64,000 nucleotides of DNA. Origin: a virus (Duplodnaviria; Caudoviricetes). Every line of letters begins with the position of its first letter. The stretch's first letter is position 1. The notes beneath the pieces were generated by a model, which was given only the letters and a program-made list of their open reading frames with translations, was not told where the DNA came from and searched no databases. The stretch lies in the IMG/VR virus record IMGVR_UViG_2706795957_000001, positions 1 to 64,000 of that record; one strand, given 5' to 3'. This document shows positions 1-64,000 of this stretch, in pieces. Position numbers and translations under genes: made by a program.

Positions 1-60
1 GTGTGCTCGCGATCTGTACGGGTTCCAGGGGTTTTTTCTGGGGGGTATGCAGATACGACG

Positions 61-96
61 AAACCCCTCGAGGAGTAGGGATCCTCGAGGGGTTTT
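61..96. terminator. Inverted-repeat (likely bidirectional) terminator ending the leftward arm
   Basis: aaacccctcgagga-N7-tcctcgaggggttt 14-bp stem just past the stop of 117..311. Confidence 0.7.
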
Positions 97-116
97 GCTG
101 TTCACGAGCGACCAGG

Positions 117-311
117 CTATTCGTCAGCCTCCCGACCGTCAAGCGAGTGGTGGGTGACCAACCATGACATCCCCCCGGTCGCCAGCGGCACGGGCTCCAC
201 AGCTGGCCCGCAAACACAGTCGTCAGACTGGTCGTGCTCGATGATGTCCAGGTCGGGGATGACATGCACCGAGTTGTCCAGTTCGAGGGTGTCGTAGCAA
301 CTCCAGGTCAC
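117..311 (-). CDS. Small His/Cys hypothetical protein
   Basis: 64-aa ORF overlapping its neighbour by 4 bp; HVIP..H..SDDCVCGP motif shared with 1818..2105. Confidence 0.7.
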   Translation of the reverse strand: MTWSCYDTLELDNSVHVIPDLDIIEHDQSDDCVCGPAVEPVPLATGGMSWLVTHHSLDGREADE

Positions 312-619
312 CCGGACTCCGGTAGCCGGTAGAGGTGGTCGCCGTACCGCACACGAGTGAGGTCAGGCAGCGACGCACACGACGGCCACAGCTGACACTC
401 GGCCCAGCGGTCGTGGAGCTCTGTCACGAAGACCTTGTACTCGTCGTCCATTCGCACGTAACCGAGGAGCTCGCCGTCATCCGGGTCGTACACCGGCTCA
501 GGCTTCCTCGGCGACGTCCCGTAGATCATGCCTTTGCGAACGCCGTGGATGTCTCCGCGGTTGATCGCAATGGTGTAGTGACCGATGACCGCGGCGACTC
601 GAACCTCGTCGATGCTCAT
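308..619 (-). CDS. Hypothetical protein
   Basis: Start MSIDEVRVAA at 619 overlaps upstream stop; phage-like codon use. Confidence 0.6.
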   Translation of the reverse strand: MSIDEVRVAAVIGHYTIAINRGDIHGVRKGMIYGTSPRKPEPVYDPDDGELLGYVRMDDEYKVFVTELHDRWAECQLWPSCASLPDLTRVRYGDHLYRLPESG

Positions 620-870
620 TGCCAGCCCCACTCGAGCATCTGGTCTTCGTATTGGTCCATCTCGACTTGCTCGTCGAACCCCTTGGCACAGTTCGGGCAA
701 GTCGTGTCGTAGTCGTACATGTTCGCGAGTTCGTCATGTTCCCAGAGGAGGATGTGCAGGTCGTTGAGTTCTACCTCCACGGTGCGCTTGCCACCGGGAC
801 CGGGGGCGCCACAGATGGCGGGGTTCTTGACCACCTGGCGGTATACCCAGAACGGATCTCGTTCGCTCAC
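616..870 (-). CDS. Hypothetical protein (CxxC)
   Basis: GTG start overlapping upstream stop. Confidence 0.55.
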   Translation of the reverse strand: MSERDPFWVYRQVVKNPAICGAPGPGGKRTVEVELNDLHILLWEHDELANMYDYDTTCPNCAKGFDEQVEMDQYEDQMLEWGWQ

Positions 871-1079
871 AGTTCTACCGGCCCTTCGTTTTCCATGGCG
901 TGGAGCAGGTCGAATGTAGCTCCATGCCAGCGGTCGGAGTCTCCGAGTTGTTCGGCGAGTTCGGCGATCTCCTTTGGCGTCAGATCTGTCTCGACACGTC
1001 TCGCGCAGCACATTCGGCGGTAGACCTCGTCGTCGACCGTGACGTCCTTGAAGTCGATTCGTAGCGTGACGTAACTCAA
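867..1079 (-). CDS. Hypothetical protein
   Basis: TTG start with GAGGAG SD, part of the coupled leftward operon. Confidence 0.5.
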   Translation of the reverse strand: MSYVTLRIDFKDVTVDDEVYRRMCCARRVETDLTPKEIAELAEQLGDSDRWHGATFDLLHAMENEGPVEL

Positions 1080-1237
1080 CGGTATTGCTCCTCGATGTGC
1101 AGGCCGGCCTGTTTGCATCTGCGACAGAACGCGACGTGGTTGTAGGGGTTCTCGGCGACTGCCTGCTGTTGTTCCCAGGTGAGTTTCTGGATCACTTCGC
1201 CGCAGCCCTGGCAGTCGAGTGTTGGCGGGTCTGTCAT
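1076..1237 (-). CDS. Small Zn-ribbon protein (53 aa, below ORF-track cutoff)
   Basis: MTDPPTLDCQGC...CRRC; 4-bp overlaps with both neighbours. Confidence 0.55.
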   Translation of the reverse strand: MTDPPTLDCQGCGEVIQKLTWEQQQAVAENPYNHVAFCRRCKQAGLHIEEQYR

Positions 1238-1509
1238 CGTTTCCCCTCCGAGTCCTGGTGCCAGTCGCCAACTTTGGTGGATGCGTAGGTTCGGTCGTCA
1301 ACCTGAATCCAATCCGTCCGGCATTGGCCCTGGCTGTTTCGGAAGCCACAGTCGCGGAGGTGGAGGTTGTTGTAGTGGTAGTACTTTCCCATCCAGATGC
1401 GGTCCTTCTTCTCGATAACTTCGCCCGAGTAGACGGTGTCACCGCATCCGGTGAGGCCGAGGACGCCGGCGAGGGCGAGCGCGGCGGCGATCTTCTTTGT
1501 CTTGTTCAC
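1234..1509 (-). CDS. Lipoprotein
   Basis: Basic N-terminus, hydrophobic stretch, LTGC lipobox. Confidence 0.7.
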   Translation of the reverse strand: MNKTKKIAAALALAGVLGLTGCGDTVYSGEVIEKKDRIWMGKYYHYNNLHLRDCGFRNSQGQCRTDWIQVDDRTYASTKVGDWHQDSEGKR

Positions 1510-1769
1510 TACAGATCCATAAAGTAGGCGTTGGCGGTTTCGTTGAAGATGTCGGTGAGGAGCTCGTCGAGGTCGACGGTGTGCTCCCGGAGGTCCTTGG
1601 TGCCACCGTGAACCTCGAAGGTGAGGACAACGACCATGTGTCCACTGAAGTTCGTCTTCACGTCATATCGACTGAAGTTGTAGTACTCACCGAAGTCCAT
1701 CCGCAGCTGGTTGAACTCGCTCTCCTTCTTGTGTGCGTACTCGTGTAGGACCCTGCCGATCACGTTCAT
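1509..1769 (-). CDS. Hypothetical protein
   Basis: GAGGGAG SD; first gene of the leftward operon. Confidence 0.65.
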   Translation of the reverse strand: MNVIGRVLHEYAHKKESEFNQLRMDFGEYYNFSRYDVKTNFSGHMVVVLTFEVHGGTKDLREHTVDLDELLTDIFNETANAYFMDL

Positions 1770-1817
1770 GCCTGTGTTCTCCCTCTCGATCTACCCATCT
1801 AATGCTACAGTAGACAC

Positions 1818-2105
1818 ATGTCAGACGTAGAGCTTTACCCGATGTATGAGGGCACCACTGTGGATGGCGACGTGATCGTTTCGTTCACACCAAGGGCTCG
1901 CGACGTGAAGTCGGATGAGACGTCGTATCGGCCCATCCATGTGGTGCCGTTCGACGACCCGGGCAACCCGCATGTCGCCTCCGAGGACTGCTTCTGCATC
2001 CCGCGGCTGGTGATGGAAACGACCGAGAAGGCCGTCTATTGGGTCTACCGCCACGGTGGCGCCAAGGAGCGCACCGGGCCACTGGGGATCAGGAGCGTGG
2101 GATGA
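1818..2105 (+). CDS. Hypothetical protein, paralog of 117..311
   Basis: IHVVP..H..SEDCFCIP motif. Confidence 0.65.
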   Translation: MSDVELYPMYEGTTVDGDVIVSFTPRARDVKSDETSYRPIHVVPFDDPGNPHVASEDCFCIPRLVMETTEKAVYWVYRHGGAKERTGPLGIRSVG

Positions 2106-2115
2106 GGGTCGGCTA

Positions 2116-2424
2116 GTGGGCTGGGGTGAGCCACTCACGCCCGAGTGGCGTCGCAACCGTCCGATCATCCTCAAGCGCGCGAACTACCAGTGCCAGCTGA
2201 GATGGAAGGGCTGCACAGGCGAGGCTACTGAGGCTGACCACATCATCAACCGCGACTCCTGGCCATACGACAAGCCTGGTCGCGACGACGTGAGCAACGG
2301 CCAAGCTCTTTGCCATGCATGCCATGTGAAGAAGACGTCATACGAACAGCAGCGCAAGAGAAGGAAGAATAAGGAGGTCCTGAAGCACCGATGGACGAGA
2401 ATCAAGCATCCCGGGCTGAGGTGA
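2116..2424 (+). CDS. HNH endonuclease (packaging-associated type)
   Basis: CQ..C...ATEADHI...N.QALCHACHVKKT; start uncertain. Confidence 0.85.
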   Translation: MGWGEPLTPEWRRNRPIILKRANYQCQLRWKGCTGEATEADHIINRDSWPYDKPGRDDVSNGQALCHACHVKKTSYEQQRKRRKNKEVLKHRWTRIKHPGLR

Positions 2425-2428
2425 GCGC

Positions 2429-3223
2429 ATGCGAACCCTGCTGATCGGATCCGCTGCGGCGCAGAAGCTCATCCCGTCATGGCGTGACCCTAAGGACTGG
2501 GACTACTTCTCGGATGTGCCCCTCAAGTTCAGCAAGGATCCCGTCCGCCGCGACGTGTTCTGGCACGACGGCCTCGAGGAGATCCTGCCCGAGGGTACCT
2601 GCCGACCAGCCACCCTCGACGAGCTGTACACGATCAAGTTCAGCCACTCCTACTGGGAGCTGCGCAACGGGTCGTGGTCCAAGCACATGGCCGACCTCCT
2701 GAAGCTGAAAGAAGCTGGTGCGCAACTCATTCCGGAGTGGCACGATGCGCTATACAAGATCTGGGAAGATACCCACGGCAAGAAGGTCGTCGACCTAACG
2801 AAGGAAGCCGATGAGTTCTTCTCCGACGCCGTGAAGCGCATCTACGAGCACGACTCGATCCATGCGTCCATGGCATACAACGGTGACCGTCCGTTGTATG
2901 AGCAGTTCCTACTCCCCGGCAAGACGGTCCAGATGGACATGGCCGCGGTGTGGGACGCACCACTCGAGGTGCAGCTCAACATGTTCCGCGAGGAGATCTA
3001 CGTGACCGCCCTCGAGCGGCTCGTCATCCCCGCGGACTACCAGTACTCGCCGGGTCGCGCCTATCAGTGGGCCCTGCGACGCACGATCACGAGCCTCACC
3101 AAGGGTCGCAGCGCGCGATTCTTGGTAGAGCACTTCGATGTTCTAGCCAGACCGGACATCGACTACGTGAAGTTTCACCTGAGCAACAAGGACAAGCTGA
3201 TCACACTGAAGGAGGCAGCATGA
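2429..3223 (+). CDS. Pol-beta-superfamily nucleotidyltransferase-like protein
   Basis: N-terminal hhGS-x-DhD motif (LLIGSAA...KDWDY). Confidence 0.6.
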   Translation: MRTLLIGSAAAQKLIPSWRDPKDWDYFSDVPLKFSKDPVRRDVFWHDGLEEILPEGTCRPATLDELYTIKFSHSYWELRNGSWSKHMADLLKLKEAGAQLIPEWHDALYKIWEDTHGKKVVDLTKEADEFFSDAVKRIYEHDSIHASMAYNGDRPLYEQFLLPGKTVQMDMAAVWDAPLEVQLNMFREEIYVTALERLVIPADYQYSPGRAYQWALRRTITSLTKGRSARFLVEHFDVLARPDIDYVKFHLSNKDKLITLKEAA

Positions 3224-3600
3224 GTTACACCGCAGACGATCTCGACATCGCCCTCGCCAAGCTGTTTTACAACGGCCCAGAGCGGGACCGGGTCAAGTAC
3301 TGGTCGGACTATGCCGAAGAGGCGTGGGACCGGGTTGAGAGCCGAATCTATTTCGGCGACAAGTCGATCGAGACCGAGTTTGGCACCATCCACAAGGCCG
3401 ACGACTTCGGCGGCGAAGGCATGGGGGACCAGTACTACCTCGTCGTCTCGGTCACCGACGACGCCGGCAACGTGCGCTACTTCAAGCGCTGCGGCTACCA
3501 CCGATCCCATGACGGGTCCTACCTCGACGGCCCGACCCTCGAGGTTGAGCCAGTACAGCAGACTATCACGGTCTGGAACACCAAGAAGGAGAGCAAGTGA
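3220..3600 (+). CDS. Hypothetical protein (paralog 1)
   Basis: AAGGAGG SD; shares GGEG.GDQY...GNVRYF...DGPT.EV with the next gene. Confidence 0.8.
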   Translation: MSYTADDLDIALAKLFYNGPERDRVKYWSDYAEEAWDRVESRIYFGDKSIETEFGTIHKADDFGGEGMGDQYYLVVSVTDDAGNVRYFKRCGYHRSHDGSYLDGPTLEVEPVQQTITVWNTKKESK

Positions 3601-4058
3601 GCTACACCGTCAACGACATCAACGAGTACGTCCAGAACGGCGAGTCGCCGACCGAAGGCAGCTGGCGTGAGTTCGAGGAGCTCATCCAGGCAGATTCGGC
3701 GCCGGTCCGAAACCCGAAGCCCGAGGAGATCGGGGAGGGTGAATGGGTCGACGGAGGCGGGTACCTGCACGAGCCCAAGCAACACGGTCGTAACTGGTCC
3801 TACCGGGTCTACCGCCCCCAGGGTTACACCGGCCTCAAGATCCCCGGCATCGGCCTTGCCACCCTCGAGCGCACCCACGGCGGCGAGGGGGAGGGCGACC
3901 AGTACTGGTTCGTCTTCAAGATCACCGATGACGACGGCAACGTGCGCTACTTCCGGCGCGAGGGCTGGTACGCGTCCTACGACGGCGGTCACTACGACGG
4001 TCCGACCGTGGAGGTGCGACCAGCCGAGAAGGTGATCACCGTCTACAAGAAGATCTAG
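3597..4058 (+). CDS. Hypothetical protein (paralog 2)
   Basis: AAGGAG SD; same motif. Confidence 0.8.
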   Translation: MSYTVNDINEYVQNGESPTEGSWREFEELIQADSAPVRNPKPEEIGEGEWVDGGGYLHEPKQHGRNWSYRVYRPQGYTGLKIPGIGLATLERTHGGEGEGDQYWFVFKITDDDGNVRYFRREGWYASYDGGHYDGPTVEVRPAEKVITVYKKI

Positions 4059-4061
4059 TTC

Positions 4062-4091
4062 TTGCGTCTGACGTCCTCTCTAATGTACACT
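4062..4091 (+). promoter_or_regulatory. SigA-like promoter of the tRNA cluster
   Basis: TTGCGT-N18-TACACT. Confidence 0.5.
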
Positions 4092-4109
4092 TAGAGGTGC
4101 GCGTGGTTA

Positions 4110-4180
4110 TCCCCGAATGCTCGAGGGCTTGAGCGCTGCTGACGAGCAGAGTGTCGTGGGTTCGAATCCCACACGGGGAG
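4110..4180 (+). ncRNA. tRNA-like RNA 1 with non-canonical anticodon arm
   Basis: Acceptor tccccg/cgggga, D stem gctc/gagc, T arm gtggg-TTCGAAT-cccac; anticodon arm ctgc-TGACGA-gcag. Confidence 0.75.
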
Positions 4181-4184
4181 CTTT

Positions 4185-4257
4185 CTCCTGGTAGTCGAGT
4201 CAGGTTACGGCGCTTGCTGACGAGCGAGAGGCGTGGGTTCAAATCCCACCCAGGGGA
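4185..4257 (+). ncRNA. tRNA-like RNA 2 with non-canonical anticodon arm
   Basis: Acceptor ctcctgg/ccagggg, D stem gtcg/cggc, T arm gtggg-TTCAAAT-cccac; anticodon arm cttgc-TGACGA-gcgag. Confidence 0.75.
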
Positions 4258-4260
4258 CAT

Positions 4261-4332
4261 ATGGGCGTAGCTCAATTGGAAGAGCAGCGGTCTCCAAAAC
4301 CGCCGGTGTAGGTTCGAGTCCTGCCGCCTGTG
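4261..4332 (+). tRNA. tRNA-Trp(CCA)
   Basis: Cloverleaf; gcggt-CTCCAAA-accgc; no encoded CCA end. Confidence 0.9.
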
Positions 4333-4399
4333 CGAGGTGTCGATGTTTCTGGCTCCGGTTTCAAGTTGACTCCCAATAACACTGCAAACCGGGCAGCTC

Positions 4400-4481
4400 G
4401 TGGGTGACACACCAATGGTGGTGTAGCCGGCTGTAACCCGGTGGCGTTCTACGCGGGCAGGTTCGATCCCTGCCACCCACA
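4400..4481 (+). tRNA. tRNA-Tyr(GTA)
   Basis: gtgggtg/cacccac acceptor; gccgg-CTGTAAC-ccggt; long variable arm. Confidence 0.85.
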
Positions 4482-4600
4482 CGCAAGCCCCTGCCCTCTG
4501 ATGCCGCACCCGATTTTCGATCACGCGGCTCAAGGTATGGACCAGGCCGTCCTGATCAGATGGAACCAGTTCACACGATTCCGGGTCGTGGGGGCGTTCG

Positions 4601-4683
4601 GGAGAGTATGCCCACGGTGGGCGCGCGGTGTCGAAAGCCGCTATACGGTAACCATTCCGGGGGTTCAACTCCTCTGCTCTCCG
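4601..4683 (+). tRNA. tRNA-Ser(CGA)
   Basis: ggagagt/gctctcc acceptor; gcggt-GTCGAAA-gccgc; long variable arm; G73. Confidence 0.8.
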
Positions 4684-4718
4684 CACCCACCCTGCGCTCT
4701 CGCAGTTCAGGGTCTTTA

Positions 4719-4801
4719 GGCGAGTTATCCAGTCTGGGACTGGCTACCGTTGCTAGCGGCTAGGCATCTTCGGGTGTGTGGTTCGACTCCTCAACTCGCC
4801 G
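4719..4801 (+). tRNA. tRNA-Ser(GCT)
   Basis: ggcgagt/actcgcc acceptor; ccg-TTGCTAG-cgg (weak stem); UUCG-capped variable arm. Confidence 0.75.
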
Positions 4802-4986
4802 CGTTGCCGGTACCGACGGTGCGGGAACCAACTCATATCGGGTTCCATCGGTGTCCTGGGCACTGACGCCAAAAGGCCCACTCATTCTGACGTTCAATCC
4901 CATTGAACAGCACGAAAGGTGAACATGCCGTTCCTCGACACCACCTGACTTCCCTACATGACTCGTAGGGAAGGAGGTGATTGGCT

Positions 4987-5196
4987 ATGCCAGGACCATG
5001 CTCAGCCCCAAACGGGGACGTCACACTCATGTCCATGGTGAAGGACCACTGTCCGCATCATGGCGCCAAGCTGGGTGAGTGTGCAAAGAATGCACGACGC
5101 GGTGAAGATTGTCCGCGACGTGTCACGAAGCGCCAGTTCTTGCAGCGTATCGGGAAGCTCGATACGGGCAAGACGCGCAACCAGCGCCGCAACTGA
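4987..5196 (+). CDS. Small basic Cys/His protein inside the tRNA cluster
   Basis: Strong SD AAGGAGGTGA upstream. Confidence 0.5.
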   Translation: MPGPCSAPNGDVTLMSMVKDHCPHHGAKLGECAKNARRGEDCPRRVTKRQFLQRIGKLDTGKTRNQRRN

Positions 5197-5271
5197 CCGG
5201 GTGCAGCCGGTTCCAGCCTTCTGCATGAGGTTGGCTGTCGACCTGGGTATGTCATCAAAACTGCCCCACCC

Positions 5272-5349
5272 CGGCGTGTAGCTCAGATTGGTGAGAGCGC
5301 TCGGTTGAAACCCGAGAGGTCGCAGGTTCGAGCCCTGCCGCGCCGGCCA
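5272..5349 (+). tRNA. tRNA-Phe(GAA)
   Basis: ctcgg-TTGAAAC-ccgag; encoded CCA. Confidence 0.9.
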
Positions 5350-5350
5350 T

Positions 5351-5426
5351 TTCGACGTAGCTCAATTGGCAGAGCGTCCGACTGTTAATCGGATGGTTGA
5401 AGGTTCGAGTCCTTCCGTCGGAGCCA
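5351..5426 (+). tRNA. tRNA-Asn(GTT)
   Basis: tccga-CTGTTAA-tcgga; encoded CCA. Confidence 0.92.
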
Positions 5427-5500
5427 TCCTGGCCCGGCCCAGACCTTTCTGAACACCGCATTCCCGCGGTGTTTCTTGTGGTATCTGCAGGAGGTCTGCA

Positions 5501-5737
5501 ATGTCCGACGAAAACAACCTCGATGTGTATGAGGTGTCTAAGCTGTCGGTTGTCCGCTATCTGGGCATCGACGGCACCTTCTTCACGGATGTGTACTGGG
5601 AGGACTTCCGCGGCGGCGACGATCTGACCTTCGAGGAGAAGATCGCGCTGGTCGAGCGTGCCCGACAGAACGCGTACATGAGCGAGATGGACTACGAGAT
5701 CGTCGATTGGGATGACGATGACGACGGTGAAGGCTGA
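5501..5737 (+). CDS. Acidic hypothetical protein
   Basis: AGGAGG SD, 78 aa. Confidence 0.7.
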   Translation: MSDENNLDVYEVSKLSVVRYLGIDGTFFTDVYWEDFRGGDDLTFEEKIALVERARQNAYMSEMDYEIVDWDDDDDGEG

Positions 5738-6024
5738 TTCCTTGATGTAGGTACCTCAAGTCAAAAGACTTGAACCTGTCTAGGTAGACCCTAGACTAAA
5801 AGAGTGGGGTGCTAGCAGGCCATCCCCGGTCACGAGTACTGCGAACGACCCAAAACCGCCTGCAAAAAGAGATAAGTCCCAGCTCTTGGGCAATTTCACT
5901 GGCGCGCTTCTGGATCCGACATGGATCGTGCGCCACCTTCGCAAGTTCCGACAGGGAGCGCTCATATGTCTCGAATCAAACACGCATGCCTCATGCGTGT
6001 CTTTGTCGTACCCGGGGGTGGGTG

Positions 6025-6501
6025 ATGGCTGCACAGAAGCCTGGACCGCCTCCAACCGGTAATGCTGTCCGCCGCAACAAGGACCCCAATCTGCAGCAGC
6101 AGGATTGGGCGATTGTCGACCCGGCGCTGCATGACTGGGATTATCCCGAGATCCCCGACTGGATCGATTCCACGCCTCGCACTGAGGCTGTCTACGAGTT
6201 CCTGATGACCCTGCCCCAGAGCCGCACGTGGCGACAGGGTGAGTGGTTCCAGATCTGGATGTCCCTGCCGACTATCGAGCGCTATTTCTCTCGGCCAGGT
6301 GGCGAGACGCTGAAGAGCATCATGGGGCTGCTCAACGTCGGCCTCAACCTGACTCAGGCCGACATGGCCAAGGCCCGCATGAAGTTCAAGGAAGCAGACC
6401 CTGTCGAGGAAGAGCTCGAGGGTGCGACGAAGGCCAAGGTAGTCGACCTGGAAGCGAGGAAGAAGCGGCTCACGATGCCGTCCGACTCGGACGGTGACTG
6501 A
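6025..6501 (+). CDS. Terminase small subunit
   Basis: Coupled directly upstream of the large terminase; GPPP...RRNK N-terminus typical of actinophage TerS. Confidence 0.75.
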   Translation: MAAQKPGPPPTGNAVRRNKDPNLQQQDWAIVDPALHDWDYPEIPDWIDSTPRTEAVYEFLMTLPQSRTWRQGEWFQIWMSLPTIERYFSRPGGETLKSIMGLLNVGLNLTQADMAKARMKFKEADPVEEELEGATKAKVVDLEARKKRLTMPSDSDGD

Positions 6502-8249
6502 TGCCGCACGAGATCTTCCACAACGACCAGATGGACCTGAACCGGTCCCTGGGTTGGCTCGCAGTCGACTGGATTGAGTCACTGTGCGTCCGTGGTAACG
6601 GCGACGTCATCGGACAGCCGGTGGAGCACCTGATCGACGACTATGCCCGCTTCATCGTCATGGCCTACTCGATCGACGAGGAGGGCAAGCTCCTCCACAC
6701 GTCATCGTTTCTATCTCGAGCAAAGGGCTGGGGAAAATCTGAGATCGCCGCATTCGTCGGCCTTTTCGACGCCCTGGGTCCGTCACGCTTCGATCACTAT
6801 GCAGAGGCGGGGGAGACCTACGTCTGCCCCTACGGTACCGGCTACGTCTATCACTACAGCGAGGGCGAGCCGGTCGGCAAGAAGATGAACACGCCGATCG
6901 TGCAGTGTGTGGCTACCGAGGAAGGTCAGGCCGGCGAGGTCTACTCCACGATCCACATGAACTGCAACGAAGGGCCCCTCGCGGTGGCCTTCCCGGATAA
7001 GCGCGACGTCGGCCTGACGAGGATAAACGTCCCGGGTGGTGGGTTCATCAAGCCCATCACTGCGAGCGGCGACTCGAAGGACGGTGGCAAGACCACCCTC
7101 GCGCTCCTGGACGAGACGCACCTCTGGAAGACCCCGGAGCTGCAGAACCTCTACAAGACCATCGACCGTAACCTACAGAAGCGCCGCGGTACCGCCGGCA
7201 CGTTCATGCTCGAGACCTCGACCATGTTCGGACAGGGCGAGAACTCGGTCGCTGAGCAGGCCTACGACGCCATCCAGACGATCCGTGAGGGCAAGTTCAA
7301 GGGCCGCATCCGCCAACTCTTCGATCATCGCTACGGACACATCGACCCCGATGACCTCGGCGACCCGGACAAGGTGCGCGAGGCCCTGATCGACTCGTAC
7401 AACGAGGCCCTGGGGTGGAACGACCTCGAGTCCATGGTGGATCAGGTCATGGATCTTCGATCCGGCGCCGATGTCACCGCAACCTACCGCTACTGGTTCA
7501 ACGACAAGTTCGCCGTCGAGGCAGCGTTCCTGGCCCCCTGGGAATGGGAGTCCGTCGGCCCCAAGGCATTCAACGATGACAATGACGATGAGAACTATTT
7601 TCCGACGCCGAACCCGATCAAGCCCGGGGACGTCATCGCCCTCGGCTTCGACGGTTCGCGCAAACGAACTCGAGGCGTCACGGACTCCACCGCTCTGGTG
7701 GCGGTACGAGTACGAGACGGGGCGTGTTTCCCGATCCGGATCTGGGAGCAGCCGCCTGATTACCACGGCTCTGACGGATGGGAAGCCCCGGTCGCCGAGG
7801 TGGATGCAATGGTGCGCCACGCGTTCAAGACGTACCGCGTGGTGGCCTTCTACGCCGACCCGGCCTACTGGACACCCACGGTAGCCGACTGGGAAGCAAA
7901 GTTCGGACATCATCTGCCCGTCAAGGCATCTCAGCAGCACCCGATCGAGAAGTGGATGACCGGTAGTTCGGTCGCCAAGCGCACCGTCGACATGATCGAC
8001 AAGTTCGAGCAGGCAGTGCTCAACAAGGAGCTCTACCACTTTGACGACCCCCAACTGACCAGCCACATCCTCAACTGTCGACGCAAAGAGTCCAACGCTG
8101 GACGCCAGCTCGGCAAGGAAACCCCCAACAGTCCCAAGAAGATTGACGCGGCCATCGCGCTGATCCTCGCCTGGCAAGCCCGCCTCGATGCTGTCGCCAA
8201 GGGCGTGGGCATGGCACCGCCGAAGCGCGTTGCCTACAGACTTCGCTAA
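6501..8249 (+). CDS. terL: Terminase large subunit
   Basis: Walker A RAKGWGKS, Walker B LLDETH, nuclease GFDGS...D...KIDAAIA. Confidence 0.95.
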   Translation: MPHEIFHNDQMDLNRSLGWLAVDWIESLCVRGNGDVIGQPVEHLIDDYARFIVMAYSIDEEGKLLHTSSFLSRAKGWGKSEIAAFVGLFDALGPSRFDHYAEAGETYVCPYGTGYVYHYSEGEPVGKKMNTPIVQCVATEEGQAGEVYSTIHMNCNEGPLAVAFPDKRDVGLTRINVPGGGFIKPITASGDSKDGGKTTLALLDETHLWKTPELQNLYKTIDRNLQKRRGTAGTFMLETSTMFGQGENSVAEQAYDAIQTIREGKFKGRIRQLFDHRYGHIDPDDLGDPDKVREALIDSYNEALGWNDLESMVDQVMDLRSGADVTATYRYWFNDKFAVEAAFLAPWEWESVGPKAFNDDNDDENYFPTPNPIKPGDVIALGFDGSRKRTRGVTDSTALVAVRVRDGACFPIRIWEQPPDYHGSDGWEAPVAEVDAMVRHAFKTYRVVAFYADPAYWTPTVADWEAKFGHHLPVKASQQHPIEKWMTGSSVAKRTVDMIDKFEQAVLNKELYHFDDPQLTSHILNCRRKESNAGRQLGKETPNSPKKIDAAIALILAWQARLDAVAKGVGMAPPKRVAYRLR

Positions 8250-8257
8250 GGAGCACC

Positions 8258-9868
8258 ATGGAAGCCGAACCGCAGCCGGATACTCCGGAGTACACGTTCA
8301 TCCAACTCATGGAGAAGATGAACGAGGACCTTCCGGAGAACGAGCGCGTCCAGTCTCCGTACCAGCCGACCACCCGCCAGGAGCGCCTGGATCTGCTGTG
8401 GGACTACATCATCGGCAATCCGCCCCTGCCGCAGGTGGCCGATCGCTATGCAGACATCTTCCGCCAGGTCATGCGTAAGGCCCGATCTAACTGGGCCCTG
8501 CTCATCGTCGAGTCCATGGTCGACCGCTCGCGCATCAACTCGGTGTCGACCGAGGCTGACTCCGACTTCGACGGTGACGACGTCGCTAAGCGGATCCACG
8601 ACTTCTCCGGATTCGGTGCGTTTCTGTCCGACCTGCAGACCCACCTGTTTTGCTTCGGCGAGGCCTACGCTCGCGCGCTCAAGCCCGAGGAAGTCCTTGG
8701 TGACGACCCTGAGTCGCCCGCGGTTGGCCCCGAGGGCACCCCGCCGATGTTCGTCGTCGAGGACCCGCGCAACTGTGTCGGCCTGGACGACCCGCAGCGC
8801 CCCGGAAAGCTCAGGGCGTGGGTGAAGGTCTGGGACGACGATACCCTCGATCAGCAGGTTGCTGTCATGTACTGGAACTCGGTTCAGTACATCGCACGGC
8901 GCGAAGAGGGTGCCACGTCAGAGACTTTCGACCCCGAAGAGTGGGACTGGACGTCCGGCGTCGAGGGCGAGTCCCCGCAGACCTCGATGCCCGAGCTTGC
9001 CGGCTACGGCGGCGTCCCGGTCGTGAAGTTCACCAACAAGATGGCCATGGGTGAGTTCGAACCGCATCTGGATGTCCTGGACCGCTTGATGGACCAGACC
9101 CTGCAGCGCATCGTCATCGCCTGGTACCAGAGCTTCAAGCAGCGTGCCGTCATCGGCAACCTGGACGGCGGCGAGGACTACTCGGAGTCCGATCAGGTTA
9201 ACTCGCTGATCCGCGACATGCGTAACGGCGACTCGGGCGAGCTTCAGAGCCTGTTCGAGGCTGACCCGGGTGCCCTGTGGGTCGTTCCCGAGGGCGTCCA
9301 GTTCTGGGAGTCCTCGGAGGCTCAACTCGAGCCGATCCAACTGGCCCACCGCGACGATCTGCGCGAGCTGGCCGCGGCGTCCCGGACTCCGCTGTCGATG
9401 TTCCACCCTGATGGTGCGAACCAGACGGCGCAGGGCTCGGAGATGCAGGAGAAGGCGCACGTCGACAAGATCCAGGATCGCCAGGCCCGCATGAACCAGG
9501 GTCTCGCGCTGCTGCATCAGATCGGCTTCGCCTACCTGCAGGACGAGCCGCGCACGGTCGGCGTCCGCGTCAACTGGGCCAACGCATCGCGCATGTCGAT
9601 GCAGATCATGGCCGATGCCACCCAGGCCACCGTCGGCGTTCTGAGCCGCAAGCGTCAGCTGATCCACATCTGGGGTATGACGCCGGAAGAGGTGCGCCTT
9701 AACGAGACCGAGCTGCTGCAGGAGCAGATGATGGCCCAGTCGATGGCGATCGATACCACCGCGACCAACGACACCGACAGCAACGCCGGCAACAATGATG
9801 CCGAGCAGGCGACCGCAGCCAACGAGTCGAACGCTGAGCAGGAGCCCGCCAACGCAGGAGCCGAGTGA
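8258..9868 (+). CDS. Portal protein
   Basis: Position, 536 aa, SPP1-type motifs (NWALLIVE, GVPVVKF...GEFE). Confidence 0.9.
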   Translation: MEAEPQPDTPEYTFIQLMEKMNEDLPENERVQSPYQPTTRQERLDLLWDYIIGNPPLPQVADRYADIFRQVMRKARSNWALLIVESMVDRSRINSVSTEADSDFDGDDVAKRIHDFSGFGAFLSDLQTHLFCFGEAYARALKPEEVLGDDPESPAVGPEGTPPMFVVEDPRNCVGLDDPQRPGKLRAWVKVWDDDTLDQQVAVMYWNSVQYIARREEGATSETFDPEEWDWTSGVEGESPQTSMPELAGYGGVPVVKFTNKMAMGEFEPHLDVLDRLMDQTLQRIVIAWYQSFKQRAVIGNLDGGEDYSESDQVNSLIRDMRNGDSGELQSLFEADPGALWVVPEGVQFWESSEAQLEPIQLAHRDDLRELAAASRTPLSMFHPDGANQTAQGSEMQEKAHVDKIQDRQARMNQGLALLHQIGFAYLQDEPRTVGVRVNWANASRMSMQIMADATQATVGVLSRKRQLIHIWGMTPEEVRLNETELLQEQMMAQSMAIDTTATNDTDSNAGNNDAEQATAANESNAEQEPANAGAE

Positions 9869-10794
9869 TGGCGCCCAACCCGCAGCAGTTCCTGAGGCTG
9901 GTGGACAGCTACAGCAGGCAGCGCCAGACCATCACGGACCGCCTTGAGGCCCAGGTTGATTCGATCTGGTCCCGAGTTGACCCGTACAAGGGTGCAGAGG
10001 TCAAGGAGTTCGTCGAGCAGGCCACGATGTTCACTACCGCGGCCCAGCAGCAGGTGATCTACCTTGCCACCGCGACTCAGCGTCAGGCCCTGAACCTCAT
10101 GGGCGTCAACGACATGGACGACTACGTGCCGAATGTCCCAGACGAGGTTCGGATGTACTCCGAGGCCGAGGTCTACGAGTTCGCCCGACCCGTCACCCGC
10201 CGTACAGATCAGGGTCCTTCGAATCGCCTACCTGCAGATGAAGTGTTCAATCGACCGGCCCGTCAGTACCGCGCTTTGCGTAAAGAGGGCAAGTCCCATA
10301 AGGAATCACTTGACGCGACGCGAAATCGTGTCAAAGTTATTGTAGGAACCAATCTGGCTTTGGCTCAGCGTGAAGCTGAGACGCAGGTTATCCAGGCATC
10401 GACCAGGAAGTCGAAGTCTAAGAACAAGCCCATTGGTTATCGAAGGATCATCCACCCCGAGCGTTCGAAATCGGGGATTGTGTGCGGCCTCTGTGTCGCA
10501 GCCGCATCTCGCACCTACACGATCGAAGACCTTCAGCCACTGCATGACCACTGCAACTGCACCATCCTCCCAGTCACCGCGGAGATGGACCCCGGCCTCG
10601 ATCTGAACGAGCAGGACCTCAAGAACCTGTACGGCCCGGACGGCAAGACTGCAGCGGAATACCTACTCACACTCAGCTACAAGGTCGAACAGCACGGTGA
10701 ACTCGGCCCCATTCTCGTTCCCGAGAAGGGTGCCGGCGGAATCATTCACTTCAACCAGAACAGCCCGACAGCCGAACAGGCAGAGGCTGCTTGA
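9865..10794 (+). CDS. MuF-like minor capsid / capsid maturation protein
   Basis: YRRI...CGLC...PLHDHCNC.ILPV; follows portal. Confidence 0.75.
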   Translation: MMAPNPQQFLRLVDSYSRQRQTITDRLEAQVDSIWSRVDPYKGAEVKEFVEQATMFTTAAQQQVIYLATATQRQALNLMGVNDMDDYVPNVPDEVRMYSEAEVYEFARPVTRRTDQGPSNRLPADEVFNRPARQYRALRKEGKSHKESLDATRNRVKVIVGTNLALAQREAETQVIQASTRKSKSKNKPIGYRRIIHPERSKSGIVCGLCVAAASRTYTIEDLQPLHDHCNCTILPVTAEMDPGLDLNEQDLKNLYGPDGKTAAEYLLTLSYKVEQHGELGPILVPEKGAGGIIHFNQNSPTAEQAEAA

Positions 10795-10855
10795 TCATCC
10801 GTTCTGTCAAGAGCGGCTCCATTCACAACTATCCCGACAGGGGAGTAACATCGCA

Positions 10856-11653
10856 ATGACTTCTTCGAATCTGCCCATTCATCCGGTCACCGGCCTTCGC
10901 GCCCTGGGAATCGGAAAGCGGGGCCCGATCTGGCCGGCCATTGGCGCATCGCCCGAGCATGACGACCCGGACACCCCGGACCTGGACCTCAGTGACCCCA
11001 GCGGTGGCGAACCGGACCCCAGCGAAGATGACGATCCGGCAGACAGCGGCGAGCCCCAGACCTCGAATGGCAAGCCCTTCGCCACAGACGCCGACGGCAA
11101 CAGCTACGGCTACCCGGTGGACACTCCGGTCAAGGAGATGTCGGTCGAAGAGCAGATGAACTACTGGAAGCGCCAGTCGCGCAAGAAGGAAGATCAGCTC
11201 AAGAAGGCCAAGTCGCCCGACGAGATCGCGAAGCTCGAGCAGGAGCTCGCAGACCTCAAGGCGCAGGGCCAGACCGAGGACCAGAAGAAGTTCCAGGAAG
11301 CAGTCGACGCCGCGCGCGCCGAAGGTGAGACGGAAGCCAAGAACTTCTACCTCCCACTGCTGCACGAGACCCAGATCCGCGGCTACGCACACCCCTTCCT
11401 CAAGGAGGAGAAGGCGATCGACACCTGGCTCCAGGGCATTGCGATCGAGAACTTCGTTGACTCCGAGACTCAGATGATCGACGGAGAGAAGGTCAACTCC
11501 TACCTCAAGGCGATCTACGGAGAGCCCGGTAAGTCGACCACTTCGCCTCAGTTCCAGAACACCGGCCAGTTCCAGGGCCGGAAGAAGGAACGCGTCAACT
11601 ACGCACAGCAGGGCGCGGAAATCGCCGCGCGCCGCTTCGGTACCTCCGACTAA
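10856..11653 (+). CDS. Scaffolding protein
   Basis: Acidic coiled-coil upstream of capsid genes; YWKRQSRK motif. Confidence 0.8.
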   Translation: MTSSNLPIHPVTGLRALGIGKRGPIWPAIGASPEHDDPDTPDLDLSDPSGGEPDPSEDDDPADSGEPQTSNGKPFATDADGNSYGYPVDTPVKEMSVEEQMNYWKRQSRKKEDQLKKAKSPDEIAKLEQELADLKAQGQTEDQKKFQEAVDAARAEGETEAKNFYLPLLHETQIRGYAHPFLKEEKAIDTWLQGIAIENFVDSETQMIDGEKVNSYLKAIYGEPGKSTTSPQFQNTGQFQGRKKERVNYAQQGAEIAARRFGTSD

Positions 11654-11665
11654 GGACACACTCCT

Positions 11666-12067
11666 ATGACTTCCATCGCCCCCCGCGTCACCCGGCAGGT
11701 CTACTCGGACCACAAGGCATGGGTCTACGCAGACATCAGCCTCCAGCCCGGTCGCGCCTCGATCACCCTCGATCTGAGCAAGTTCGTCAAGGGCACCCAC
11801 TACCCGAAGGGCTTTGTGCCGTCGGGTATCCCGCTGGGCAAGATCACCGCCACCGGCCTGTACGGACCCTACGACAACTCGGCCACCGACGGTCGTGAGG
11901 TCTGCGCCGGCTTCCTGTGGGCCCACACCGATGACGTCGTCGATGCCAATGGCAAGACGACCGCCGCCCTCTGGTTCGGCCCCGGTGCCATTCAGGAAAA
12001 CGAGCTGCCCGTGACCATCGACGCCGCAGGCAAGACCGACCTCGCGTCCTGGTTCAAGTTCTTCTGA
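11666..12067 (+). CDS. Capsid decoration protein
   Basis: SGIPLGKITATGLYGPYD..ATDGR motif; precedes the major capsid gene. Confidence 0.8.
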   Translation: MTSIAPRVTRQVYSDHKAWVYADISLQPGRASITLDLSKFVKGTHYPKGFVPSGIPLGKITATGLYGPYDNSATDGREVCAGFLWAHTDDVVDANGKTTAALWFGPGAIQENELPVTIDAAGKTDLASWFKFF

Positions 12068-12113
12068 TCCGGCCTACGACCGCGTCTAACCTCTACTTAG
12101 GAAGTAGCAACCA

Positions 12114-13157
12114 ATGACCAACATTCTCAACGCCCCGGTCCACCCGGACGCGGCCACCGCGTTCGTCCGCCGGGTTCCCGAGCCCTCGGGCAACACCCTC
12201 TCCCAGTTCCTCCCGGACAAGACCATCCAGGACACCCGGGTTGAGGTCACCGACGTCGAACTGACCAGCTCGACGGCTCCCTACCGGTCGTATGACGGCA
12301 ACATCCCGCGGATCAAGCGTGACGGCTTCCAGGTCCGCCAGGTCGAGATGCTGCCGATGAGCCTCCAGGGTGGCAAGGGTGAATTCGAGCGCCTTCAGCT
12401 CGAAAAGGTCCGCCAGACCGGTGGTTCCGACGCTGCGATCGTCGAAGCGATCTACAACGACCTCGAGAAGATCGTCCTGAACATCCGCAACGCCCTCGAG
12501 GTGTACCGCGGCAAGCTGCTCTCGACCGGTCGTGTGACCGTCGCCGAGAACGGCGTCTTCACCGAGGCCGACTTCGGTGTCCCGGCAGAGCACTTCGTCG
12601 GCTCGGACGTCGCCTGGACCGACGTCGAGAACGCCCGTCCGATCACCGACCTGATCGCCTGGTCGGAGGTCTACGCAAACTCCTACGGTCAGCCCGCCGG
12701 CGGCATGATCGTCTCGCGCAAGACCATGGGTCTCCTGCGCGCCAACAAGGAGATCCGTGCCGCCGCGGGCCTCACCAACGCCGATGGTCCGGCCTTCGTG
12801 TCGAACCAGGTCGTCAACGCCGCACTCGCCGCGTTCGACCTGCCTCCGGTCGTGGCCGTCTACGACCAGGTCATCAACGGCCAGCGCGTGATCCCCGAGG
12901 GCAAGGTCATCTTTGTCCCGGCCAACGCCGCCGACCTGGGCAACACCTACTGGGGTGTCTCGGCCACCGCGCTCGAGCTGCTCAACGCCGCGCAGACCGA
13001 CATGTCCTTCTCGGACGCGCCGGGTCTGGTGGGCGTCGTGATCAAGAGCGGCCCGCCCTTCCAGGAGGCTGCGCTGGTCGACTCGATCAACCTGCCCATC
13101 CTCAACAACCCCAAGGCGCTGCTCGTCGCCGACGTCACCGTCAACGCCGGCTCCTGA
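12114..13157 (+). CDS. Major capsid protein
   Basis: Position, size, strong codon bias, lambda-E-like pattern. Confidence 0.9.
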   Translation: MTNILNAPVHPDAATAFVRRVPEPSGNTLSQFLPDKTIQDTRVEVTDVELTSSTAPYRSYDGNIPRIKRDGFQVRQVEMLPMSLQGGKGEFERLQLEKVRQTGGSDAAIVEAIYNDLEKIVLNIRNALEVYRGKLLSTGRVTVAENGVFTEADFGVPAEHFVGSDVAWTDVENARPITDLIAWSEVYANSYGQPAGGMIVSRKTMGLLRANKEIRAAAGLTNADGPAFVSNQVVNAALAAFDLPPVVAVYDQVINGQRVIPEGKVIFVPANAADLGNTYWGVSATALELLNAAQTDMSFSDAPGLVGVVIKSGPPFQEAALVDSINLPILNNPKALLVADVTVNAGS

Positions 13158-13164
13158 GCCAACT

Positions 13165-13199
13165 AGCCACCCAGGGCTCCACGAGGGCCCTGGGTGGCT
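13165..13199 (+). terminator. Hairpin after the capsid gene
   Basis: agccacccaggg.../ccctgggtggct. Confidence 0.6.
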
Positions 13200-13232
13200 C
13201 TACGCCATCGACAAGGGGAGAACGGAAAGCAC

Positions 13233-13478
13233 ATGCCGAATCTGAGACTGAGCGTCTACGTCAAGGGCGCAAACGGACAGACGGGCTGGGTCCGACCGGG
13301 TGACGAGATCCCCGACTGGGCCTACGCCGTGCTGTCGAAGAACCCGAGCCTCTGGGATGGGCCGATTGAGCCACCCAAGGTCGCCGAGGACGCGCCGAAG
13401 CTGCCCGAACCGCAGCCGACGCCGACCACCACCAAGCCCAAGCGCGCACCGCGGAAGGCCGCACCCAAGGAGTCCTGA
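13233..13478 (+). CDS. Hypothetical virion-associated protein
   Basis: PGDEIPDWA motif; Pro/Lys-rich tail. Confidence 0.65.
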   Translation: MPNLRLSVYVKGANGQTGWVRPGDEIPDWAYAVLSKNPSLWDGPIEPPKVAEDAPKLPEPQPTPTTTKPKRAPRKAAPKES

Positions 13479-13864
13479 TGGCGATCTACGTCGAGGTGGA
13501 GGACGTTCAGAAGCGATACCTGAACGGCACCCTGCCTGAGGACTGGGTCGAGCAGCAGATCGAGGACGCCGAGGACCTACTCTTCGAGTACTTCGAGCGG
13601 CTGGAAGCCTCTGCCACCGATAAAGAGATCAAGCGCATCAAACGCGTTGTGGCAGCAGCGATCATCCGCTACTACAACAACCCCCGCGGCATCGTCCGTG
13701 AGCGCATCGAGGAGCAGGAAGTCCAGCTCCGTGACGCCGGCGGCGAGGACGAGTCCGGACTCTACTTCACCAAGAAGGAACTGGACGGCTTCCGACAGTC
13801 CCGCCGACGCGTGGGCATGCTTGGAGTCGATCCGGCGCCGTTCGCAGGACGTGACCAAACGTAA
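13478..13864 (+). CDS. Head-to-tail adaptor
   Basis: Position; R...NPRG...E motif. Confidence 0.75.
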   Translation: MAIYVEVEDVQKRYLNGTLPEDWVEQQIEDAEDLLFEYFERLEASATDKEIKRIKRVVAAAIIRYYNNPRGIVRERIEEQEVQLRDAGGEDESGLYFTKKELDGFRQSRRRVGMLGVDPAPFAGRDQT

Positions 13865-14208
13865 TGGGCGAAGAGATTGAGATCTACCGCCAGACAACGA
13901 CTGGCCGCGTCAAGCATGGCGGACACGCCAAGGGGGAGCGCGAACGCGACTACTCCCACACGATCGACGATGTCATCATCAGCTACGACGACACCGAGAC
14001 CGAAGAGTCCGGCGAACGCCTGCGGGACGCGCGCACGATACGCGTGAAGATCTGGGTCACCAGAGGATCCGACATCCTGGCCCAGGATCGCATCAAGCTC
14101 CCCGACGGGCTGTTCTACCGCGTCGACGGAAAGCCCCTGGAGCGCAAGTCCGGACTGACCGGAAACATCGCGCGAACCAAGATTCTCCTGGTCCGCACGG
14201 AAGGCTAA
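13864..14208 (+). CDS. Head-to-tail stopper
   Basis: DI...DRIKLPDG..YRVDGKP motif. Confidence 0.7.
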   Translation: MGEEIEIYRQTTTGRVKHGGHAKGERERDYSHTIDDVIISYDDTETEESGERLRDARTIRVKIWVTRGSDILAQDRIKLPDGLFYRVDGKPLERKSGLTGNIARTKILLVRTEG

Positions 14209-14210
14209 AT

Positions 14211-14657
14211 ATGGCCAGACCACGCCGTGTAACGATCGACTTCGAGCCCAAGAGGCCCTATATCGGAAATGCCTTGAAGAGCATGCCAATCAAGCGCATG
14301 CTTAATGAGAAGGTTGAGCTCGGTAAACAGCTCTATTCCAAAAGGGTCGTCAAGGGTAAGCGGCATCGTCCCGGCCAGCCCCGCAACTACCGGAGTATTT
14401 CTGGAAAAGTGGGCCTTGGTGGTGATGACAAAGACCGCTGGACCGGTGAAATCGCAACCACAGCACGTCATGGCCTGCCCCGAGAATTCGGTGCGGCGTC
14501 TGAGATAAAGCGTGGTGGGGGATACACCAAGCAGGTCGCCAAACGATACGAACGAAGCGTCAGAGGTCGAGCAAAGCAGCGTGGAAATGCTGAGCATGTC
14601 CTGGGTGGTGACAGCCGCCGCAGGGCCAGCATTGTGAAGACCTTGGAGGTACGGTGA
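14211..14657 (+). CDS. Neck/tail completion protein (basic)
   Basis: Position; REFG motif. Confidence 0.55.
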   Translation: MARPRRVTIDFEPKRPYIGNALKSMPIKRMLNEKVELGKQLYSKRVVKGKRHRPGQPRNYRSISGKVGLGGDDKDRWTGEIATTARHGLPREFGAASEIKRGGGYTKQVAKRYERSVRGRAKQRGNAEHVLGGDSRRRASIVKTLEVR

Positions 14658-15118
14658 CCCCGGACGACATCGACGCAGAACTCCTATATCTGGAGTATCT
14701 GAGCGACCTGGGTTACACCGATACCGCCATCCCCGAGTGGAACGACTTCGCCGCGGCTGAGGCCAATGGTGAGTACTTCGCCGGCTGGGAAGACATTCTG
14801 CCGATCATCGTGGTCAACCGCCTGCCTGCAGGTGGTGTCGACGACGAGGGCCTGACCGACGAAGCCATGCTGGCCATCGTTTGCATCGGTCGAGATCGCA
14901 AGGAAGCCTGGGACACTCACCGCAAGGTCCAGAAGAAGGTCCTCAACGGCGGTAACCCCTACGAGATCGTCCAGAAGAACGAAGACGGAGATGTACTCGG
15001 CACCGTCCTCATCGAGCCCACCAGGGCTGTTGAGGCCGGATCGCTTGAGCCAGACTTCGACCCCGACAACAGGTTTGTCGAGGCGACGTACTGGGCACCA
15101 ATCTCCCTTCGTTTCTAA
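14654..15118 (+). CDS. Tail terminator
   Basis: Position; LPIIVVNR..GG motif. Confidence 0.7.
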   Translation: MTPDDIDAELLYLEYLSDLGYTDTAIPEWNDFAAAEANGEYFAGWEDILPIIVVNRLPAGGVDDEGLTDEAMLAIVCIGRDRKEAWDTHRKVQKKVLNGGNPYEIVQKNEDGDVLGTVLIEPTRAVEAGSLEPDFDPDNRFVEATYWAPISLRF

Positions 15119-15564
15119 TGGCTAACGCAACAGTACGAACATGCCTGCAGTGCTCCGCGGAGTTCTCACGGACATCGCGTTCTCAGAGCCTGCAGCTCTG
15201 CCAAGACTGTGACGGCGTCTACGCACGCTGCATTCGCTGCGGTGAATTGAAGTCAACGGACCATTTCAACGCACACAAGTCGCGTCGAAACGGACTCGAC
15301 AACAAATGCAGAGAATGTGACGCCGACCGCAAACTGCGCGAGCGATATGGAATCTCTCTCGCGGAATACAACGACCTGCTCGACGAGCAAGACGGAAAAT
15401 GCGCAATCTGCCACACCGTCGCGAAACTGCACGTCGATCACTGTCACGCCACTGGAAAGAAGCGGGGACTCCTCTGCTCCCAGTGCAACACGGCAATCGG
15501 ACTTCTCAAAGAGGACTTGAATCTCCTCTCTCGAGCTGCCGAGTACCTCGAACTTCACCACTGA
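15118..15564 (+). CDS. Endonuclease VII-family (HNH) endonuclease
   Basis: YGIS..EY..LL..Q.GKCAIC...LHVDHCH.TG..RGLLC..CN..IG. Confidence 0.9.
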   Translation: MANATVRTCLQCSAEFSRTSRSQSLQLCQDCDGVYARCIRCGELKSTDHFNAHKSRRNGLDNKCRECDADRKLRERYGISLAEYNDLLDEQDGKCAICHTVAKLHVDHCHATGKKRGLLCSQCNTAIGLLKEDLNLLSRAAEYLELHH

Positions 15565-15612
15565 GGTTCGCGGCACCACACCATCTTCCATCAATTGCTT
15601 AGGAGAGCAATA

Positions 15613-16278
15613 ATGGCCACTCTCTCGGACATTCAGGGCATTCGTAAGGCACTGATCCGCAAGCCCCTCGCTGGCGGCATCCTCTTCGCCCCCAAGTCGG
15701 CTGCAGACCCGACCTCCTGGACGACCTACACCGCAGGTCCCCCGGCGACCATCACCTTCAACAAGCCGGTCGGCTTCGAGCCGCTGGGCGCGATCTCCAA
15801 GGAGAACCCGCCGACCTTCACCCCGGAGACCGAGGTCTCGGATGTGGAGACCTGGGGCCTGCTCGAGGCGTCGCGTACCGACATCATCTCGCGCAACACC
15901 ACGGTGAACTTCGTGGCGCAGGAGACCAACCGTAAGGTCCTCGAGCTCTACCACAACGCCGACTACAGCGGCATCACCCCGGACGCGCAGACCGGCGAGG
16001 TTCAGTTCGCCGATCCGACCGCCCCGGACGTGATCTACCACCGCGCTGCCTTCGTCACTGTCGACGGCCAGGGCGACCGTGCCATCTACATCATCAAGTA
16101 CTGCCCGAACTTCATCATCACCGAGGTCGGCGAGCAGTCGTGGTCGCAGGATGGCGCGATCGACTACAACATCACCGGTCGCGCGAAGGTCGACGAGGAC
16201 GCCGGCTTCGCCGTCAAGACCATCATCTGCGGTCCGGGCTGGAAGGCCCTCGAGGCCGAGCACGGCTTCGGCTCCTGA
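15613..16278 (+). CDS. Major tail protein
   Basis: Position, AGGAG SD, codon bias. Confidence 0.85.
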   Translation: MATLSDIQGIRKALIRKPLAGGILFAPKSAADPTSWTTYTAGPPATITFNKPVGFEPLGAISKENPPTFTPETEVSDVETWGLLEASRTDIISRNTTVNFVAQETNRKVLELYHNADYSGITPDAQTGEVQFADPTAPDVIYHRAAFVTVDGQGDRAIYIIKYCPNFIITEVGEQSWSQDGAIDYNITGRAKVDEDAGFAVKTIICGPGWKALEAEHGFGS

Positions 16279-16301
16279 TCGCGGGCCTTCGGGCCCATAG
16301 T

Positions 16302-16345
16302 CGTTGCCCCGCTGCCGAATTCTCCCCGGCGGCAGCGGGGCAACG
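16302..16345 (+). terminator. Hairpin after the major tail gene
   Basis: 16-bp perfect stem cgttgccccgctgccg/cggcagcggggcaacg. Confidence 0.6.
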
Positions 16346-16386
16346 TTCCAACTTACCCGGGGATCTTCACAGGAGACATCAACACG

Positions 16387-16605
16387 ATGGCGAACTTCGA
16401 GCGAAAGCTCCTGGTCAACAACGCCGGCCATGCCGCGTATGTCGACAACGCAGTGGACTACCACAACCTCCTTGCCCGCGGATACAGCGAGCAGGCGACG
16501 GGCGGGTCCGCCCCCGCGCCCGCAGCGGTTGAGCCCGCGGTGAGCGTGCCGGCACCGGTCGGTATCCCGCCCCGCGCAGCCGACACCAAGTCGTCCAAGA
16601 AGTAA
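16387..16605 (+). CDS. Hypothetical protein
   Basis: AGGAG SD, 72 aa. Confidence 0.6.
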   Translation: MANFERKLLVNNAGHAAYVDNAVDYHNLLARGYSEQATGGSAPAPAAVEPAVSVPAPVGIPPRAADTKSSKK

Positions 16606-16641
16606 CCAACCACCAATCAATTCTCTTAGGGGAGAAGATCA

Positions 16642-17106
16642 ATGAGTGAAGACGCCAAGGTCAACGAGACCGCCAACGAGCTTGACGACGATGATGTCGT
16701 GACCGCCGACGCCGGCGAGGAGACGAAGGAAGAGAAGCCCTCGCGCTTCTGGACCCTCTTCGACGAGGCGATGGGGGAGTATGTCGCCAAGGAGCCGTAC
16801 CCGTTCGACGGGTTCGGTGTCGACAACATCATCCCGATTCCGGCCCCGGACACCGCGGACCGTGCCCTGGCGATCGTCAACCTGTGTGACCTCGAGGGCG
16901 ATGTCGACGTCAAGGACGTGCAGCCCTACATGAAGGCACTGCTCGGAGACGCTGCCTACGAGGTCATCTGGCCGAAGTTCATCGGCCCGTTCCCGGTCGT
17001 CGTCGCGCTCAAGTTTGCCGAGGAGCTCACCAACTACTTCTTCGGTGGCCAGCTCGAGGCGATTCGTGCAGCCGCGGCGCGTGTGCCGGGGGGTTCGTCG
17101 GCCTAG
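16642..17106 (+). CDS. Tail assembly chaperone (short form)
   Basis: Position; slippery G GGG GGT at 17088-17094. Confidence 0.85.
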   Translation: MSEDAKVNETANELDDDDVVTADAGEETKEEKPSRFWTLFDEAMGEYVAKEPYPFDGFGVDNIIPIPAPDTADRALAIVNLCDLEGDVDVKDVQPYMKALLGDAAYEVIWPKFIGPFPVVVALKFAEELTNYFFGGQLEAIRAAAARVPGGSSA

Positions 17107-17615
17107 TCGAGATCATCGAGGCCTACGGCTGGGCCATCGAGGGCGATCTCATGGATCGCGGATTCACTCTTCATGAGTACTTCCGTGGAGATCGCCCTTG
17201 GCCTCAGCTCATCCGGTTTCTGACCGGCCTACCCAGCGAATCTCGCTACAAGTCGGCGATCTACACCAATGAAAAACTCGCCGAAGAGATGGTCAAGGCA
17301 CAGAGGCTGATTGAGCAAATCGAGCGTGACCGCATGCTCGAGAACGGTGTCGCCCCCCCTGAAGAGGAGGAGGGCGAGGACCCGCGCACCACCCCCACGT
17401 CATTCTTCGGCTGGACCCGCGAAGCCGATCTGCTCGCCCAGCTGAACGACAACATCAAGGTTCTCACTTCCACCCTCATCGGCGTGAATCTGCCCAAGGG
17501 CAAGCGTCCGCCGAGGGTTCGCCCTACGCCGCGACCCGTCTCGGCTGTCGAGGCCGTCAAACGTCGAATCGAACGCGACGAAGCCAAGCAAGCCATGAAG
17601 GAGCTCGGCTTCTAG
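16642..17615 (+). CDS. Tail assembly chaperone, -1 frameshift product
   Basis: The -1 frame from 17088 is open and in frame with ORF 17151..17615. Confidence 0.8.
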
Positions 17616-17637
17616 TCTCACGCAAGGAGTCTCACTG

Positions 17638-20600
17638 GTGGCAATCAACAAGCGCTATCAGGCCGGCACCGCTTGGATCAAGGTTGCCCCGGACTTCCGA
17701 GGGTGGACAAAGGATCTGGCCAACCAGGTCGAAAAGTCTTCAGAAAAGCTCACAGCCCGTGTGGAACTGGAAACCAGTGACGCACGGGCTAGTCTGCGTG
17801 AGTTCGAGCAGAACAACGCCAAGATCCTCGCCGAGGTAGGACTCGACAAGAAGAGCCTGGCGAAGGTCCGCGCCGAGCTTGCTGGTCTGCATGACCAAAA
17901 GCGGCGGGTTATGGTCCGCACCGAGCTCGACAACACCGACGTGCGGCGGAAGCTGCAGGAGATCGGCACCGAGAAGGCCATCCAGTTCGCGACGCAGGCC
18001 GACATCAAGCTGAACCCGAAGTCGGTCACCAAGAACTTCGATCGCGTCCAAAAGGACCTCGCCGAGAAGACCTCACTGGGCATCAAGATCGACTCGGCGT
18101 CGATGGCCGAATCGCTCCAGTCCGCCCTCAAGCTCGACAAAATTCAGGGCAAGATCGCCAAGGTTCGCAAGGAGATTGGCGCCCTCGGCAAGGTCGAGGA
18201 AGAGTACGAGAAGAAGCGTCAGGCCTACGGTCGCGGCGAAATCAAGGACTGGGAAGACGCGGTCCGGATCGCCGAGAAGTACGAAGAGCATCAGCGGCAG
18301 ATCGCCAACGCCCAAAAGCGGCTCAGCAAGTACACGCGCACGCAGCGTGAGCAGCAGAAGAAGCTGAACAAGGACCTCGAGGTCACGCGCGAGCTCAGCA
18401 ACCTCAACGGCCAGGGGCTCGACACCGCCGGCGCCGACTCGCAGCACCGCAAAATGGTCCAGGATATGGCCGACCGTCGCGAGGCCATCGCCGACACCGA
18501 GAAGCGGCTGGCGAAGTACACCAAGAAGCAGAAGGAGTTCCAGGACCAGCTCGCCCGGTACCAGCGCAACGAGATCAGCTACGACGACGTCGAGAAGCTC
18601 GGCGACGCCTGGGAGCGTAACGAGAAGCGCATCGCCAAGGCGCGCGAACGCCTGACCCAGTACAACGCCGCACAGAACCTCTCTCAGAAGCGCATCAACG
18701 AGGACCTCGAGGAGGCCCGGAAGCTCCACGAGCGCACAGCTGAGGCCGACCGCAACCGCCGCCCAACCCTGCAGGCACAGGAGGGCGACAAGGGCCGCTA
18801 CATCGATCGTCTCCGCACGGTCGTCGGCAGCACGAAGGTTGCCGGCAGCAAGCTCGAGGAAGACATTGTCGCACTGCGCAATGCGACTCAGAGCGCTCGC
18901 CAGCTCGACGGGGCCATTCACACCCTCGAGACCGCCAACCTCAACCTGAGCAAGGCTGAACGCGAGGTTATCGCCTCGGAGATGGAGATCAACAACCTCC
19001 GCTCCAAGGGCAACATCTCCAGCGAGAATGCGCAGCGCGCGCTCGAGCGTCACACCCGGGCGCTGCATACCTACACCCAGACCCAGCGTCAGTCCATCAA
19101 GGCCAGTCAGGCTGTCGACGCGGTGCGTGATAGCTACAACAACTTCGCCCAGAAGGTTCAGCAGCGTATCGACCTGAACCCGATCCGACGGTTCGGTGAC
19201 ACGCTCGACAACAACATCGCCCGCCAGTTCTCCAAGCTGGGCGATCGACTCCTGTTCACCGGTCGGCTCATTTCGTCGATCGGTTCTATCGGCATGGCTT
19301 CAGCCGTTGGTCTTGCCGCGCTCGCCGCGGTCAACATGGGCCCCGCGATCGGTTCGCTGTCGCAGATGGTCGGCATCCTGGGTCTCGTCCCGGGCCTGGC
19401 TGCAGCCGCCGGCGCCGCGCTCGGTGCGATCAGTATCGGCATGTCGGGTATCGGTGGTGCGTTCAAGGCTGCCGGCAAGCTCTCCGAGGCGGTCGGTACC
19501 GGTGGCAGCTCGGCTTCGAGCTCGCGTACCGCCCGCAACGCCCAGCGCGACCTCGAGAAGGCGAACAAGGCTGCGGCCAAGACCGCGGTCCAGGGCGCGC
19601 GATCGATTGCTGACGCCGAGAAGGGTATCCAGCGCGCACAGAAGGCGTCGGTTGACGCCCAGAAGAATCTCACCAAGGCACGCAAGGAAGCTCAGCGTCA
19701 GAACGAGGAGCTCAAGGAATCCATCCGCGACATGGCGATGGAGGAAGAGGACGCCGCACTCTCGGTTGAGGAAGCGCGTCAGCGGCTCGGTGAGGTACTG
19801 CGCGACCCTGAGTCCACCAGCACTGAACGCAAGCGCGCCGACCTCAGCTACCGTCAGGCGCTCGAGCAGCAGCGCGATCTGCGGCGCGAACACGGCAAGA
19901 CCAAGGAAGAGTTCGCCGAGTCCCAGCGCAAGGGCATCGAGGGCTCCGACGCTGTCGTTGATGCCCAGGAGCAGGTCAAAGAAGCCGCCGAGGGCGTCGC
20001 CGAGGCGCAACAGAACCTGATTCAGGCGCAGCAAGATGCCGCCGACGCCAACGCGGAAGCAATGGAGCGCGTGGCTGACGCCCAGGAAAACCTGGCAAAC
20101 GCCCTGAACGGCGGCTCGGGCAGCGCAGACGCCGCGGGCAAGGCCCTCGACGAGTACCGCAAGGAACTCGACAAGCTCGCCCCCAGTGCGCGTGGTTTCG
20201 TCGAATACACCTACGGCATGAAGGACTCGTGGGACGAGCTCCGTAAGTCCGTGCAGCAGAAGCTGTTCAGCGGCCTTGTCGATGACATCGAGATCCTTCG
20301 GGTTCGTGGATTCAACGTGCTTAAGGGTGGACTGACGGACATCGCCGCCGGGTTGAACCAGGGTGAGCGTCACTTCCTGACCTACCTGTCCACCGCCCGC
20401 GGCATGGGCAACCTGGACAGCATCCTCCAGAACACCGCGGATTCCGCCGGCTCGTTCTCGCGCGCGCTGTCCAACGGCCTGCAGGCTCTCCTGAGTATGT
20501 CTGAGGTCGGCACCGAGTTCATGCCTTGGTTCGGGCGTTCGCTCGAGGACACTACCCGCAAGTGGCGCACCATGGCCGAGGTTGCCCAGGACACCGGAAC

Positions 20601-23600
20601 GATGGAGGCGTACTTCGCCCGATCGATCTCGCGCGCACAGACTTTCGGCAGCATCGTGGCCGGCCTTGGCGGTGTCATCAAGGAGCTCTTCGGGGCGACC
20701 TCCGTCATGGGTCTGAATTCGTTGACCCACCTTGACGCCAAGATCGAGGGCTGGCGAGACAACCTCACCAGCACCGAGGGCCAGAACTCCATCCGTGAGT
20801 TCTTCATGACCACCCGCGAGATGCTTTCTGGCGTCGCTGAGATCGCAGGTGCTGTCGGTACGATCATCGCCAACGACATCGTTCCGGCCCTTCGGATCGT
20901 GAATGACATTTTGTCGCCAATCCTGGGCCTGTTCGCCGCGATCAGCACCACCATCAGCGAGCAGACGCCGATCATCCGCACCCTGCTGTCGATCTACGTC
21001 GGCTTCCGAATCCTTAAGGGCACCTTCGGACTCCTCGTCACCGGCCTTGGCAAGATGGGTATCACCGTTTCGTCGCAGACTGGTGCTGTCGGACTACTTA
21101 CGCGGGCGTGGCAGGGCGCGACCGGCGCCATGAACGGCTACATAGCACGCGCGGCCATGATGGCCGGCATCAACACCAAGATGGCCGTGGGTGCTGCCGC
21201 GGTTGGCGGTGTCGGCAAGGCGGCTGAGGGCACCGCCAAGAAGACCGGCATGCTCACCACCGCGGCTACCAAGGGCAAGGCGGCGTGGGCCAACATGCTC
21301 GGCTTCGTGGGTGGCCCCGCTGGCGCAGTCATCGCCGGAGTGGCCGTCAGTCTGATGGCATGGCATGACGCCAGTAGCAAGGTGTCCGAGGCCAATAAGC
21401 GCCTCGAAGAGACCTCCAACAAGGCGTTCAAGGCCACCCAGCGCCTGAATGACTCGATCGTCAAGAGCCGCGGCGAACGCTCGCCTGAGACCCTCACCGC
21501 AGCGACCGAGCAGGTCGAATCGCTCATGCAGCAGTGGCAGGTCCTCGAGGAGTCCTCGTCGGGCTTCTGGAGCAAGTTTGGCGGCGGTGTTGCCGAGGTA
21601 TTCACCCTCGGCAAGTCCAACACACTCAACGACCAGCTCAACATCGACCGTCAGGCCGAAGCGTGGCGCCCGTACCTCAAGGTCCTTCAGGATCTGAAGC
21701 TCAACGCCGAGGACGTCGGTCTGGCCATTTCGGGCACCGATGACGACTGGGCTCGATTCGCTGACAAACTGAAGACCGCTGGCACCGAGGGCGAAAGGGC
21801 CGCTCGGTACTTCGGCGTCATGCGTGGCGAGATCAAGTATCAGGAAGATGCGATCAAGTCGATCGAGCCTGGCTACCTCGACCTACAGGACGCCCTGAAG
21901 ACGCTGGCCGACACTGCATCCAGCACCGCCGACAAGTTCGATGCTCTGCAGCGTGCCTTCCGGGCACTCATCCCGGGCCAGGAGGGTCGCGACAACCTCA
22001 AGGCATTCGGCAAGGAGCTGGCCGACCTGGATAGCCAGGTCGATTCGATCAAGCCTGACGGCGGTTACGGCGCTGAACTCCTCACGGAGACCGGCGATCT
22101 GGACCTAAACAAGGCCAATGCCAGCGTCCTCGACGACGCCATCCAGCGTGGTCGGGACCTCATCGGCAAGATGGAGCTCGAGGGTCAGGACACCACCGAG
22201 GCGTGGGACCTGTGGACGACAAAGATCCGCGTGCTCGGCCAAGCTGCCGGCATCGTCGGCGGCGACCTCGACACCCTCCTCGACAAGCTGTACGCCACAC
22301 CGGATCGCGTGGATTCCATTGTCGCGGTCCAGGGTATCGACAAGGCCGGCCAGGACCTAGTTGCCCTGCGCGCCAAGTTCTCCGACCTCAAGCCTGGTGA
22401 GGAGAAGACCTTCGAGGTCAAGCTCGAGGGCGGCGAAGAGTCGGTCGAGACCCTTGAGCGGTTTGGCGCCGAGGTCAAGCCGCTGCTCAATGGCAACCAT
22501 GAAGTCACCATGGACTTCGAGTCCTTCAACGAGAACATGGACGCCACGGTCGCCAAGATCCAGGCGTTCAGTCTCATCAAGAGCCAGGCCACCGTTGACC
22601 TCAACACCAACAGCCTGAAGGTCAACGCCGACCAGGCCAAGAACATCATCGGCATCCTCGACAAGTACCGAGCGGATCCAGTCGCCGGGCTGCTCATCGG
22701 CATGCTGCAGAACAAGAAGGGCATCGCTCTCGAGGACCTCCGTAGCCTCGAAAAAGAAGAGACGATGCCGGTCGTCGATGCCAACATCGACCCACTCACC
22801 ACCAAGATCGCGGAAGCCCGGAAGCAGCTCAGTGACCTGGCCAGCCCCTTCGGCTACGTCAACCGCATCTACGGCAAGAATCCCGACGGCTCCGACCCGA
22901 CGGCCGAGCAGATCCGCAAGCGCATCGAGGAGGCCGAGAAGGAGGAGAAGGCCAACCAGATCCCGGCTGGAACTCCTGGCGTCCTGACCCCCGGCGACTT
23001 CGCTGCCGAAAACAAGAAGAAGGTTCCCGGCAACTACCGCGGCGGTCGCCTGCCGGCGTTCTCCTTCGGTGGCCGCATGCCTACCTCGGGACCGGGCTCG
23101 GAGAAGCGTGACGGCTTCCTGGCTGTCGGCCCGGACGGCAAGCCTGTTGCTCGAGTCGACGGCGGCGAGTGGATCATCAACTCGCAGGAGTCGTCCCGGT
23201 GGGACTGGCTGCTGTCGGCCATCAACTCCGGCCAGCTCCGCGGCTTCGCCACGGGCGGCAAGCTCGGCGGCGGCATGGGCATGCTCCAGCAGGTCGGCTC
23301 GACGATCTCCGGTGCCGCCTCGGGGATGATCGAGCCGGCCATCGGTGCGGTCACGACTGCCATGAGCCAGCTGGGCACCCAGTTCCCGCAGATCGCTCAG
23401 AACCAGGTCGCCCCGGCGTGGCAGAACATGGCCACCATCCTCGATACTGCCAAGCAAACGGTCCTTGACCCGATGTTCTACGGCGTGCAGAAGCACCTGA
23501 CCGACATGGGCGTCGACTTCACGGCAGCGGCTGCCCTGGTCAAGCCAACGTGGGTCAACCTGGCCGACCAGGTGCTCGCGGCCAAGACCGACACCATCGA

Positions 23601-26148
23601 TCCGGCCTTCGCCGGCATCCAGGGTGGCCTGTCGACGGTCCAGGGCGCCTTCGGTACTGCAGTCCCGGCCATCGCATCGCTATGGAACGGAATGCGTGCC
23701 GCCACAGCCGATCCTGTGCGCTTCACCATCAACACCGTCTTCAACGACGGCCTGGTCGGCATGTGGAACTCGGTCGCCGACATGATCGGCGCCAAGAAGA
23801 TGACCCCGTATGTCGCGAAGTTCGCGAAGGGCGGTGTGCTGCCTGGTTACACGCCTGGCCGCGACGTGCATCGCTTCGTCTCGCCGACCGCGGGTGAACT
23901 TCACCTATCCGGCGGTGAGGCCATCATGCGCCCCGAGTGGGTGCGTGCCGTCGGCGGTCCTGCTGCTGTCGAGCAGATGAACCGCGAGGCCCGACTGGGC
24001 CGCGCTGGCACCGACGAGCCTGGCCACTACGCCAACGGCTCGAGCGGCATGGCGATCGGCTACGGCGTCGCCCCGGGCTCGAGCATCAGCTACGGCGCTG
24101 CAGGCTTCCCCGGCTGGGTGTACAAGCTCGCCCAGTCGTTCGGCGTGCAGGCGTCGACCTACCCAGGTCACCAGGAGGGCGACCGCAACGAGGCTGGTTA
24201 CGCACCGAACCCGCAGGGACTCAACCGCGGCATCGACTGGTCGGGCCCGGTCCCGAACATGCATCGCATGGCTGAGTACCTGCTCGGCATCGCCCCGCGG
24301 ACCCCGGCACTCGAGCAGATCATCTGGCAGAATCCGGAAACCGGTCAGCGCATCGGCTGGGCAGGTCGTAGCCCCGACATCAGTGGCGCCTACTTCGCCA
24401 GCGACTACGCCGGCCACCAGGACCACGTCCACACCCGCCAGAGTGGCCCGCTCATGCCTGGCATGAAGGGCGCCGCGATCGCCAGCATGATCGGCAGTGC
24501 GGCTATGGATATGGGCTCGATTATCCGCGGCATGTTCGATCCCGAGTACCAGGCCATCAAGGGCAAGATCGCCAAGGCTGGCTTCGACAGCAGCCTGATG
24601 GGCCAGCTGCCGAGCAAGGCTTTCGAGGCCATGTACAGGGGCATGCAGGACAAGGCTGTCAAGCTCGCCAACGAGTCGGGCCTCTACGGCGGTCCTCCGA
24701 TCGCCCCGGGTGGCAACGTTGAACGCTGGCGCCCGATGGTCATTGCTGCACTGCGCCGCAACGGTTTCGACCCGAGTAAGCGCAATCAGGACCTCATGCT
24801 CGCTCAGATCAATTCGGAGTCGGGTGGCAACCCGAAGATTCTGCAGCAGATCCAGGACGTCAACTCTGGCGGCAACGAGGCTGGTGGTCTGCTGCAGATG
24901 ACCCCGGGTACCTACGAGGCCCACCGCGATCCGAGCCTGGTCAACGACCGCTTCGATGCATGGTCGAACATGAACGCCTCGCTGCGTTACTACCGTCAGC
25001 GCTACGGCAACGACCTCGGCGCAATGTGGGGCAAGGGCCACGGCTACGACCAGGGCGGCATCTTCGAGCACGGCACCTTTGGCTGGAACGCTTCAGGCAA
25101 GCCTGAGGCGGTCTTCACCAACCCCGAGTGGAAGCTGCTCGCCAAGCTGGTCGAGGCGCTGAAGGGCGCCAAGACTGCCGGCGCGTTCCCCACGCAGCCG
25201 GTCGCCAAGGGTGTCGCCCCGCAGGTTGCCCCGGAGAAGCTCGAGTGGACGCCTCCTGCCGAAACGGACGAGGCGGGGAATGTCTCGAAGATCGAGTACA
25301 CCCCGGCTAAGATTAACCCTGAGACCAGTCTGCCTTACGACGTCGACACGATCAGCGGCGTTCCACTCGACCCGAAGACCAACAAGCCGTTCGAGGTCGA
25401 CCCGGTCACACAGAAGCCGATCACCAAGGGTGACAACGGTCTCTACCTCGACCCGGAGACGGGTAAGCCGTTCTACGGCTCGGACGCCGAACGCCTCGAG
25501 GTCAAGCGGCTCCAGTCTGAGGACACCTTCACCTTCGAGAACAACGCCGACGAGCTCGGCGTGAAGAAGGACTGGATCGACGACTACAACGGCCCGTTCT
25601 CGGATCCCCTGAAGAAGGGCAAGCTGATCGGTCAGCTTGGCCAGGCCCTGTCGAACCCGGGCGCATTCCAGCGCATCGGCAACGACAAGCTGATGAACTC
25701 GCAGATCCAGACGGCCAAGAAGCGTCAGGACGAGCTCGAGCTCTACAAGAGCGACCAGGCCGCTCGCATCAATGAGCTTCGCGCAGAGGGTAAGACCGAA
25801 GAGGCCAAGGCCCTAGAGGCCGAGGCCCGCGCCAAGATGGCCGGCATGACCGAGATGCCCGGAACCTCCCCGGGCACCCAGGCCATGCTCGCCACGATGC
25901 AAGAGAACCCGGGCGAACAGTGGCGCCGCGAATCCGCCGACCAGTGGAAGCAGTGGGCTGGCGAGAACTGGGCTGGCGTCGCCGAGTCGGTCTTCGCCGC
26001 GGGCGCTGCGGGCGCACACAACTCGGGAGCCGGCCAGATCGCCGACACGGTCAACATTCACACCACCAACCTGAGCGGAGCATTCCGGGAGATGGACCGT
26101 CGTTCGAAGCGTGCATCGCGCGCCAGTTCGCGAGTTGTGAGGCGCTGA
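17638..26148 (+). CDS. Tape measure protein with C-terminal cell-wall hydrolase domains
   Basis: 2836 aa; SLT motif ESGGNP...GLLQ; GIDW...HQDHVH motif. Confidence 0.95.
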   Translation: MAINKRYQAGTAWIKVAPDFRGWTKDLANQVEKSSEKLTARVELETSDARASLREFEQNNAKILAEVGLDKKSLAKVRAELAGLHDQKRRVMVRTELDNTDVRRKLQEIGTEKAIQFATQADIKLNPKSVTKNFDRVQKDLAEKTSLGIKIDSASMAESLQSALKLDKIQGKIAKVRKEIGALGKVEEEYEKKRQAYGRGEIKDWEDAVRIAEKYEEHQRQIANAQKRLSKYTRTQREQQKKLNKDLEVTRELSNLNGQGLDTAGADSQHRKMVQDMADRREAIADTEKRLAKYTKKQKEFQDQLARYQRNEISYDDVEKLGDAWERNEKRIAKARERLTQYNAAQNLSQKRINEDLEEARKLHERTAEADRNRRPTLQAQEGDKGRYIDRLRTVVGSTKVAGSKLEEDIVALRNATQSARQLDGAIHTLETANLNLSKAEREVIASEMEINNLRSKGNISSENAQRALERHTRALHTYTQTQRQSIKASQAVDAVRDSYNNFAQKVQQRIDLNPIRRFGDTLDNNIARQFSKLGDRLLFTGRLISSIGSIGMASAVGLAALAAVNMGPAIGSLSQMVGILGLVPGLAAAAGAALGAISIGMSGIGGAFKAAGKLSEAVGTGGSSASSSRTARNAQRDLEKANKAAAKTAVQGARSIADAEKGIQRAQKASVDAQKNLTKARKEAQRQNEELKESIRDMAMEEEDAALSVEEARQRLGEVLRDPESTSTERKRADLSYRQALEQQRDLRREHGKTKEEFAESQRKGIEGSDAVVDAQEQVKEAAEGVAEAQQNLIQAQQDAADANAEAMERVADAQENLANALNGGSGSADAAGKALDEYRKELDKLAPSARGFVEYTYGMKDSWDELRKSVQQKLFSGLVDDIEILRVRGFNVLKGGLTDIAAGLNQGERHFLTYLSTARGMGNLDSILQNTADSAGSFSRALSNGLQALLSMSEVGTEFMPWFGRSLEDTTRKWRTMAEVAQDTGTMEAYFARSISRAQTFGSIVAGLGGVIKELFGATSVMGLNSLTHLDAKIEGWRDNLTSTEGQNSIREFFMTTREMLSGVAEIAGAVGTIIANDIVPALRIVNDILSPILGLFAAISTTISEQTPIIRTLLSIYVGFRILKGTFGLLVTGLGKMGITVSSQTGAVGLLTRAWQGATGAMNGYIARAAMMAGINTKMAVGAAAVGGVGKAAEGTAKKTGMLTTAATKGKAAWANMLGFVGGPAGAVIAGVAVSLMAWHDASSKVSEANKRLEETSNKAFKATQRLNDSIVKSRGERSPETLTAATEQVESLMQQWQVLEESSSGFWSKFGGGVAEVFTLGKSNTLNDQLNIDRQAEAWRPYLKVLQDLKLNAEDVGLAISGTDDDWARFADKLKTAGTEGERAARYFGVMRGEIKYQEDAIKSIEPGYLDLQDALKTLADTASSTADKFDALQRAFRALIPGQEGRDNLKAFGKELADLDSQVDSIKPDGGYGAELLTETGDLDLNKANASVLDDAIQRGRDLIGKMELEGQDTTEAWDLWTTKIRVLGQAAGIVGGDLDTLLDKLYATPDRVDSIVAVQGIDKAGQDLVALRAKFSDLKPGEEKTFEVKLEGGEESVETLERFGAEVKPLLNGNHEVTMDFESFNENMDATVAKIQAFSLIKSQATVDLNTNSLKVNADQAKNIIGILDKYRADPVAGLLIGMLQNKKGIALEDLRSLEKEETMPVVDANIDPLTTKIAEARKQLSDLASPFGYVNRIYGKNPDGSDPTAEQIRKRIEEAEKEEKANQIPAGTPGVLTPGDFAAENKKKVPGNYRGGRLPAFSFGGRMPTSGPGSEKRDGFLAVGPDGKPVARVDGGEWIINSQESSRWDWLLSAINSGQLRGFATGGKLGGGMGMLQQVGSTISGAASGMIEPAIGAVTTAMSQLGTQFPQIAQNQVAPAWQNMATILDTAKQTVLDPMFYGVQKHLTDMGVDFTAAAALVKPTWVNLADQVLAAKTDTIDPAFAGIQGGLSTVQGAFGTAVPAIASLWNGMRAATADPVRFTINTVFNDGLVGMWNSVADMIGAKKMTPYVAKFAKGGVLPGYTPGRDVHRFVSPTAGELHLSGGEAIMRPEWVRAVGGPAAVEQMNREARLGRAGTDEPGHYANGSSGMAIGYGVAPGSSISYGAAGFPGWVYKLAQSFGVQASTYPGHQEGDRNEAGYAPNPQGLNRGIDWSGPVPNMHRMAEYLLGIAPRTPALEQIIWQNPETGQRIGWAGRSPDISGAYFASDYAGHQDHVHTRQSGPLMPGMKGAAIASMIGSAAMDMGSIIRGMFDPEYQAIKGKIAKAGFDSSLMGQLPSKAFEAMYRGMQDKAVKLANESGLYGGPPIAPGGNVERWRPMVIAALRRNGFDPSKRNQDLMLAQINSESGGNPKILQQIQDVNSGGNEAGGLLQMTPGTYEAHRDPSLVNDRFDAWSNMNASLRYYRQRYGNDLGAMWGKGHGYDQGGIFEHGTFGWNASGKPEAVFTNPEWKLLAKLVEALKGAKTAGAFPTQPVAKGVAPQVAPEKLEWTPPAETDEAGNVSKIEYTPAKINPETSLPYDVDTISGVPLDPKTNKPFEVDPVTQKPITKGDNGLYLDPETGKPFYGSDAERLEVKRLQSEDTFTFENNADELGVKKDWIDDYNGPFSDPLKKGKLIGQLGQALSNPGAFQRIGNDKLMNSQIQTAKKRQDELELYKSDQAARINELRAEGKTEEAKALEAEARAKMAGMTEMPGTSPGTQAMLATMQENPGEQWRRESADQWKQWAGENWAGVAESVFAAGAAGAHNSGAGQIADTVNIHTTNLSGAFREMDRRSKRASRASSRVVRR

Positions 26149-27029
26149 TGAAGAACTTCAATGAGGAACTGTTCCTTCGTGATCGCCGCACCAAGGTGAT
26201 CTACTTCGACATCAACGGCAACGTCTGGCACCTGTCCGGTTTCGGGCAGGGCACCGAGGGGGCAACCCTCGGTGTTGAGCCGGACAACCTCTACATGATC
26301 GATTCCGAGTTGCTGTGGACCGAGGGCGCGCGCCAGGACGGTGCGAACTACGAGGGCACGGTCATCGCGCGCCGCGAGATCGACTTCGAGATCCAGATCA
26401 AAGGTTCGTCCGTCCGCAGCTTCCACATGATCAACGACAAGTGGTGGCGCGGATGGTCGACCCGCATCCCCGGCATTCTCGCGTTCTATACCCGCGACGG
26501 TGGGTGGCGGTGGACTCGGGTTCGCCTGGCGGGCAACGTGGACCCGAAGTGGGGCAAGGACCCGGCACTGATCAAAGCATGCGACTACGACATGACGGTC
26601 GCCGCCGATGACGCCATGTTCCGGTCGGCCATGGAGTTCGGCTACTGGAAGAACGAGGGCAACACCGGCAACGGCTCGATCCTGCTGAAGAACACCGCGG
26701 ACCACCCCGCCTACCCCGAGTATGTGATGCCCGGTCCGGGCTTGTACTCCATCCAGGATGGTCCGGACGGCGAGATGATCCCGCTGACTCAACTGAAGGC
26801 CGGCCAGACGCTCAAGCTCAAGACGCACCGGGAGAAGCTCTCGCTGCGCGTCTATGACTCGACGACCGGCATCGACGGGCGTACCGCATGGAAGGGCTGG
26901 GGTACTAAGCGATTCCAGAACCACCTCGAGCCGCATTCGATGAATCGCATCAAGGTCTCCGTCACAGGCGGTAACGCAAACTCGCAGGTGATGGCGCAGG
27001 TCTTCCCACGCCATTACCGTCCTTTCTAA
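26148..27029 (+). CDS. Minor tail protein (distal tail-like)
   Basis: Coupled to the tape measure stop. Confidence 0.8.
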   Translation: MKNFNEELFLRDRRTKVIYFDINGNVWHLSGFGQGTEGATLGVEPDNLYMIDSELLWTEGARQDGANYEGTVIARREIDFEIQIKGSSVRSFHMINDKWWRGWSTRIPGILAFYTRDGGWRWTRVRLAGNVDPKWGKDPALIKACDYDMTVAADDAMFRSAMEFGYWKNEGNTGNGSILLKNTADHPAYPEYVMPGPGLYSIQDGPDGEMIPLTQLKAGQTLKLKTHREKLSLRVYDSTTGIDGRTAWKGWGTKRFQNHLEPHSMNRIKVSVTGGNANSQVMAQVFPRHYRPF

Positions 27030-27047
27030 TAGACAGCTGGACATTAT

Positions 27048-28739
27048 ATGATTGAAGCACCCAGCAGTCATGCATCTGGCTGGAACCCGCTCAAGGCCGC
27101 GGCCTACATGGACGACGCGGTTGATCGCGAAGCCAGCCGCATGCAGGACGGTCGACACGTAACGGTCCGCGTCTTCGACAAGGTCTACGAACTCGCGGGA
27201 TTCGCCAACGACTACATCGAGATCGAGTTCTCGATCGAACGCAACAAGGCCGGCGGTCTCTCGATGATCCTGCCTGGCGACTCCGAGATCCGGGATCACC
27301 TGTTCAGCAATCCCGATGGTGCTGACGCGGTGGTCCCCATCGTCGTCGACACCCTCGGCGCCCAGTGGACCGGACAGGTGACCGAGGCGTCAATCCTCAT
27401 CGACGAAAACGGCGTCGAGACGATCGAAATCAGTGCCATCCACGACTGGGACTGGTGCTCGTCGGTGGCCATGTGGCCCTCGCCGTTCGCACCGCTGATC
27501 GCACAGTTCCCGAAGCGCATGATGGGAATCGGTCCGTCGCACACCGTCATTGCCACCTTCTACATGGCGAACCTGCTTCGACTACAGCTCCCGCTATGGC
27601 GCATCCCGTCGCTGCAGGACCTGCTCAATCCGAGCAAGTGGTTCAACCTCGGCAATGCGTTCTTCCCGGTGGCGTTCAAGCCGGTCAACCCCCTCGTCGA
27701 CAAGACGAAGTGGTGTGCCGTGTCCGCACGCATGCAGATGGGCGACGAGCTCTTCGAGCAAGTCCTCAAGGACGGCGGTCTGTCGCTGACGGCCACGCTG
27801 TTCATCCCGGGGGAGCACGAGCAGCCGTTTGGCAAGTGGCTCAAGCTCACCCGCCCGACCATCGTCCTCGACGTCGAGGATCACACGGGTGTCACCGGTC
27901 CGACGGGCACCGTCATCGACGGCATGCTGTGGTGGATCACCGAGCTCCTGGACGATGGCATCAGCGCAATCCTGACCAAGAATCCTGACCAGTCGGGCGT
28001 TGACGGCGACCTGGTACGCGACGACAAGCTCGGCACCATCACCAACCTGCTTGGCTTCAAACAGGCTCGACCCAAGGCGATCTGGCTGGACGGCGAGTAC
28101 AGCGGCATCCTCGATGGTCGTGTGGACATCCACAAGCCGATGTGTCGCGACGTCATCATCGGTGGACGCAGCCCAGGCTGGGTGAACTCGGCCATCGACA
28201 TCGGCATCCAGCAGCTACTGAACTTCGTGGGCATGTACCTGGGCGTCGGCGGTCTGTCGGCGCTGTATCAGGGCCAACTGTCCGATGTCTTCATGGCGTG
28301 GCAGCGGTTCACTGATGCTGGTCGGGCCAAGCGCGCCGGCCCCTACCTCAAGCATGAGCGTGTCTACTCCAATGGCTCAAGCGCCTATACGGTTTCGGGG
28401 CTCATGGAGGGCATCGGCGGCGTCTTCGATACCCGCGGCTACACCTCCAAGACCATCACCGTTCGCGACGGAGCACCGTTCCTGTACGGCGTTGACGTCC
28501 GGGTTGGCGAGATCGTCGGCTTCGAGCTCGACGGCACGATCTGGACCGACTATCTGACCAAGGCAACCTTCCGTGACAGCCGAGAAGAACGCTCGCACTG
28601 GGAGATGACCATCGGTGACGGATCCGCTGAGGAGGCAGACGGCGTGAAAGCGCACCGCAAGCTCGCCACGGCATTCGGAATGATCAAGGACCTCGCCACC
28701 GACGTCGGTGTCGGAGACCTGGGCCTCGAGATCTTCTGA
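27048..28739 (+). CDS. Minor tail protein (baseplate hub-like)
   Basis: Second gene after tape measure; typical actinophage pattern. Confidence 0.8.
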   Translation: MIEAPSSHASGWNPLKAAAYMDDAVDREASRMQDGRHVTVRVFDKVYELAGFANDYIEIEFSIERNKAGGLSMILPGDSEIRDHLFSNPDGADAVVPIVVDTLGAQWTGQVTEASILIDENGVETIEISAIHDWDWCSSVAMWPSPFAPLIAQFPKRMMGIGPSHTVIATFYMANLLRLQLPLWRIPSLQDLLNPSKWFNLGNAFFPVAFKPVNPLVDKTKWCAVSARMQMGDELFEQVLKDGGLSLTATLFIPGEHEQPFGKWLKLTRPTIVLDVEDHTGVTGPTGTVIDGMLWWITELLDDGISAILTKNPDQSGVDGDLVRDDKLGTITNLLGFKQARPKAIWLDGEYSGILDGRVDIHKPMCRDVIIGGRSPGWVNSAIDIGIQQLLNFVGMYLGVGGLSALYQGQLSDVFMAWQRFTDAGRAKRAGPYLKHERVYSNGSSAYTVSGLMEGIGGVFDTRGYTSKTITVRDGAPFLYGVDVRVGEIVGFELDGTIWTDYLTKATFRDSREERSHWEMTIGDGSAEEADGVKAHRKLATAFGMIKDLATDVGVGDLGLEIF

Positions 28740-28775
28740 CCGCGTTTCTAGTGTACAATTAGGGAGAAGAGATAT

Positions 28776-29381
28776 ATGAGTCGGGTAATTCTGCCCCACA
28801 CTTACCATGCGCAACTCAAGGGCTACACCTGCGGACCAAGCGCGGCGAAGGTGGTTCTATCCACCTACGGCATCTCGGTCACCGAGGCCCAGATGGAGCG
28901 CGAGTGCGGCACCACGGTCAACGGAACCGATGACGTCCGCCAGATCAACAATGTGCTGACCAAACGCACTGGCCGGCGCTACACCGCGAACTACATGCCC
29001 GCGGACCCGCCCTCCCGAGCACAGAAGGATCTGTTCTGGGAGTGCGTGCTCGAGACCATCCGGGACTCACGCCGCGGTATGCCTATCAACATCTGGGCGC
29101 CGGCCAACAACCACCCGCCCGGTTACCCCAACTATATGATCATGCACTACATCACCGGCGTTGGTGTCGACGAGGACGAACGTCTTGTCTACATCTCGGA
29201 TTCGGGCCGGTTCGGTGGCATCGAGCACTACTGGATCGGCGCAGACAGGCTCTGCACCATGATCACTCCCAAGGGCTACGGCACGCTCGCCGAGCCTGAC
29301 AAGTCCGGACCGTTCGGCTCGCTGTCTGAGGCCGAGAAGCGTGCCCTTGCAGCGAACTTCGCTCAGCTAGGACCCTGCTGA
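28776..29381 (+). CDS. Lysin A, C39-like peptidase
   Basis: Q..GYTCGPSA...HYI..VG......ISDS. Confidence 0.8.
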   Translation: MSRVILPHTYHAQLKGYTCGPSAAKVVLSTYGISVTEAQMERECGTTVNGTDDVRQINNVLTKRTGRRYTANYMPADPPSRAQKDLFWECVLETIRDSRRGMPINIWAPANNHPPGYPNYMIMHYITGVGVDEDERLVYISDSGRFGGIEHYWIGADRLCTMITPKGYGTLAEPDKSGPFGSLSEAEKRALAANFAQLGPC

Positions 29382-30328
29382 TGGACGCCAAGACCCTCTC
29401 GAAAGCCATGGGCGGATCCATGCCCATGAGCCACTACGAGGGCCTGGTCGACGAGTTCAATCAGGCGCTGGTCCTCGCAGGCTGCAACACCGTGAACCGG
29501 GTCGCCATGTTCTGCGCACAGGTTGGTCACGAGTCGCTCGGCCTGAAGTGGATGGTTGAACTCTGGGGCCCCACTTCGGATCAGGTCAGCTATGAAGGCC
29601 GTAGAGACCTCGGCAACACTCAACCCGGAGACGGCTACCGATTCCGCGGTCGTGGGCCCCTGATGCTCACCGGGCGCGGCAACTACACGCGAATGTCGAA
29701 GTGGGCCTTCGAAAAGGGTCTCGTCGACTCCGCGGACTACTACGTCCGCAATCCGGACGCAGTGGCCACCAACTTCCATAGCGCGGTCTACTACTGGACC
29801 GTCGAGCGGAACATGAACCCCTACGCCGACGCCGGTGACATCAACGGCGCAACTCGGGCAGTCAACGGCGGTCTCAACAATCTCGCCGACCGCGTCAACA
29901 GATGGAAACTCTGTCGCGATCTCGGCAACGCACTACTCCCAACCAAAGGACTCTTCATGAGCATCGACGAAAAGTCACTGTCCGCCAACGCCGCCCAGAA
30001 CGGGCCGGCATCCACCTGGGACAAGACCCCGGCACAGCTCGCCGCGGAGTACGACGCAAACAACAAGGGCCAGTGGGCTCGCACGGCCATCGAGAAGGCG
30101 GCATACGTCCTCGGCCTCCGTCGCGCCTCGATCAGCCCGTACCGCGAACACAACGGCCCCGTCGGCGACGTCGGTGACATGGTCGCCTGGACCGACGGTC
30201 GCGTTCACGCCCTCTACTACGAGCTCGGCGCCATGTTCGGTGACCCCGAGTCGGTCGACGTCATCCGCGCGCAGGCCGGGAAGGGCTCGACCCGCGCAGC
30301 CGCCCTCCTGAAGTACATCGGAGCCTGA
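29381..30328 (+). CDS. Lysin A, GH19 glycoside hydrolase
   Basis: AQVGHES, GDGYRFRGRG..MLTGR.NY, TRAVNGG.N..ADR. Confidence 0.9.
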   Translation: MDAKTLSKAMGGSMPMSHYEGLVDEFNQALVLAGCNTVNRVAMFCAQVGHESLGLKWMVELWGPTSDQVSYEGRRDLGNTQPGDGYRFRGRGPLMLTGRGNYTRMSKWAFEKGLVDSADYYVRNPDAVATNFHSAVYYWTVERNMNPYADAGDINGATRAVNGGLNNLADRVNRWKLCRDLGNALLPTKGLFMSIDEKSLSANAAQNGPASTWDKTPAQLAAEYDANNKGQWARTAIEKAAYVLGLRRASISPYREHNGPVGDVGDMVAWTDGRVHALYYELGAMFGDPESVDVIRAQAGKGSTRAAALLKYIGA

Positions 30329-30330
30329 TC

Positions 30331-30756
30331 ATGAACGTTCCCTTCGCCAATCTGTTCAAGTCCGTGAACTCCTGGGCCGACGTCCGTGCCTGGCTGTACA
30401 CGATCCTGCCCGTACTGACCGCCGCGCTGGTCTCCAACGGCGTGTTGACCGACAACCAGGGCACCCTGTGGGCCGGTCTGGTCACCGCAGTCTTGGGCCC
30501 CGGCATCGCGTTCGTCATGTCGCGCGACCTGAGTTCGTTCCGGGCGGCGTTCTACGCCCTGCTCACCGCGGCGCAGGCGCTACTCATCGGCTACGGCATC
30601 GCGACCGGCCAGGAGTTGGACTCCTGGATGCCGCTGATCTCTGCGATCCTGGGCGGTGCCGCTGGTGGCGCAGCAAACCTCAACACCCCGACCTCCTCGC
30701 CCTTCACCCAGGGCCAGCAGGGGCTCGAGGCTGAGAAGGCACCCGTAGTCAGGTGA
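30331..30756 (+). CDS. Holin
   Basis: Four hydrophobic segments after the lysins. Confidence 0.75.
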   Translation: MNVPFANLFKSVNSWADVRAWLYTILPVLTAALVSNGVLTDNQGTLWAGLVTAVLGPGIAFVMSRDLSSFRAAFYALLTAAQALLIGYGIATGQELDSWMPLISAILGGAAGGAANLNTPTSSPFTQGQQGLEAEKAPVVR

Positions 30757-31055
30757 GCGCATGGGCACCCGAGACATGGAACGACGTAGGTGTCGTTGCA
30801 TTCATGATCATTGTTCTCGGGTTCCATGCACTCAGCTTCATCCGCGGATGGCTGGTGCTGGGCCCGAGCCACAAGGAGATCGTCTCCGAGAAGGATCGGG
30901 CCCTCACCAAGGCCGATGCGCTGATCGAGAAGCTCCTGGAAACCAACGCCGTTCAGGCGCAGACGATTGCCGAGTCGAACTCGCGAGCGCAGGTAACCGA
31001 CCATGTGCTGCAGTCCATTCGGGATGTGTACGAAAGACGAATGGGTGACTCATGA
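30753..31055 (+). CDS. Membrane protein (lysis cassette)
   Basis: N-terminal TM plus coiled coil. Confidence 0.7.
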   Translation: MSAWAPETWNDVGVVAFMIIVLGFHALSFIRGWLVLGPSHKEIVSEKDRALTKADALIEKLLETNAVQAQTIAESNSRAQVTDHVLQSIRDVYERRMGDS

Positions 31056-31267
31056 GGTCCCCATTCCGTCGCGATCATCGCGAACTGGCCGTAGCGAAGC
31101 AGCAGGCCGACAAGTACGAACAGGCCGCAGAGTTGGCCAATCGCGCACTCAAAGAGGCCGAGGCGGTCCACATCGAGACACGTAAGACCAACGAGCGGAT
31201 CCGCCGCGCACACCTAGAGAAGAACGGTTTCACCGAAATGCTCCAAGCCGCATGGGGGACAGCATGA
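31052..31267 (+). CDS. Hypothetical protein (lysis cassette)
   Basis: Coupled ORF; EKNGF motif. Confidence 0.65.
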   Translation: MRSPFRRDHRELAVAKQQADKYEQAAELANRALKEAEAVHIETRKTNERIRRAHLEKNGFTEMLQAAWGTA

Positions 31268-31683
31268 GACGCATAGACCCTGTCGCAGTGGCCGTTTCGG
31301 CGTACTTCTGGATCGTCGCCATCACTCTGGCACAGTTCATGCCGACGGATTCGGTGCGCGCCTGGGGCAACATCTCGCTGGTGGTGATGGCCGTGATGGT
31401 TGTCACCTTCACGGTGTTCTACTCGATCCGATCCCCGTTCTGGAAGAACAGGATTGGCTGGATCTTCATGGCCAAGGGGCTATTCCTGTCCGCAGTACTC
31501 ATTCAGGTCTCACTGTCGGTGGTGTCATCCACTGGCGCTGGTGTGGACTACTACCCGGGCCGCGACTATGTCCGACTCTTCATCTACGCCGGCGGTGCCA
31601 TTGCATACGCAGTGATGCTCGCCGCACTGCTGCACATGCAGCGACGTGACCGCACCATCCATCGCCTCCTCAAGGATAGCTAA
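31264..31683 (+). CDS. Multi-TM membrane protein (holin-like)
   Basis: Four hydrophobic segments. Confidence 0.7.
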   Translation: MRRIDPVAVAVSAYFWIVAITLAQFMPTDSVRAWGNISLVVMAVMVVTFTVFYSIRSPFWKNRIGWIFMAKGLFLSAVLIQVSLSVVSSTGAGVDYYPGRDYVRLFIYAGGAIAYAVMLAALLHMQRRDRTIHRLLKDS

Positions 31684-32762
31684 TGCCCTCCTACAACGAC
31701 CTTTTCGGTGACCCGGTAGACGTTCTGCACCCTGCCATCCGTGTCTACGCTGTCGACGACAACGAAGACCTGCCGCTGCGCCACATCTCCATCTCGGTCA
31801 CGCCGGGGGAGGGGATCATGGAGCTTCCCCGTGGCCAGAAGGGCGAACCGGGCCAGAAGGGCGATCCGGCCACGCCGTTCCTGCACATGGGGGATCGCAG
31901 CGCATCGCACATCTCGGCCCTCCAGTTGGGCCCGGATGACGCCGGCAAGGCCTACCGCAACACCGACACCAACGACATGCACTACTGGTCGGGTTCGTAC
32001 TGGGTGGTCTTCCAGGACGCGTTCGGCGCCCAGGGCCCCGTGGGCCCTCCCGGCGCGATCACCGCGGTCTCCATCGAACATCTGGACAAAAACGATGATC
32101 CGGTAGCGAGCATCACCGGCTCCCCGGGCAACCAGGTGCTACACCTCGGCATCCCCGCAGTCCCGGGCCCCAAGGGCGACACTGGACCCTCTGCGGCCAT
32201 CGAATCCGCCGCAGACTACGACGACGCCGCGAACCCCGCGGACGGCGCCGTCCTGACGTATAATGGAACCACCGGCCTCTGGTATCCCGGGGCTGGCCCG
32301 CAGGTTCGGCACTACTCGCTCCCCAGTGGCGCGTTCTCCAATACCGGCGCTCAGCTCACCTCGAGTCACCAGCTTCTCGCCGAGCTTCCGCTGGACCCGC
32401 TGCCGTTCCCGACCGCGGTCTACATCACTGGCCATTTCATGATGAACCAGTTCAATACCTCGCAGATGGCCATCGAGGCGCGCGTGGGTGGAACTGGTGC
32501 AGCATCCGACGGCACCACGGTCGCCAAGGGCATCGCGCTTCCGGGCATCGGCGACCAGTTCATCACCCTGACACCGCATTTCAGCACGTCAGCCAGCCCC
32601 AACACCTCCACCGCCCCGGGTGGCTACGTCGGCATAATTCCGGCCAACCACACCGGGAACGCCGGCAAGATCTACGTCGTCGTCTCCCGTGTCGGCGGCA
32701 TCGGCGCGTGGGAGGTCAAGGCCTCACACGCCCAGCTGTCTGTTCTTCGCCATCCCGCCTGA
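31683..32762 (+). CDS. Minor tail protein (collagen-like)
   Basis: Gly-X-Y stretches. Confidence 0.75.
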   Translation: MPSYNDLFGDPVDVLHPAIRVYAVDDNEDLPLRHISISVTPGEGIMELPRGQKGEPGQKGDPATPFLHMGDRSASHISALQLGPDDAGKAYRNTDTNDMHYWSGSYWVVFQDAFGAQGPVGPPGAITAVSIEHLDKNDDPVASITGSPGNQVLHLGIPAVPGPKGDTGPSAAIESAADYDDAANPADGAVLTYNGTTGLWYPGAGPQVRHYSLPSGAFSNTGAQLTSSHQLLAELPLDPLPFPTAVYITGHFMMNQFNTSQMAIEARVGGTGAASDGTTVAKGIALPGIGDQFITLTPHFSTSASPNTSTAPGGYVGIIPANHTGNAGKIYVVVSRVGGIGAWEVKASHAQLSVLRHPA

Positions 32763-32789
32763 CCTATCTAGCCTCCAAGGAGACATTAG

Positions 32790-34595
32790 TTGAACGAGGA
32801 GAATAAGAACCTCGTCGCCCAGATCTTTGAGTGGCTCAACTTCAGCGACGACATCGTTGACCTCCTCGAGTTCATCGGCGACCTACAGGAGTGGGTCGAG
32901 GCTGTCCTGAAGGCCCTCGGTGGCAACTTCGGGCCACTGTCGGCCCTGGTCAACGAGCTGATGAACAATGCACCGCCGCGGTGGTCGTGGATCTCGGACC
33001 TGGCCAGCTGGAACCCGATCGGCGATCTGATCAGTGGCCTGCAGACGATGCTTAACCAGATCGGCGAGATCGTCCGCGGCGTCATCGTCACCCCGATCAA
33101 CAACATGGTGTCCAACTTCAAGGACTGGTTCCTGGGCCTGGTTGGCTGGCAAAACAACACCACGAGCAAGCATCAGCAGCTCAACAACATGGTATGGCAG
33201 GGCGCCACCACCCAGCCGGTCGAGGAGAACCTCACCGAGCAGCAGGTACGCGATGCTGTCGCAGCCCTGAAGGCGCGCTCAGAGTCCCTCAAGCGTGAGA
33301 ACGAGCTTCGATACTCGACCGCGGTTCCGCTGTGGCAGGGTCTGATTCCCGGCGGCGATGTCACGTGCGACATCAATATGGTGTCGGTACGCGACAACTG
33401 GGTCGTCCCCATCGCTGGCACATCCGGCGGACAGGGCTTCCCGTCTCACGACCACGGCCCGGGCTCCTACAACTCCAACCTCAACCTAGGCAACCTCTAC
33501 TCGGTCACCGCGAACACGGGCACCGCTCACGTGGGGCCGTTTGCCGCCTTCCGCGCACGCTCCGACGTGGGTCGCAATGTGGGCACCTTCCTCGCGCGCG
33601 CTGTTGGCTCCCTCACTGACGCGCGGCTGAGCCTGTGGACCTACGACTACGAAAAAGACCGCTGGATGTGCGTCTCCGTGTCAAACAACTGCGCCTCTCA
33701 GATTGGCGTGGACTACGGCTGGGTGGATGCCACATTCCCCGAGGAGTACACACCCTCGGTGGGCGAGCTGATGGCAGTCATGTGGACGGCTTCCGGCTCC
33801 GGGAACATGTTGGTGGCAACCTCATTTGGCTCCGGTGACGGTATCGGAAACTGGAGGATCCCCGCCTACCACAGCGTGCCCTACGGGAACCATTTGAACG
33901 TCAGCCTGACCAACGCCCCCACCCGGGGCACGGCAGTCGCGCTCGGCGTTGCAGCCGGCTGGCGAACTGGTCGAGTCCCGTTCTGTCAGATCGCACCGAA
34001 CCTCGGCCAGGTCTACACGCTGCCGCCGCAGTACTGGTTCGACGACTTCAACACCGCGAACAACGCCGCCTATACCCTGGGCGGCGGCGCGAAGATCAAG
34101 GACGGCCACTTCGCCTATCAGGGCGGTGTTGTCGCTGGAACGCACTACATCGTCTACAAGGGCCAGATGTCGACCGACGAGATGGCCATCGAAGCCAGCC
34201 TCGGTGGCCTGAACATCGTTCCCAGTCAGATTCGCATGCACACCAACACAAATGGCGCCTCTGGTGTCGCTGCACTTATCAACACCGCCGACTCGGGTTC
34301 CGCCATCCTGCACGTCGTCAACCCCACCGACCCGACGGCGATGACCGAGGTGAAGCGGGTGGGGGGACTCACTACCGGCGCGGCGCGTTGGCGTATCGAA
34401 TTCGACCCGAGCACCTCCACCTACTACATCAAACGCAACGGCACCGTCGTCCTCGACTGGGCAGACCCGACCAACACCGCCTCTCGCGGAAAGGGCAAGC
34501 GCACAGGCGGTCTCGGCTGTACGCGCGCCGCCTTCACTAACAGTCCCGCATGGGATGACCTTCTCATCTACGACATCGACCAGACCGTCGAATAG
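32790..34595 (+). CDS. Minor tail protein
   Basis: AAGGAG SD; beta-rich C-terminal domain. Confidence 0.75.
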   Translation: MNEENKNLVAQIFEWLNFSDDIVDLLEFIGDLQEWVEAVLKALGGNFGPLSALVNELMNNAPPRWSWISDLASWNPIGDLISGLQTMLNQIGEIVRGVIVTPINNMVSNFKDWFLGLVGWQNNTTSKHQQLNNMVWQGATTQPVEENLTEQQVRDAVAALKARSESLKRENELRYSTAVPLWQGLIPGGDVTCDINMVSVRDNWVVPIAGTSGGQGFPSHDHGPGSYNSNLNLGNLYSVTANTGTAHVGPFAAFRARSDVGRNVGTFLARAVGSLTDARLSLWTYDYEKDRWMCVSVSNNCASQIGVDYGWVDATFPEEYTPSVGELMAVMWTASGSGNMLVATSFGSGDGIGNWRIPAYHSVPYGNHLNVSLTNAPTRGTAVALGVAAGWRTGRVPFCQIAPNLGQVYTLPPQYWFDDFNTANNAAYTLGGGAKIKDGHFAYQGGVVAGTHYIVYKGQMSTDEMAIEASLGGLNIVPSQIRMHTNTNGASGVAALINTADSGSAILHVVNPTDPTAMTEVKRVGGLTTGAARWRIEFDPSTSTYYIKRNGTVVLDWADPTNTASRGKGKRTGGLGCTRAAFTNSPAWDDLLIYDIDQTVE

Positions 34596-34603
34596 GAAAC
34601 ACC

Positions 34604-35317
34604 ATGGCAGACATCACCTATCAGCACGTGACTGCTGAGTGGACCCACCTCATCGAAGACGGCATGGTCGACCTCGACGGCAACCCGGACGAGGTTGGCG
34701 TCACCGGCAACGTGCGCTTCATCCCCACGATCGACAAAGGTGCGCCGGCGTACCCGACGGGCGATCCGACGCGTTCGGTCACCATGTCGGAGATCCCCGG
34801 CATCGTCGCCAACGGTGTCCTCGAGGACTCCCAAGGCCGCGAAGGTGTATGGCTGGCCGCAACCATCGGTGGCCGGCCGGTCCAGTGGACGGCACAGCTG
34901 AACCTGCGTCACAACAACACGGTCATCAAGACTCGCGACATCACCTTCCTGCCACCGGAATCCGGCACCGAACTCCGACTCAATGATGTCGCTGACGAAC
35001 CCGACATCGACTGGGGCGGCAATCGTGCAACCCCAGTCGTCAACATCCACCTGCCCACCATCGGTGATTTCGTCTACACCTACACCCTGTCGACGGGGGA
35101 GTTCGACGAAAACGCCGAACTGTTCTACGTGTTCGGCGACACCAACCCTGTCCGTTGGGATTTCGACATCGACGGTGACACGGCCAACATCCGCACCGTC
35201 GGCACCGAGGTTGCCGAAGTTCCGAGCGGCGCGCGCTACTGGCTGATGTTCAAGGAAAACGCCGCTGCCCCGACGATCGAACTCCAGACCGGACGCGTCC
35301 AGAAGGTGATTCTCTGA
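34604..35317 (+). CDS. Minor tail protein
   Basis: Position; DG.PD...TG.VRFIP motif. Confidence 0.7.
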   Translation: MADITYQHVTAEWTHLIEDGMVDLDGNPDEVGVTGNVRFIPTIDKGAPAYPTGDPTRSVTMSEIPGIVANGVLEDSQGREGVWLAATIGGRPVQWTAQLNLRHNNTVIKTRDITFLPPESGTELRLNDVADEPDIDWGGNRATPVVNIHLPTIGDFVYTYTLSTGEFDENAELFYVFGDTNPVRWDFDIDGDTANIRTVGTEVAEVPSGARYWLMFKENAAAPTIELQTGRVQKVIL

Positions 35318-38300
35318 TGAAGCTCATCGGCTCCGACGGCAAGCATGTCAAGGTCCAGAACCGCCCCTCCGAGGCACTCGACTTCGCCGAACATGGCTCG
35401 GCACAGTTCATTCCGGTCGAGGGTGCCCGCGGGCCCCAAGGTGAGCGCGGGCCCCAAGGTGAGCGCGGAATCCAGGGTGAGCGCGGGCCCCAGGGCGTTC
35501 AGGGCCCGAAGGGGGACAAGGGCGACAAGGGTGACAAGGGCGATACGGGCGCGACTGGCCCAATGGCGGCAGTGACGGTCGCTACTCGCTCGGCTACTGC
35601 TTTGCCGTCAACGTACCCTACGGGGATCTCGGTGATGGAGGTTGGGGATGATAGCTCTTGGCCTGCCTCGTTCGCGACGGTCGAAACGGTCCGGTTCGGC
35701 ACGAATCGTTCATATCAGACGATTGTTGAGCGCACTACGGCTAAGTCGTGGCGGCGCACCCCCCAGGCGTCGGATGCGGGCTGGAACGGTTGGGTTGAGT
35801 GGGGCGCCAAGGGTGATACGGGCGCGACTGGCGCGACTGGCAATACGGGGCCCAAGGGCGACAAGGGAGACAAGGGAGACAAGGGCGACAAAGGCGACAA
35901 AGGCGACCAAGGGATCCAGGGGGTTCCTGGGCCCGCCATTTCCGAGGCAAAGGAAATTGAGATTGCCTTGCGCCCAGAGAGCGTGAGTGCATGGCATGAC
36001 CACCTGGCTTTCGGTAAGTTCGTCCCCTACCCCACGCTGGAGCGCAAGCGGGCGGGGGTGTTCTCGGCGTCCACGTTCACCGATGCACTTAAGGTGATTT
36101 TCGACCAGCGGGACTCTACTGCCGCCTCGTTCATGAACGAGGCGGATGACCAAGAGGCCGTGCGATTTACATGGGCGAGCTCCAACCTTGCCTACGCGGG
36201 CATCAAGTACTTCATGGTCGCATTGGCACACTCCGGGACGGCGCGAACGATCAAGTTCACGGTCGAGGACTCACCGGACGGTGCAGCATGGACCCAGCGT
36301 GGCACCTTGACGACAAGCGTTTCCGCGAAAACGGTATTCATTCCCTGCGTCCAAGGATCGGCTGGACAAACGTACTTGCGGCTCACCGCTGAGCGAATTG
36401 ACGGCGTTGGCAACGTGGTGCTTGCCGCAGTCCAAACAATGTCGGACCGAAAAGGCAATCAAGGCGGCGGTAAGGAGTATGAGCTGCCGTTTAGCTGGGA
36501 CGTGAACCGAACTGTCATCATGGATGGCATAAAGGTTGCGCGGCCCGACGCAGCCGCCGGACGGTTCCTTAGGGCAACCGGTGCCGACGGCTCGGTTGAG
36601 TGGTCGGACACGCCTGTAACCAAGCAGGGTGGCACGAACCGGGTCTACATCAACGACGGGAATGGCAATGTCTCGTCAACGGGGTTTAGCTCCGGGGCGT
36701 CCCCTAGCACGGTCATGTGGAGGGATAGCAACAACCGTGCCCGGATTGGCGACCCATCCGACACATACGACATCGTGAATCTACGAACCTTGGATGCCGC
36801 CGTTTCCGCTCGCGAGTTGGCAGCCAACAAGGGACAGGCTAACGGCTACGCATCCTTGGATGCTGGTGGCAAGGTGCCGATCACCCAGCTGCCCTCGTCG
36901 ATCATGGAGTACAAGGGCGTCTGGAACGCTTCGACGAACTCGCCAGCCCTAGCGGACGGCACCGGCGACCAGGGCGACGTCTACCGGGTTACCACCGCAG
37001 GCACCCGCAACCTCGGATCGGGCAACATCACCTTCGATGTCGGCGACTATGTGATCTACAACGGGTCTGCGTGGGAAAAGTCTGACACGACTGATGCTGT
37101 TGCGTCGGTAGCCGGCAAGACCGGAAACGTCACTCTTGCCAAGGGTGACGTCGGATTGGGCAACGTGGACAACACAAGCGACGCCAACAAGCCGATCTCG
37201 GCGGCGACGCAGACGGCACTAAACGGCAAGGCCAACCTGGCCCACAGCCATACCGCCGACGACCTCGTCAGTGGTGCCGCTGTCACCTACGCTGCGGCCA
37301 CCTCGGTCACCTCGATCCCCGGGGCCCGTACCGCGTTCATTCTGCCCGCAGTGGAAGGGCACGCGTCGGTTGTTGGCGCCAAGATCAGTGACTTGGTCAA
37401 CGCCCAAGGATCGGGAAGCTATGCCCCGAACTGGAAGTCGGCGAGCAACGGCACCTCCCGAACCGTCGCCGACGCCACCAGCAGCTTCGGACTGGATATG
37501 TGGGTTTCGGGCTCACGTTACGTCGAGTTCCAGATGGCCACCCTGCCTGGCTGCGCGGTCAAGGTGTGGGTCGACGGTATGCCGTACACCGATCTGCCGG
37601 TGAATCCTCCATGGACCGCTGGTGTAGTCAATACCGTCAAGGTTGACCTGGGGAGCGTTGGCAAGCCGCGGCGAGTCCGTGTCATGGTCGACCGCTGCGC
37701 TATCGGTGAGGTGTGGATCGAGTCCAGTGGCCACACGTGGTCGCCCGCACTCGCAGGTCCGCGCACCCTGGTGCTGGGTGACAGCTTGGCCCAGGGGACC
37801 GGGTACAACGCCGGCGGGGAGCTGGGCACCTACGTCGCCCGATTCGCCGAACACATTGGCGCCGAGGACCACTGGAACGGCGGAATCAGCGGCACCGGAC
37901 CCACGGTGGCCGCTGGCGGGTATCCCAATTACCAGGTCCGCGCAACCCAGGACGTGGTGCCCACTGGTGCTGATCTGGTCCTGGTTGGTTCGTGGTTCAA
38001 TGGCCGCGAGAACGGTGGCACCGCAAACGCAGACGCGATCACTGCGATCGTCAACACGCTCAAGGGCATGGCGTCGAATCCGGCCATCGTTGTGTTCGGC
38101 CCACCGGATCCCGCTGGCGTCAACACTGATTCCACCATGGTCGCGGTCGACACTGCTGTGCGTGGTGCCTGCGCGACCCTCAAAGTGATGTATGTCAGCC
38201 CGCTGACGGGCGACGTGTATAACGCTCGCGGTACGCGGGTCCTCAACGGCGATCCATGGATCACCACAGCCAACCGTGGCCAGCTGATCGCCGCCGACAA

Positions 38301-38448
38301 TATCCACTTCACCGACCTGGGCCACAAGGTGTTCGCGTCGCGGCTCGCCGAGGCCTACGAGTTGGCTGTCCGATCCGAGGAGACCAAGATCAAGTTCGGC
38401 GCTCTTCCTGCAATCGGCCAGCCCGGCGTCCTGTACGTGGTGCCATGA
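35317..38448 (+). CDS. Tail fiber with collagen repeats and C-terminal SGNH/GDSL esterase
   Basis: GDK/GER repeats; LGDSL...G.SGTG...N...DNIH. Confidence 0.8.
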   Translation: MKLIGSDGKHVKVQNRPSEALDFAEHGSAQFIPVEGARGPQGERGPQGERGIQGERGPQGVQGPKGDKGDKGDKGDTGATGPMAAVTVATRSATALPSTYPTGISVMEVGDDSSWPASFATVETVRFGTNRSYQTIVERTTAKSWRRTPQASDAGWNGWVEWGAKGDTGATGATGNTGPKGDKGDKGDKGDKGDKGDQGIQGVPGPAISEAKEIEIALRPESVSAWHDHLAFGKFVPYPTLERKRAGVFSASTFTDALKVIFDQRDSTAASFMNEADDQEAVRFTWASSNLAYAGIKYFMVALAHSGTARTIKFTVEDSPDGAAWTQRGTLTTSVSAKTVFIPCVQGSAGQTYLRLTAERIDGVGNVVLAAVQTMSDRKGNQGGGKEYELPFSWDVNRTVIMDGIKVARPDAAAGRFLRATGADGSVEWSDTPVTKQGGTNRVYINDGNGNVSSTGFSSGASPSTVMWRDSNNRARIGDPSDTYDIVNLRTLDAAVSARELAANKGQANGYASLDAGGKVPITQLPSSIMEYKGVWNASTNSPALADGTGDQGDVYRVTTAGTRNLGSGNITFDVGDYVIYNGSAWEKSDTTDAVASVAGKTGNVTLAKGDVGLGNVDNTSDANKPISAATQTALNGKANLAHSHTADDLVSGAAVTYAAATSVTSIPGARTAFILPAVEGHASVVGAKISDLVNAQGSGSYAPNWKSASNGTSRTVADATSSFGLDMWVSGSRYVEFQMATLPGCAVKVWVDGMPYTDLPVNPPWTAGVVNTVKVDLGSVGKPRRVRVMVDRCAIGEVWIESSGHTWSPALAGPRTLVLGDSLAQGTGYNAGGELGTYVARFAEHIGAEDHWNGGISGTGPTVAAGGYPNYQVRATQDVVPTGADLVLVGSWFNGRENGGTANADAITAIVNTLKGMASNPAIVVFGPPDPAGVNTDSTMVAVDTAVRGACATLKVMYVSPLTGDVYNARGTRVLNGDPWITTANRGQLIAADNIHFTDLGHKVFASRLAEAYELAVRSEETKIKFGALPAIGQPGVLYVVP

Positions 38449-40376
38449 CAATCAAGTATTGGAACGGTAGCGCGTTCGTTGATCCGTCTCAGGTTCGTTA
38501 CTGGGATGGGTCGGCGTTTGTTGCGCCGCAAGCGATCTACGAGTGGGTTGCAGATGAGTTCATTAAGCGTTGGCCTGCGTCGATCACGTATCGAATGAAT
38601 AAGGTTGGGGAGTCGCACGCTTTCGCCTCGCAGGTTCCGGTTAGGGGTTGGGAGAGTGACGCTACTGAACCGGGGCCACTCTTTGACGGTTTGTTGACTG
38701 GTAGTGGTGTCACGACGGTTGAGGTTTCTCTGAGCGTGAAGTCGGGGTCAGGCTATAGCGGGTCTGTTTTGGTGAAGCTGGATGGGGTCACGATCATTAC
38801 GATTGACGCCTACAACCTGACTTCGTACACGATTAAGACGGGTTCATGGACTGGGGTTGCCACGGAGGGCCAGCAGGTCACTGTGGAGACTTCTACGGTG
38901 CATGGCGTGGGCGTGAATGCTCCGTCGTTTGTGAGGGTCACTTCGGCTGTCCCGCACAAGGTGTCGTGGGCGGACGGCTTCAATCGCGCCAACACTACAT
39001 CCAGTGTTGGGTTGGGTGACAATTGGTGGAACTTTAGTAGTTACGGCCTTAGCGAGTATCCCAGCATTAATGGCAATCAGGCCACCGGCGCTGGCGGTGC
39101 GTCGGTGTCCAACTCGGGCAACGGTGCCGCATGGAAGGAACCCGTACCGGCTGGGGTGGACAACTATTTTGTTGAGGCTTACATCCCGAGCTTGTCGTCT
39201 GGCAGTACAGGGCAGGAGCCGACGGGGTTGCTGGTTCGGGCTAATGAGAGCAGCAACCATTACAACAACACACCCGGCAGTGAAGCGGTGTTCTTTGCCA
39301 TGTCAACAGGCAACTGGCGGGTTTACCGGGCGCGCACCGCAGCGAACTCGGGGTCCACGAACCTTCAGACGGGCAGTATGTCCAACTCCGCGGGCGGCAC
39401 GCTTCGGGTAGAGGTTCACGGCGACCTGATGATTGCGAAGTACAAGGATCAGGTCATTACGGCGGCGGATATTACTGGAATTGGCGAGGGTCGCCAGGTT
39501 GGCATCCACACGAACGGCTCCAACGCTAAGCATGATGACTTCGCTTCGGGCCAGTGCGATCCGGTTAGCTTCACGGATCGTCAGCGCATTGAGATTACTA
39601 CCCCGCACACGGTGACGACGGGCACCACTACGGTTCTCGGCTGGACGACTTCGGCGGACGAGGATGCGCTTGTCTCGGATAATTCCCTGCTGATCGCGAA
39701 AAGTAATTCGTCGGCCACGGTGTCATGCTCAATTCAGCTAACTTCGACACAAACGTCGGGAACCACCACGTGGACGCTCATCATGCTGCGTAACGGAACT
39801 GCAGCGATGACCCGAACATTCGCCACTACGGCGGCGGGCCAGTACACGATTGAGGATCTTCGTTACAACGGACCTGTCGCGGTGGGGGATAGGTTTCATA
39901 TCACCGCTCTTCGGTCAGGCGGAACCTCGCCTGGTGGGACCGTGACAACGGGAACAACACTCCGCACGTCGGAGATGCTGCCCCCGTTGCGGCAGAGGAT
40001 GACCAAGAGCGGTACTGCGAGCACGCTTCAAAACCCGGTTACGGGTTGGACCTCCTCTAATGCCGACGCGCCAAGTTGGATCGACACCAACAAGCTGCGA
40101 GTGCAGGGGCGTGGGGCTGCCGAGATCTACTGGCAAGTAGATATTGGACAACGGTCCAGCGCTCAGGGACGCACCCAGCAGCTCTGGCACAATGGCACGC
40201 TTATTGACGAGTTCATCCCAGACCCGAGCGTGAATATGGTCTACCAGCGTGGCCCATTCCAGGTCGCGGTGGAGAACGATGACCTGGTCTACATGGCAAC
40301 GACTGGAACCAGCGTCTCGGGCGGCGGCGTGGTCAATGCGACCACCACCTTCATTGAGGTGGGCCCCCGATCTTAA
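38445..40376 (+). CDS. Minor tail / receptor-binding protein
   Basis: ATGA overlap; S/T/G-rich; atypical codon usage. Confidence 0.7.
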   Translation: MTIKYWNGSAFVDPSQVRYWDGSAFVAPQAIYEWVADEFIKRWPASITYRMNKVGESHAFASQVPVRGWESDATEPGPLFDGLLTGSGVTTVEVSLSVKSGSGYSGSVLVKLDGVTIITIDAYNLTSYTIKTGSWTGVATEGQQVTVETSTVHGVGVNAPSFVRVTSAVPHKVSWADGFNRANTTSSVGLGDNWWNFSSYGLSEYPSINGNQATGAGGASVSNSGNGAAWKEPVPAGVDNYFVEAYIPSLSSGSTGQEPTGLLVRANESSNHYNNTPGSEAVFFAMSTGNWRVYRARTAANSGSTNLQTGSMSNSAGGTLRVEVHGDLMIAKYKDQVITAADITGIGEGRQVGIHTNGSNAKHDDFASGQCDPVSFTDRQRIEITTPHTVTTGTTTVLGWTTSADEDALVSDNSLLIAKSNSSATVSCSIQLTSTQTSGTTTWTLIMLRNGTAAMTRTFATTAAGQYTIEDLRYNGPVAVGDRFHITALRSGGTSPGGTVTTGTTLRTSEMLPPLRQRMTKSGTASTLQNPVTGWTSSNADAPSWIDTNKLRVQGRGAAEIYWQVDIGQRSSAQGRTQQLWHNGTLIDEFIPDPSVNMVYQRGPFQVAVENDDLVYMATTGTSVSGGGVVNATTTFIEVGPRS

Positions 40377-40717
40377 GCGTTGGCCGCTTCGAATGCCTCG
40401 ATGACATCTTCGGGCACCTTGCCGCGGTCTGACACGTCGTAGCCTTCACCCCTGGCCCATTCACGAATCTGCTTGAGCTGTTCGCGCCGGCCTAGTGCAG
40501 AGGCGGCGATCCTGGTCGACCGCTTTCGCCCTCCGACCCGGTTTGCGTGTTCGATCCACTTCTCGAGCGCCTTCTCGAACTTCATGACGTTCGATGTGCG
40601 TAGGTCGATGACATAGTCGACGCCCCGGAAGGAGAACGGGACCGCGTTTGCGTCCCCGTCGTCGATGGGTCGTCCGTCGAGGTCGTCAAGTACCGATACG
40701 TGTGTTACGCGTGCCAT
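40373..40717 (-). CDS. lsr2: Lsr2-like nucleoid-associated protein
   Basis: DDLDG...F...GVDYVIDL; IREWAR..GYDVSDRGKVP. Confidence 0.92.
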   Translation of the reverse strand: MARVTHVSVLDDLDGRPIDDGDANAVPFSFRGVDYVIDLRTSNVMKFEKALEKWIEHANRVGGRKRSTRIAASALGRREQLKQIREWARGEGYDVSDRGKVPEDVIEAFEAANA

Positions 40718-40733
40718 TCTGTTCTTCCTCTCG

Positions 40734-41225
40734 CTAGGTCTTGACTAGCATCTTCAGGTAGTCATTCGTGTTCTCAATTGCCGTGGTAGCAACCCAGTTG
40801 CAGTTGCCTTGACCAGCGACGTGTTCGATTCTGTAGGGCCCAGTGTTCCACTCTTTGGTGCCGCACTTGTCCCAGAACTCAACCCACGCTCCCCAGGCCC
40901 GCAGTCCCGCCGGATCCGCTAAAGGGTTGGTAGGAAGTGACTCCAGCCGTTTGTCGAGTCGCTGGAATTTGTCGATCATCCATCGTGCTGTCATGTAGCA
41001 GTCCTGGATGCCGGCTTCGCAAACTCCCTCGTCGAGTTTGTCTTGAATCGCCTCGCATGTGGTTCCGCAGTCGGCGATGTAGGTCGGTGTCTGTGTATCC
41101 GACGCCTCGGTCGTGTGTAGCACATAGTCAGCAAGCCGGTACAAGCCACCCCCGAGTGCTGCCACCAGCGCCAGCGACGCGAGCACTGTGATGGCCTTCG
41201 TAGGCATTCCGACCCGTCTATCCAT
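40734..41225 (-). CDS. Membrane-anchored Cys-containing exported protein
   Basis: N-terminal TM; ATG 7 nt after a -10 box (leaderless). Confidence 0.65.
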   Translation of the reverse strand: MDRRVGMPTKAITVLASLALVAALGGGLYRLADYVLHTTEASDTQTPTYIADCGTTCEAIQDKLDEGVCEAGIQDCYMTARWMIDKFQRLDKRLESLPTNPLADPAGLRAWGAWVEFWDKCGTKEWNTGPYRIEHVAGQGNCNWVATTAIENTNDYLKMLVKT

Positions 41226-41232
41226 GCAGCGC

Positions 41233-41262
41233 ATGTTATCAGCATCACACATTGTTAGGCAA
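41233..41262 (-). promoter_or_regulatory. SigA-like promoter for a leaderless transcript
   Basis: TTGCCT-N18-TAACAT. Confidence 0.55.
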
Positions 41263-41269
41263 CATAACA

Positions 41270-41307
41270 ACTGAACCCCACACTCTTCGCTGAGTGTGGG
41301 GTTCAGT
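41270..41307 (-). terminator. Intrinsic terminator
   Basis: 16-bp perfect stem followed by a T-rich tail on the minus strand. Confidence 0.8.
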
Positions 41308-41389
41308 CCTTTTCTGGTGGCGCGGGCGTCAAATCGTGGGCTCCAATCTCTGTCCCCCGCGGGCGATCCATATTCAGTTGTGTTTCCCA

Positions 41390-41482
41390 TCACCAGGATG
41401 GTGGCTCTCGTGCTCTCATCTTCCCCCCTTTGGCCTCGGTGCTTTCATTTCCTTATCATGCTGGTGGCTCTCTGGCCCTCAT
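41390..41482 (-). other. Three micro-ORFs: MRAREPPA (41456-41482), MKAPRPKGGR (41416-41448), MRAREPPSW (41390-41419)
   Basis: Each has a purine-rich SD-like sequence; ATGA coupling; repeated peptide uses different codons. Confidence 0.5.
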
Positions 41483-41525
41483 CTCACACCCCTTCCGACC
41501 TGCTGCTTTCTAACTGATGCTCTCG

Positions 41526-41554
41526 ACTATAGACAGATGCTGTGCCCAGGTCAA
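41526..41554 (-). promoter_or_regulatory. Strong SigA-like promoter
   Basis: TTGACC-N17-TATAGT. Confidence 0.75.
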
Positions 41555-41680
41555 CAGTTGAGTGGGTGTGGGCTAGCGCACTCTGCGTCGGTAGGTTCTG
41601 GTACGGTGCTATCTAGCCGTAGTGCTGGAGACTAGACAGGAGATGAATTCCTTTGAATTCCAAGCCATCTGGGGTGACCC

Positions 41681-42853
41681 ATGGCGGGTAAGCCCACCGA
41701 GGATGCGCCGTGGCCGGTAGCGGTCTACAACCGCGAAGTCGGCGGATATATCGGTCGCTTGGGGGACGTCTGGGTTGAAGGACAGCTCACTCGAGTCCAC
41801 CGTCCGAGTGGTTCTGTCACCTTCATTGAGATGCGCGATACAGAGAAGAACCAGTCCATCTCTGTCACCGCTTCTCCCGGTGTAGTGCCGGCCGAAATCG
41901 CCTCCGGTGACCATGTGAAGGTATTCGGTCACCCGCAGTACTGGACTGCACGAGGAACGCTCTCGCTGCGAATCAGCCGTATTCTTCCTGTGGGGGAAGG
42001 CGCACTCCAGGCCGAAATGGCCGAAACTGAAAATAGGCTCGAGTCTGAAGGCCTTTTCCATCCGCGGCATAAGCAGAAGCTGCCCACGGCACCGAAGCTC
42101 ATCGGCCTGATCACCGCGGAGGGCAGCGACGCCGAGAAGGACGTCCTGAACGTCGCCCGGGACCGATGGCCGCACGTGCAGTTCAAGCCGTACCACATCC
42201 CTGTGCAGGGCCAACGCTGCGCAGGACGTGCCACCGCCGCCCTGAAGGCACTGGATGCCGACCCCGAGGTTGACGTCATCATCTTCGCCCGCGGCGGCGG
42301 GTCCAACCAGGACCTCCTTCCCTGGTCCGACGAGGGCCTCTCCCGGGCCGTGTTCGCCGCTAACACGCCCACGGTCAGCGCCATCGGACACGAGAACGAC
42401 AAGCCGATGCTGGACCGGGTTGTGGACCTGCGAGCTGCGACTCCGACAGATGCGGCAAAACGTGTCGTACCCAACCTGTCTAATGAGACCAAGCGTATCG
42501 AACAGATGTTCGAACAGATTGGAGGGTCGATCCGTGGTCAGGTGCAGAACAACCAGCTGCGTGTCGACTCCATGCTCAAGCAGGTCGCCGGGTCGATCAC
42601 CGGGGCCGTCAACCGCGAGCAGATCCACCTGCAGAACGCCATCAACAGCCTGTGTGTCCAGTCCGAGGTCTTCATCGGTAACCGTGAGCGGCGAGTCCAC
42701 ACGCTCGGGGAGACCCTCAACGCCCTAGACCACCAGAAGGTGCTCGACCGCGGTTACGCCGTGGTTCAGGGCATCACCGGACCGGCGCCGGCATCCGGCA
42801 CACAGTTCACCGTCACCACGAAAGACGGCACGTTCGATGCCGTCGTCGCATAG
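41681..42853 (+). CDS. xseA: Exodeoxyribonuclease VII large subunit
   Basis: VWVEGQL OB fold; DVIIFARGGGS..DL; SAIGHEND; TPTDAA. Confidence 0.92.
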   Translation: MAGKPTEDAPWPVAVYNREVGGYIGRLGDVWVEGQLTRVHRPSGSVTFIEMRDTEKNQSISVTASPGVVPAEIASGDHVKVFGHPQYWTARGTLSLRISRILPVGEGALQAEMAETENRLESEGLFHPRHKQKLPTAPKLIGLITAEGSDAEKDVLNVARDRWPHVQFKPYHIPVQGQRCAGRATAALKALDADPEVDVIIFARGGGSNQDLLPWSDEGLSRAVFAANTPTVSAIGHENDKPMLDRVVDLRAATPTDAAKRVVPNLSNETKRIEQMFEQIGGSIRGQVQNNQLRVDSMLKQVAGSITGAVNREQIHLQNAINSLCVQSEVFIGNRERRVHTLGETLNALDHQKVLDRGYAVVQGITGPAPASGTQFTVTTKDGTFDAVVA

Positions 42854-42865
42854 CAAAGGAGAGAG

Positions 42866-43051
42866 ATGACCTACGAAGAAGCCCAGGCTGAGCTCGAGCA
42901 GATCACCCGCACGATCGCGAGCGGTAAAATGACCATCACCGAACTCCTGCCAGCCTGGCAGCGCGCGCTCGAGCTCAAGGGCATCTGCGAGGAGCATCTA
43001 CGCGTGGCCCGTGAGTCCCTGGCCGACGTCATCGAGAAAGCCAACTCGTGA
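42866..43051 (+). CDS. xseB: Exodeoxyribonuclease VII small subunit
   Basis: TYEEAQAELEQI..I.SG...W.RA.EL...C...L. Confidence 0.88.
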   Translation: MTYEEAQAELEQITRTIASGKMTITELLPAWQRALELKGICEEHLRVARESLADVIEKANS

Positions 43052-43203
43052 TGCTGCCGGACTCGAAAGCGGTTGTGCTACAGAAGTTTCCGGGTCAGCC
43101 GTATCGGTACTTCGGGCCGTTCGACGACGAGTCCGCAGCACTGAAGTACATCGAAGACAACGACATGAAAATGTCATACAGCATCGAGTTGAGGAAGCCG
43201 TGA
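43051..43203 (+). CDS. Small hypothetical protein (50 aa)
   Basis: TGATG coupling; YFGPFDDESAA. Confidence 0.5.
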   Translation: MLPDSKAVVLQKFPGQPYRYFGPFDDESAALKYIEDNDMKMSYSIELRKP

Positions 43204-43445
43204 TCGAAGATTACAAATCCGGGAAGCTGCGGTACACGCCGCCCGAGCTGGTTGAGGTCCAGTACGCCATCTGCGAGATCTTCGTTCGCGACGGCGACCT
43301 CGGCGATGGCGAAAACCCCTACACCACACTCGCTTACGACGTCGCCGGCCAGTTCTTCCTGTCCACCGTGGAAGGACGCACCGCAAAGGTGTGGAAGCCC
43401 GGAGAGGTCGACATCATCACCCGCTTCAAAGCCACTGTGGCATAA
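43200..43445 (+). CDS. Hypothetical protein
   Basis: GTGA overlap, GAGG SD. Confidence 0.55.
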   Translation: MIEDYKSGKLRYTPPELVEVQYAICEIFVRDGDLGDGENPYTTLAYDVAGQFFLSTVEGRTAKVWKPGEVDIITRFKATVA

Positions 43446-43453
43446 GGAGAATC

Positions 43454-44155
43454 ATGAGCAATAGTCCCATAGACATCTACTACTCGGCACGCTGCGATGA
43501 GCTCGTCCGATTCATCCGCGAGAAGATCGCGCAGGAGGTAACCAGACTCACCTATGAGGACGTGCCCTCCGTCGCGGGAACAACCGGCAGTCGGATGCGC
43601 AAACGTATCGACAACGACAAGATCAAGGAGCTGCGGTGGATGCGCGACCTGCTGACCGAGCGGATCGCTCCACTGTCGTCCAGTGCGCGGTTCGTCATCC
43701 TCGGCGAGGCTGCGCTGGCGATCAAGAGCTGGAGGGGCGACCCCACGAACCCGGCCAACAATCGACCAGAGCGGCTGTACTACCGCAAGCTGCTCAACGT
43801 CCACGACAACGTCCCGGTTATGTGCGAGGAGATCAACGCCACCTTCATGTGGGTGGAGGGTCGACTGTACTACTACGACCCGGAGCGCAAGGACTTCGGC
43901 GACGAGATCGCCGACCACTTCTCGTTCGACGAAGTCATGCACAAGGACCTCTGGGTGTCGTGTGACGCCATCGAGGAATGGTCGGCTGTCACCCCGAGCT
44001 GGTGGCAGGATCGGCACACCGACGTCGAGGGCTACGACTGCTGCGCGGACCCCGAGTGCGGACTCCGTGACAATCCCACCGCCTCCTACCAGCCCAAGCT
44101 GGACAAGGAAACCCGCCGGCGTCGCAAGGCCTACCTGGTCAAGCACTACAGCTGA
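43454..44155 (+). CDS. Hypothetical protein
   Basis: AAGGAG SD. Confidence 0.7.
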   Translation: MSNSPIDIYYSARCDELVRFIREKIAQEVTRLTYEDVPSVAGTTGSRMRKRIDNDKIKELRWMRDLLTERIAPLSSSARFVILGEAALAIKSWRGDPTNPANNRPERLYYRKLLNVHDNVPVMCEEINATFMWVEGRLYYYDPERKDFGDEIADHFSFDEVMHKDLWVSCDAIEEWSAVTPSWWQDRHTDVEGYDCCADPECGLRDNPTASYQPKLDKETRRRRKAYLVKHYS

Positions 44156-44185
44156 ACATCGACACTCGAGAGGGTGCCAACACCA

Positions 44186-44214
44186 TTGTCTTTGACGGTG
44201 GTTGTTGGTACCAT
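44186..44214 (+). promoter_or_regulatory. SigA-like promoter within an imperfect inverted repeat
   Basis: TTGTCT-N17-TACCAT with TGn extended -10. Confidence 0.5.
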
Positions 44215-44251
44215 CTCTAATGGTGGGTTAGACAGTAGAAAGGAGTTGGAC

Positions 44252-44464
44252 ATGGCATACATTTTCGACAAGGCCGAGTTGGCAGCACTCGCGGAGGTGA
44301 TTCCGAAGATCGACGACGCCACCGGGTCGAGCCTCGGTAACAGCCAGCTGTACATCGACATGGACCCGCTGCCGGTCAAGGACGGCAACAACAACACCAT
44401 CGGACACATCCTGTGGGACGACGGGTTCGTCGGCTTCCGACCAGTGGACGGGGAGATCGAGTGA
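44252..44464 (+). CDS. Hypothetical protein
   Basis: AAAGGAG SD. Confidence 0.7.
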   Translation: MAYIFDKAELAALAEVIPKIDDATGSSLGNSQLYIDMDPLPVKDGNNNTIGHILWDDGFVGFRPVDGEIE

Positions 44465-45207
44465 CCGTCTACTTCACCGCTGACTTACACATCGGACACG
44501 AGAAGGTGGCAGAGACTCGAGTCCCGAAGCTCACCAAGACACTCGGTCGTGTTTCGTCAACCTCCATACATGACGCTCTCATCAGGTCCAACCTGCGCAA
44601 CACCCTCACCAAACGTGACCAGCTGTGGATCCTCGGCGACATCTCTGCCGGCGGATCCGCTGCGCAGCGCAACGCCCTCGCTTTCCTGAAGGACATCAGG
44701 GACGAGACGGGGGCTGAGTTTCACCTGGTCCCCGGCAACCACGATGGATGTCACCCGCAGTTCCGCACCGCCAAGAAGTGGTGGCCCGAATACCTTGAGG
44801 TGTTCGACACCATCATGCCCTTCGCCTCGCGCAAAATCGCAGGTCAGAAGGTGTGCCTTTCGCATTATCCCTACTTCGGCGACCACACCGAGGAGGACCG
44901 GCACATCCAGTGGCGACTGCAGGATGAAGGCCGATGGCTGCTCCACGGCCACACTCACCAGGGCGAGTCGCTGGTCCAATGGTCCTACCACATCGACACC
45001 AACAGGGCTCAGCAAGACTATGTGTCCGCAGAGTGCGCCACGGAGACTGGGCTCACCACAGACTGGTCCGCACCCGCCAACCCGAGACTCGTCGGCCGGC
45101 TCGACCGCACCATCAATGTCGGTCTGGATGCCTGGGACATGAAACCCGTCTCACTCGAAACCGTCGCCGACATCATCGAATCGCTCGAGAAGAAAGAAGG
45201 TCAGTAA
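44461..45207 (+). CDS. Calcineurin-like metallophosphoesterase
   Basis: DLH, LGD, GNHD, HYP, HGHTH motifs. Confidence 0.9.
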   Translation: MTVYFTADLHIGHEKVAETRVPKLTKTLGRVSSTSIHDALIRSNLRNTLTKRDQLWILGDISAGGSAAQRNALAFLKDIRDETGAEFHLVPGNHDGCHPQFRTAKKWWPEYLEVFDTIMPFASRKIAGQKVCLSHYPYFGDHTEEDRHIQWRLQDEGRWLLHGHTHQGESLVQWSYHIDTNRAQQDYVSAECATETGLTTDWSAPANPRLVGRLDRTINVGLDAWDMKPVSLETVADIIESLEKKEGQ

Positions 45208-46424
45208 TGCCCAACATGATCGCACCCAAGGTTCTCAACTACGCGTCGCATATCGACGACAACACCATCGAGCAGGCCGGCGAGATCTCGACGCTGCCGT
45301 TCATCCATCCGCACGTGGCGCTGATGCCGGATGCTCACAGCGGCAAGGGGTCCGCGGTCGGCACTGTGATCCCGACCGTCGATGCGGTGATCCCCGCGGC
45401 GGTCGGCGTCGACATCGGCTGCGGCATGATCGGCGTGCAGACAGTGGTGCAGAAGAGGGACATCTACGACCTGGACCTGGCCGACCTTCGTGCGCGTGTC
45501 GAGGAGGCTATCCCGCTGTCTCCGGGCAACTACAACAAGAATGCCCGGTGGGCCGGTCACACCGAGGAGCGCATCGCACGGCTCGAGGAGATGGCCGAGC
45601 AGAAGGGCGTCGACCTCAAGCACTCGCCGAAGTGGCGTGAACAGCTGGGCTCACTCGGCGGTGGCAACCACTTCATCGAACTATGTGAGCAGATCGAGGG
45701 TGACGGCACCGGATCGCTGTGGCTGTTCCTGCACTCCGGTAGCCGCGGTGTCGGCAACAAGATCGCGCAGAAGCACATCAAGATCGCACAGAAGCTGTGC
45801 AAGCGCTGGCACATCGAGCTCGCCAACCCCGACCTGGCCTACCTGGCGTCCGGGACCGACGAGTTCGGTGCCTACATCCGCGAGCTCCGGTGGGCCCAGG
45901 CGTTCGCGCTCGAGAACCGCGCCGAGATGATGGACCGCTTCCTCAAGGTGTTCACCGACTGGCTCGCCACTGATCTCGACGCCGCCCTCGAGTACGACGG
46001 CGTCGAGATCGAGGAACGTCGCATCAACTGCCACCACAACTACACCGAGCGTGTCGAGATCAACGGCAAGTCCGTGTGGCTCACTCGCAAGGGAGCGATC
46101 GACGCTTCGGCGGGCCGCTACGGACTCATCCCCGGATCCATGGGCACCAAGTCCTACGTGGTCTGTGGCAAGGGCAACGAGTCCGGCCTGAAGTCAGCAC
46201 CCCATGGTGCGGGGCGTCGGTTCTCGCGCACGAAGGCCAAGCAGTTGTTCACCCTCGATGACCTCGCCGACCGCATGCAGGGCATCGAGTACCGACATGG
46301 TGCCGAGTGGATCGATGAGATCCCCGACGCCTACAAGCCGATAGACCAGGTCATGGAGGATGCCCGAGACTTGGTGGAGGTCGAGGCGGTACTCAAGCAG
46401 CTGCTCAACGTGAAGGGGATTTGA
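45207..46424 (+). CDS. rtcB: RtcB-family RNA ligase
   Basis: MPDAH, GVDIGCGM, GGGNHFIE, HSGSRG, HHNY, PGSMG, HGAGR, DE.P.AYK. Confidence 0.95.
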   Translation: MPNMIAPKVLNYASHIDDNTIEQAGEISTLPFIHPHVALMPDAHSGKGSAVGTVIPTVDAVIPAAVGVDIGCGMIGVQTVVQKRDIYDLDLADLRARVEEAIPLSPGNYNKNARWAGHTEERIARLEEMAEQKGVDLKHSPKWREQLGSLGGGNHFIELCEQIEGDGTGSLWLFLHSGSRGVGNKIAQKHIKIAQKLCKRWHIELANPDLAYLASGTDEFGAYIRELRWAQAFALENRAEMMDRFLKVFTDWLATDLDAALEYDGVEIEERRINCHHNYTERVEINGKSVWLTRKGAIDASAGRYGLIPGSMGTKSYVVCGKGNESGLKSAPHGAGRRFSRTKAKQLFTLDDLADRMQGIEYRHGAEWIDEIPDAYKPIDQVMEDARDLVEVEAVLKQLLNVKGI

Positions 46425-46987
46425 GCATGGGGTTGTCTGTCGGATACATGGCCGGCTTCTTCGATGGAGAAGGGTCGATCGGCGTCTACCCAGGAGGCCA
46501 GCGAGGACTATCCCTTCGGGTTCAGATAACACAGAACAAGAGCAGGGAGGCCTCCGAGGTCCTCGAGCAACTCAAGGATCAGTTCGGCGGCTCAGTGCAT
46601 CCGCTGAGACGTGGCCAGCGTGGCCGTCGTGACGCGGACATCTGGTCCATTGGCAGCGCCCCGGCCAACGGTTTTCTGGAATTCGTACTGGATGACCTGA
46701 TCCTAAAGAAGTCGCAAGCCCAGCTGGCGGTGGCGTGGCAGTCCACCAGACCCGATAGGGCCCGGACACCCCAGGGCAGAGTGCAGTCGTGGAGCCCCCA
46801 CGACCAGCTCCTCGACGAACGTGTCGGACTCGCTTTGCGCCACATGAAGAAGTTCGAGTTCACCGACCTGCCGGAGTTCTCTCGGAGTAGGCAGTATGCA
46901 TCCAGGGTGTCCGACCTGGTGCTCGCGCAGGTGGATGGTATTCCACCCCCACCCACCAACCCCCACGAAGTAAACGAAGGAGTTTGA
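46421..46987 (+). CDS. LAGLIDADG homing endonuclease
   Basis: YMAGFFDGEGSI...V.ITQ...L.LKK.QA. Confidence 0.85.
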   Translation: MSMGLSVGYMAGFFDGEGSIGVYPGGQRGLSLRVQITQNKSREASEVLEQLKDQFGGSVHPLRRGQRGRRDADIWSIGSAPANGFLEFVLDDLILKKSQAQLAVAWQSTRPDRARTPQGRVQSWSPHDQLLDERVGLALRHMKKFEFTDLPEFSRSRQYASRVSDLVLAQVDGIPPPPTNPHEVNEGV

Positions 46988-46989
46988 TC

Positions 46990-48257
46990 ATGACCGACCC
47001 AGTCCAGGAAGCAGTCAGCCGCGCCATCGCGACGACCATCGACGAGGACAACACCGACAGCCTATTGGTGCTCGTCGCGCGCGAGGCACTCAAGCCGGTC
47101 CAGGAGGCTGTCGCCGAGGACATCACCGAGGCCTACGACGGCGAGGATGACACGTTCGTCGCTGGATTCAATGCCGCCCTCCGTTTGGTCCGGGAGTATG
47201 TCTAATGACCAGAGCAACAAAAGAGACACGGACCGTCACCCAGCACCGATTCATCTGTCCATGCGACTACGGCACAGGTGGAGACATCGGCACATTCCAG
47301 GACGCCATGAACTGGGCATACGCCAAGGCGGACGAGTTGGGGATCAAGACCACCACCGACGACTGGTGCCGGCTGTTCCCGGAAGACGACCAGATTGCGA
47401 TCGTGCTCGAGGAGGTGCGGAAGTGAGCTACAAGGTCACCCTGCGCGACCGCCTGGCGTGGCGACTGGCCAACTGGGCCCTCGTGGTCGCCACGCCCGAG
47501 TACCGCCTCTGGATCTCAACCCTCAACCGTCTGGGCTTCGAAGAGCTCCTCAGGCGGGACCTCGACGTCGAGCTCCACGAGTCAGGGAGCTGATATGGCT
47601 GAAATTGAAACCCCCTCGAGCCTTCGAGCCCAGGAAATCTCCGACGCACTTCGGGCTGCAGACCTGGCGCTCGCGGAGGCGGGAATGCACCTGCGGAAAG
47701 CCGTCACTCTCGCCGAAGCGGATTATGAGCACAATGACGAGAAGCCTCGCGATCTGCTCGCTGTGGCCAAGCTCCTCCGCGGCCTGACGTGTGTCGAATA
47801 CCTGAACTGGGATGGCTATGCCCGGGCAAGGAGGCAACGGTAATGGCTGAGAAATTCACATCGTTCCGTTACCAACTGTATGAGGTGTACGAGGAGGGGA
47901 CCGTTCCCGGTGTTGATTACCCGCTCTTCATCACATCCGATTACGAGACTGTCGATAAGCACATGTCGAAGTATCCGATGGACGCCTACTCGGTCCGCTG
48001 GTGGGTGAAGGCGGATTCGCGTGGATGACGATTTCCAACCCATCGCCGCGGCCACACAGTTCGAGGTTGGCAAGAAATACCGAATCCGCCTCGGCGATGA
48101 CGGGCCGATCTCGACAGCGTTTTGCACGGGCAGAACCGACGACACCATCACGTTCGTACCCGCTCGAGAGGGTGGCGACAACTACAGCATCATCCACGCC
48201 TATGGATTCGATGCCGCACGATTCCTATTCAATGAAGAGGAGAGCAATGAGCACTGA
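46990..48257 (+). other. Run of small coupled hypothetical genes (46990-47205, 47205-47426, 47423-47593, 47595-47843, 47843-48028, 48021-48257)
   Basis: Start/stop overlaps and SD motifs. Confidence 0.6.
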
Positions 48258-48471
48258 TGTACTCGAGCGCCCGGACGTCCGGGACTCTGACACCGACGAG
48301 CCCGAGAAGGTCGTCCACTACATCAAGCGGAACGAGATCCTCGAGAGTGTGGTCGACGGCAAGTTTGTCCGCACCCTGTGTGGCGAGATCCTTCAGGTAA
48401 CCAAGACTGCGAAGGACGGATCGCCCGTATGCGAGAGGTGCAAGGAGATCCACGCGGGGTTGCCGAAGTGA
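48247..48471 (+). CDS. DUF3039-like actinobacterial Zn-binding protein
   Basis: T.VLERP...HYI...I.ES.V.G..V..LCG...SPVC..CKEI. Confidence 0.7.
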   Translation: MSTDVLERPDVRDSDTDEPEKVVHYIKRNEILESVVDGKFVRTLCGEILQVTKTAKDGSPVCERCKEIHAGLPK

Positions 48472-48665
48472 GCGCATGCGAGGACTGCTGGAGTGACGCA
48501 TACGTCAAGTCCAGGATCCGCGGCACCTCTCAGGTCGACGAGTATCAGCGGCTAATCCAAGACCACGCCGGCGGGAACATCATCGACCCCGACGACGAGT
48601 TCTGGACGGGCTGCAGCGAGGACTGCGCACCGCATTGCATGTCGGATCACCGCGGCGAGCAGTAA
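48468..48665 (+). CDS. Small Cys-rich hypothetical protein
   Basis: GTGA overlap. Confidence 0.5.
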   Translation: MSACEDCWSDAYVKSRIRGTSQVDEYQRLIQDHAGGNIIDPDDEFWTGCSEDCAPHCMSDHRGEQ

Positions 48666-48678
48666 CCGACCGACACAG

Positions 48679-48713
48679 CGAGACCCCCCTACCAACTCGG
48701 TAGGGGGGTCTCG
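48679..48713. terminator. Bidirectional hairpin between the rightward operon and the tRNA
   Basis: 15-bp perfect stem. Confidence 0.75.
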
Positions 48714-48720
48714 TCGTCTG

Positions 48721-48795
48721 TGCCCTGGGTGGGGCTCGAACCCACGCATCTTCCGATTATGAGTCGGAGGCCTTCACCAACTTGGCTACCAGGGC
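48721..48795 (-). tRNA. tRNA with CAT anticodon (Ile2-like; Met possible)
   Basis: gccctgg/ccagggc acceptor; tccga-CTCATAA-tcgga; T loop TTCGAGC. Confidence 0.88.
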
Positions 48796-48848
48796 AGGCC
48801 TACTGTACACGATCCCGCGGCCTCCTCCAGATACCCCCGTAGGGTGTT

Positions 48849-49106
48849 TTACAGTGTTTCCCCAGGTGGATTTGACATTGCAGCAAATTTACAGGCACCG
48901 GTTCTCTAACGAGAGGCTAGACCGGTTCTGAACTGGGGATTCGTCTGTACGAGATTCTGGTTTGCGAAGGATTATGAGTTCATGGTACTCTGGCTGCATA
49001 CGCTGCGTATTTCTGTCAAATGCCCTGTTCAGAGTGTGTGCATGCATCTACTTGGACACACATATAATCGCATGAGATTGCAGGCATTTTTACAGGCTTT
49101 GCAGGC
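48849..49106. other. Putative attP with short core and arm-type repeats
   Basis: GATTATGAGT at 48970-48979 (same as the tRNA anticodon region); TTRCAGGC at 48889, 49078, 49090, 49099, variants at 48849, 48878. Confidence 0.65.
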
Positions 49107-49148
49107 ATCTTCCGGTACGGGTACCCCCCATGGGTAAAAGGAGTCACC

Positions 49149-50507
49149 ATGAGCACAGATGAAGAGAAGAAGGAGCGCCGGCGGTACGGCCAGGGGTCGA
49201 CCTACTACCGCGAAGAGCGTGACGTCTGGGTGGCCTCCAAGCGCGTCGGCTACGACAACCGCGGCAAGCCGATCCGGCTCAGCGCCCAGGGCAAGACTGA
49301 GGCGAAGGCCATCGCAAAACTCGACAAGAAGATCCGCGACTTCCGCCTCGGCAAGCAGACCAGCAAGAGCAAGGGCACCGTCGGGGAGTACCTCGACCGG
49401 TGGCTCTCCGACGTCATCGCCGACGATGTACGACCCACTACATTGCACAGCTACGACAGCTCGGTGCGTAATCAGATCAAGCCCACGATCGGCACTAAGA
49501 AGCTCGCCAAGCTCACGCCCGAAGATGTTCGCCAGATGCGTCGTGACATTGAGGCGATGTACACCGAGAAGGCCAGGGCTGACCCCCGATATGCGGAAAC
49601 GGGCCCGAAGCGCTCGCGCTATGCACAGGTGGTTCTTTCCAAGGCCCTTGCTGATGCGGTTCGTGAAGAGATCATCGACCGCAACGTCGCCGACACCATC
49701 TACGTGAAGAAGCCGCCGGCCACCGACAAAGAGCAACCCGCGCTCAATGCCGAGCAGGCCAAGCGCCTCCTGCGCGTAGCACTGGAGAAGAAGGATCGCT
49801 GGGCCACCCGGTGGGCGGTTGCGCTCCTGACCGGAGTGCGCCAAGGCGAAACGCTCGGGCTCACGTGGGATCGCGTGAACTTCGAACGCAAGGAGATCCT
49901 GTTCGACAAGCAGCTCCAGGTGCTGCAGAACAGGCACGGGTGCGGCACCGGCAGCGGCAAGAGCTGGCCGTGCGGCATGAAGGTGGCGCGCGCATGCCCA
50001 CACCGCGAGTACGTCATCCAGCCTCAGTACCGCAACCAGGTCAGAATCCTCGAGGAGGGCAAGCGCTCACTGGCGCTGACGCCGACCAAGACCAAGATGT
50101 CCAAGCGCGCGCTGCCGATGTCAGAGCCGCTCGAGAAGATCCTGAGGGCTCACAAGCTGTCCACGATGAACGAGTCGAACCCACACAACCTGGTCTTTCA
50201 CTACGAGGATGGCCGTCCGGTCTACCCGCGAGACGACTACGACAACTGGCTCGCCGCCCTGGACGCCGCGGACCTCGAGCGGATCAAGCTGCACAGCACC
50301 CGGCACAGCACCGCGTCGATCATGAGTGACATGGGCATCGACCGCCAGGTGATCATGCAGATCCTCGGACACACCAACCTCAACACCACGGCCCGCTACG
50401 CCGCGGTGGGCGACACCTTCCGCCGTGAGGCCATGGAGTCGCTGAGCAACCTGCTGGACATGTTCGGCGAGGGTGACGCTGGCAACACCCCGGCGCTGGA
50501 TGTCTGA
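49149..50507 (+). CDS. int: Tyrosine integrase
   Basis: TGVRQGETLGL, LHSTRH, ILGH...TTARY. Confidence 0.95.
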   Translation: MSTDEEKKERRRYGQGSTYYREERDVWVASKRVGYDNRGKPIRLSAQGKTEAKAIAKLDKKIRDFRLGKQTSKSKGTVGEYLDRWLSDVIADDVRPTTLHSYDSSVRNQIKPTIGTKKLAKLTPEDVRQMRRDIEAMYTEKARADPRYAETGPKRSRYAQVVLSKALADAVREEIIDRNVADTIYVKKPPATDKEQPALNAEQAKRLLRVALEKKDRWATRWAVALLTGVRQGETLGLTWDRVNFERKEILFDKQLQVLQNRHGCGTGSGKSWPCGMKVARACPHREYVIQPQYRNQVRILEEGKRSLALTPTKTKMSKRALPMSEPLEKILRAHKLSTMNESNPHNLVFHYEDGRPVYPRDDYDNWLAALDAADLERIKLHSTRHSTASIMSDMGIDRQVIMQILGHTNLNTTARYAAVGDTFRREAMESLSNLLDMFGEGDAGNTPALDV

Positions 50508-50523
50508 TTTTGTGACTCCCGAG

Positions 50524-50566
50524 CCCACCCCCACCTGCGCTTTCTGGTAGGTGGGGGTGGGACTTT
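50524..50566 (+). terminator. Terminator after int
   Basis: 15-bp stem. Confidence 0.7.
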
Positions 50567-50711
50567 AGTCCCGAGGGTGAACCTCGATTAAAGAAATTCG
50601 TTGACTAGATGTTTACTTAGCGCACAGGCGGCTGTAAGGTTCGTGTAGCTAATCGCAAATTCTTTGTGATCGCAGCCCCCCACCCACCGCCGATAGGCCG
50701 CTCGCTTCAGA

Positions 50712-50978
50712 ATGCGTGGCGAGGACGCAGCCCAGGCAAAACCTTTCAAGCTAGAAGAGGTCAATTCCCCCATGTACGGATCCCACGTCTCTAGTCTCTC
50801 AACCACGACTGGACAGACTGTGACAATGGACGTTGAGATTGTTGACGGCGAGCCATTCTTCTCAATGCAATATGGCGAAGGCGTCGATCAGCTGATCGAA
50901 TTCGACATTGATGGGTGCCGGCAGTTGCTTGCCCAGCTGGGCAGCATTCTCGGAATGCGGATTGCCGAGGTCGCGTAG
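50712..50978 (+). CDS. Hypothetical protein (start may be 50772)
   Basis: Preceded by TTTACT-N17-TAAGGT at 50612-50640; terminators on both sides. Confidence 0.5.
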   Translation: MRGEDAAQAKPFKLEEVNSPMYGSHVSSLSTTTGQTVTMDVEIVDGEPFFSMQYGEGVDQLIEFDIDGCRQLLAQLGSILGMRIAEVA

Positions 50979-50994
50979 GTAGTCAGAAAAAGGG

Positions 50995-51028
50995 GCAACC
51001 CCCGCCTAGTACGTCAGGCGGGGGTTGC
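50995..51028. terminator. Bidirectional terminator
   Basis: 13-bp stem with A-run on the left and T-rich right flank. Confidence 0.7.
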
Positions 51029-51411
51029 TTTCTTCATTTCCGGGGCCGTATTTGACATCCGAGATGAATGTCCGGATCAGTTCGTCGATGGCTTTTCGCT
51101 GCCGGCTGGTCAAGACTTCCGAACCCACCGGAGGCTCATAGGGGGGCTGTGCCGCATCCCAGGTCTCGCCAAGCCAGTCCAGGACCCTCTTGACGGAGAT
51201 CCCCAGGGCCTCCGCGACGCGCTCGAGGGTCTGCCTTTCAACGAGCCGCGGGTCGGCCTTGCCGGTGATGAGCCGGACGACGGTGGTGGTGTGCAGACCG
51301 GCTTCCTTGGCCAGAGCGGTTGAAGCTCGGGTCACCCGTCCGTGGATTGGTGAGACCCTGCTTCAGCATCGCTTTGGCCCAAGGCTGCGGTACTTCAGTG
51401 GTTTGTCTCAT
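51006..51411 (-). pseudogene. Immunity repressor (XRE HTH), apparently frameshifted by +1 nt
   Basis: N-terminus MRQTTEVPQPWAKAM...GDPSF and HTH ALAKEAGLHTTTVVRLI are in different frames; 406 nt = 3n+1. Confidence 0.65.
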
Positions 51412-51517
51412 AGTAACGACTAGTGTCTCACGCACAACTGCACGCGTCAACAACGACTGTCGGTGGCCGGCGCTATAGTGTATCTAACGCACAAGTAGAC
51501 AGCCAGGAGGCATAAGC

Positions 51518-51742
51518 GTGTCAGACATCAAGGTGGGCGACATCGTCACCATCGGTTCATGGGGTTACCGCTGGACGGTGACCGGTTTCAAGCTCTCGCC
51601 AGCTTCTGGGGGCCGTAAAGCCCTCCTCGCGCGAGATCAAGAGCACGGCTACCGCCGCGGTGACGTCGGCAAGAGCCGAGGGACGGCGACCATTCGGACC
51701 CGTGTAGCGGTCGATACATTGGTCAAGGAGGAGTCCAAGTGA
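51518..51742 (+). CDS. Hypothetical protein, first gene of the early rightward operon
   Basis: AGGAGG SD. Confidence 0.65.
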   Translation: MSDIKVGDIVTIGSWGYRWTVTGFKLSPASGGRKALLARDQEHGYRRGDVGKSRGTATIRTRVAVDTLVKEESK

Positions 51743-52776
51743 CAACCCCCTACGACCTCCTCGAGACCGGCGCCATCATCAATGGACGCGCGCAAGTCAT
51801 CGGCAAGTTCGCGAACGGATCACCCGAGTGGCACGCCGCGCGCCGCGGGCATGTCGGCGGGTCCGAGATCTCCGCGATCGTCGGCCTAAGCCCATTCGAG
51901 TCACGGTTCTCCCTCTGGCACCGCAAGAAGGGTGAACTCGAGGACGTCGAGGAGACCCCAGCCATGGAGTGGGGCACCCGCCTCGAGCCAGTCGTCTACG
52001 ACAAGTACGCCGAGGGTCTCGAAGAGGGTGAGTTCATCACCACCGGCCACACCTTCCGATGCCTGATCCCGGGGCGCGGCTGGATCAATGCCAACCCCGA
52101 CGGCATCGTCTGGGCGCAAACCGAAACCGGCGAGTGGTACATCCGTCGCATCCTCGAGATCAAGACCTCGGCCCGCGGCGAAGGCTACGGAGAGAACGGC
52201 AGCGACGGCATCCCGATCTACTACCGATGCCAAGTGCTGTTCTACATGTACTGCCTCGGCGTCAAGCAGGCCGAGCTGGCCGCGCTGATCTCCGGTGTCG
52301 ACTACCGCACCTACAAGGTCAACTACAGCACTGAAGACGTCGAGTTCCTCATGAACGCCGGCGACAAGTTCATGCACGACCTGAACAACAACGTCCTGCC
52401 CGACATCAGCAAGGATAGTACTACCTACGAGGCTGTCCGGCAGATCAACCCCGAGTTGGACCCGGACCTCGAAGTCGTCATCCCCACCGCACTGGGGGAG
52501 TACTACCGATCGATCGAGGAGGCCTACCGCGAGATCAAGGACCTGCGCTACGGCGTCCACGCAGACATTCTCGACCACGTCGGGTCCGCGCGCCTGATCA
52601 AGCTCGAGGACGGCGAGGTCCTGGCCCGCCGGCAGATGCCTGGCCGTGGCGACAAGCCATACCTGCGCTACGTGCCGCCCAAGAAGGCCGAGCAGGTGAG
52701 CGTCACGGACGCCTACGAGAAGGAGCAGGACCGGCAGGAACGCCTGGCCGCGATGTACGCGCCCGCATCTGTCTAG
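51739..52776 (+). CDS. RecE-like (YqaJ / lambda-exonuclease family) exonuclease
   Basis: EWH..RR..VGGSE, WG.RLE, ANPDG, LEIKT, YY.CQV..YM. Confidence 0.9.
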   Translation: MTTPYDLLETGAIINGRAQVIGKFANGSPEWHAARRGHVGGSEISAIVGLSPFESRFSLWHRKKGELEDVEETPAMEWGTRLEPVVYDKYAEGLEEGEFITTGHTFRCLIPGRGWINANPDGIVWAQTETGEWYIRRILEIKTSARGEGYGENGSDGIPIYYRCQVLFYMYCLGVKQAELAALISGVDYRTYKVNYSTEDVEFLMNAGDKFMHDLNNNVLPDISKDSTTYEAVRQINPELDPDLEVVIPTALGEYYRSIEEAYREIKDLRYGVHADILDHVGSARLIKLEDGEVLARRQMPGRGDKPYLRYVPPKKAEQVSVTDAYEKEQDRQERLAAMYAPASV

Positions 52777-52783
52777 TCTCTAG

Positions 52784-52812
52784 TTGACTCCAGCAGACAC
52801 ATGACGTAGGCT
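52784..52812 (+). promoter_or_regulatory. SigA-like promoter
   Basis: TTGACT-N17-TAGGCT. Confidence 0.75.
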
Positions 52813-52868
52813 GATGGAGTCAGACAGAGAGCGACAACGAACTGTCTAACCTCTAACTGAACAGAGAC

Positions 52869-53037
52869 TTGTGGTTGGTGGCGTCAAGCCCACCCCTTCT
52901 GGCACAAACCATCCCATTAATCACGGGGCTTACTACGCACGCCAGTTGGGGACGTAAGGACGCCCAGCACCCTTCCCCGGTGCTTGCGGGACTTCAGAGT
53001 TCCTTCAGCTCGACGGCTCCTGCGCCACCAGCCACAA
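52869..53037 (+). ncRNA. Structured element copy A (unknown family)
   Basis: 15-bp closing stem; core TCAAGC / GTAAGGACGCCC / GCTCGACGGCTCCTG. Confidence 0.75.
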
Positions 53038-53045
53038 CAACACTT

Positions 53046-53254
53046 GCGACGCCGGCGTCAAGCGCGCCCCTCGGAGTGCATCCTGTCCCTTTCCAGGATG
53101 CAGGGTCTAGCATGCCCACCTCCGCTCCGACCGGGAAGTAAGGACGCCCGACGGTTGAGCCCTGCGGTTCTCCCCAACGAGTTGGCGCTCGTTGAACCAC
53201 CGCTCCCGTCTGCAGACCACAACATCTGCTCGACGGCTCCTGCGCCGGCGTCGC
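53046..53254 (+). ncRNA. Structured element copy B (unknown family)
   Basis: 12-bp closing stem of different sequence; same three core blocks. Confidence 0.75.
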
Positions 53255-53263
53255 CACAACCCC

Positions 53264-53294
53264 CACATGAGGTCCGAGTACCGCGAAGCGGATT
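53264..53294 (+). repeat. Intergenic motif copy 1
   Basis: cacatgaggtccgagtaccgcgaagcggatt. Confidence 0.85.
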
Positions 53295-53352
53295 GAACTA
53301 TCCGGAAATACCAGACAGTTCAAAACACAAGAGAGAAGAGGAGATACAACAC

Positions 53353-53541
53353 ATGGCACGAATCAATCAGAAAACGCTGGACAGCATCAACACGGCGTTC
53401 GAGAACATGGGCCGCGAGATCGACGGGCTGTGGAACTCGATCAACCAGGTCAAGGGAAAGTTGGAAGAGCAGCCATCCGATGTCCGGATCACCGAGACCC
53501 CGTCGGTGCAAGCCGCCAAGGGCGAGGGGGCCTCGGAATGA
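53353..53541 (+). CDS. Small coiled-coil hypothetical protein
   Basis: GAGGAG SD. Confidence 0.6.
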   Translation: MARINQKTLDSINTAFENMGREIDGLWNSINQVKGKLEEQPSDVRITETPSVQAAKGEGASE

Positions 53542-54050
53542 TCAAGCCGCCATTCCAGCTCGCCACGTTCTTCAACACTGGCGAGGATGACCCCTACGGC
53601 TGCGTCATGAACGTCGTCGCCTGGCTCGCGGGCGAACCGACAACCGCCGAACCGGCCTGCACCAACTGGCATTTGACCAGCCTGGCCCAGACGTTCAATG
53701 ACAAGCTGCTCATGAAGTTCGCTCCCCACACCCGGGAGTTCGGCACCAACATCGACGGCACGGTACGCATGGTCGGCGTCGCCACCCCGGAGCAGGCAAC
53801 CCGGATGCTCGAGGTTGCAGAGATGCTCGTCAACACCTCCGTGGTCAAACGGCAGGACAGCATACCGTGGCTCCGATCGGTCACCGCGCTGTATGCACCC
53901 AACAAGATGGGCAGCCATGGGCTGGCTACGGCCATCGTCGATGACGCCGACACCTTCGACGAAGCGGTGACCAGCATGCTGATCATCCTCGAGGACTTCC
54001 ACAGCACCTTCGCTGACCAACTCACCCCCAAGGAGCAGGCACTTGTCTGA
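53538..54050 (+). CDS. Hypothetical protein
   Basis: GCVMNVVAWLAGE...PAC...ND motif. Confidence 0.65.
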   Translation: MIKPPFQLATFFNTGEDDPYGCVMNVVAWLAGEPTTAEPACTNWHLTSLAQTFNDKLLMKFAPHTREFGTNIDGTVRMVGVATPEQATRMLEVAEMLVNTSVVKRQDSIPWLRSVTALYAPNKMGSHGLATAIVDDADTFDEAVTSMLIILEDFHSTFADQLTPKEQALV

Positions 54051-54768
54051 ACTGCAACAGGCCGCACAGGGCCAGGCGGACGCCGGCCCAGTCCAGGTCA
54101 TCTACAGCCACGCCAAGGAGATCCAGAACGTGCTCGCCAAGGGCACCGACATGGACCGCTGGCTGCAGATGGCCCGACTCGCCGTCATGCGTGACCCCAA
54201 CCTCGTCAACGCCGCCAAGCGCGACCCCGGCTCGCTCATGCAGGCCATGCTCGACTGCGCCGAGAAGGGACACATCCCCGGCACCGAGGACTACTACCTC
54301 GTGCCGCGCAAGGGTGGCATCCAGGGCATGGAGTCCTGGAAGGGAATCGCCAAGCGCATCATGCGTTCTGGCCGCTACCAGTCCATCGTCGCCGAGGTCG
54401 TCTACGAGGGCGAGGACTTCGACTTCAACCCCAACACCATGGACCGACCCGTCCATCAGATCAAGTACATGGCGCGCACCTCCGGACAGCCCGTCCTGTC
54501 CTACGCCTACGCGGTCGACCACGAAGGTAAGCCGTCCACCATCGCAGTCGCCGACCCTCGCTACATCGCCAAGGTCAAGGCCAACTCCAAGGGCACCGTC
54601 TGGGCCGACTGGGATGAGGCGATGTACAAGAAGACCGCGGTCAAGATGCTCGTGGACTACGTCGACACCTCCTCGACCGACCGTCGTGGTGTGTCTACCG
54701 TCCAGGTAGACGGACCGGTCGGAACCTTCATCGACGGCGTTCTCGAGATCGAAGGGGGCGACCAGTGA
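54043..54768 (+). CDS. recT: RecT-like ssDNA annealing protein
   Basis: YYLVPR, SWKG...RSG, VVYEGEDF, W..W.AM.KKTAVK. Confidence 0.9.
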   Translation: MSELQQAAQGQADAGPVQVIYSHAKEIQNVLAKGTDMDRWLQMARLAVMRDPNLVNAAKRDPGSLMQAMLDCAEKGHIPGTEDYYLVPRKGGIQGMESWKGIAKRIMRSGRYQSIVAEVVYEGEDFDFNPNTMDRPVHQIKYMARTSGQPVLSYAYAVDHEGKPSTIAVADPRYIAKVKANSKGTVWADWDEAMYKKTAVKMLVDYVDTSSTDRRGVSTVQVDGPVGTFIDGVLEIEGGDQ

Positions 54769-54983
54769 GCGACCACGAGATCATCCGCTCCGTCCAGTTC
54801 AGCGACGGCACCAACATCCTTCGCGTTGCGGTCGACGGACACTTCGCCGAGTTCGGAATCGGTGAAAAGTATGTCTTCGTCCCCATTGAGAAGTTGGACG
54901 AGTTTGCCGACGAGCTCAAGAAGATCGCGCCGAAAAAGGCGACGCTCGCCACCCGGGACACGATGCAGGTGATGGGTCGATGA
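54765..54983 (+). CDS. Hypothetical protein
   Basis: Coupled ORF. Confidence 0.6.
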   Translation: MSDHEIIRSVQFSDGTNILRVAVDGHFAEFGIGEKYVFVPIEKLDEFADELKKIAPKKATLATRDTMQVMGR

Positions 54984-55717
54984 CCATCCAGGTTCGCGTA
55001 ATCTCCTCGCCCACAGTCACCCTCGCCGGGTTCACCATGATCACCCAGACGGTCCGAGAGAAGCTCGGCGCCGGCGACTCTGGGTCGATGGCGCAGTTCC
55101 TCGCCGAGTTCGGCGGTCGGGTCTGCTACCAGAGCTGGGACAAGCCCAACCCGAAGACGGCCACCAACCAGGGCTACATCGAGAACATCCAGGAGCAGCG
55201 CCACTTCAGCGTGCTCGAGCACAGCTCGGCCAGCTTCTACATCGAAGGTGTCTCCCGGTCGCTCACCCACGAGTTGGTGCGCCACCGCCACTTCTCGTAC
55301 TCGCAACTGTCGCAGCGCTACGTCGACTCCAGCGATGTCGCGTTCGTGCTGCCGCCGGCCTACGAGGGTGACGACTGGGCGACGAAGGTGTTCGTCGAAG
55401 GCCGCGCCCGGGACCTGCGGGACTACGCCGAGCTCGAGGAGCACCAGAAGTCCAAGGGGCTCAACAAGAAGCAGGCCCGAGAGTCTGCCCGGTCGGAGCT
55501 GCCCAACAGCACCGAGACCAAGATCCTCGTCACCGGCAACCTGCGCGCATGGATGGAATTCCTCATCAAGCGTGACAATCCCGCCGCCGACGCCGAGATC
55601 CGCCGCCTGGCCAAGGAGCTCCGCGAGCACCTCATCTTCATCGCACCAGATGTCTTCGGTGACACTGCCCGCAAGCTCTGGGACGACTCGTTCGCCCAAC
55701 GCGAGGCGCGCGCCTGA
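54980..55717 (+). CDS. thyX: Flavin-dependent thymidylate synthase
   Basis: RHRHFSYSQLSQRY signature; H.SVLEH; GNLRAW. Confidence 0.95.
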   Translation: MTIQVRVISSPTVTLAGFTMITQTVREKLGAGDSGSMAQFLAEFGGRVCYQSWDKPNPKTATNQGYIENIQEQRHFSVLEHSSASFYIEGVSRSLTHELVRHRHFSYSQLSQRYVDSSDVAFVLPPAYEGDDWATKVFVEGRARDLRDYAELEEHQKSKGLNKKQARESARSELPNSTETKILVTGNLRAWMEFLIKRDNPAADAEIRRLAKELREHLIFIAPDVFGDTARKLWDDSFAQREARA

Positions 55718-55723
55718 GACCCG

Positions 55724-55753
55724 ACGGCCTCGCTGGGAAACCGGCGAGGCCGT
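55724..55753 (+). terminator. GAAA-capped hairpin after thyX
   Basis: 13-bp stem. Confidence 0.6.
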
Positions 55754-55762
55754 TCTCACATC

Positions 55763-55793
55763 CACATGAGGTCCGAGTGCCGCGAAGCGGATT
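55763..55793 (+). repeat. Intergenic motif copy 2
   Basis: cacatgaggtccgagtgccgcgaagcggatt. Confidence 0.85.
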
Positions 55794-55816
55794 CCACACC
55801 ATAGGCAAGGAGAACC

Positions 55817-56158
55817 ATGGACAGGCGATCAGTAAACTACCCAATCGAATACAGCAAAGAGTTGGACAGGCACATCAACAGTGTGCGAGCACTGGCCGCG
55901 TTTCTGACGAGCAGCGAGGTCATCCACGCCGCCGACCACTACAGGGACGCGCTGGCCTACGAGGGCACCCTCGATACGGTCTGCGATCAGCTCGGTGTGA
56001 AGCGGTACGACGCGATCGTCGATAGGGTCGCGGAACTGCAGAGCCGCACCGACGTCGTCGAGGTCGGAAAGAATCTGCCGACACCCGACCCCAAGGATCC
56101 CGAACACATCAAGTTCGCCACCAGCCTACTCACAGAGGTTGCGAAAGGCATGGCGTGA
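55817..56158 (+). CDS. Hypothetical protein
   Basis: AAGGAG SD. Confidence 0.65.
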   Translation: MDRRSVNYPIEYSKELDRHINSVRALAAFLTSSEVIHAADHYRDALAYEGTLDTVCDQLGVKRYDAIVDRVAELQSRTDVVEVGKNLPTPDPKDPEHIKFATSLLTEVAKGMA

Positions 56159-56421
56159 CCGGCGATCACGTGGCCGCGGTCGAGATCGACGCAGCGCGGA
56201 TCCACAGATCCCTCAGGAACTTCAACGACGCAATCCATGACGAACAGTGGCAAGACCTGCCTGAACTAGTCCGAGAGAAGATGCGCAGCCTGGCCAGTGA
56301 ATGCCGGGACGCCATCCTCAGCCCCCACCGCCGCGCATACAGCGGCACCCATGCACGATCCGGGGTCTGCGCAGAGTGCCAGACCCAATACCCATGCAAC
56401 GCAAGGAGATTCTTCCAATGA
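56155..56421 (+). CDS. Hypothetical protein with H..CxxC..YPC motif
   Basis: GTGA overlap. Confidence 0.6.
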   Translation: MTGDHVAAVEIDAARIHRSLRNFNDAIHDEQWQDLPELVREKMRSLASECRDAILSPHRRAYSGTHARSGVCAECQTQYPCNARRFFQ

Positions 56422-56615
56422 CCGAACCATTCCAGAACAAGCTGGCATTCAACAAGCGTGAGCTCGCCGAAGCCGTCGGCGTTCACGAGTCCACCATCGA
56501 CCGCGAGATCAAGGCCGGCAAGCTCGAGGCGCGCTACGTCCGCGGCAAGGTCGTCATCCTCCGCGAAGAGGCCATGGCATGGCTCGCCGCCACCCCCGAC
56601 GAGAAGGAGCTGTGA
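56418..56615 (+). CDS. Excisionase-like HTH protein
   Basis: ELAEAVGVHESTIDREIKAGKL.A...G..VI.R. Confidence 0.75.
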   Translation: MTEPFQNKLAFNKRELAEAVGVHESTIDREIKAGKLEARYVRGKVVILREEAMAWLAATPDEKEL

Positions 56616-56616
56616 C

Positions 56617-57033
56617 GTGAGCAACGAAGCAGAAGTCCACTACAAGAAGGCATCTCGGTGGCTCAAGAAGGCCGATAGGGAACGGGACTACGCTGCAACG
56701 GCAGCGCTCCCTGAGGGGCACTGTAAGCGTGCTGTCGAGTACGAGCAGCGAGCTCAGGTGCATGCACTCATGTCCATCGCTGCATCGGGTCTACCGATCA
56801 GCGTCACGGCCACTTCGACGCTTGACTAACGACCCGGGAGACGTCTAATGTCTAACCCATCACAAGAGTGTGATTTCGCCACCCTGTTCGAGGCATGCAA
56901 CAGCCAAGCCGAGTATGAGGTCACCTACCGATGGTGGGGGCGGAAAACCTTCTGCGCCAGTCACTTCCGTGAGATGAAGGTCGACGGCGACAAGCATGTA
57001 CTAAGTGTAACCGCCGCGGCGCCCCAGGCATGA
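56617..57033 (+). other. Two small hypothetical genes (56617-56829, 56848-57033)
   Basis: SD motifs. Confidence 0.5.
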
Positions 57034-57057
57034 GGTCCGAGCGCCGCGGAGCGGATT
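57029..57057 (+). repeat. Intergenic motif copy 3
   Basis: catgaggtccgagcgccgcggagcggatt. Confidence 0.85.
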
Positions 57058-57101
57058 GACACACACAACACACCACAACACGACAGGGAGGTCGCAAACA
57101 C

Positions 57102-58247
57102 ATGACAGATCCGACACAGACAGCAGCGGCAAAGGTTGGAGCTCGCATCAAAGCACTCCGCGAATCACACAACCTGACCCAACGCCAGGCAGCAGACCTG
57201 ATGGACTGGCACCACCTGACATGGCATCGCATCGAAAAGGGGGACACCAAGCAGTACAACGCAACCAGGCGCGCTGCGGCACAACAGGCAATCGCTGACA
57301 AGTTCGGTGTCGACCAGTACTTCCTGCGTGAGCAGCCGAACGTGGCGATGACGTCGACCAAGGTCATGCCGGTCACAGTCCTGAAGCGACTCAATGCCCT
57401 GCGAGTCGCCGGATGGAGCTCCCAGGACATCTCGGACGCGACCGGGATCCCCATGTTCGACCTGGAAGCCCTACAGATGCGCGTGACGTCGGACTGCGAG
57501 CACGACCCCTACCGACCATCCATCTCCGCAGCGGTGGCCACCACACTGTTCGAAAACACCCCGAACATCTCCAAGCACGGCGACGACGAGTTCGTTCCGG
57601 CACTTCCGGCTCACCTCCACATGCAAGACCTCGACGCCGCTGGCTATGGCGGTGTGGAGCAGTACACTTCAGCCTCCACTGACCGCGACGGCCTCATCGT
57701 GATGCTGACGGGGGCAGGCAAGGACGTGCTGCGTCGACTGGGAACACACAAGTTCGCTTCGACGCACCTCGTGAGGCATTCTCTGGCCACCGAGATCCTG
57801 TCCCTACCGTCCAACGTCAACGCGCGCATTCCGAGCGCTGTGGGGGCCACCAGGCGTCTGCAGGCGCTCGTCGCATGGGGATACGACCCAGACTGGCTGC
57901 AGGAGCTCCTGGGCCTCAGCGACCTACAGATGCACCGGACCCTGTACGGCACCAATGTCGATGCCCCGCTCGAGCGTGAGGCCGGGATTCGACTCGTCAA
58001 GGAGTTCAGCCGGCTCGAGCACATCCGTGGCAAGGACGACGACGCTGCCGAGATCGCCACCGAGATGGGGTGGGCCCTACCGTTCCAGTGGGACGAATAC
58101 ACTATTGACAAAATGGGCAGCAAGAAATGGCGTCGCCGCAAGGATCGTGGCGAGAAACCGCTTTATGAGGACTCGCCGGAAAAGCGTCTGGAAAACCTGC
58201 GTAAAGAATTCGAAGAATTCGTCATCGACCTCGGAAAGGCAGCATAA
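57102..58247 (+). CDS. Multi-HTH DNA-binding protein
   Basis: N-terminal XRE HTH; repeated RRL.AL...G[WY] modules. Confidence 0.75.
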   Translation: MTDPTQTAAAKVGARIKALRESHNLTQRQAADLMDWHHLTWHRIEKGDTKQYNATRRAAAQQAIADKFGVDQYFLREQPNVAMTSTKVMPVTVLKRLNALRVAGWSSQDISDATGIPMFDLEALQMRVTSDCEHDPYRPSISAAVATTLFENTPNISKHGDDEFVPALPAHLHMQDLDAAGYGGVEQYTSASTDRDGLIVMLTGAGKDVLRRLGTHKFASTHLVRHSLATEILSLPSNVNARIPSAVGATRRLQALVAWGYDPDWLQELLGLSDLQMHRTLYGTNVDAPLEREAGIRLVKEFSRLEHIRGKDDDAAEIATEMGWALPFQWDEYTIDKMGSKKWRRRKDRGEKPLYEDSPEKRLENLRKEFEEFVIDLGKAA

Positions 58248-58249
58248 GA

Positions 58250-59242
58250 ATGGCACGCATCCGTGCGATCAAGCCCGAATTCTGGGCATCGCCAAATCAC
58301 CCATCTGACCCATGGGCGCGGCTGCTGTTCATCGCAATGTGGAACTGGGCGGACGACGCCGGTACCGGCACCGCGACGCCTCGCGAACTACTCGGGTTCG
58401 CCTTCCCCAATGACGAAGACATCGAGACTTCGGACATCAAGAACATGTTCGCCACCGTCGCCGAGGCTTATGGAGTCGTCTTCTACAAGGTGTCTGGACG
58501 GGACTACTTCCACATCCCCACGTTCAACGAACACCAGAAGTTCGACCGTCGCCGAGGCGGTCGACACCCGCTCCCGAGCGAGGCCGAAGAGCTCCTCTAC
58601 GGCAGTTTGTTGCAAGACGCAACTAAATCTTCGAGTTTGTTGCAAGACGCAACTAACTTTCGGGGCGAGGACCCCGAAACCGCCTCTGACCTGCGGCATA
58701 GCATGGAGTCGGCGCATTGCGCCGAAGAGTCGGCGCAAAAACAGCGCCGGAACAGGGGAACAGGGGAACAGGGGAACAGGGGAACAGGGGAACAGGGGAA
58801 CAGGGAAACCGAAGATCCTGACGGATCTTCATCCTCGGCACTCGCTGTCGCTCCCGCCGAGCCCGAACGCGACGAACCGGGGTTCAGGGCTGACGTAGAC
58901 AACCTCTGCGAGCTCCTCGCAGCCCGGGTCCGCCAGAACGCCGTCACGTCCAAGCCCGTCGTGATCCGCAAGGAGTGGCGCCGCGCAGCGAGGTGTCTAA
59001 TCGACAACGATGGGGTAGACTGCAACCGAGCCATCAGGGTCATCGAGTGGTCACAGGCCGATCCGTTCTGGTCCACGAACATCCGATCAATGACGAAATT
59101 CCGCGAGAAATTCGAAACGCTGGAAATGCAGATGAGTAGGAATTCGCGCAAACCATCCGTCGTAATGGAATCGACTCGACGCGGATTGTCGGACATGCAA
59201 CGCGTATTCGGAAATACTAACCAGAAGGAGCTGACCTCGTGA
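58250..59242 (+). CDS. Replication initiator protein
   Basis: MARIRAIKPEFW N-terminus; internal repeats; C-terminal DPFW..NI.S..KFR.KF. Confidence 0.8.
   Translation: MARIRAIKPEFWASPNHPSDPWARLLFIAMWNWADDAGTGTATPRELLGFAFPNDEDIETSDIKNMFATVAEAYGVVFYKVSGRDYFHIPTFNEHQKFDRRRGGRHPLPSEAEELLYGSLLQDATKSSSLLQDATNFRGEDPETASDLRHSMESAHCAEESAQKQRRNRGTGEQGNRGTGEQGNRETEDPDGSSSSALAVAPAEPERDEPGFRADVDNLCELLAARVRQNAVTSKPVVIRKEWRRAARCLIDNDGVDCNRAIRVIEWSQADPFWSTNIRSMTKFREKFETLEMQMSRNSRKPSVVMESTRRGLSDMQRVFGNTNQKELTS
58604..58804 (+). repeat. Putative origin repeats inside the initiator gene
   Basis: AGTTTGTTGCAAGACGCAACTAA x2 (58604, 58634); GGAACAGG x7 (58749-58804). Confidence 0.8.
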
Positions 59243-59778
59243 GAAATACAAACGACACCTACAAGATCGCGGTCGCGGTTTTGACCAAGGCGTCGATGCT
59301 CGACACGCGGATCACGCTCCCCGCTGACGACGACGAGCGCGAGTTCAAGTACCAGGCCTGGGCGTCGGTCTTCAACCACGCCGGCGAGATCTGGCTGCGG
59401 GAGGCGCTCGACGCCGTGGACAACCACTACAAGTCCGGTCGCTTCGCGCTGATGCCGCGCGACGTCGTCGACTACGTCCACGGACTACCCAAGGACTCGT
59501 CCCGGGAGCGGCTGCAGGAGTGGATCCTCGGACAGGGGCGCCACCCCTACGCCCAGAACGTCCAGACCATGGCGGGCGTCGAGTTCCAGCAGACCGGCGA
59601 CATCGACGAAGCTCGCGAGCAGTACCAGCGCTGGCTCCACGAGAACCTCGAGCAGCTGACCGACCGGATCATGGGCAAGTGGTCCGCGGGTGTCGCCAAG
59701 ATCCAGGGCCAGCCGGTGCGCAACTCGATGATCGACCCCTACGGCCTCGCTGAGGTCCTCCCGGCGGTGGAGTCATGA
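59239..59778 (+). CDS. Helicase loader/inhibitor-like protein
   Basis: Follows the initiator; AW...EAL.AV..HY...LMP.DV motif. Confidence 0.55.
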   Translation: MRNTNDTYKIAVAVLTKASMLDTRITLPADDDEREFKYQAWASVFNHAGEIWLREALDAVDNHYKSGRFALMPRDVVDYVHGLPKDSSRERLQEWILGQGRHPYAQNVQTMAGVEFQQTGDIDEAREQYQRWLHENLEQLTDRIMGKWSAGVAKIQGQPVRNSMIDPYGLAEVLPAVES

Positions 59779-60089
59779 GCTTCCCCTGGGACTCACCGGG
59801 CCTACCCGCGGGCGAGCGCTGCCGGTGGCACAAGGGCCTGTGCGCCTACCACGAAGCCGACCCAGCACATTGCACCTACTGCCACACCACAGCCGGCAGA
59901 TGCTCCTGTGCTACCCCGGGTGCCACTTTGACCCTAAAAGTCGCTCTGTCGGCGATTGAGGCGGCAAAAACGGGCAAGCCAGCGAAGGTCCTGCAAGAAG
60001 AATTCGGCCTTTCGCACAGCGTGGCCGTGTCACTCGTCCGGCGAGCAGTCGGCGGCAAGAAGTCGGAGCACAACGAAGAGGAGAACTGA
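59775..60089 (+). CDS. Cys/His-rich protein with C-terminal HTH-like segment
   Basis: Coupled ORF. Confidence 0.5.
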   Translation: MSFPWDSPGLPAGERCRWHKGLCAYHEADPAHCTYCHTTAGRCSCATPGATLTLKVALSAIEAAKTGKPAKVLQEEFGLSHSVAVSLVRRAVGGKKSEHNEEEN

Positions 60090-60090
60090 A

Positions 60091-60429
60091 ATGGATTTCA
60101 ACTACTACCAGAATGCCACTGACGCGACGGCGATCTACCCAGGCGCGGGCGAGGGCACCATGGCCGCGCTCGCCTACGTCGGACTCGGCCTCGGGGAGGC
60201 CGGCGAGGTCCAAGGCAAGCTCAAGAAGATCATCCGCGACGACGCCGGCAAGGTCACCGAGGAAAAGCGCTCAGCGATCATCAAGGAGCTCGGCGACGTG
60301 CTCTGGTACGTCGCCCGCACCGCCGCCGAGCTCAAGGTGTCGCTCAACTACGTCGCCGAGCTGAACGTCGACCGTCTGCTCGACCGCAAGGACCGCGGAG
60401 TGCTGCAGGGGAGCGGAGACGACCGGTGA
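60091..60429 (+). CDS. MazG-like nucleotide pyrophosphohydrolase
   Basis: LGL.EAGEV..K.KK..RD...ELGDVLWYVA. Confidence 0.88.
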   Translation: MDFNYYQNATDATAIYPGAGEGTMAALAYVGLGLGEAGEVQGKLKKIIRDDAGKVTEEKRSAIIKELGDVLWYVARTAAELKVSLNYVAELNVDRLLDRKDRGVLQGSGDDR

Positions 60430-60740
60430 CCGACCTCAAGGTTCAGCACCTACTTGACGACGTCGACGACGAGCGGGAACGGTTGCAGCACTTGAAGACC
60501 CTGTTTGTCGCCATCGTCGCGATAATCGGACTGTCGCTGTTCGGGTTCGCCTGGTCAATCTTCTACAAGCTCACCAGTGCTGCCTGGTGGCCGCTGTGGA
60601 TACTCCTGCCGTCGCTGATCATCGCCGCTGTCGCCACCGCCGCCGCCTTCTTTGTCGCCGAAGAGCACTTCGAGCAGCGAGGCAAAGTCAAGACCGCCGA
60701 GCGCGCCTACCGCGACCACGTCATGAAGGAGGCAGCGTGA
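60426..60740 (+). CDS. 2-TM membrane protein (paralog 1)
   Basis: Two TMs; AERAYRDH. Confidence 0.75.
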   Translation: MTDLKVQHLLDDVDDERERLQHLKTLFVAIVAIIGLSLFGFAWSIFYKLTSAAWWPLWILLPSLIIAAVATAAAFFVAEEHFEQRGKVKTAERAYRDHVMKEAA

Positions 60741-61063
60741 TGGACAAGAAAACCGTTGCAGCCCTAGACAGAATTGAGGACTGCAGGATTGATCTACGCC
60801 GCGCCAAGGCGGGCCTAGGCATCACCGGCACCCTCCTCGTGGCGTTCGTCGCGCTGAACGTGTGGGGCTTCCATCACGACCTCACCGCCGACTACTCGAC
60901 CCGGAACGACTACGACCAGCTGGTCGTGACCGCCCTGATCTTCGGTCTGGTGGCACTGATCGCGACCGGCATATGCACGGCCTGGGTGTGCGGCTCCCGT
61001 GATGACTTGCGCATGGCTGAGCGTGAATACCGCGACCATCTCGCCGAGGAGACTGCGGCGTGA
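60740..61063 (+). CDS. 2-TM membrane protein (paralog 2)
   Basis: Two TMs; DDLRMAEREYRDH. Confidence 0.75.
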   Translation: MDKKTVAALDRIEDCRIDLRRAKAGLGITGTLLVAFVALNVWGFHHDLTADYSTRNDYDQLVVTALIFGLVALIATGICTAWVCGSRDDLRMAEREYRDHLAEETAA

Positions 61064-61476
61064 ACCGGAAAGTCATTGAAGCCCTTGATCTGATCGAAGA
61101 CGTCGAGGTCTCCGCGGGCCGCATGAAGACGACCGTCAAGGCGTCGGGTGCCGCGGCGGTTGCGAGCGTGCTGCTCCTCATGGCCGGCGCCGCAGTTTGG
61201 TTCGTCGATGCAGGCGCGGGCATTGAGAGCAGCAGGTGGCTGCTGTTCGTGGTCCCTGGTGGCATCGGCGCAGTGATCTCGCTGGGAGTCCTTGTCGGGG
61301 CCGTGACGCGCCGCGTCCAGCTCTCCGATGATCTGCGCGGTGCCTACCGAAAGCATCGTGACGCCATCGACGAGATCCCAGACCCGAACGAACGTCAGAA
61401 GGCGGGGCGGCACTTCACCTACGGATACGTGTGCAATGTCTGCCGCGTGCAGATGTCAGGAGAACAGGAACTGTGA
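61060..61476 (+). CDS. 2-TM membrane protein (paralog 3)
   Basis: Two TMs; DDLRGAYRKHRD. Confidence 0.75.
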   Translation: MNRKVIEALDLIEDVEVSAGRMKTTVKASGAAAVASVLLLMAGAAVWFVDAGAGIESSRWLLFVVPGGIGAVISLGVLVGAVTRRVQLSDDLRGAYRKHRDAIDEIPDPNERQKAGRHFTYGYVCNVCRVQMSGEQEL

Positions 61477-61790
61477 CCGAATACAAGATGCCCGACCCAC
61501 CCGACGACGGTGGCACGTGGCGCTGGAAGGTTTCCAAGTCGTGGTCCGCGGGCAGCATAGGGTTTGGCCGACTTAAGCTGCAGGCCCGATCCTTTGGTAT
61601 CTGGTGGACGGTCGAGAGCACCGCGGTGGAACTCGACGGCACCCCGGAGGTGAATGCCGCGAACTGCTGCTATGCAGGCGACTACCTACTCGACCTGTAT
61701 CGAAATCGCCTTCGCAGACAGGGAAGACTCGACGTCAACGGCCTCGAGGGTGTCGTCCACGGTCACGGAATCACAGGGAGCAAGTCATGA
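61473..61790 (+). CDS. Hypothetical protein (paralog of the next gene's N-terminus)
   Basis: YKMP...NAANC...VNGLEG. Confidence 0.65.
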   Translation: MTEYKMPDPPDDGGTWRWKVSKSWSAGSIGFGRLKLQARSFGIWWTVESTAVELDGTPEVNAANCCYAGDYLLDLYRNRLRRQGRLDVNGLEGVVHGHGITGSKS

Positions 61791-62410
61791 CTGACGACTA
61801 CAAGATGCCTGAGGTTCCCGCCAACCGTCGGTGGGAGATCGTCCGCGGCGCCGGGGAGGGTGTCCTCCGTGTTGAGTTGCAGGAGCAGCGACCTTCAGAG
61901 GACTGGGCCACCCTCCAGTGGACCGCCGTATTCACGTCACACAACCGTGAACGTAACGCAGCCAAGTGTGTGCAGGCCGCGGAGTGGATCCTCAAGCAGA
62001 TCCGCGAAGCAGAGACCGATCCCGACGGCAAGTACAACGTCAACGGCCTCGAGGGTGCGGCACTAGGGGAGGGGCTCGCCGGCACTACGCCCGAGCCTGA
62101 CGACTACCCGAATGAGCCTGCGGTCACCTTCTACGAGCTGCAGTGTCGCGGCGAAGTCGAGGGCGATGACATCAACGAGTTCATCGCGTTCTGGCACACC
62201 GAGTATCCCGGCACCCTCGAGCTCCACGAGTACCTGGGGCTCACCGTGGACCAGTACTCGTACTGGGTGGCCCACGATGTCGTCGTTCCTCCCGGAATCG
62301 CGGCCTGGTGGGTTGCCTGCCGTGAGGCAACCGAAGAACGAGCCATGCGTGAAGCCCGCGAAAACCGTGCGCGCAAGCGTAATTGGTGGCGACGCTTGAC
62401 ACACAGCTGA
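61787..62410 (+). CDS. Hypothetical protein
   Basis: YKMP...NAAKC...VNGLEG; C-terminal LHEYLGLT..QY..W. Confidence 0.7.
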   Translation: MTDDYKMPEVPANRRWEIVRGAGEGVLRVELQEQRPSEDWATLQWTAVFTSHNRERNAAKCVQAAEWILKQIREAETDPDGKYNVNGLEGAALGEGLAGTTPEPDDYPNEPAVTFYELQCRGEVEGDDINEFIAFWHTEYPGTLELHEYLGLTVDQYSYWVAHDVVVPPGIAAWWVACREATEERAMREARENRARKRNWWRRLTHS

Positions 62411-62463
62411 CCTGCTGTCTACTGTCTAACGCGACACACCAACAACAGATCGGAGCATCACCC

Positions 62464-62868
62464 ATGACCAAGAACCCATTCAAGAAGGCCGGCATCGCAG
62501 CACTCGCCGTCATCGCCGGCACCACCCTCGTCACCGCATGTGGCAAGGGGGCGAACGACGCCGACGTCGTCTCCGAGAACATCGCGACCGCCGCGGACAA
62601 CTTCGAGATCAACCGGCGCATTGTCGTCATCAACAACGAGAGCGACAAGGTTATCCAGCTCATCGAGGGCTGGTGCAACGCCGACATTGAGGCGGACGTC
62701 ATCCGCACCACCTGCAAGGTCCCCGGTGGCTACCACAAGCACATCAACCTGCGCAATGCCCACACCATGGTGTCCATCCAGCAGCTCGACGCCGCGAACG
62801 TGTCGAAGGACCACTACCGGGTCACCTTCAACCCCTCGACCATCATCCCGGAGATCAACGTTCGATGA
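62464..62868 (+). CDS. Lipoprotein
   Basis: Signal peptide with VTAC lipobox. Confidence 0.75.
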   Translation: MTKNPFKKAGIAALAVIAGTTLVTACGKGANDADVVSENIATAADNFEINRRIVVINNESDKVIQLIEGWCNADIEADVIRTTCKVPGGYHKHINLRNAHTMVSIQQLDAANVSKDHYRVTFNPSTIIPEINVR

Positions 62869-63704
62869 CCGTCTGGGTGTGGGCACAACGCCTGGACAAC
62901 AAGGAACTTCACCCGCTGCGCGCGTTCCAGTTCCCGGGCGGTGAATGGCACATCGACGTCGAGGGCTCAAACCTTGACGACGATGTGGCCTACCGCTGGA
63001 TCGCCGAAGTCAAGGGCGCCGACGCCAATGATCTAGTCGTGGCGAACATGATGGCCGACATCGCGAAGGATCGGATGGAAGAGCGCTTCCTCCTCATCCC
63101 GTACCTGCCGGCTGCGCGTGCAGACCGGGGAACACCGTTCGGGTTGGGTGTCTACGCCAACATCATCAACGCCGGGGCGTGGACGCGTGTGTTGTCAGTC
63201 GACGTTCACGAGCCGCGGGCGGCGGTTCGTGAGGTGTTTCGCCTGACGAACCTCGACGTCTCCAACCTCGTGACTGACGTTGCCTGGGATAAGGACTTCA
63301 CCGCGGTCATTGCTCCCGACAAGGGTGCAACCGACCGGGCCTTCAGTGTCGCCGACAAGCTGGGCATCGGCACGGTTGTCGCGAGTAAGAAGCGCGAGTT
63401 CAGCACCGGCAAGATCCTCGAGATCACCTGCCCCAAGCTCGATCCCAGCGGCAACTACCTCGTGGTCGATGACATCTGCGATGGTGGCGGAACCTTCAGG
63501 GGCCTTGCTGAAGCCATCGGACTCGACCGTAATCGGCTGTCCCTGTGGGTTACCCATGGCATCTTCTCTGGAGGCAGCGCGAGCCTGTGGGACCACTACA
63601 AGGTGATCTACACCACCGACAGCCACCCCGGCTCCGGACAGCTCGGCAAGTACACGACCAAGACACCACTGTGGCCATACATGATGAGGAGTATCGACAA
63701 GTGA
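62865..63704 (+). CDS. Ribose-phosphate pyrophosphokinase-like (possible ADPR-PP synthetase)
   Basis: FPGGE, PYLPAARADR, APDKGA, VVDDICDGGGTF, THGIFS. Confidence 0.9.
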   Translation: MTVWVWAQRLDNKELHPLRAFQFPGGEWHIDVEGSNLDDDVAYRWIAEVKGADANDLVVANMMADIAKDRMEERFLLIPYLPAARADRGTPFGLGVYANIINAGAWTRVLSVDVHEPRAAVREVFRLTNLDVSNLVTDVAWDKDFTAVIAPDKGATDRAFSVADKLGIGTVVASKKREFSTGKILEITCPKLDPSGNYLVVDDICDGGGTFRGLAEAIGLDRNRLSLWVTHGIFSGGSASLWDHYKVIYTTDSHPGSGQLGKYTTKTPLWPYMMRSIDK

Positions 63705-64000
63705 CCGAGTTCGCACCCGTAGCACCCCTGTTTCAGACGGACGCTTATAAGCTTGGGCACCGCGACCAGTATCTGCTCGCCGGCAACACCACCCGCGTGT
63801 ACAGCAACTTCACCAACCGCAAGAGCCGGCTCCCCGGTGTCGACCGCGTCGTTCACTTCGGCCTGCAGGCGTTCATCCAGAAGCACCTCGTCGAAGCCTT
63901 CGAACCGTTCTTCGCTGCGGACGAGGATCTCGTATGCGACCTGTATGAGGAGCGGGTCACCCAGATCCTCGGACCGAACACCATTGGCTCCGACCACATC
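63701..64000 (+). CDS. Nicotinamide phosphoribosyltransferase-like (runs off the window end)
   Basis: GTGA overlap; TDAYKLGH..QY...VYSNFT.R...FGLQ. Confidence 0.85.
   Translation, partial: MTEFAPVAPLFQTDAYKLGHRDQYLLAGNTTRVYSNFTNRKSRLPGVDRVVHFGLQAFIQKHLVEAFEPFFAADEDLVCDLYEERVTQILGPNTIGSDHI

Follow-up and report, generated by a model that had tools for sequence, protein, structure and literature searches.

Introduction

Phage tRNA clusters can encode stable RNAs that are not tRNAs, such as the species 1 and 2 RNAs of T4 and RNA1-3 of T5, and murine gammaherpesvirus 68 possesses tRNA-like RNAs that are not aminoacylated. A further mimic, b7a-tRNA, has reportedly been predicted for RtcB/Band-7 operons. 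YrlA Y RNAs, like b7a-tRNA, are tRNA mimics that lack a working anticodon and are tied to RNA repair (Chen et al. 2014, PMC4201824). Phage tRNAs have been proposed to counter host tRNA nucleases, and those with changed anticodon loops to evade VapC, PrrC or colicin-type enzymes (van den Berg et al. 2023, PMC10264068). Non-decoding tRNA look-alikes of phages are therefore already known in principle, from the stable RNAs of T4 and T5 and from YrlA in phages.

Here we analyse two adjacent tRNA-shaped genes in a window of 64,000 nucleotides, which belongs to a complete actinophage genome of 93.6 kb and 61% GC. Both display the hexaloop UGACGA in place of an anticodon loop. They resemble the T4, T5 and gammaherpesvirus RNAs in being virus-encoded, tRNA-shaped or tRNA-linked, made together with tRNAs and apparently non-decoding. 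However, they share no sequence with these RNAs: the UGACGA class is distinguished by one specific hexaloop in many phage lineages, and in T4 and T5 no UGACGA is followed at 6-45 nt by a T-loop motif. The likeness to YrlA and b7a-tRNA extends to the presence of RtcB in this phage, but the acceptor end is closed in YrlA and free in the mimics, and RtcB is absent from the genomes of other UGACGA members. The YrlA model (RF02553) reaches 30.2 bits against a threshold of 69, in a match spanning the second copy and the adjacent tRNA-Trp. The complete 93.6-kb genome holds neither a TROVE (Ro60) nor a Band-7/SPFH match; with b7a-tRNA, which was compared by gene neighbourhood, the defining adjacency is lacking here, RtcB lying 41 kb off. 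Nuclease-evading phage tRNAs share with the mimics the actinophage tRNA cluster, the altered anticodon loop and the setting of a conflict over host tRNA cleavage, but carry point changes in 7-nt decoding loops, whereas the loop of the mimics is shortened, sealed and uniform.

The two mimics and their operon

Among cultured phages, the closest relatives come from Gordonia terrae and belong to the genera Oneupvirus (BrutonGaster) and Smoothievirus (ClubL, Culver, Cucurbita and others). In the window, the stop codon of the upstream gene at 4058 is followed by a promoter-like block, by mimic copy 1 (4110-4180) and copy 2 (4185-4257), and then by ordinary tRNA genes, all on the plus strand. The block comprises TTGCGT (4062-4067) and TACACT (4086-4091) separated by 18 nt, and together with the overlapping 19-nt palindrome CTCTAATGTACACTTAGAG (4078-4096) it extends over 4062-4096. 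By its position it would start the transcript of the tRNA operon a few bases 5' of copy 1. The earlier claim that the two genes are the first units after the cluster promoter is thus plausible: the block is kept in five relatives (BrutonGaster, Culver, WilliamBoone, JonJames and the metagenomic L809), but a simple consensus sigma-70 scan does not call it. The palindrome, which overlaps the putative -10 element and is likewise kept in relatives, resembles an operator and suggests repressor control of the tRNA operon. A look-up of sequencing runs that contain this DNA listed DNA runs of the probable source study and no RNA run.

The ordinary tRNA genes of the operon are tRNA-Trp (4261-4333, starting 3 nt 3' of copy 2), tRNA-Tyr (4400-4482), tRNA-Ser(CGA) (4600-4683), tRNA-Ser(GCU) (4719-4802), tRNA-Phe (5272-5349) and tRNA-Asn (5351-5426). 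This set was obtained with ARAGORN and Infernal/Rfam, and the relatives are annotated with the same one; its members (Trp, Ser and others) match known mycobacterial VapC targets. The class-II tRNA-Ser(CGA) was recognised by its loop GUCGAAA and its homology to the annotated tRNA-Ser(cga) of the relatives, being missed by ARAGORN and found by Infernal only as a weak tRNA-Sec-clan match (32 bits). Elsewhere in the window, an XRE-type repressor gene (about 51006-51411, minus strand) is interrupted by a single additional C, in AAC-CGC near 51318-51319, and its BrutonGaster homologue is annotated as a single gene. We see no link between this split gene and the tRNA mimics.

By direct reading of the sequence and by MFE folding, both copies have a 7-position acceptor stem, a textbook T arm and a cloverleaf fold. 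Copy 2 has an acceptor stem (4185-4191/4250-4256) with one U.G pair, a canonical D arm (4194-4211), the tertiary-core nucleotides U8, A14 and G18G19, a UGACGA hairpin at 4213-4228 (stem 4213-4217/4224-4228, loop 4218-4223), a 4-nt variable loop, a T arm at 4233-4249 and the discriminator A4257. The acceptor stem of copy 1 (4110-4116/4173-4179) consists of six pairs and an A.A opposition; its UGACGA hairpin spans 4136-4149 (stem 4136-4139/4146-4149, loop 4140-4145), its T arm 4156-4172, and its discriminator is G4180. Its MFE is -32.3 kcal/mol (z -2.65). CCA is encoded in neither copy. The original prediction of a complete tRNA shape holds for the acceptor and T arms of both copies and for the D arm of copy 2. 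Copy 1 is less tRNA-like than this implied, because it has A8 in place of U8, so that U8/A14 is lost, and because its D arm is an atypical hairpin (4119-4134) of 6 bp with a 4-nt loop. Under the Rfam tRNA model (RF00005, Infernal) copy 2 reaches 44.1 bits with a single loop position deleted; copy 1 stays at 23.5 bits, short of the gathering score of 29.

At the anticodon position of both copies a C-G pair closes the 6-nt loop UGACGA. Reading the region directly in the 7-nt register, CUGACGA, leaves a G.G closing pair in both, which bears out that no 7-nt register pairs; the GACG tetraloop proposed as an alternative is recovered as well, since an extra U-A pair reduces the hexaloop in the MFE folds. 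ARAGORN reports copy 2 as 'tRNA-??? (ac)', with a two-base anticodon in a 6-nt loop. The expectation of an undetermined or pseudogene call was right for this copy but not for copy 1, which is miscalled Ser(gct) through a different and implausible fold. A scan of the phage's own genome finds the UGACGA hairpin in these two units only.

With canonical tRNAs (RF00005) the mimics share the 7-bp acceptor, the T arm GUUCRAAUC, the cloverleaf, the location in a tRNA operon, a GAC triplet in the loop and, in copy 2, the nucleotides U8, A14 and G18G19. They differ by the C-G-closed loop of 6 nt in contrast to the 7-nt loop Y32 U33 NNN R37 N38 on a 5-bp stem, by a loop that is fixed beyond the triplet, by the score of copy 1 below the Rfam threshold, and by sizes and wirings in the family that are not those of tRNAs. 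The nearest tRNA by loop sequence is tRNA-Val(GAC), though GAC lies in a 6-nt loop in the mimics and only copy 2 has A73.

The leading position in related phages

Copy 1 is the positional counterpart of gene 19 of Smoothievirus, which is identical in 17 phage records and occupies the first position 3' of the same promoter. This gene carries UGACGA on a different stem (GAGAC-UGACGA-GUCUU) and has a long variable arm in addition; it is annotated as tRNA-OTHER, as 'tRNA-?(Val|Arg)(gacg)' and once, in Aphelion, as tRNA-Val. A metagenomic lineage (L809; L104) possesses a Smoothie-type gene with a compensated T stem, 4 nt 5' of tRNA-Trp, and the flanking nucleotidyltransferase-like DUF7275 protein of L809/L810 is 78% identical to that of the window. 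When the two copies themselves were compared with cultured phages by megablast and blastn, only the BrutonGaster promoter region matched.

Other relatives fill the same slot differently. BrutonGaster gene 11 and WilliamBoone gene 18 are odd tRNA-like genes of another kind, and JonJames has yet another element. Conservation of the loop in related phages, which had been named as a check, is therefore partial: Smoothievirus gene 19 and L809 keep UGACGA, but the type is found at the leading slot in three of the six lineages of the phage group. A leading non-canonical tRNA-like gene is constant across the group, and the UGACGA type varies by lineage.

The second odd class includes BrutonGaster gene 11 (L001:1705-1784), WilliamBoone gene 18 (L108:1740-1826) and Smoothievirus gene 20 (L003:1445-1525). 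Its acceptor, D and T arms are normal; at its centre, an A-rich unpaired stretch comes after a small GC hairpin (GCGGUG..ACCG). One locus, L073, unites a hairpin of this GCGGUG..ACCG type with a UGACGA hairpin. Smoothievirus and Yvonnevirus furthermore have a conserved non-coding segment of about 250 nt between the first and the next tRNA-like gene (Culver, L003:1185-1440; JonJames, L109:~740-1000), which matches no Rfam family and does not occur in the window.

Recurrence of the hexaloop in unrelated phages

IMG/VR was scanned for CUGACGAG followed by a T-loop motif at 8-38 nt, which gave 89 matches, and these were filtered for a 5-bp T stem, an acceptor stem with 6/7 or 7/7 pairs, and a 6-nt loop closed by an uninterrupted run of at least 4 pairs. 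Among the 53 CUGACGAG matches in a tRNA frame, 20 have at least 4 contiguous pairs closing the hexaloop. They fall into about 10 unrelated phage families, on contigs of 34-64% GC, in which the hairpin lies just 5' of the T arm within four architectures. The permuted control loops UGAGCA and UACGGA yielded no hairpin in the same IMG/VR scan (0/28 and 0/33).

Individual loop positions were then left free, so that the specificity of the hexaloop was assessed at positions 2-5; for three scans of the whole analysis the figures hold among the matches listed. With position 4 free, hairpins occur with C only (17 versus 0/63 among the matches listed), a C tally that includes loci from the earlier CUGACGAG scan; by our estimate the listed matches of the position 4 scan itself hold about 3-4 hairpins among 12 with C and none among about 100 others. 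The variants with A at position 4 are ordinary tRNA-Phe with a 7-nt loop. The complete scan with position 5 free finds hairpins with G only (17 versus 0/25), and with positions 2-3 free, GA accounts for 5 of 11 as compared to at most 3 ambiguous cases among 93 others. When the closing pair is left free, UGACGA hairpins also appear with G-C, A-U and U-A closers. The constant element is the loop, not the closing C-G pair. Because closers other than C-G occur, the count of about 10 families is a lower bound and the definition of the motif is provisional.

In a set of 18 members every pair type occurs in the stem, whereas the loop is invariant. In these stems 83% of cells are paired compared to 54% in shuffles, and none of 500 shuffles reaches the observed value. 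As the 18-member set was pre-selected for hairpins, we place the evidential weight on the control loops.

The hairpin is set in four architectures. In type A, which includes the window copies, L020, L034 and mini forms of 63 nt (for example L079), it takes the anticodon position within a class-I-like cloverleaf, and type B adds a long variable arm (Smoothievirus gene 19, L026, L035). In type C (L073, L105, L075) the UGACGA hairpin stands as the variable arm and leaves the anticodon position to another arm. Type D comprises RNAs of 141-144 nt with an acceptor stem, a T arm, an encoded CCA and the hairpin directly 5' of the T arm (the L055 family). Judged by their predicted structures, types C and D are, like the mini forms, unable to act as ordinary decoders. 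Several members lie inside tRNA arrays (L026, L034, L079).

We propose to delimit the class as acceptor-closed RNAs of phage genomes in which UGACGA caps a hairpin with 4 bp or more and in which this hairpin is separated from the T arm on its 3' side by 0-6 nt (or one extra arm). Both window copies have these features; the other members are Smoothievirus gene 19, L809, L020/L043, L026, L034, L035, L051, the L055 family, L067, L073, L092 and L105. The L055 family itself consists of seven contigs of uncultured phages (L055, L072, L078, L083, L090, L091, L100) of up to 233 kb, whose RNAs have a UGACGA hairpin of 7-8 bp and a large 5' insertion, and match neither Rfam nor cultured phages.

A different group among the CUGACGAG matches is formed by jumbo-phage tRNAs with long variable arms (L041, L046, L054, L057, L081, L103, L107, L042), in which the motif straddles the boundary between anticodon stem and variable arm. 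ARAGORN calls them Lys(UUU), Asn(GUU) and Trp(CCA); a long variable arm is normally confined to Leu, Ser and Tyr tRNAs.

Distribution in cellular genomes

No tRNA-like gene with a UGACGA 6-nt hairpin was found in 401 Mycobacteriales genomes, where the two motif matches are a chance match in a coding region and an ordinary tRNA-Ser. Likewise, no such gene occurs among the first 120 matches listed for bacteria and archaea at one genome per species. The matches listed are chance matches, ordinary tRNAs and archaeal tRNA-Val(GAC), which carries CUGACGA as a canonical 7-nt loop. In the samples searched, the UGACGA motif is a phage feature.

Rfam has no family for the UGACGA-capped class, and our literature search found no paper on a UGACGA or CUGACGAG loop of this kind or on six-nucleotide anticodon loops. 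We are seemingly dealing with an undescribed class of phage RNAs, of which the cultured members are annotated just as tRNA-OTHER or Undet.

Nature of the mimics and alternative explanations

What is established is an RNA motif within a tRNA frame that is maintained, sequence-specific and, in the samples searched, restricted to phages. In relatives and in about 10 unrelated lineages the hexaloop is identical while its stems differ and co-vary, and control loops yielded no such hairpin at all, which argues for selection and against decay, as the original prediction had it. Non-decoding mimicry gains support from the same data, the loop being fixed at the tested positions 2-5 and lacking a 7-nt register. 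It is highly probable that both window genes are selected, non-decoding tRNA mimics of one class. As an overall explanation we favour a phage-restricted class of such mimics with a host-directed role as decoy or ligand, tentatively and at somewhat less than an even chance.

An improbable alternative is that the genes serve as processing or stabilising handles, which recruit RNase P and RNase Z at the 5' end of the operon transcript and have no role after cleavage. Copy 1 comes first 3' of the conserved promoter, with a leader of a few bases, and an odd tRNA-like gene leads the operon in every relative, whatever its central domain. However, acceptor and T arms would suffice for this purpose, so that an invariant hexaloop in unrelated phages is left unexplained; the next gene is a tRNA that supplies the same signals, and many members of the class lie within arrays or alone.

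We give a still lower probability to the possibility that the mimics are working decoders, either as tRNA-Val(GAC) with a compact 6-nt loop without nucleotide 32, or with an 8-nt loop that reads a quadruplet. In the latter variant the C-G pair would be opened and GACG would pair with CGUC, perhaps in a nuclease-proof tRNA-Val. Loop positions 2-4 are always GAC, and C plus UGACGA equals the canonical loop of the archaeal tRNA-Val(GAC) mentioned above; we keep a valine-related reading alive, as ligand of valyl-tRNA synthetase (ValRS) or as odd decoder, because of this core and this identity. ARAGORN calls L020 and L034 tRNA-Val and the Smoothie-type gene '(gacg)', the Aphelion gene is annotated accordingly, and L034 also permits a 7-nt register with 4 pairs. 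The identity elements of ValRS are A35, C36 and A73, and copy 2 has A73, the Val discriminator. Yet the 7-nt register closes with G.G or A.G in the window copies and most members, and position 5 (G37) is fixed too, whereas the loop of bacterial tRNA-Val(GAC) is CUGACAC, with A37. The discriminators differ between the copies (G73 in copy 1, A73 in copy 2), copy 1 is without U8/A14, and some members are 63 nt long, bear the hairpin as a variable arm or hold it inside a 141-nt RNA. The one known frameshifted gene of the phage does not call for such a decoder either: a tie to the repressor near 51318 was considered and rejected, as the skip is needed at AAC-C (AAC-C/CGC), not at CGUC or GUCN.

Similarly improbable is that the mimics are cofactors or substrates of the RtcB or the MenT-like nucleotidyltransferase of the phage, comparable to YrlA or the predicted b7a-tRNA. 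The nucleotidyltransferase gene (2429-3223, plus strand; DUF7277+DUF7275 in Pfam) lies two genes upstream of the operon, and the synteny of nucleotidyltransferase, small ORFs, promoter and tRNA-like gene holds in the phage group. Its product is predicted to have a MenT/AbiEii-like fold and shows a G-S...D-x-D motif in which G7, D23 and D25 are invariant and S8 is nearly so. An AF2 model (pLDDT 92, alignment of 32 sequences) finds its best PDB matches in MenT4 (Z 7.2), TglT/MenT3 (Z 6.6) and MenT1 (Z 6.5), all below the level that the tool deems safe; Foldseek gives MenT1 a probability of 0.9. The earlier assignment of the upstream gene as a MenT-like nucleotidyltransferase is consistent with this modelled fold, at modest Z values. 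All three are MenT toxins of M. tuberculosis, and such toxins are known to modify tRNA 3' ends. The two small ORFs downstream (3220-3600 and 3597-4058, plus strand) are paralogues, with cross-matching PHROGs 18295 and 8206, and together with 2429-3223 they may form a phage or prophage nucleotidyltransferase module that acts on tRNA ends.

For RtcB, tRNA-like RNAs have been proposed as helpers (bioRxiv 10.1101/312249). The RtcB gene of this phage, previously referred to as neighbouring, is located at 45273-46418, 41 kb from the mimics; the genome has no gene for the Ro60 or Band-7 partners, and the YrlA model stays far below its threshold. The DUF7275 family (781 matches) is common in actinobacterial prophages, and in L812 and L813 its genes have no tRNA gene nearby. 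Homologues of RtcB, DUF7275 and AbiEii are missing from five further phage contigs with UGACGA, of which two are complete; five control contigs are likewise without RtcB, and no neighbouring protein family is shared across the flanks of unrelated member loci. The proposal that the mimics are substrates of the phage RtcB or nucleotidyltransferase is thus not supported as a general explanation. Since these enzymes are absent from other contigs and no flanking protein is shared, a phage-encoded partner does not explain the class, which leaves a conserved partner in the host or a role at the RNA level alone.

That the two genes are decaying duplicates of tRNA genes is very improbable. The Rfam score of copy 1 under the threshold, its loss of U8/A14 and the variable slot among relatives speak for decay, but the stems that carry this one loop are different and compensated, between the two copies as well as in relatives and unrelated phages, and the control loops gave zero hairpins. 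A single recently spread sequence is disfavoured by the range of 34-64% GC and by the different bodies of the IMG/VR matches. Two known RNA classes were also considered and rejected. CUGACGAG fits the CUGANGA core of hammerhead ribozymes, but stem II and the GAAA partner are missing and Rfam gives no match; the tmRNA detection of ARAGORN finds neither a tmRNA nor a two-piece tmRNA.

Proposed mode of action

Returning to the favoured explanation, a phage-restricted class of non-decoding mimics directed at the host, the following course of events can be envisaged. The mimics would be transcribed first in the tRNA operon, would be excised by RNase P and RNase Z in the same way as their tRNA neighbours, and would receive CCA from a host enzyme. 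The intact 'elbow' of acceptor and T arm would admit them to tRNA-handling proteins, and the sealed 6-nt loop would bar them from normal decoding and present a fixed sequence to a partner. In this manner they could soak up or misdirect a tRNA-binding enzyme or nuclease. Because the same six bases occur in phages of very different hosts, without a shared neighbour protein, the most probable partner is a host component that is conserved.

We chose the decoy role in view of the tRNA-cluster setting (PMC10264068), the genes for tRNA repair and for a MenT-like enzyme, and the phage-only distribution. Taken by itself, a mechanism as decoy or competitive ligand in the phage-host conflict over tRNAs is possible but rather doubtful. 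A decoy that acts through the acceptor end alone needs no fixed loop, and it is unlikely that one defence nuclease is shared by the hosts of contigs of 34-64% GC. The UGACGA type is also dispensable within the phage group, as the slot holds the other odd tRNA-like gene in BrutonGaster and WilliamBoone.

A more general, though unlikely, possibility is that the hexaloop of these widespread phage RNA effectors addresses a universal host component, which would be titrated or jammed without decoding. One candidate that fits is valyl-tRNA synthetase, the reader of A35 and C36 of GAC. As far as complementarity goes, helix 34 of 16S rRNA fits as a second candidate: GCUGACGA, present in both copies, is exactly complementary to the conserved helix-34 strand UCGUCAGC, a sequence confirmed in E. 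coli 16S. The rRNA match alone carries little weight, because by chance about two in three 6-mers would find a complement within 4.5 kb of rRNA.

Implications

Current views cast phage tRNA genes as weapons in the conflict over host tRNA cleavage, and tRNA-shaped genes annotated 'tRNA-OTHER' or 'Undet' are usually dismissed as pseudogenes. The invariant hexaloop provides a handle on such genes: it defines a searchable family, a target for mutation at one site and a bait for the partner. The question is directly testable, as cultured members of the class are available on G. terrae 3612 (Gordonia phages Smoothie, ClubL, Cucurbita and others). Should the partner turn out to be a defence enzyme, the mimics would constitute an RNA anti-defence factor; should it be a core component of translation, they would represent a new route by which phages take over translation.

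Follow-up and report, generated by a model that had tools for sequence, protein, structure and literature searches.

The Met-x-Ala-Arg-x-Pro-Pro mini-genes observed upstream of the lsr2 gene of a Gordonia phage are, as judged from comparison of the sequences, conserved translational units under peptide selection, and the stretch that carries them is predicted, tentatively and at a little under an even chance, to be the 5′ leader unit of the lsr2 cassette, acting as a stalling leader or attenuator built from miniature RxPP (RAPP-like) repeats. The window (the whole stretch of DNA analyzed, 64,000 nucleotides) is contained in a complete Gordonia phage genome of 93.6 kb, for which BrutonGaster (genus Oneupvirus) is the nearest public relative, with 84% identity across this stretch. 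The leader sits in a divergent control region, where an ExoVII-like operon runs rightward from 41681 and the leader, gp50 and lsr2 follow one another leftward on the minus strand. In the GenBank records examined, the unit is absent as a feature or mis-annotated, its place being taken by nothing, by a plus-strand ORF or by an over-extended gp50 start.

Promoter, Operator-Like Repeat and Terminator

From 41554 to 41262 on the minus strand, a near-consensus promoter is followed by micro-ORFs led by Shine–Dalgarno sequences (SDs) and then by a terminator, and the predicted RNA is about 250 nt long. The control elements are as follows.

41549–41554, minus strand: −35 hexamer TTGACC of the leader promoter; in seven CQ-type relatives the core GTTGAC does not vary, while the spacer does
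41526–41531, minus strand: −10 hexamer TATAGT, after a 17-nt spacer from the −35 hexamer; relatives keep TGTCTA-n-A-n-T
41506–41536, no strand: operator-like inverted repeat with 7-nt half-sites and a 17-nt spacer, spanning −10 to about +14 of the leader promoter
41269–41308, minus strand: intrinsic terminator, about −33 kcal/mol, which also scores as a terminator on the plus strand

The promoter, three ORFs and terminator that had been proposed in an earlier note on this DNA were recovered where they had been placed, with 10 of the 12 hexamer positions matching the sigma-70-type consensus and with 16 perfect pairs in the terminator stem (17 with a G-U pair), no other terminator-like stem in the 12 kb scanned being as long. 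Transcription is predicted to start near 41519. A promoter-like match alone occurs at chance level (two found against 2.7 expected in shuffles), and the support for the promoter comes from its conservation in relatives. The sequence of the terminator stem varies among genera and its pairing is kept through compensating changes; the consensus fold contains no helix besides it. The operator-like repeat is present with equal spacing in BrutonGaster, a metagenomic contig (L005) and the Smoothie-type phages, and further copies of the 7-nt inverted repeat occur in the rightward operon's 5′ region and at other sites of the genome, which suggests a repressor or operator in common.

Micro-ORFs of the Leader

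The micro-ORFs and their SDs were located on the minus strand at the following positions.

41489–41496, minus strand: SD of ORF1, 6 nt upstream of the ATG, predicted to pair with the 16S 3′ end at −13.4 kcal/mol; conserved in BrutonGaster
41456–41482, minus strand: micro-ORF 1 of 8 aa, Met-Arg-Ala-Arg-Glu-Pro-Pro-Ala, ending in two consecutive in-frame stops
41416–41448, minus strand: ORF2 of the earlier note, 10 aa, with no properly spaced SD
41423–41431, minus strand: SD of ORF3, −11.7 kcal/mol, with a value of −15.6 kcal/mol for its BrutonGaster counterpart
41390–41419, minus strand: micro-ORF 3 of 9 aa, Met-Arg-Ala-Arg-Glu-Pro-Pro-Ser-Trp-stop, in frame with ORF1
41303–41332, minus strand: candidate terminal micro-ORF 4, with a TTG start, Met-Thr-Pro-Ala-Pro-Pro-Glu-Lys-Asp, and an SD (GGAG, 41341–41344) 7 nt upstream

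ORF1 and ORF3 are tandem copies, formed by a unit of 38–60 nt with 63-nt spacing and 76% identity, and the three differences between their first seven codons are all synonymous, in agreement with what the earlier note had observed for the two MRAREPP copies. Both are maintained in BrutonGaster, where ORF1 is retained with Arg2 replaced by Lys, and ORF3 reads Met-Gln-Ala-Arg-Asp-Pro-Pro-Ser-Arg at equal length with two synonymous changes. The pattern start-x-Ala-Arg-x-Pro-Pro was found nowhere else in the 93.6-kb genome, and the body of the leader RNA is 66% purine, which places it in the top 0.016% of genome windows.

The remaining frames behaved differently in BrutonGaster. ORF2 is probably not a gene: in that phage it begins with ACG, divergence and indels have altered it and a usable SD is lacking, and it was removed from the unit. 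The ATGA overlap and the TGATG junction, through which ORF3 had been described as coupled to its neighbors, are present in the window, but the ATG of the TGATG is lost in BrutonGaster; and the coupled frame that was said to stay open through the terminator did not hold up, as a 5-nt indel in BrutonGaster shifts its upstream part to another frame. ORF4 is a candidate that may be translated, with its stop codon (41305–41303) falling within the 5′ arm of the terminator; since the window and BrutonGaster are almost identical there, this relative affords no substitution test for ORF4.

GCCACCA occurs at 41315, 41399 and 41462, as previously listed, the third copy being in ORF4, and all three spell x-Pro-Pro in frame, with CCA-CCA for the two prolines. 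The likeness to a tRNA 3′ end that had been drawn from it was abandoned, as ARAGORN and Rfam returned nothing at the leader and the copies are accounted for by the codons. The window holds 30 copies of GCCACCA on both strands (11.9 expected), and at this frequency three copies on one strand within 154 nt are far beyond chance. Across the modules, 29 of the 30 Pro-Pro codons are CCA (synonymous divergence 0.067), a codon that makes up 11.7% of the Pro codons of the phage, and Arg is for the most part written with the rare AGA, AGG and CGA. The CCA bias is in part a general liking of these ORFs for A-ending codons, and this third-position preference weakens the argument for CCA-specific selection.

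Conservation of the Unit in Related Phages

Relatives were located through the neighboring proteins (the ExoVII-like exonuclease, gp50 and Lsr2) and not through the motif. The unit was observed at the same place in four genera, Oneupvirus, Smoothievirus, Bantamvirus and Mollymurvirus, and in the L005 contig; these genera are Gordonia phages of about 90 kb with 1–5 SD-led modules, and lsr2 lies downstream in every relative examined. The module consensus in relatives is Met-x-Ala-Arg-(Glu/Asp/Ser/Gly)-Pro-Pro, and the spacers have diverged around conserved promoter hexamers, G-rich SDs, start codons and terminator. The hint of selection at the peptide level was thus strengthened, the starts, SDs and frame of the Met-Arg-Ala-Arg-Glu-Pro-Pro units being kept in relatives through synonymous codon changes; loss of the ATGs and frames in relatives had been set beforehand in the earlier note as the observation to refute its proposal, and the frames are kept.

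Different arrangements of the unit were observed among the groups. In the Smoothievirus group (Cucurbita, Abscondus, Culver, WilliamBoone and about 12 near-identical phages) and in L005, with identities to the window of 66–71% for the exonuclease and 33% for gp50, a GTTGAC/TAAACT promoter, a G-rich SD, a single ORF that begins with Met-(Lys/Arg)-Ala-Arg-Glu-Pro-Pro and a strong terminator are present. In Bantamvirus (SpeedDemon, Bantam and DatBoi) and Mollymurvirus, an unannotated gap of 490–610 nt upstream of lsr2 contains a promoter and 4–5 SD-led modules, which read x-Pro-Arg-Gly-Pro-Pro; Met-Asn-Ala-Arg-Asp-Pro-Pro; Met-Asn-Ala-Arg-Ser-Pro-Pro; and Met-Gly-Ala-Arg-Gly-Pro-Pro. The type-B modules of Bantam and Mollymur carry Arg-Gly-Pro-Pro, and the final short ORF of Mollymur/Bantam-type phages reads x-Glu-Glu-Pro-Pro. 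In Mollymur, all modules are fused in one frame of 94 codons, for which no homologue was found among called proteins of 51–165 aa. The tail that follows Pro-Pro-Ser-Arg is common to the Smoothie and Bantam groups with synonymous differences. The terminal Pro-Pro ORF of the window, BrutonGaster and Mollymur stops within the 5′ arm of the stem, and that of Bantam-type phages stops 1 nt ahead of the stem; in the Smoothie-type phages and L005 this ORF has decayed, and 17–38 nt separate the end of the single ORF from the stem.

Beyond these groups, four further Lsr2-encoding ones (Neville, Octobien14, LeBron and Omega) lack the row of modules ahead of lsr2. Pattern scans of IMG/VR returned known relatives and chance matches only, and 31 further nucleotide-level IMG/VR matches are without a start codon, only two, in Bantam, having both start and SD. 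A scan for the SD plus the motif gave 10 matches in 185,579 species genomes and 21 loci in JGI metagenomes, most of which, as inspected by eye, are antisense or out of frame in apparent coding regions of unrelated phyla; these matches were taken as chance, and thus no host-derived leader was found.

Selection on the Peptide and RNA-Level Features

Among 15 distinct modules, Arg, Pro6 and Pro7 are invariant, and x is Glu in seven, Asp in six, Ser in one and Gly in one. Their codons vary widely, with Ala written as GCC, GCA, GCG or GCT and Arg as AGA, AGG, CGA, CGG or CGC, and the synonymous divergence of the Ala and Arg codons is 0.77, near saturation. This synonymous variation argues for selection on the peptide, not on RNA structure or on a plus-strand gene. 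The pN figure is partly circular, as the pattern by which the modules were collected requires Ala/Thr, Arg, Pro and Pro; in the independently found syntenic leaders, the modules are the only SD-led ORFs that contain Pro-Pro.

At the RNA level, the best scores against Rfam 15 were 12–20 bits, against gathering scores of 48–100, and no family was assigned; ARAGORN detected no tRNA or tmRNA at the leader; and individual folds and the consensus fold gave no conserved structure besides the terminator. Two local structures were considered and set aside: a pairing between the end of ORF3 and the third GCCACCA in the minimum-energy fold, of which one pair is broken in BrutonGaster without compensation, and a 3-bp hairpin within an ORF, too small to count. 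Targets for antisense pairing within the phage genome were limited to scattered matches of 11–12 nt, with none of at least 13 nt. At the peptide level, the Arg-Ala-Arg segment has the form of the +x+ motif of macrolide-type arrest; this candidate was rejected, as position 2 is Asn, Gly or Gln in relatives and is not conserved.

Relation of the Leader to gp50 and lsr2

The genes downstream of the terminator are arranged as follows.

41223–41262, minus strand: putative separate gp50 promoter, proposed from the sequence, TTGCCT, 18 nt, TAACAT, 7 nt, ATG; no SD
40734–41225, minus strand: gp50-like membrane protein, function not assigned (PHROG 13269)
40373–40717, minus strand: Lsr2-like DNA-bridging protein with its own SD (Pfam Lsr2 dimerization and DNA-binding domains)

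The Pfam match bears out the earlier placement of the unit next to an Lsr2 gene. The layout expected of an attenuator, with a promoter-proximal SD-led short ORF, an intrinsic terminator and downstream genes, is present and is kept in four genera; gp50 separates the terminator from lsr2 in CQ-type phages only. Each of the seven CQ-type sequences has TANNNT 7 nt before the conserved gp50 start (Met-Asp-Arg), with TTGnnn 17–18 nt further, and these hexamers suggest an actinobacterial leaderless-type promoter. As gp50 would have its own promoter right after the terminator, read-through may matter little in this phage. The link between leader and cassette looks looser in this phage and in the Smoothie group, where gp50 seems to have acquired the leaderless promoter. 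In Bantam-type phages, lsr2 and its SD lie within about 45 nt of the terminator, with no promoter seen there by eye, and at this close distance the row of modules looks like a true 5′ leader.

Comparison with Known Systems

RAPP/RGPP arrest peptides include ApdA, ApdP and ApcA, SecM with RAGP, and seven upstream ORFs of Streptomyces lividans (PMC7897499, PMC10951233, PMC10987492, PMC12992588), and at their cores ribosomes come to a halt while Pro-tRNA occupies the A site. Mutagenesis of ApdP showed that Arg is irreplaceable, that Gly at x strengthens the arrest and that Pro, Asp, Val, Ser and Glu are partly permissive, with Glu the least effective of these and not tolerated in ApdA; the RAPP-like core does not suffice by itself, an adjacent N-terminal segment of the nascent chain being needed as well (PMC12992588). 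The phage modules share with these peptides the Arg-x-Pro-Pro core with its invariant Arg, a set of x residues (Gly, Ser, Asp and Glu) within the fully or partly permissive range of ApdP, and a position upstream of and co-oriented with other genes, and such peptides are known in Actinomycetota. In the window ORFs, the Arg-Glu-Pro-Pro motif ends 1–2 residues from the C-terminus. They differ in several respects: only Met-x-Ala precedes the Arg, short of the N-terminal context that the known peptides need; the ORFs of 8–24 codons have no hydrophobic signal or transmembrane segment, so that no pulling-force release is available; they are tandem, independently initiated copies; they are encoded by phages and precede lsr2, whereas the known ones precede Sec/YidC genes; an intrinsic terminator lies downstream instead of an SD-sequestering hairpin; and in the window x is Glu, with arrest in the phage being predicted from sequence. 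Since both the N-terminal context and a localization signal are lacking, the unit is placed outside the ApdA/ApdP family.

With attenuators such as trpL/hisL, Salmonella mgtL and mgtP, and engineered Pro-Pro leaders (PMC5021804), the unit shares a promoter, SD-led ORFs with 'test' codons and a terminator, with Pro-Pro as the slow step; Pro-Pro stalling is reported to uncouple the ribosome from RNA polymerase and to allow intrinsic termination (PMC5021804). With the terminal ORF stopping within the 5′ arm of the terminator, the position of a ribosome could decide whether the hairpin forms. Unlike attenuators, the unit has several ORFs instead of one, no alternative antiterminator hairpin was found in it, and the next gene in this phage seems to own a promoter; and the polarity, if it is an attenuator, would be reversed relative to trp-type attenuation, with stalling leading to termination.

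Lambda bar and rare-codon minigenes (PMC2490762, PMC8012679) are similarly phage-borne, strongly initiated ORFs of a few codons with rare codons (here CCA, AGA, AGG and CGA) and no annotated protein product, and short rare-codon minigenes sequester tRNA as peptidyl-tRNA (PMC2490762). However, bar minigenes have two codons and no conserved peptide, and their effect arises from peptidyl-tRNA drop-off or tRNA sequestration, independently of the peptide sequence, whereas seven residues are conserved in the modules, and the phage unit is tied to a terminator and to lsr2.

Proposed Function and Alternative Explanations

As a stalling leader or attenuator, the unit would work in the following way. 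A host-type promoter would produce a purine-rich RNA of about 250 nt with two, perhaps three, independently initiated mini-genes and a strong intrinsic terminator. Ribosomes on ORF1 and ORF3 would pause or arrest once the P-site tRNA carries Arg-Glu-Pro and the A site holds Pro-tRNA, either by a RAPP-like short-circuit of peptide-bond formation or by ordinary EF-P-dependent Pro-Pro stalling, and this may be sharpened by the rare CCA codons. A ribosome reaching the end of the terminal micro-ORF would block the hairpin and allow the polymerase to read into gp50-lsr2; with ribosomes stalled or absent, the terminator would form and only the short RNA would be made. The unit would in this way report the translation capacity of the host (EF-P/ABCF activity, Pro-tRNA(UGG) supply and ribosome availability) to the silencer cassette. 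Several observations count against an attenuator: ORF1 and ORF3 lie out of reach of the terminator, which leaves their role in a switch unexplained; three residues precede the Arg, and Glu, as in the window, is a weak x; and no antiterminator structure was found, with the terminal ORF decayed in the Smoothie-type phages and L005. It is doubtful, though conceivable, that a chain of 6–7 residues (Met-x-Ala-Arg-x-Pro plus Pro-tRNA) arrests actinobacterial ribosomes and that CCA-written arrays of such modules form a translation-status sensor that sets expression of the Lsr2 xenogeneic silencer and with it the infection/lysogeny program.

Alternatively, ribosomes recruited by the strong SDs could stall or be lost at Pro-Pro after 6–7 residues, in which case the terminated, abundant transcript would itself be the product, a trans-acting minigene RNA that ties up ribosomes, EF-P/rescue factors or peptidyl-tRNA-Pro(UGG) and reshapes host translation, as lambda bar and rare-codon minigenes do in E. 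coli. We consider this unlikely but by no means negligible: the unit is self-contained, its terminator is very strong and the next gene seems to have a promoter of its own, the module is duplicated here and stands in rows of up to five in relatives, the 66% purine content of the body is extreme within the genome, and the CCA-CCA bias and rare Arg codons fit the precedent of tRNA sequestration (PMC2490762). The conservation of Ala3 and Arg4 and the fixed place directly upstream of lsr2 would be left unexplained by it; the SD-like sites, six against 2.9 ± 1.8, are no outlier, a count on which a ribosome (30S) sponge was rejected; and ARAGORN found no compensating tRNA-Pro in the phage. To our knowledge, bar-type toxicity is known only in Pth-limited E. 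coli, which also counts against a minigene RNA. Selection on the peptide would equally be expected if the products, of 8–24 residues with a conserved N-terminal heptapeptide, were functional peptides, for example ligands of a host or phage protein. For such a role speak the Ser-Arg-(Ala)-Leu-Asp-Asn tail shared synonymously between Smoothie and Bantam, which a pure Pro-Pro arrest model does not need, and the fusion of the Mollymur modules into a frame of 94 codons. It is nevertheless distinctly unlikely, as the window ORFs stop 1–2 residues past Pro-Pro, so that the shared tail is dispensable, the tails are wholly different between modules of one phage, no homologue was found among called proteins, and unprotected peptides of 8–9 residues are usually short-lived.

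Two further readings would make the micro-ORFs incidental or spurious. The unit from promoter to terminator has the size of an sRNA, its 3′ segment with the GGAG block is 65–70% similar across groups even outside the ORFs (WilliamBoone), and CCA-CCA is nearly invariant in nucleotides, so that GAGCCACC and the GGAG blocks could be pairing or protein-binding sites of a non-coding regulatory sRNA. This is very unlikely given the variation at synonymous Ala and Arg positions, including first-position AGR/CGR changes, and the start codon with a properly spaced SD in every module; the repeat sRNA offered as one option in the earlier note is disfavored, no conserved structure apart from the terminator, no Rfam match and no antisense match of at least 13 nt in the phage genome having been found. 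That the stretch encodes a plus-strand protein, as annotated in GenBank for relatives (BrutonGaster gene 51 and Bantam gene 43) and as ORFs of 73 and 113 codons in the window might suggest, is improbable in the extreme: the BrutonGaster product switches between two window frames at the 5-nt indel, the ends differ, no Pfam or PHROG match was obtained, and most relatives annotate nothing. As one strand is 66% purine, its complement would be poor in stop codons, and long spurious plus-strand ORFs are to be expected there.

No description of the unit was found in the literature searched, and no host, metagenome, Rfam or protein-database counterpart in the scans made; the predicted stalling leader is best filed as a new miniature, tandem, phage-borne variation on RxPP arrest-peptide leaders. 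If the modules stall ribosomes, no shorter natural RxPP arrest units would be known, nor any earlier ones from phages; such stalling would challenge the published need for a longer nascent-chain context and would link the translation status of the host to a phage-encoded nucleoid silencer. With a length of about 250 nt, the unit is a compact and easily mutated test system.

Arrangement of the modules among relatives

In Mollymur (L047 1299-1583), a stop-free frame of 94 codons spans all five RxPP micro-ORF modules of the leader, and each of these modules nevertheless retains its own SD and its own start. The modules of the window and of the Bantam-type phages are mutually in frame with stops between them, and the mutual frame is disrupted by a 5-nt indel in BrutonGaster, the nearest public relative. 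The row of modules may have evolved in either direction, through the breaking up of a repeat protein or through the fusion of mini-genes. In two relatives, hypothetical proteins are annotated antisense to the micro-ORF leader:

L001 4102-4332, strand opposite the leader, BrutonGaster gene 51
L053 795-944, strand opposite the leader, Bantam gene 43

Both are probably artefacts of the pyrimidine-rich, stop-poor complement. Eight tRNAs are encoded in the phage as a whole, and Pro and Arg are not among the amino acids they serve. Within its tRNA cluster, ARAGORN also reported a tRNA-like gene whose two-base anticodon is unreadable (window 4185-4258).

Terminator and start of gp50

The leader terminator at 41270-41307 also scores on the plus strand, with 16 pairs and a CCTTTTCT tail, so that it could also end plus-strand transcription that crosses lsr2 and gp50 in antisense; gp50 encodes a membrane protein of PHROG 13269. 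In the Bantam-type phages (L048, L052 and L053), the last Pro-Pro ORF contains an AGCCACC whose perfect complement, GGTGGCT, occurs about 12 nt past the terminator hairpin, and pairing of the two could form an outer helix enclosing this hairpin; neither the window nor Mollymur showed such complementarity around the terminator.

The gp50 starts called in GenBank vary widely (Smoothie gene 63, WilliamBoone 61, Abscondus 61 and Culver 63), and some of those among the relatives extend back through the terminator. A TANNNT hexamer is located exactly 7 nt 5' of the conserved gp50 start, without an SD, in all seven CQ-type sequences, the type that carries gp50 between the terminator and lsr2, and the gp50 mRNA seems, as judged from the sequence, to be leaderless (window 41223-41262).

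Candidate operator sites

An inverted repeat, consisting of a CTGTCTA half-site, a spacer of 16-18 nt and TAGACAG, was observed at the following places:

41506-41536, overlapping the leader promoter
41609-41639, overlapping the 5' region of the exonuclease operon that runs rightward
near 52769 and 58993, further sites in the window
near 69290, 73695 and 79367, sites in the rest of the genome (G000)

In the gene that opens the rightward operon (window 41681-42853), Pfam identifies domains of the exonuclease VII large subunit and of the OB fold (E = 5e-56). The CTGTCTA half-site is about threefold over-represented, with 19 found against 6.5 expected, and together the repeats resemble a set of operators for a phage regulator. 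In phages of the Bantam and Mollymur types, another repeated word, ACGCAACA, occupies the equivalent places.

Follow-up and report, generated by a model that had tools for sequence, protein, structure and literature searches.

Promoter and gene context of the two units

In the 64,000-nucleotide stretch of phage DNA that we analyzed (here called the window), a 576-bp gap (positions 52777 to 53352) lies 3' of a RecE-like gene and contains a promoter followed by two structured units, A and B. The initial annotation had put this gap at about 575 bp and had located it between recE and recT. The promoter and both units were present and the gap does adjoin the recE-like gene, but two small ORFs, at 53353-53541 (+ strand, 62 aa) and 53538-54050, intervene before recT (54043-54768), which is not the immediate downstream neighbor of the units. 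The product of the 53353-53541 ORF, the first gene 3' of the RNA, retrieved no family in a PHROGs search. This gene is served by a Shine-Dalgarno (SD) sequence, GAGGAG, at 53338-53343 (+ strand), about 85 nt 3' of unit B, with other conserved hairpins intervening. A scan of the + strand from unit B to the 53353 gene found no terminator-like site, so that units and mRNA would be transcribed as one. Downstream of thyX, a strong hairpin that lacks a U-tract (55724-55753) is a candidate terminator. The phage genome also carries an RtcB RNA ligase gene (45273-46418). Between subclusters, the neighboring proteins are 77% (RecE) and 45% (170-aa ORF) identical.

The promoter is of the SigA type and occupies 52784-52812 on the + strand, with the TTGACT-N17-TAGGCT arrangement that had been read from the letters alone, i.e., a -35 hexamer TTGACT at 52784-52789, a 17-nt spacer and a -10 hexamer TAGGCT at 52807-52812. 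The hexamers of all relatives fit TTGAC(T/G) and TANNNT, and the spacer bases vary. We infer that this promoter is active; transcription is predicted to start near 52819-52821. A generic promoter scan misses the site, since TAGGCT matches TATAAT at just 3 of 6 positions. A strandless 8-bp inverted repeat (TGACTCCA at 52785-52792 and TGGAGTCA at 52815-52822) brackets the promoter, and its GACTCC...GGAGT portion is retained in relatives. The repeat (52785-52822) is a candidate operator; at the divergent early promoter, no second occurrence of its half-site was found. The leader before unit A is about 50 nt long. It contains a small predicted 5' hairpin, GACAG...CUGUC (52823-52846, + strand), comparable to hairpins carried by the relatives, and continues with conserved CUAACCUCUAACUG...ACUU. 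The ACUU stands 5' of the closing helix P1 in every unit.

A separate 32-nt motif, AUGAGGUCCGAG-UA-CCGC-GAA-GCGG-AUUGAAC, was found 3' of the units at 53267-53298 (+ strand), with C/A-rich sequence on both flanks. It is repeated at 55766-55793 and at 57030-57059, and it persists 3' of the RNA in all relatives. The repeated hairpin motif (53267, 55766 and 57030) may be a nut/rut-like site, a role for which it is a better candidate than the units themselves.

Units A and B share an invariant core and differ in their arms

Unit A spans 52869-53037 (+ strand, 169 nt) and unit B spans 53046-53254 (+ strand, 209 nt); the CA-rich linker CAACACUU (53038-53045, + strand) separates them. In their common architecture, P1 (12 to 15 bp) joins the 5' and 3' ends and leads into a three-way junction of P1, P2 and P3, from which P3 (7 bp) leads to a second junction of P3, P4 and P5. 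In unit A, all on the + strand, P1 (52869-52883/53023-53037, 15 bp) is followed by J1/2 UCAAGCCCA (52884-52892), the P2 arm (52893-52951), J2/3 ACGUA (52952-52956), P3 with a bulged C (52957-52964/53015-53021), the P4 hairpin (52966-52984), P5 (52986-53009) and J5/3 UCGAC (53010-53014). Unit B has the same order on the + strand: P1 (53046-53057/53243-53254, 12 bp), J1/2 UCAAGCGCG (53058-53066), the P2 arm (53067-53135), J2/3 AAGUA (53136-53140), P3, again with a bulged C (53141-53148/53235-53241), the P4 arm (53150-53210), P5 (53212-53229) and J5/3 UCGAC (53230-53234). The junction strands (UCAARCNCR, ANGYA, UCGAM and a single G) are invariant, as are the adjoining helix ends, and the outer parts of P2, P4 and P5 are free to vary in sequence and length with their pairing maintained. 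About 45 nt, mostly at the junctions, are identical in the paralogous units A and B, and their arms can no longer be aligned. Set against the divergence of the neighboring proteins, this invariance points to selection on the core. Both units fold more stably than dinucleotide shuffles (minimum free energy z of -4.9 for unit A and -4.4 for unit B). Across the family, unit sizes range from 160 to 215 nt.

Every sequence feature that the initial annotation had listed for A and B was recovered in place. The closing stems differ in sequence and keep their pairing over 15 bp in A and 12 bp in B, and the three shared blocks, GGCG-TCAAGC, GTAAGGACGCCC and GCTCGACGGCTCCTG-CGCC, match exactly in both units. 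Both longer blocks are unique to the units within the window, and GTAAGGACGCCC is also unique to them within the 93.6-kb genome. The pairing AGGA(C)GCC/GGCTCCT with its bulged C is present in each unit, and unrelated hairpins stand at equivalent sites in P2 (CTGGC/GCCAG versus TCGGAG/CTCCGA) and in P4 (AGCACC/GGTGCT versus GACGG/CCGTC). The C/U-rich segments CUUCCCC and UCCCUUUC are located in predicted hairpin loops.

The element is confined to one phage lineage and matches no known RNA family

We built a covariance model, R1, from seven single-copy Smoothievirus units only, leaving out the units of the window. R1 nevertheless scored unit A at 52.2 bits (E 1.6e-8) and unit B at 68.9 bits (E 8.4e-12); it also recovered both BrutonGaster units, and neither the window nor the whole genome gave a further match. 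All carriers of the element are cluster CQ Gordonia phages (Oneupvirus and Smoothievirus), apart from one uncultured relative; each has one or two copies, at a single syntenic locus after the RecE-like gene. In each of these genomes the conserved promoter directly precedes the RNA, and a rightward operon exceeding 25 kb follows it. Our sample of the family comprised 13 distinct units from 10 genomes, plus three more metagenome contigs, and showed the P1 clamp, a stack of two three-way junctions with invariant strands, covarying arms and the fixed locus. Unit B is the orthologue of the single Smoothievirus unit, as its matching P1 indicates, and orthologues of unit A with compensatory changes were found in BrutonGaster and L135.

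Exact-block pattern scans of IMG/VR returned BrutonGaster, Cucurbita and one metagenome contig, and nothing else. The block pattern in 185,579 species genomes and JGI metagenomes gave chance matches in GC-rich DNA, all of them negative with the model. In a blastn search with unit A against 50,697 phage records, BrutonGaster alone matched. R1 found no unit on contigs encoding a 47 to 60% identical RecE, including JonJames, nor in seven whole genomes from other Gordonia phage genera, in which the positive controls were detected. It also found none in 151 sampled genomes from the order of an Amycolatopsis genome that had given a chance match, a set chosen to cover Gordonia relatives in which 19 candidates per genome were scored; this blank is weak evidence of absence from that order.

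The units were then compared with the 4227 models of Rfam 15, which include tRNA, tmRNA, 6S, 6C, Ms1, Y RNA, C4 and the known riboswitches and ribozymes. They were unmatched at the gathering threshold over the whole window and at E values up to 10 over 52700-53400, and four homologous loci gave no match at E values up to 1, in agreement with the first impression, which had recognized no known family. The only match near the units at E values up to 10, to mir-929, was spurious and corresponded to the promoter palindrome. ARAGORN reported neither a tRNA nor a tmRNA in 52700-53400.

Covariation supports a folded RNA read from the + strand

Among the 13 distinct units, 95.8% of the pair cells held standard pairs, and 28 of 50 pairs changed on both sides, compared to 14.1 +/- 2.1 in shuffles (0 of 500 reached 28); the alignment behind these counts was fitted to the model structure and is biased toward it. 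When the pairing was slid out of register, the paired fraction dropped to 39 to 50% in all controls. The fourth pair of P3 illustrates the pattern, occurring as A-U, as G-C in WilliamBoone, U-A in L135 unit A' and G-U in L135 unit B'. G-U or U-G cells numbered 35 and A-C or C-A cells only 2, which assigns the fold to the + strand; by strand, R1 gave 73 to 166 bits forward and 10 to 19 bits in reverse. Together with the R1 matches, this covariation backs the initial proposal of a conserved structured element whose scaffold is constant and whose arms vary. The roles first offered for it (guide or decoy RNA, SD-targeting sRNA, cis antiterminator, catalytic RNA) are treated below as candidates.

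Some alternative pairings were considered as well. RNAalifold on a MAFFT alignment proposed AGCY/GGCU in place of P3; this pairing was rejected, being broken in WilliamBoone, whereas P3 covaries. A candidate pseudoknot between UCAAGC and GCUCGA would have five of six possible pairs, all invariant; its formation would conflict with the base of P5, and the sole variant, the UCAAAC of L135 unit B', breaks it.

We also weighed readings in which the locus holds no RNA at all: a gene for a small protein, a MITE-like mobile element bounded by terminal inverted repeats, or a cluster of DNA palindromes. Some GenBank records do annotate ORFs over the region (BrutonGaster gp72 on the - strand, ClubL gp88 and Bachita gp90 on the + strand), but these conflict in strand and most relatives lack them, and gene calling on four metagenome contigs placed no gene in the gap. 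No reading frame was conserved among relatives: the window and BrutonGaster differ by 11 indels, 9 of them of a length not divisible by 3, and the units of CQ1 phages differ by single-nucleotide indels. Pairing rather than a reading frame is thus what the homologs conserve, and the hypothetical-protein annotations over the RNA in several GenBank records are probably wrong. The closing stems resemble terminal inverted repeats, but conservation extends beyond them to the covarying internal helices P2 to P5, and a mobile element would not be expected at one syntenic locus per genome with none in the seven other genera; a MITE or MPME-like element was rejected on these grounds. For a signal in duplex DNA, the excess of G-U over A-C cells would be unexpected, with G-U pairs falling within the "repeats." We consider these non-RNA readings extremely improbable. 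Folded single-stranded DNA of the + strand is a possible but less parsimonious reading, since the promoter is conserved and the units point in the same direction as the operon.

It is highly probable that the units constitute a real, previously undescribed family of structured RNAs. The newness concerns the RNA family and its fold; the mechanism may still be of a familiar kind. With so narrow a phylogeny, part of the invariance could stem from recent common descent, which the comparison of the paralogues A and B disfavors for the core.

Comparison with known phage and bacterial RNAs

In Cluster A mycobacteriophages, the roughly 500 nt that separate the early promoter from the first gene give rise to abundant, stable, processed noncoding RNAs (PMC5712189). 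The setting is alike, with about 500 nt of noncoding sequence between early promoter and first gene in temperate actinobacteriophages. The Cluster A transcripts are processed to species of 100 to 400 nt (PMC5712189); their locus, unlike the Gordonia one, is at the genome end. No similarity in sequence or structure was detected; with its filters off, R1 reached at most 7.9 bits on the right ends of L5 (50500-52297) and D29 (47300-49127). The Cluster A Pleft RNA is an analogue by position only.

Bacterial Y RNAs (YrlA/YrlB), which are present in some actinophages, share with the units a tandem arrangement and a long end stem, and this Gordonia phage has an RtcB gene. Y RNAs carry their protein-binding site in the end stem and have Ro/Rsr as partner. 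The Ro/TROVE gene (PF05731) was absent from the 93.6-kb genome in a search that detected its positive controls; lacking this gene, a tRNA-like module in 52700-53400 and an Rfam Y RNA match, the units were not assigned to the Y RNAs.

The c4 RNA of P1 and P7 and the CI RNA of P4 (Rfam C4) likewise combine a closing stem with a constant scaffold and variable loops in a phage operon leader. These RNAs are excised from the leader, are about 70 to 80 nt long and cloverleaf-like, and their loops pair just downstream, whereas the Gordonia units have 160 to 215 nt, no Rfam match and no cognate loop-to-leader complementarity. In a crude test over 10 genomes, the best duplexes between loops and leaders were weak (-7 to -12 kcal/mol), and cognate pairs were no better than noncognate ones; an immunity RNA of the c4/CI type was rejected on this result. 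The same test bears on the broader idea that the units are base-pairing regulatory RNAs, or mimics of the 16S rRNA tail, whose C/U-rich loops bind SD regions as in 6C, P1 c4 and P4 CI; in a variant, the loops would decoy factors or toxins that recognize the 16S rRNA 3' end CCUCCUUUCU. A C/U-rich hairpin loop is indeed present in 12 of 13 units (e.g., CUUCCCC, UCCCUUUC and GUUCCUUUCG). Moreover, the P5 loop core CCUUUC, a sequence also present in the actinobacterial 16S 3' tail, is invariant in the B-type units of CQ1 phages and L135 above a covarying P5 stem. However, the C/U-rich loop changes arm between units (P5, P4 or P2), an sRNA pairing through a seed needs no invariant junction core, and the Rfam C4 and 6C models were unmatched. 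We regard such roles as quite unlikely.

Folded RNAs encoded in cis that, like the units, lie just after a promoter or inside a long operon are known from HK022 (putL and putR) and from Bacillus (the EAR element). By analogy, the units could be cis-acting leader elements working on their own transcript or polymerase, either as processive antiterminators (as HK022 put or B. subtilis EAR) or as 5' stabilizers against RNase J or RNase E. The constant placement between the promoter and the long operon in all carrier genomes suits such a role equally well, no terminator separates the genes from the units, and the hairpin after thyX (55724-55753) could be a terminator for read-through. The one or two paralogous copies recall putL and putR, the two paralogous put copies of one phage, and Cluster A early leaders are unusually stable (PMC5712189). 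Yet the units far exceed put (about 70 nt) and EAR (about 120 nt) in size and fold differently, and there was no Rfam match. The more nut-like feature of the Gordonia operon is the separate, repeated 32-nt hairpin motif, a plain stabilizer would not need some 45 invariant nt, and about 50 nt of leader precede unit A. Overall, a cis-acting leader element appears rather unlikely, while retaining some weight.

Folds with so many invariant junction nucleotides have usually proved to be ribozymes, aptamers or protein-binding platforms, and invariant bases in helices and junctions, as in the units, are also typical of ribozymes and aptamers. Tandem copies are known among both riboswitches and ribozymes. 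Like tandem riboswitches (e.g., glycine) and phage self-cleaving ribozymes, the units combine conserved nucleotides clustered in multihelix junctions with peripheral stems of variable length, tandem copies and a 5' UTR position. RtcB acts on 2',3'-cyclic phosphate and 5'-OH ends, as ribozymes generate them, and cleavage might take place at the conserved ACUU that immediately precedes every P1. For a riboswitch, however, a perfect GC-rich P1 of 12 to 15 bp, very long and predicted to be constitutively stable, is implausible as a ligand-controlled switch. No expression platform was recognizable: a terminator or SD-sequestering alternative was not consistently predicted, and the SD is about 85 nt away. 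The downstream genes point to no ligand, and the known models were unmatched even at an E value of 10. A new ligand-sensing aptamer or a new class of self-cleaving ribozyme seems unlikely. Taken more broadly, there is a modest chance, well below even, that the core defines a new class of functional RNA, so far restricted to a single phage lineage, be it a self-cleaving ribozyme, a polymerase-modifying antiterminator or an aptamer that binds a metabolite or host factor. In the ribozyme variant, the early transcript would process itself, and RtcB could religate or circularize the ends.

A predicted strong promoter followed by about 540 nt of structured noncoding sequence with C-rich tracts, amid recombination genes, is also what a primer or R-loop RNA of a transcription-dependent origin might look like, as in ColE1 RNA II or T4 oriF/oriG. 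RNA-based replication origins have been proposed for actinophages, namely for non-RepA Cluster A prophages (PMC7157519). In BrutonGaster, however, a replication initiation protein, a primase/helicase and an SSB are annotated 5 to 14 kb downstream, suggesting a protein-initiated origin elsewhere. An AT-rich unwinding element is absent, and the covariation maintains a compact RNA fold rather than the potential for an RNA-DNA hybrid. An origin RNA is thus very improbable.

Proposed function and significance

Taken as a whole, our best explanation, to which we give a probability of roughly 45%, is that the units are a new RNA family of cluster CQ phages, embedded in an operon leader as clamped, stable modules with a factor-binding core. 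The conserved promoter about 50 nt upstream would transcribe them as the leader of a long rightward operon (the small ORFs, recT, thyX and onward). The GC-rich P1 clamp would hide both RNA ends, and the units would probably persist as stable RNA modules, perhaps excised at the CA-rich linkers. The stable, processed early RNAs of Cluster A mycobacteriophages offer a precedent. The invariant junction core would be the site at which a conserved factor of host or phage (for example, a protein, RNA polymerase or the ribosome) binds specifically, so that the RNA would act as a decoy, sponge or scaffold rather than as a base-pairing guide; we put this mechanism forward tentatively, as somewhat short of an even chance. 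Phages that infect one and the same host strain carry different arms, which disfavors the arms as guides. One versus two copies may have a dosage effect.

To our knowledge, few such complex RNAs have been described from actinobacteriophages. The system is tractable, since cultures exist of the host, G. terrae 3612, and of several carrier phages, one- and two-copy variants occur naturally, and phage engineering methods are available for Gordonia hosts. The RNA heads an operon for recombination and nucleotide metabolism in a temperate phage, and because of this position it could reveal a new form of early-gene control or of host-factor neutralization. It may also help explain the abundant early noncoding RNAs of mycobacteriophages.

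Fold and covariation of the units

The 576-bp gap between the RecE-like gene and a 62-aa ORF contains units A (52869-53037) and B (53046-53254), behind promoter hexamers TTGACT (52784-52789) and TAGGCT (52807-52812) with a 17-nt spacer. The initial annotation had described this promoter, a closing stem for each unit, three blocks common to both and sequence-unrelated hairpins at matching positions, and we found all of these in place. Core blocks of 12 and 15 nt occurred only at units A and B within the window; across the whole genome, the 12-nt block was likewise confined to them. Both units folded far better than dinucleotide shuffles (z = -4.9 for A and -4.4 for B).

A structure was derived by hand from seven single-copy Smoothievirus units. 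Its consensus consists of a 12-bp closing stem (P1), junction strand J1/2 (UCAAGCNCR), a side arm (P2) that is variable above its CCC/GGG base, J2/3 (ANGYA) and the 7-bp helix P3 (AGGNGCC/GGCNCCU). Inside P3 lies a second junction made of J3/4 (one or two pyrimidines), P4 (variable, and branched in some units), a single U, P5 (a GC...GC base with a variable top) and J5/3 (UCGAM); a single G separates P3 from the 3' strand of P1.

From the seven single-copy units alone, a covariance model (R1) was built. R1 recovered unit B (68.9 bits, E = 8e-12) and unit A (52.2 bits, E = 2e-8), as well as both units of BrutonGaster and both units of an uncultured phage, and no other site, in the window or genome-wide, scored above about 12 bits. 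Since R1 was built without units A and B yet finds both, this is independent evidence that they truly belong to one family. Thirteen distinct units, 6 of which played no part in building the model, were aligned to it; a caveat is that the alignment was fitted to the model's structure. Standard pairs made up 95.8% of 598 pair cells, versus 82.5% in shuffles; sliding the partners by 1 to 3 columns lowered standard pairing to 39-50%. Both sides had changed in 28 of the 50 pairs, compared to 14.1 +/- 2.1 in shuffles, a value that 0 of 500 shuffles reached. Compensatory change was seen in all helices, the sole exception being the 3-bp base of P2, which is invariant. P3 is the block 2/block 3 helix noticed at the outset, AGGA(C)GCC/GGCUCCU with a bulged C, and was confirmed by compensatory change at its fourth pair (A-U in most units, G-C in WilliamBoone, and U-A and G-U in the first and second units of the uncultured phage). 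An alternative RNAalifold pairing of the P3 region was rejected, as WilliamBoone breaks it.

Folding strand and coding potential

Paired cells contained 35 G-U/U-G but only 2 A-C/C-A combinations, and R1 scored 73-166 bits on the forward strand versus 10-19 bits on the reverse complement, indicating that folding takes place on the + strand, which is sense for the operon. A conserved reading frame, raised initially as a competing signal, was looked for in the relatives: pairing is kept and no frame is conserved. The window and BrutonGaster are separated by 11 indels, 9 of them not multiples of three. Close relatives in subcluster CQ1 differ by single-base indels. ORFs annotated over the RNA in some records lie on differing strands and are absent from most genomes; on four metagenome contigs, gene prediction left the gap empty. 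BrutonGaster gp72 (L003 1809-2078), ClubL gp88 (L004 1779-1937) and Bachita gp90 (L127 1720-1878), hypothetical proteins whose strands differ by record and which share no conserved frame, are probably mis-annotations. A mobile element was rejected, given one syntenic locus per genome and covarying internal helices. Beside these pairing data, a non-RNA explanation appears extremely improbable.

Distribution

A blastn search of 50,697 phage records retrieved the region from only 20, all cluster CQ Gordonia phages. Subcluster CQ2 includes OneUp and BrutonGaster, and CQ1 includes Bachita, ClubL and Smoothie, all temperate on Gordonia terrae (PMC6426606, PMC10865867). BrutonGaster (Oneupvirus, CQ2), the nearest public relative in the RNA region (86% identity), carries two units. 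A single unit of 158-161 nt, with a closing stem matching that of unit B, was present in all seven Smoothievirus phages examined (ClubL, Miskis, Smoothie, Abscondus, Bachita, Culver and WilliamBoone). The uncultured relative, assembled independently in four metagenome samples and with a RecE 77% identical, has two units. P4 of its second unit (L135 3860-3900; also L324, L325 and L327) has been lengthened by a tandem duplication of 16 nt (CAACAGGATAGATCCA) in three of the four contigs, each assembled independently, which shows ongoing change in arm length with the core fixed.

Exact-block scans of IMG/VR, 185,579 prokaryote species (one genome each) and JGI metagenomes returned only CQ-type phages or chance matches rejected by R1. 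R1 found nothing in phage contigs with a RecE 47-60% identical, nor in whole genomes from seven further genera of Gordonia terrae phages, where Smoothie and BrutonGaster controls scored as expected. It also found nothing in 151 genomes sampled from the order of an Amycolatopsis genome reached via a chance match, a weak test whose sample was chosen to cover relatives of Gordonia. On the sequences searched, the family seems to be restricted to cluster CQ and the uncultured relative. Rfam 15 gave no match for the units of the window and four homologous loci even at permissive E-values, bearing out the first impression of an unrecognised family, and ARAGORN reported nothing in the RNA region. A new aptamer or ribozyme is conceivable but unlikely.

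Genomic context

The source phage record is 93,577 bp long, the window being part of it. Locally, a repressor gene on the - strand is followed by a small ORF and the YqaJ/RecE-like exonuclease gene (51739-52776), directly before the gap. Downstream of the repressor gene, which reads leftward, lies a perfect GC-rich hairpin (50992-51031; 14-16 bp) with T-runs on both strands, which resembles a bidirectional terminator. Directly after the RNA comes the 62-aa ORF (53353-53541, start at 53353), whose product matched no PHROGs family and has counterparts of 93-117 aa in relatives. Next come a 170-aa ORF (53538-54050; phrog_13065, function unknown), RecT (54043-54768), a small ORF and ThyX (54980-55717). 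The homologue of the 170-aa ORF, gp89 (L126 2149-2673), is labelled a tyrosine integrase in Abscondus alone; the window protein had no integrase family match.

A motif of 28-32 nt, AUGAGGUCCGAG-YR-CCGC-G(A/G)A-GCGG-AUU with C/A-rich flanks, has three + strand copies (53267-53298, 55766-55793 and 57030-57059). All three sit 25-60 nt ahead of a start codon and open with an AUG-led mini-frame, MRSE(Y/C/R)R(E/G)AD, that lacks an SD. A strong hairpin (55724-55753) lies between thyX and the copy at 55766, and every CQ relative retains the motif downstream of the RNA. The motif may be a site for RNA processing or one of nut/rut type.

The window also encodes a full-length RtcB RNA ligase (45273-46418, 369.5 bits), whose BrutonGaster homologue is annotated as a tRNA splicing ligase. 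Considered with a nucleotidyltransferase in the BrutonGaster annotation and the window's five tRNA genes, the ligase suggests phage repair or replacement of RNAs damaged by host nucleases.

Possible function

About 45 core nucleotides are under strong selection, and neighbouring proteins fall to 77% and 45% identity; the arms vary freely, copy number is one or two, and position is fixed behind a conserved promoter. The units would be transcribed at the front of the early rightward operon, with the GC-rich P1 hiding both ends to make each unit a stable module and the invariant junction core as functional surface. Because the arms differ among phages that infect one host strain and the core is constant, a decoy or scaffold RNA that binds a factor is preferred here to a guide RNA, at a probability of roughly 40%.

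No + strand terminator was found between the units and the next gene, and a cis-acting antitermination or stabiliser element is a possible, if doubtful, reading. In design, the units resemble c4/CI-type leader RNAs, scaffolds that are cut out of the leader of an operon; unlike in those systems, a crude test found no cognate complementarity between unit loops and the downstream leader. C/U-rich loops do recur across units, and the P5 loop CCUUUC is invariant in B-type units, as an SD-binding or 16S-tail-mimicking RNA might require; we nevertheless regard this role as quite unlikely. A primer RNA, by comparison with an RNA-primed origin (PMC7157519), is very improbable, since BrutonGaster is annotated with a replication initiator, primase/helicase and SSB further downstream.

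The closest positional analogue of the units is in Cluster A mycobacteriophages, where about 500 nt of non-coding sequence separate the early promoter Pleft from the first gene. RNAs from that region are the most abundant in infection, very stable and processed, with unknown function (PMC5712189); R1 detected no similarity there. Y RNAs have the tandem, end-paired design in common with the units, and RtcB is present in the phage; unlike Y RNA systems, the phage genome has no Ro/TROVE gene. The units constitute a structured RNA family that is real, well supported and not described before, with a narrow phage distribution, and that merits experimental follow-up.
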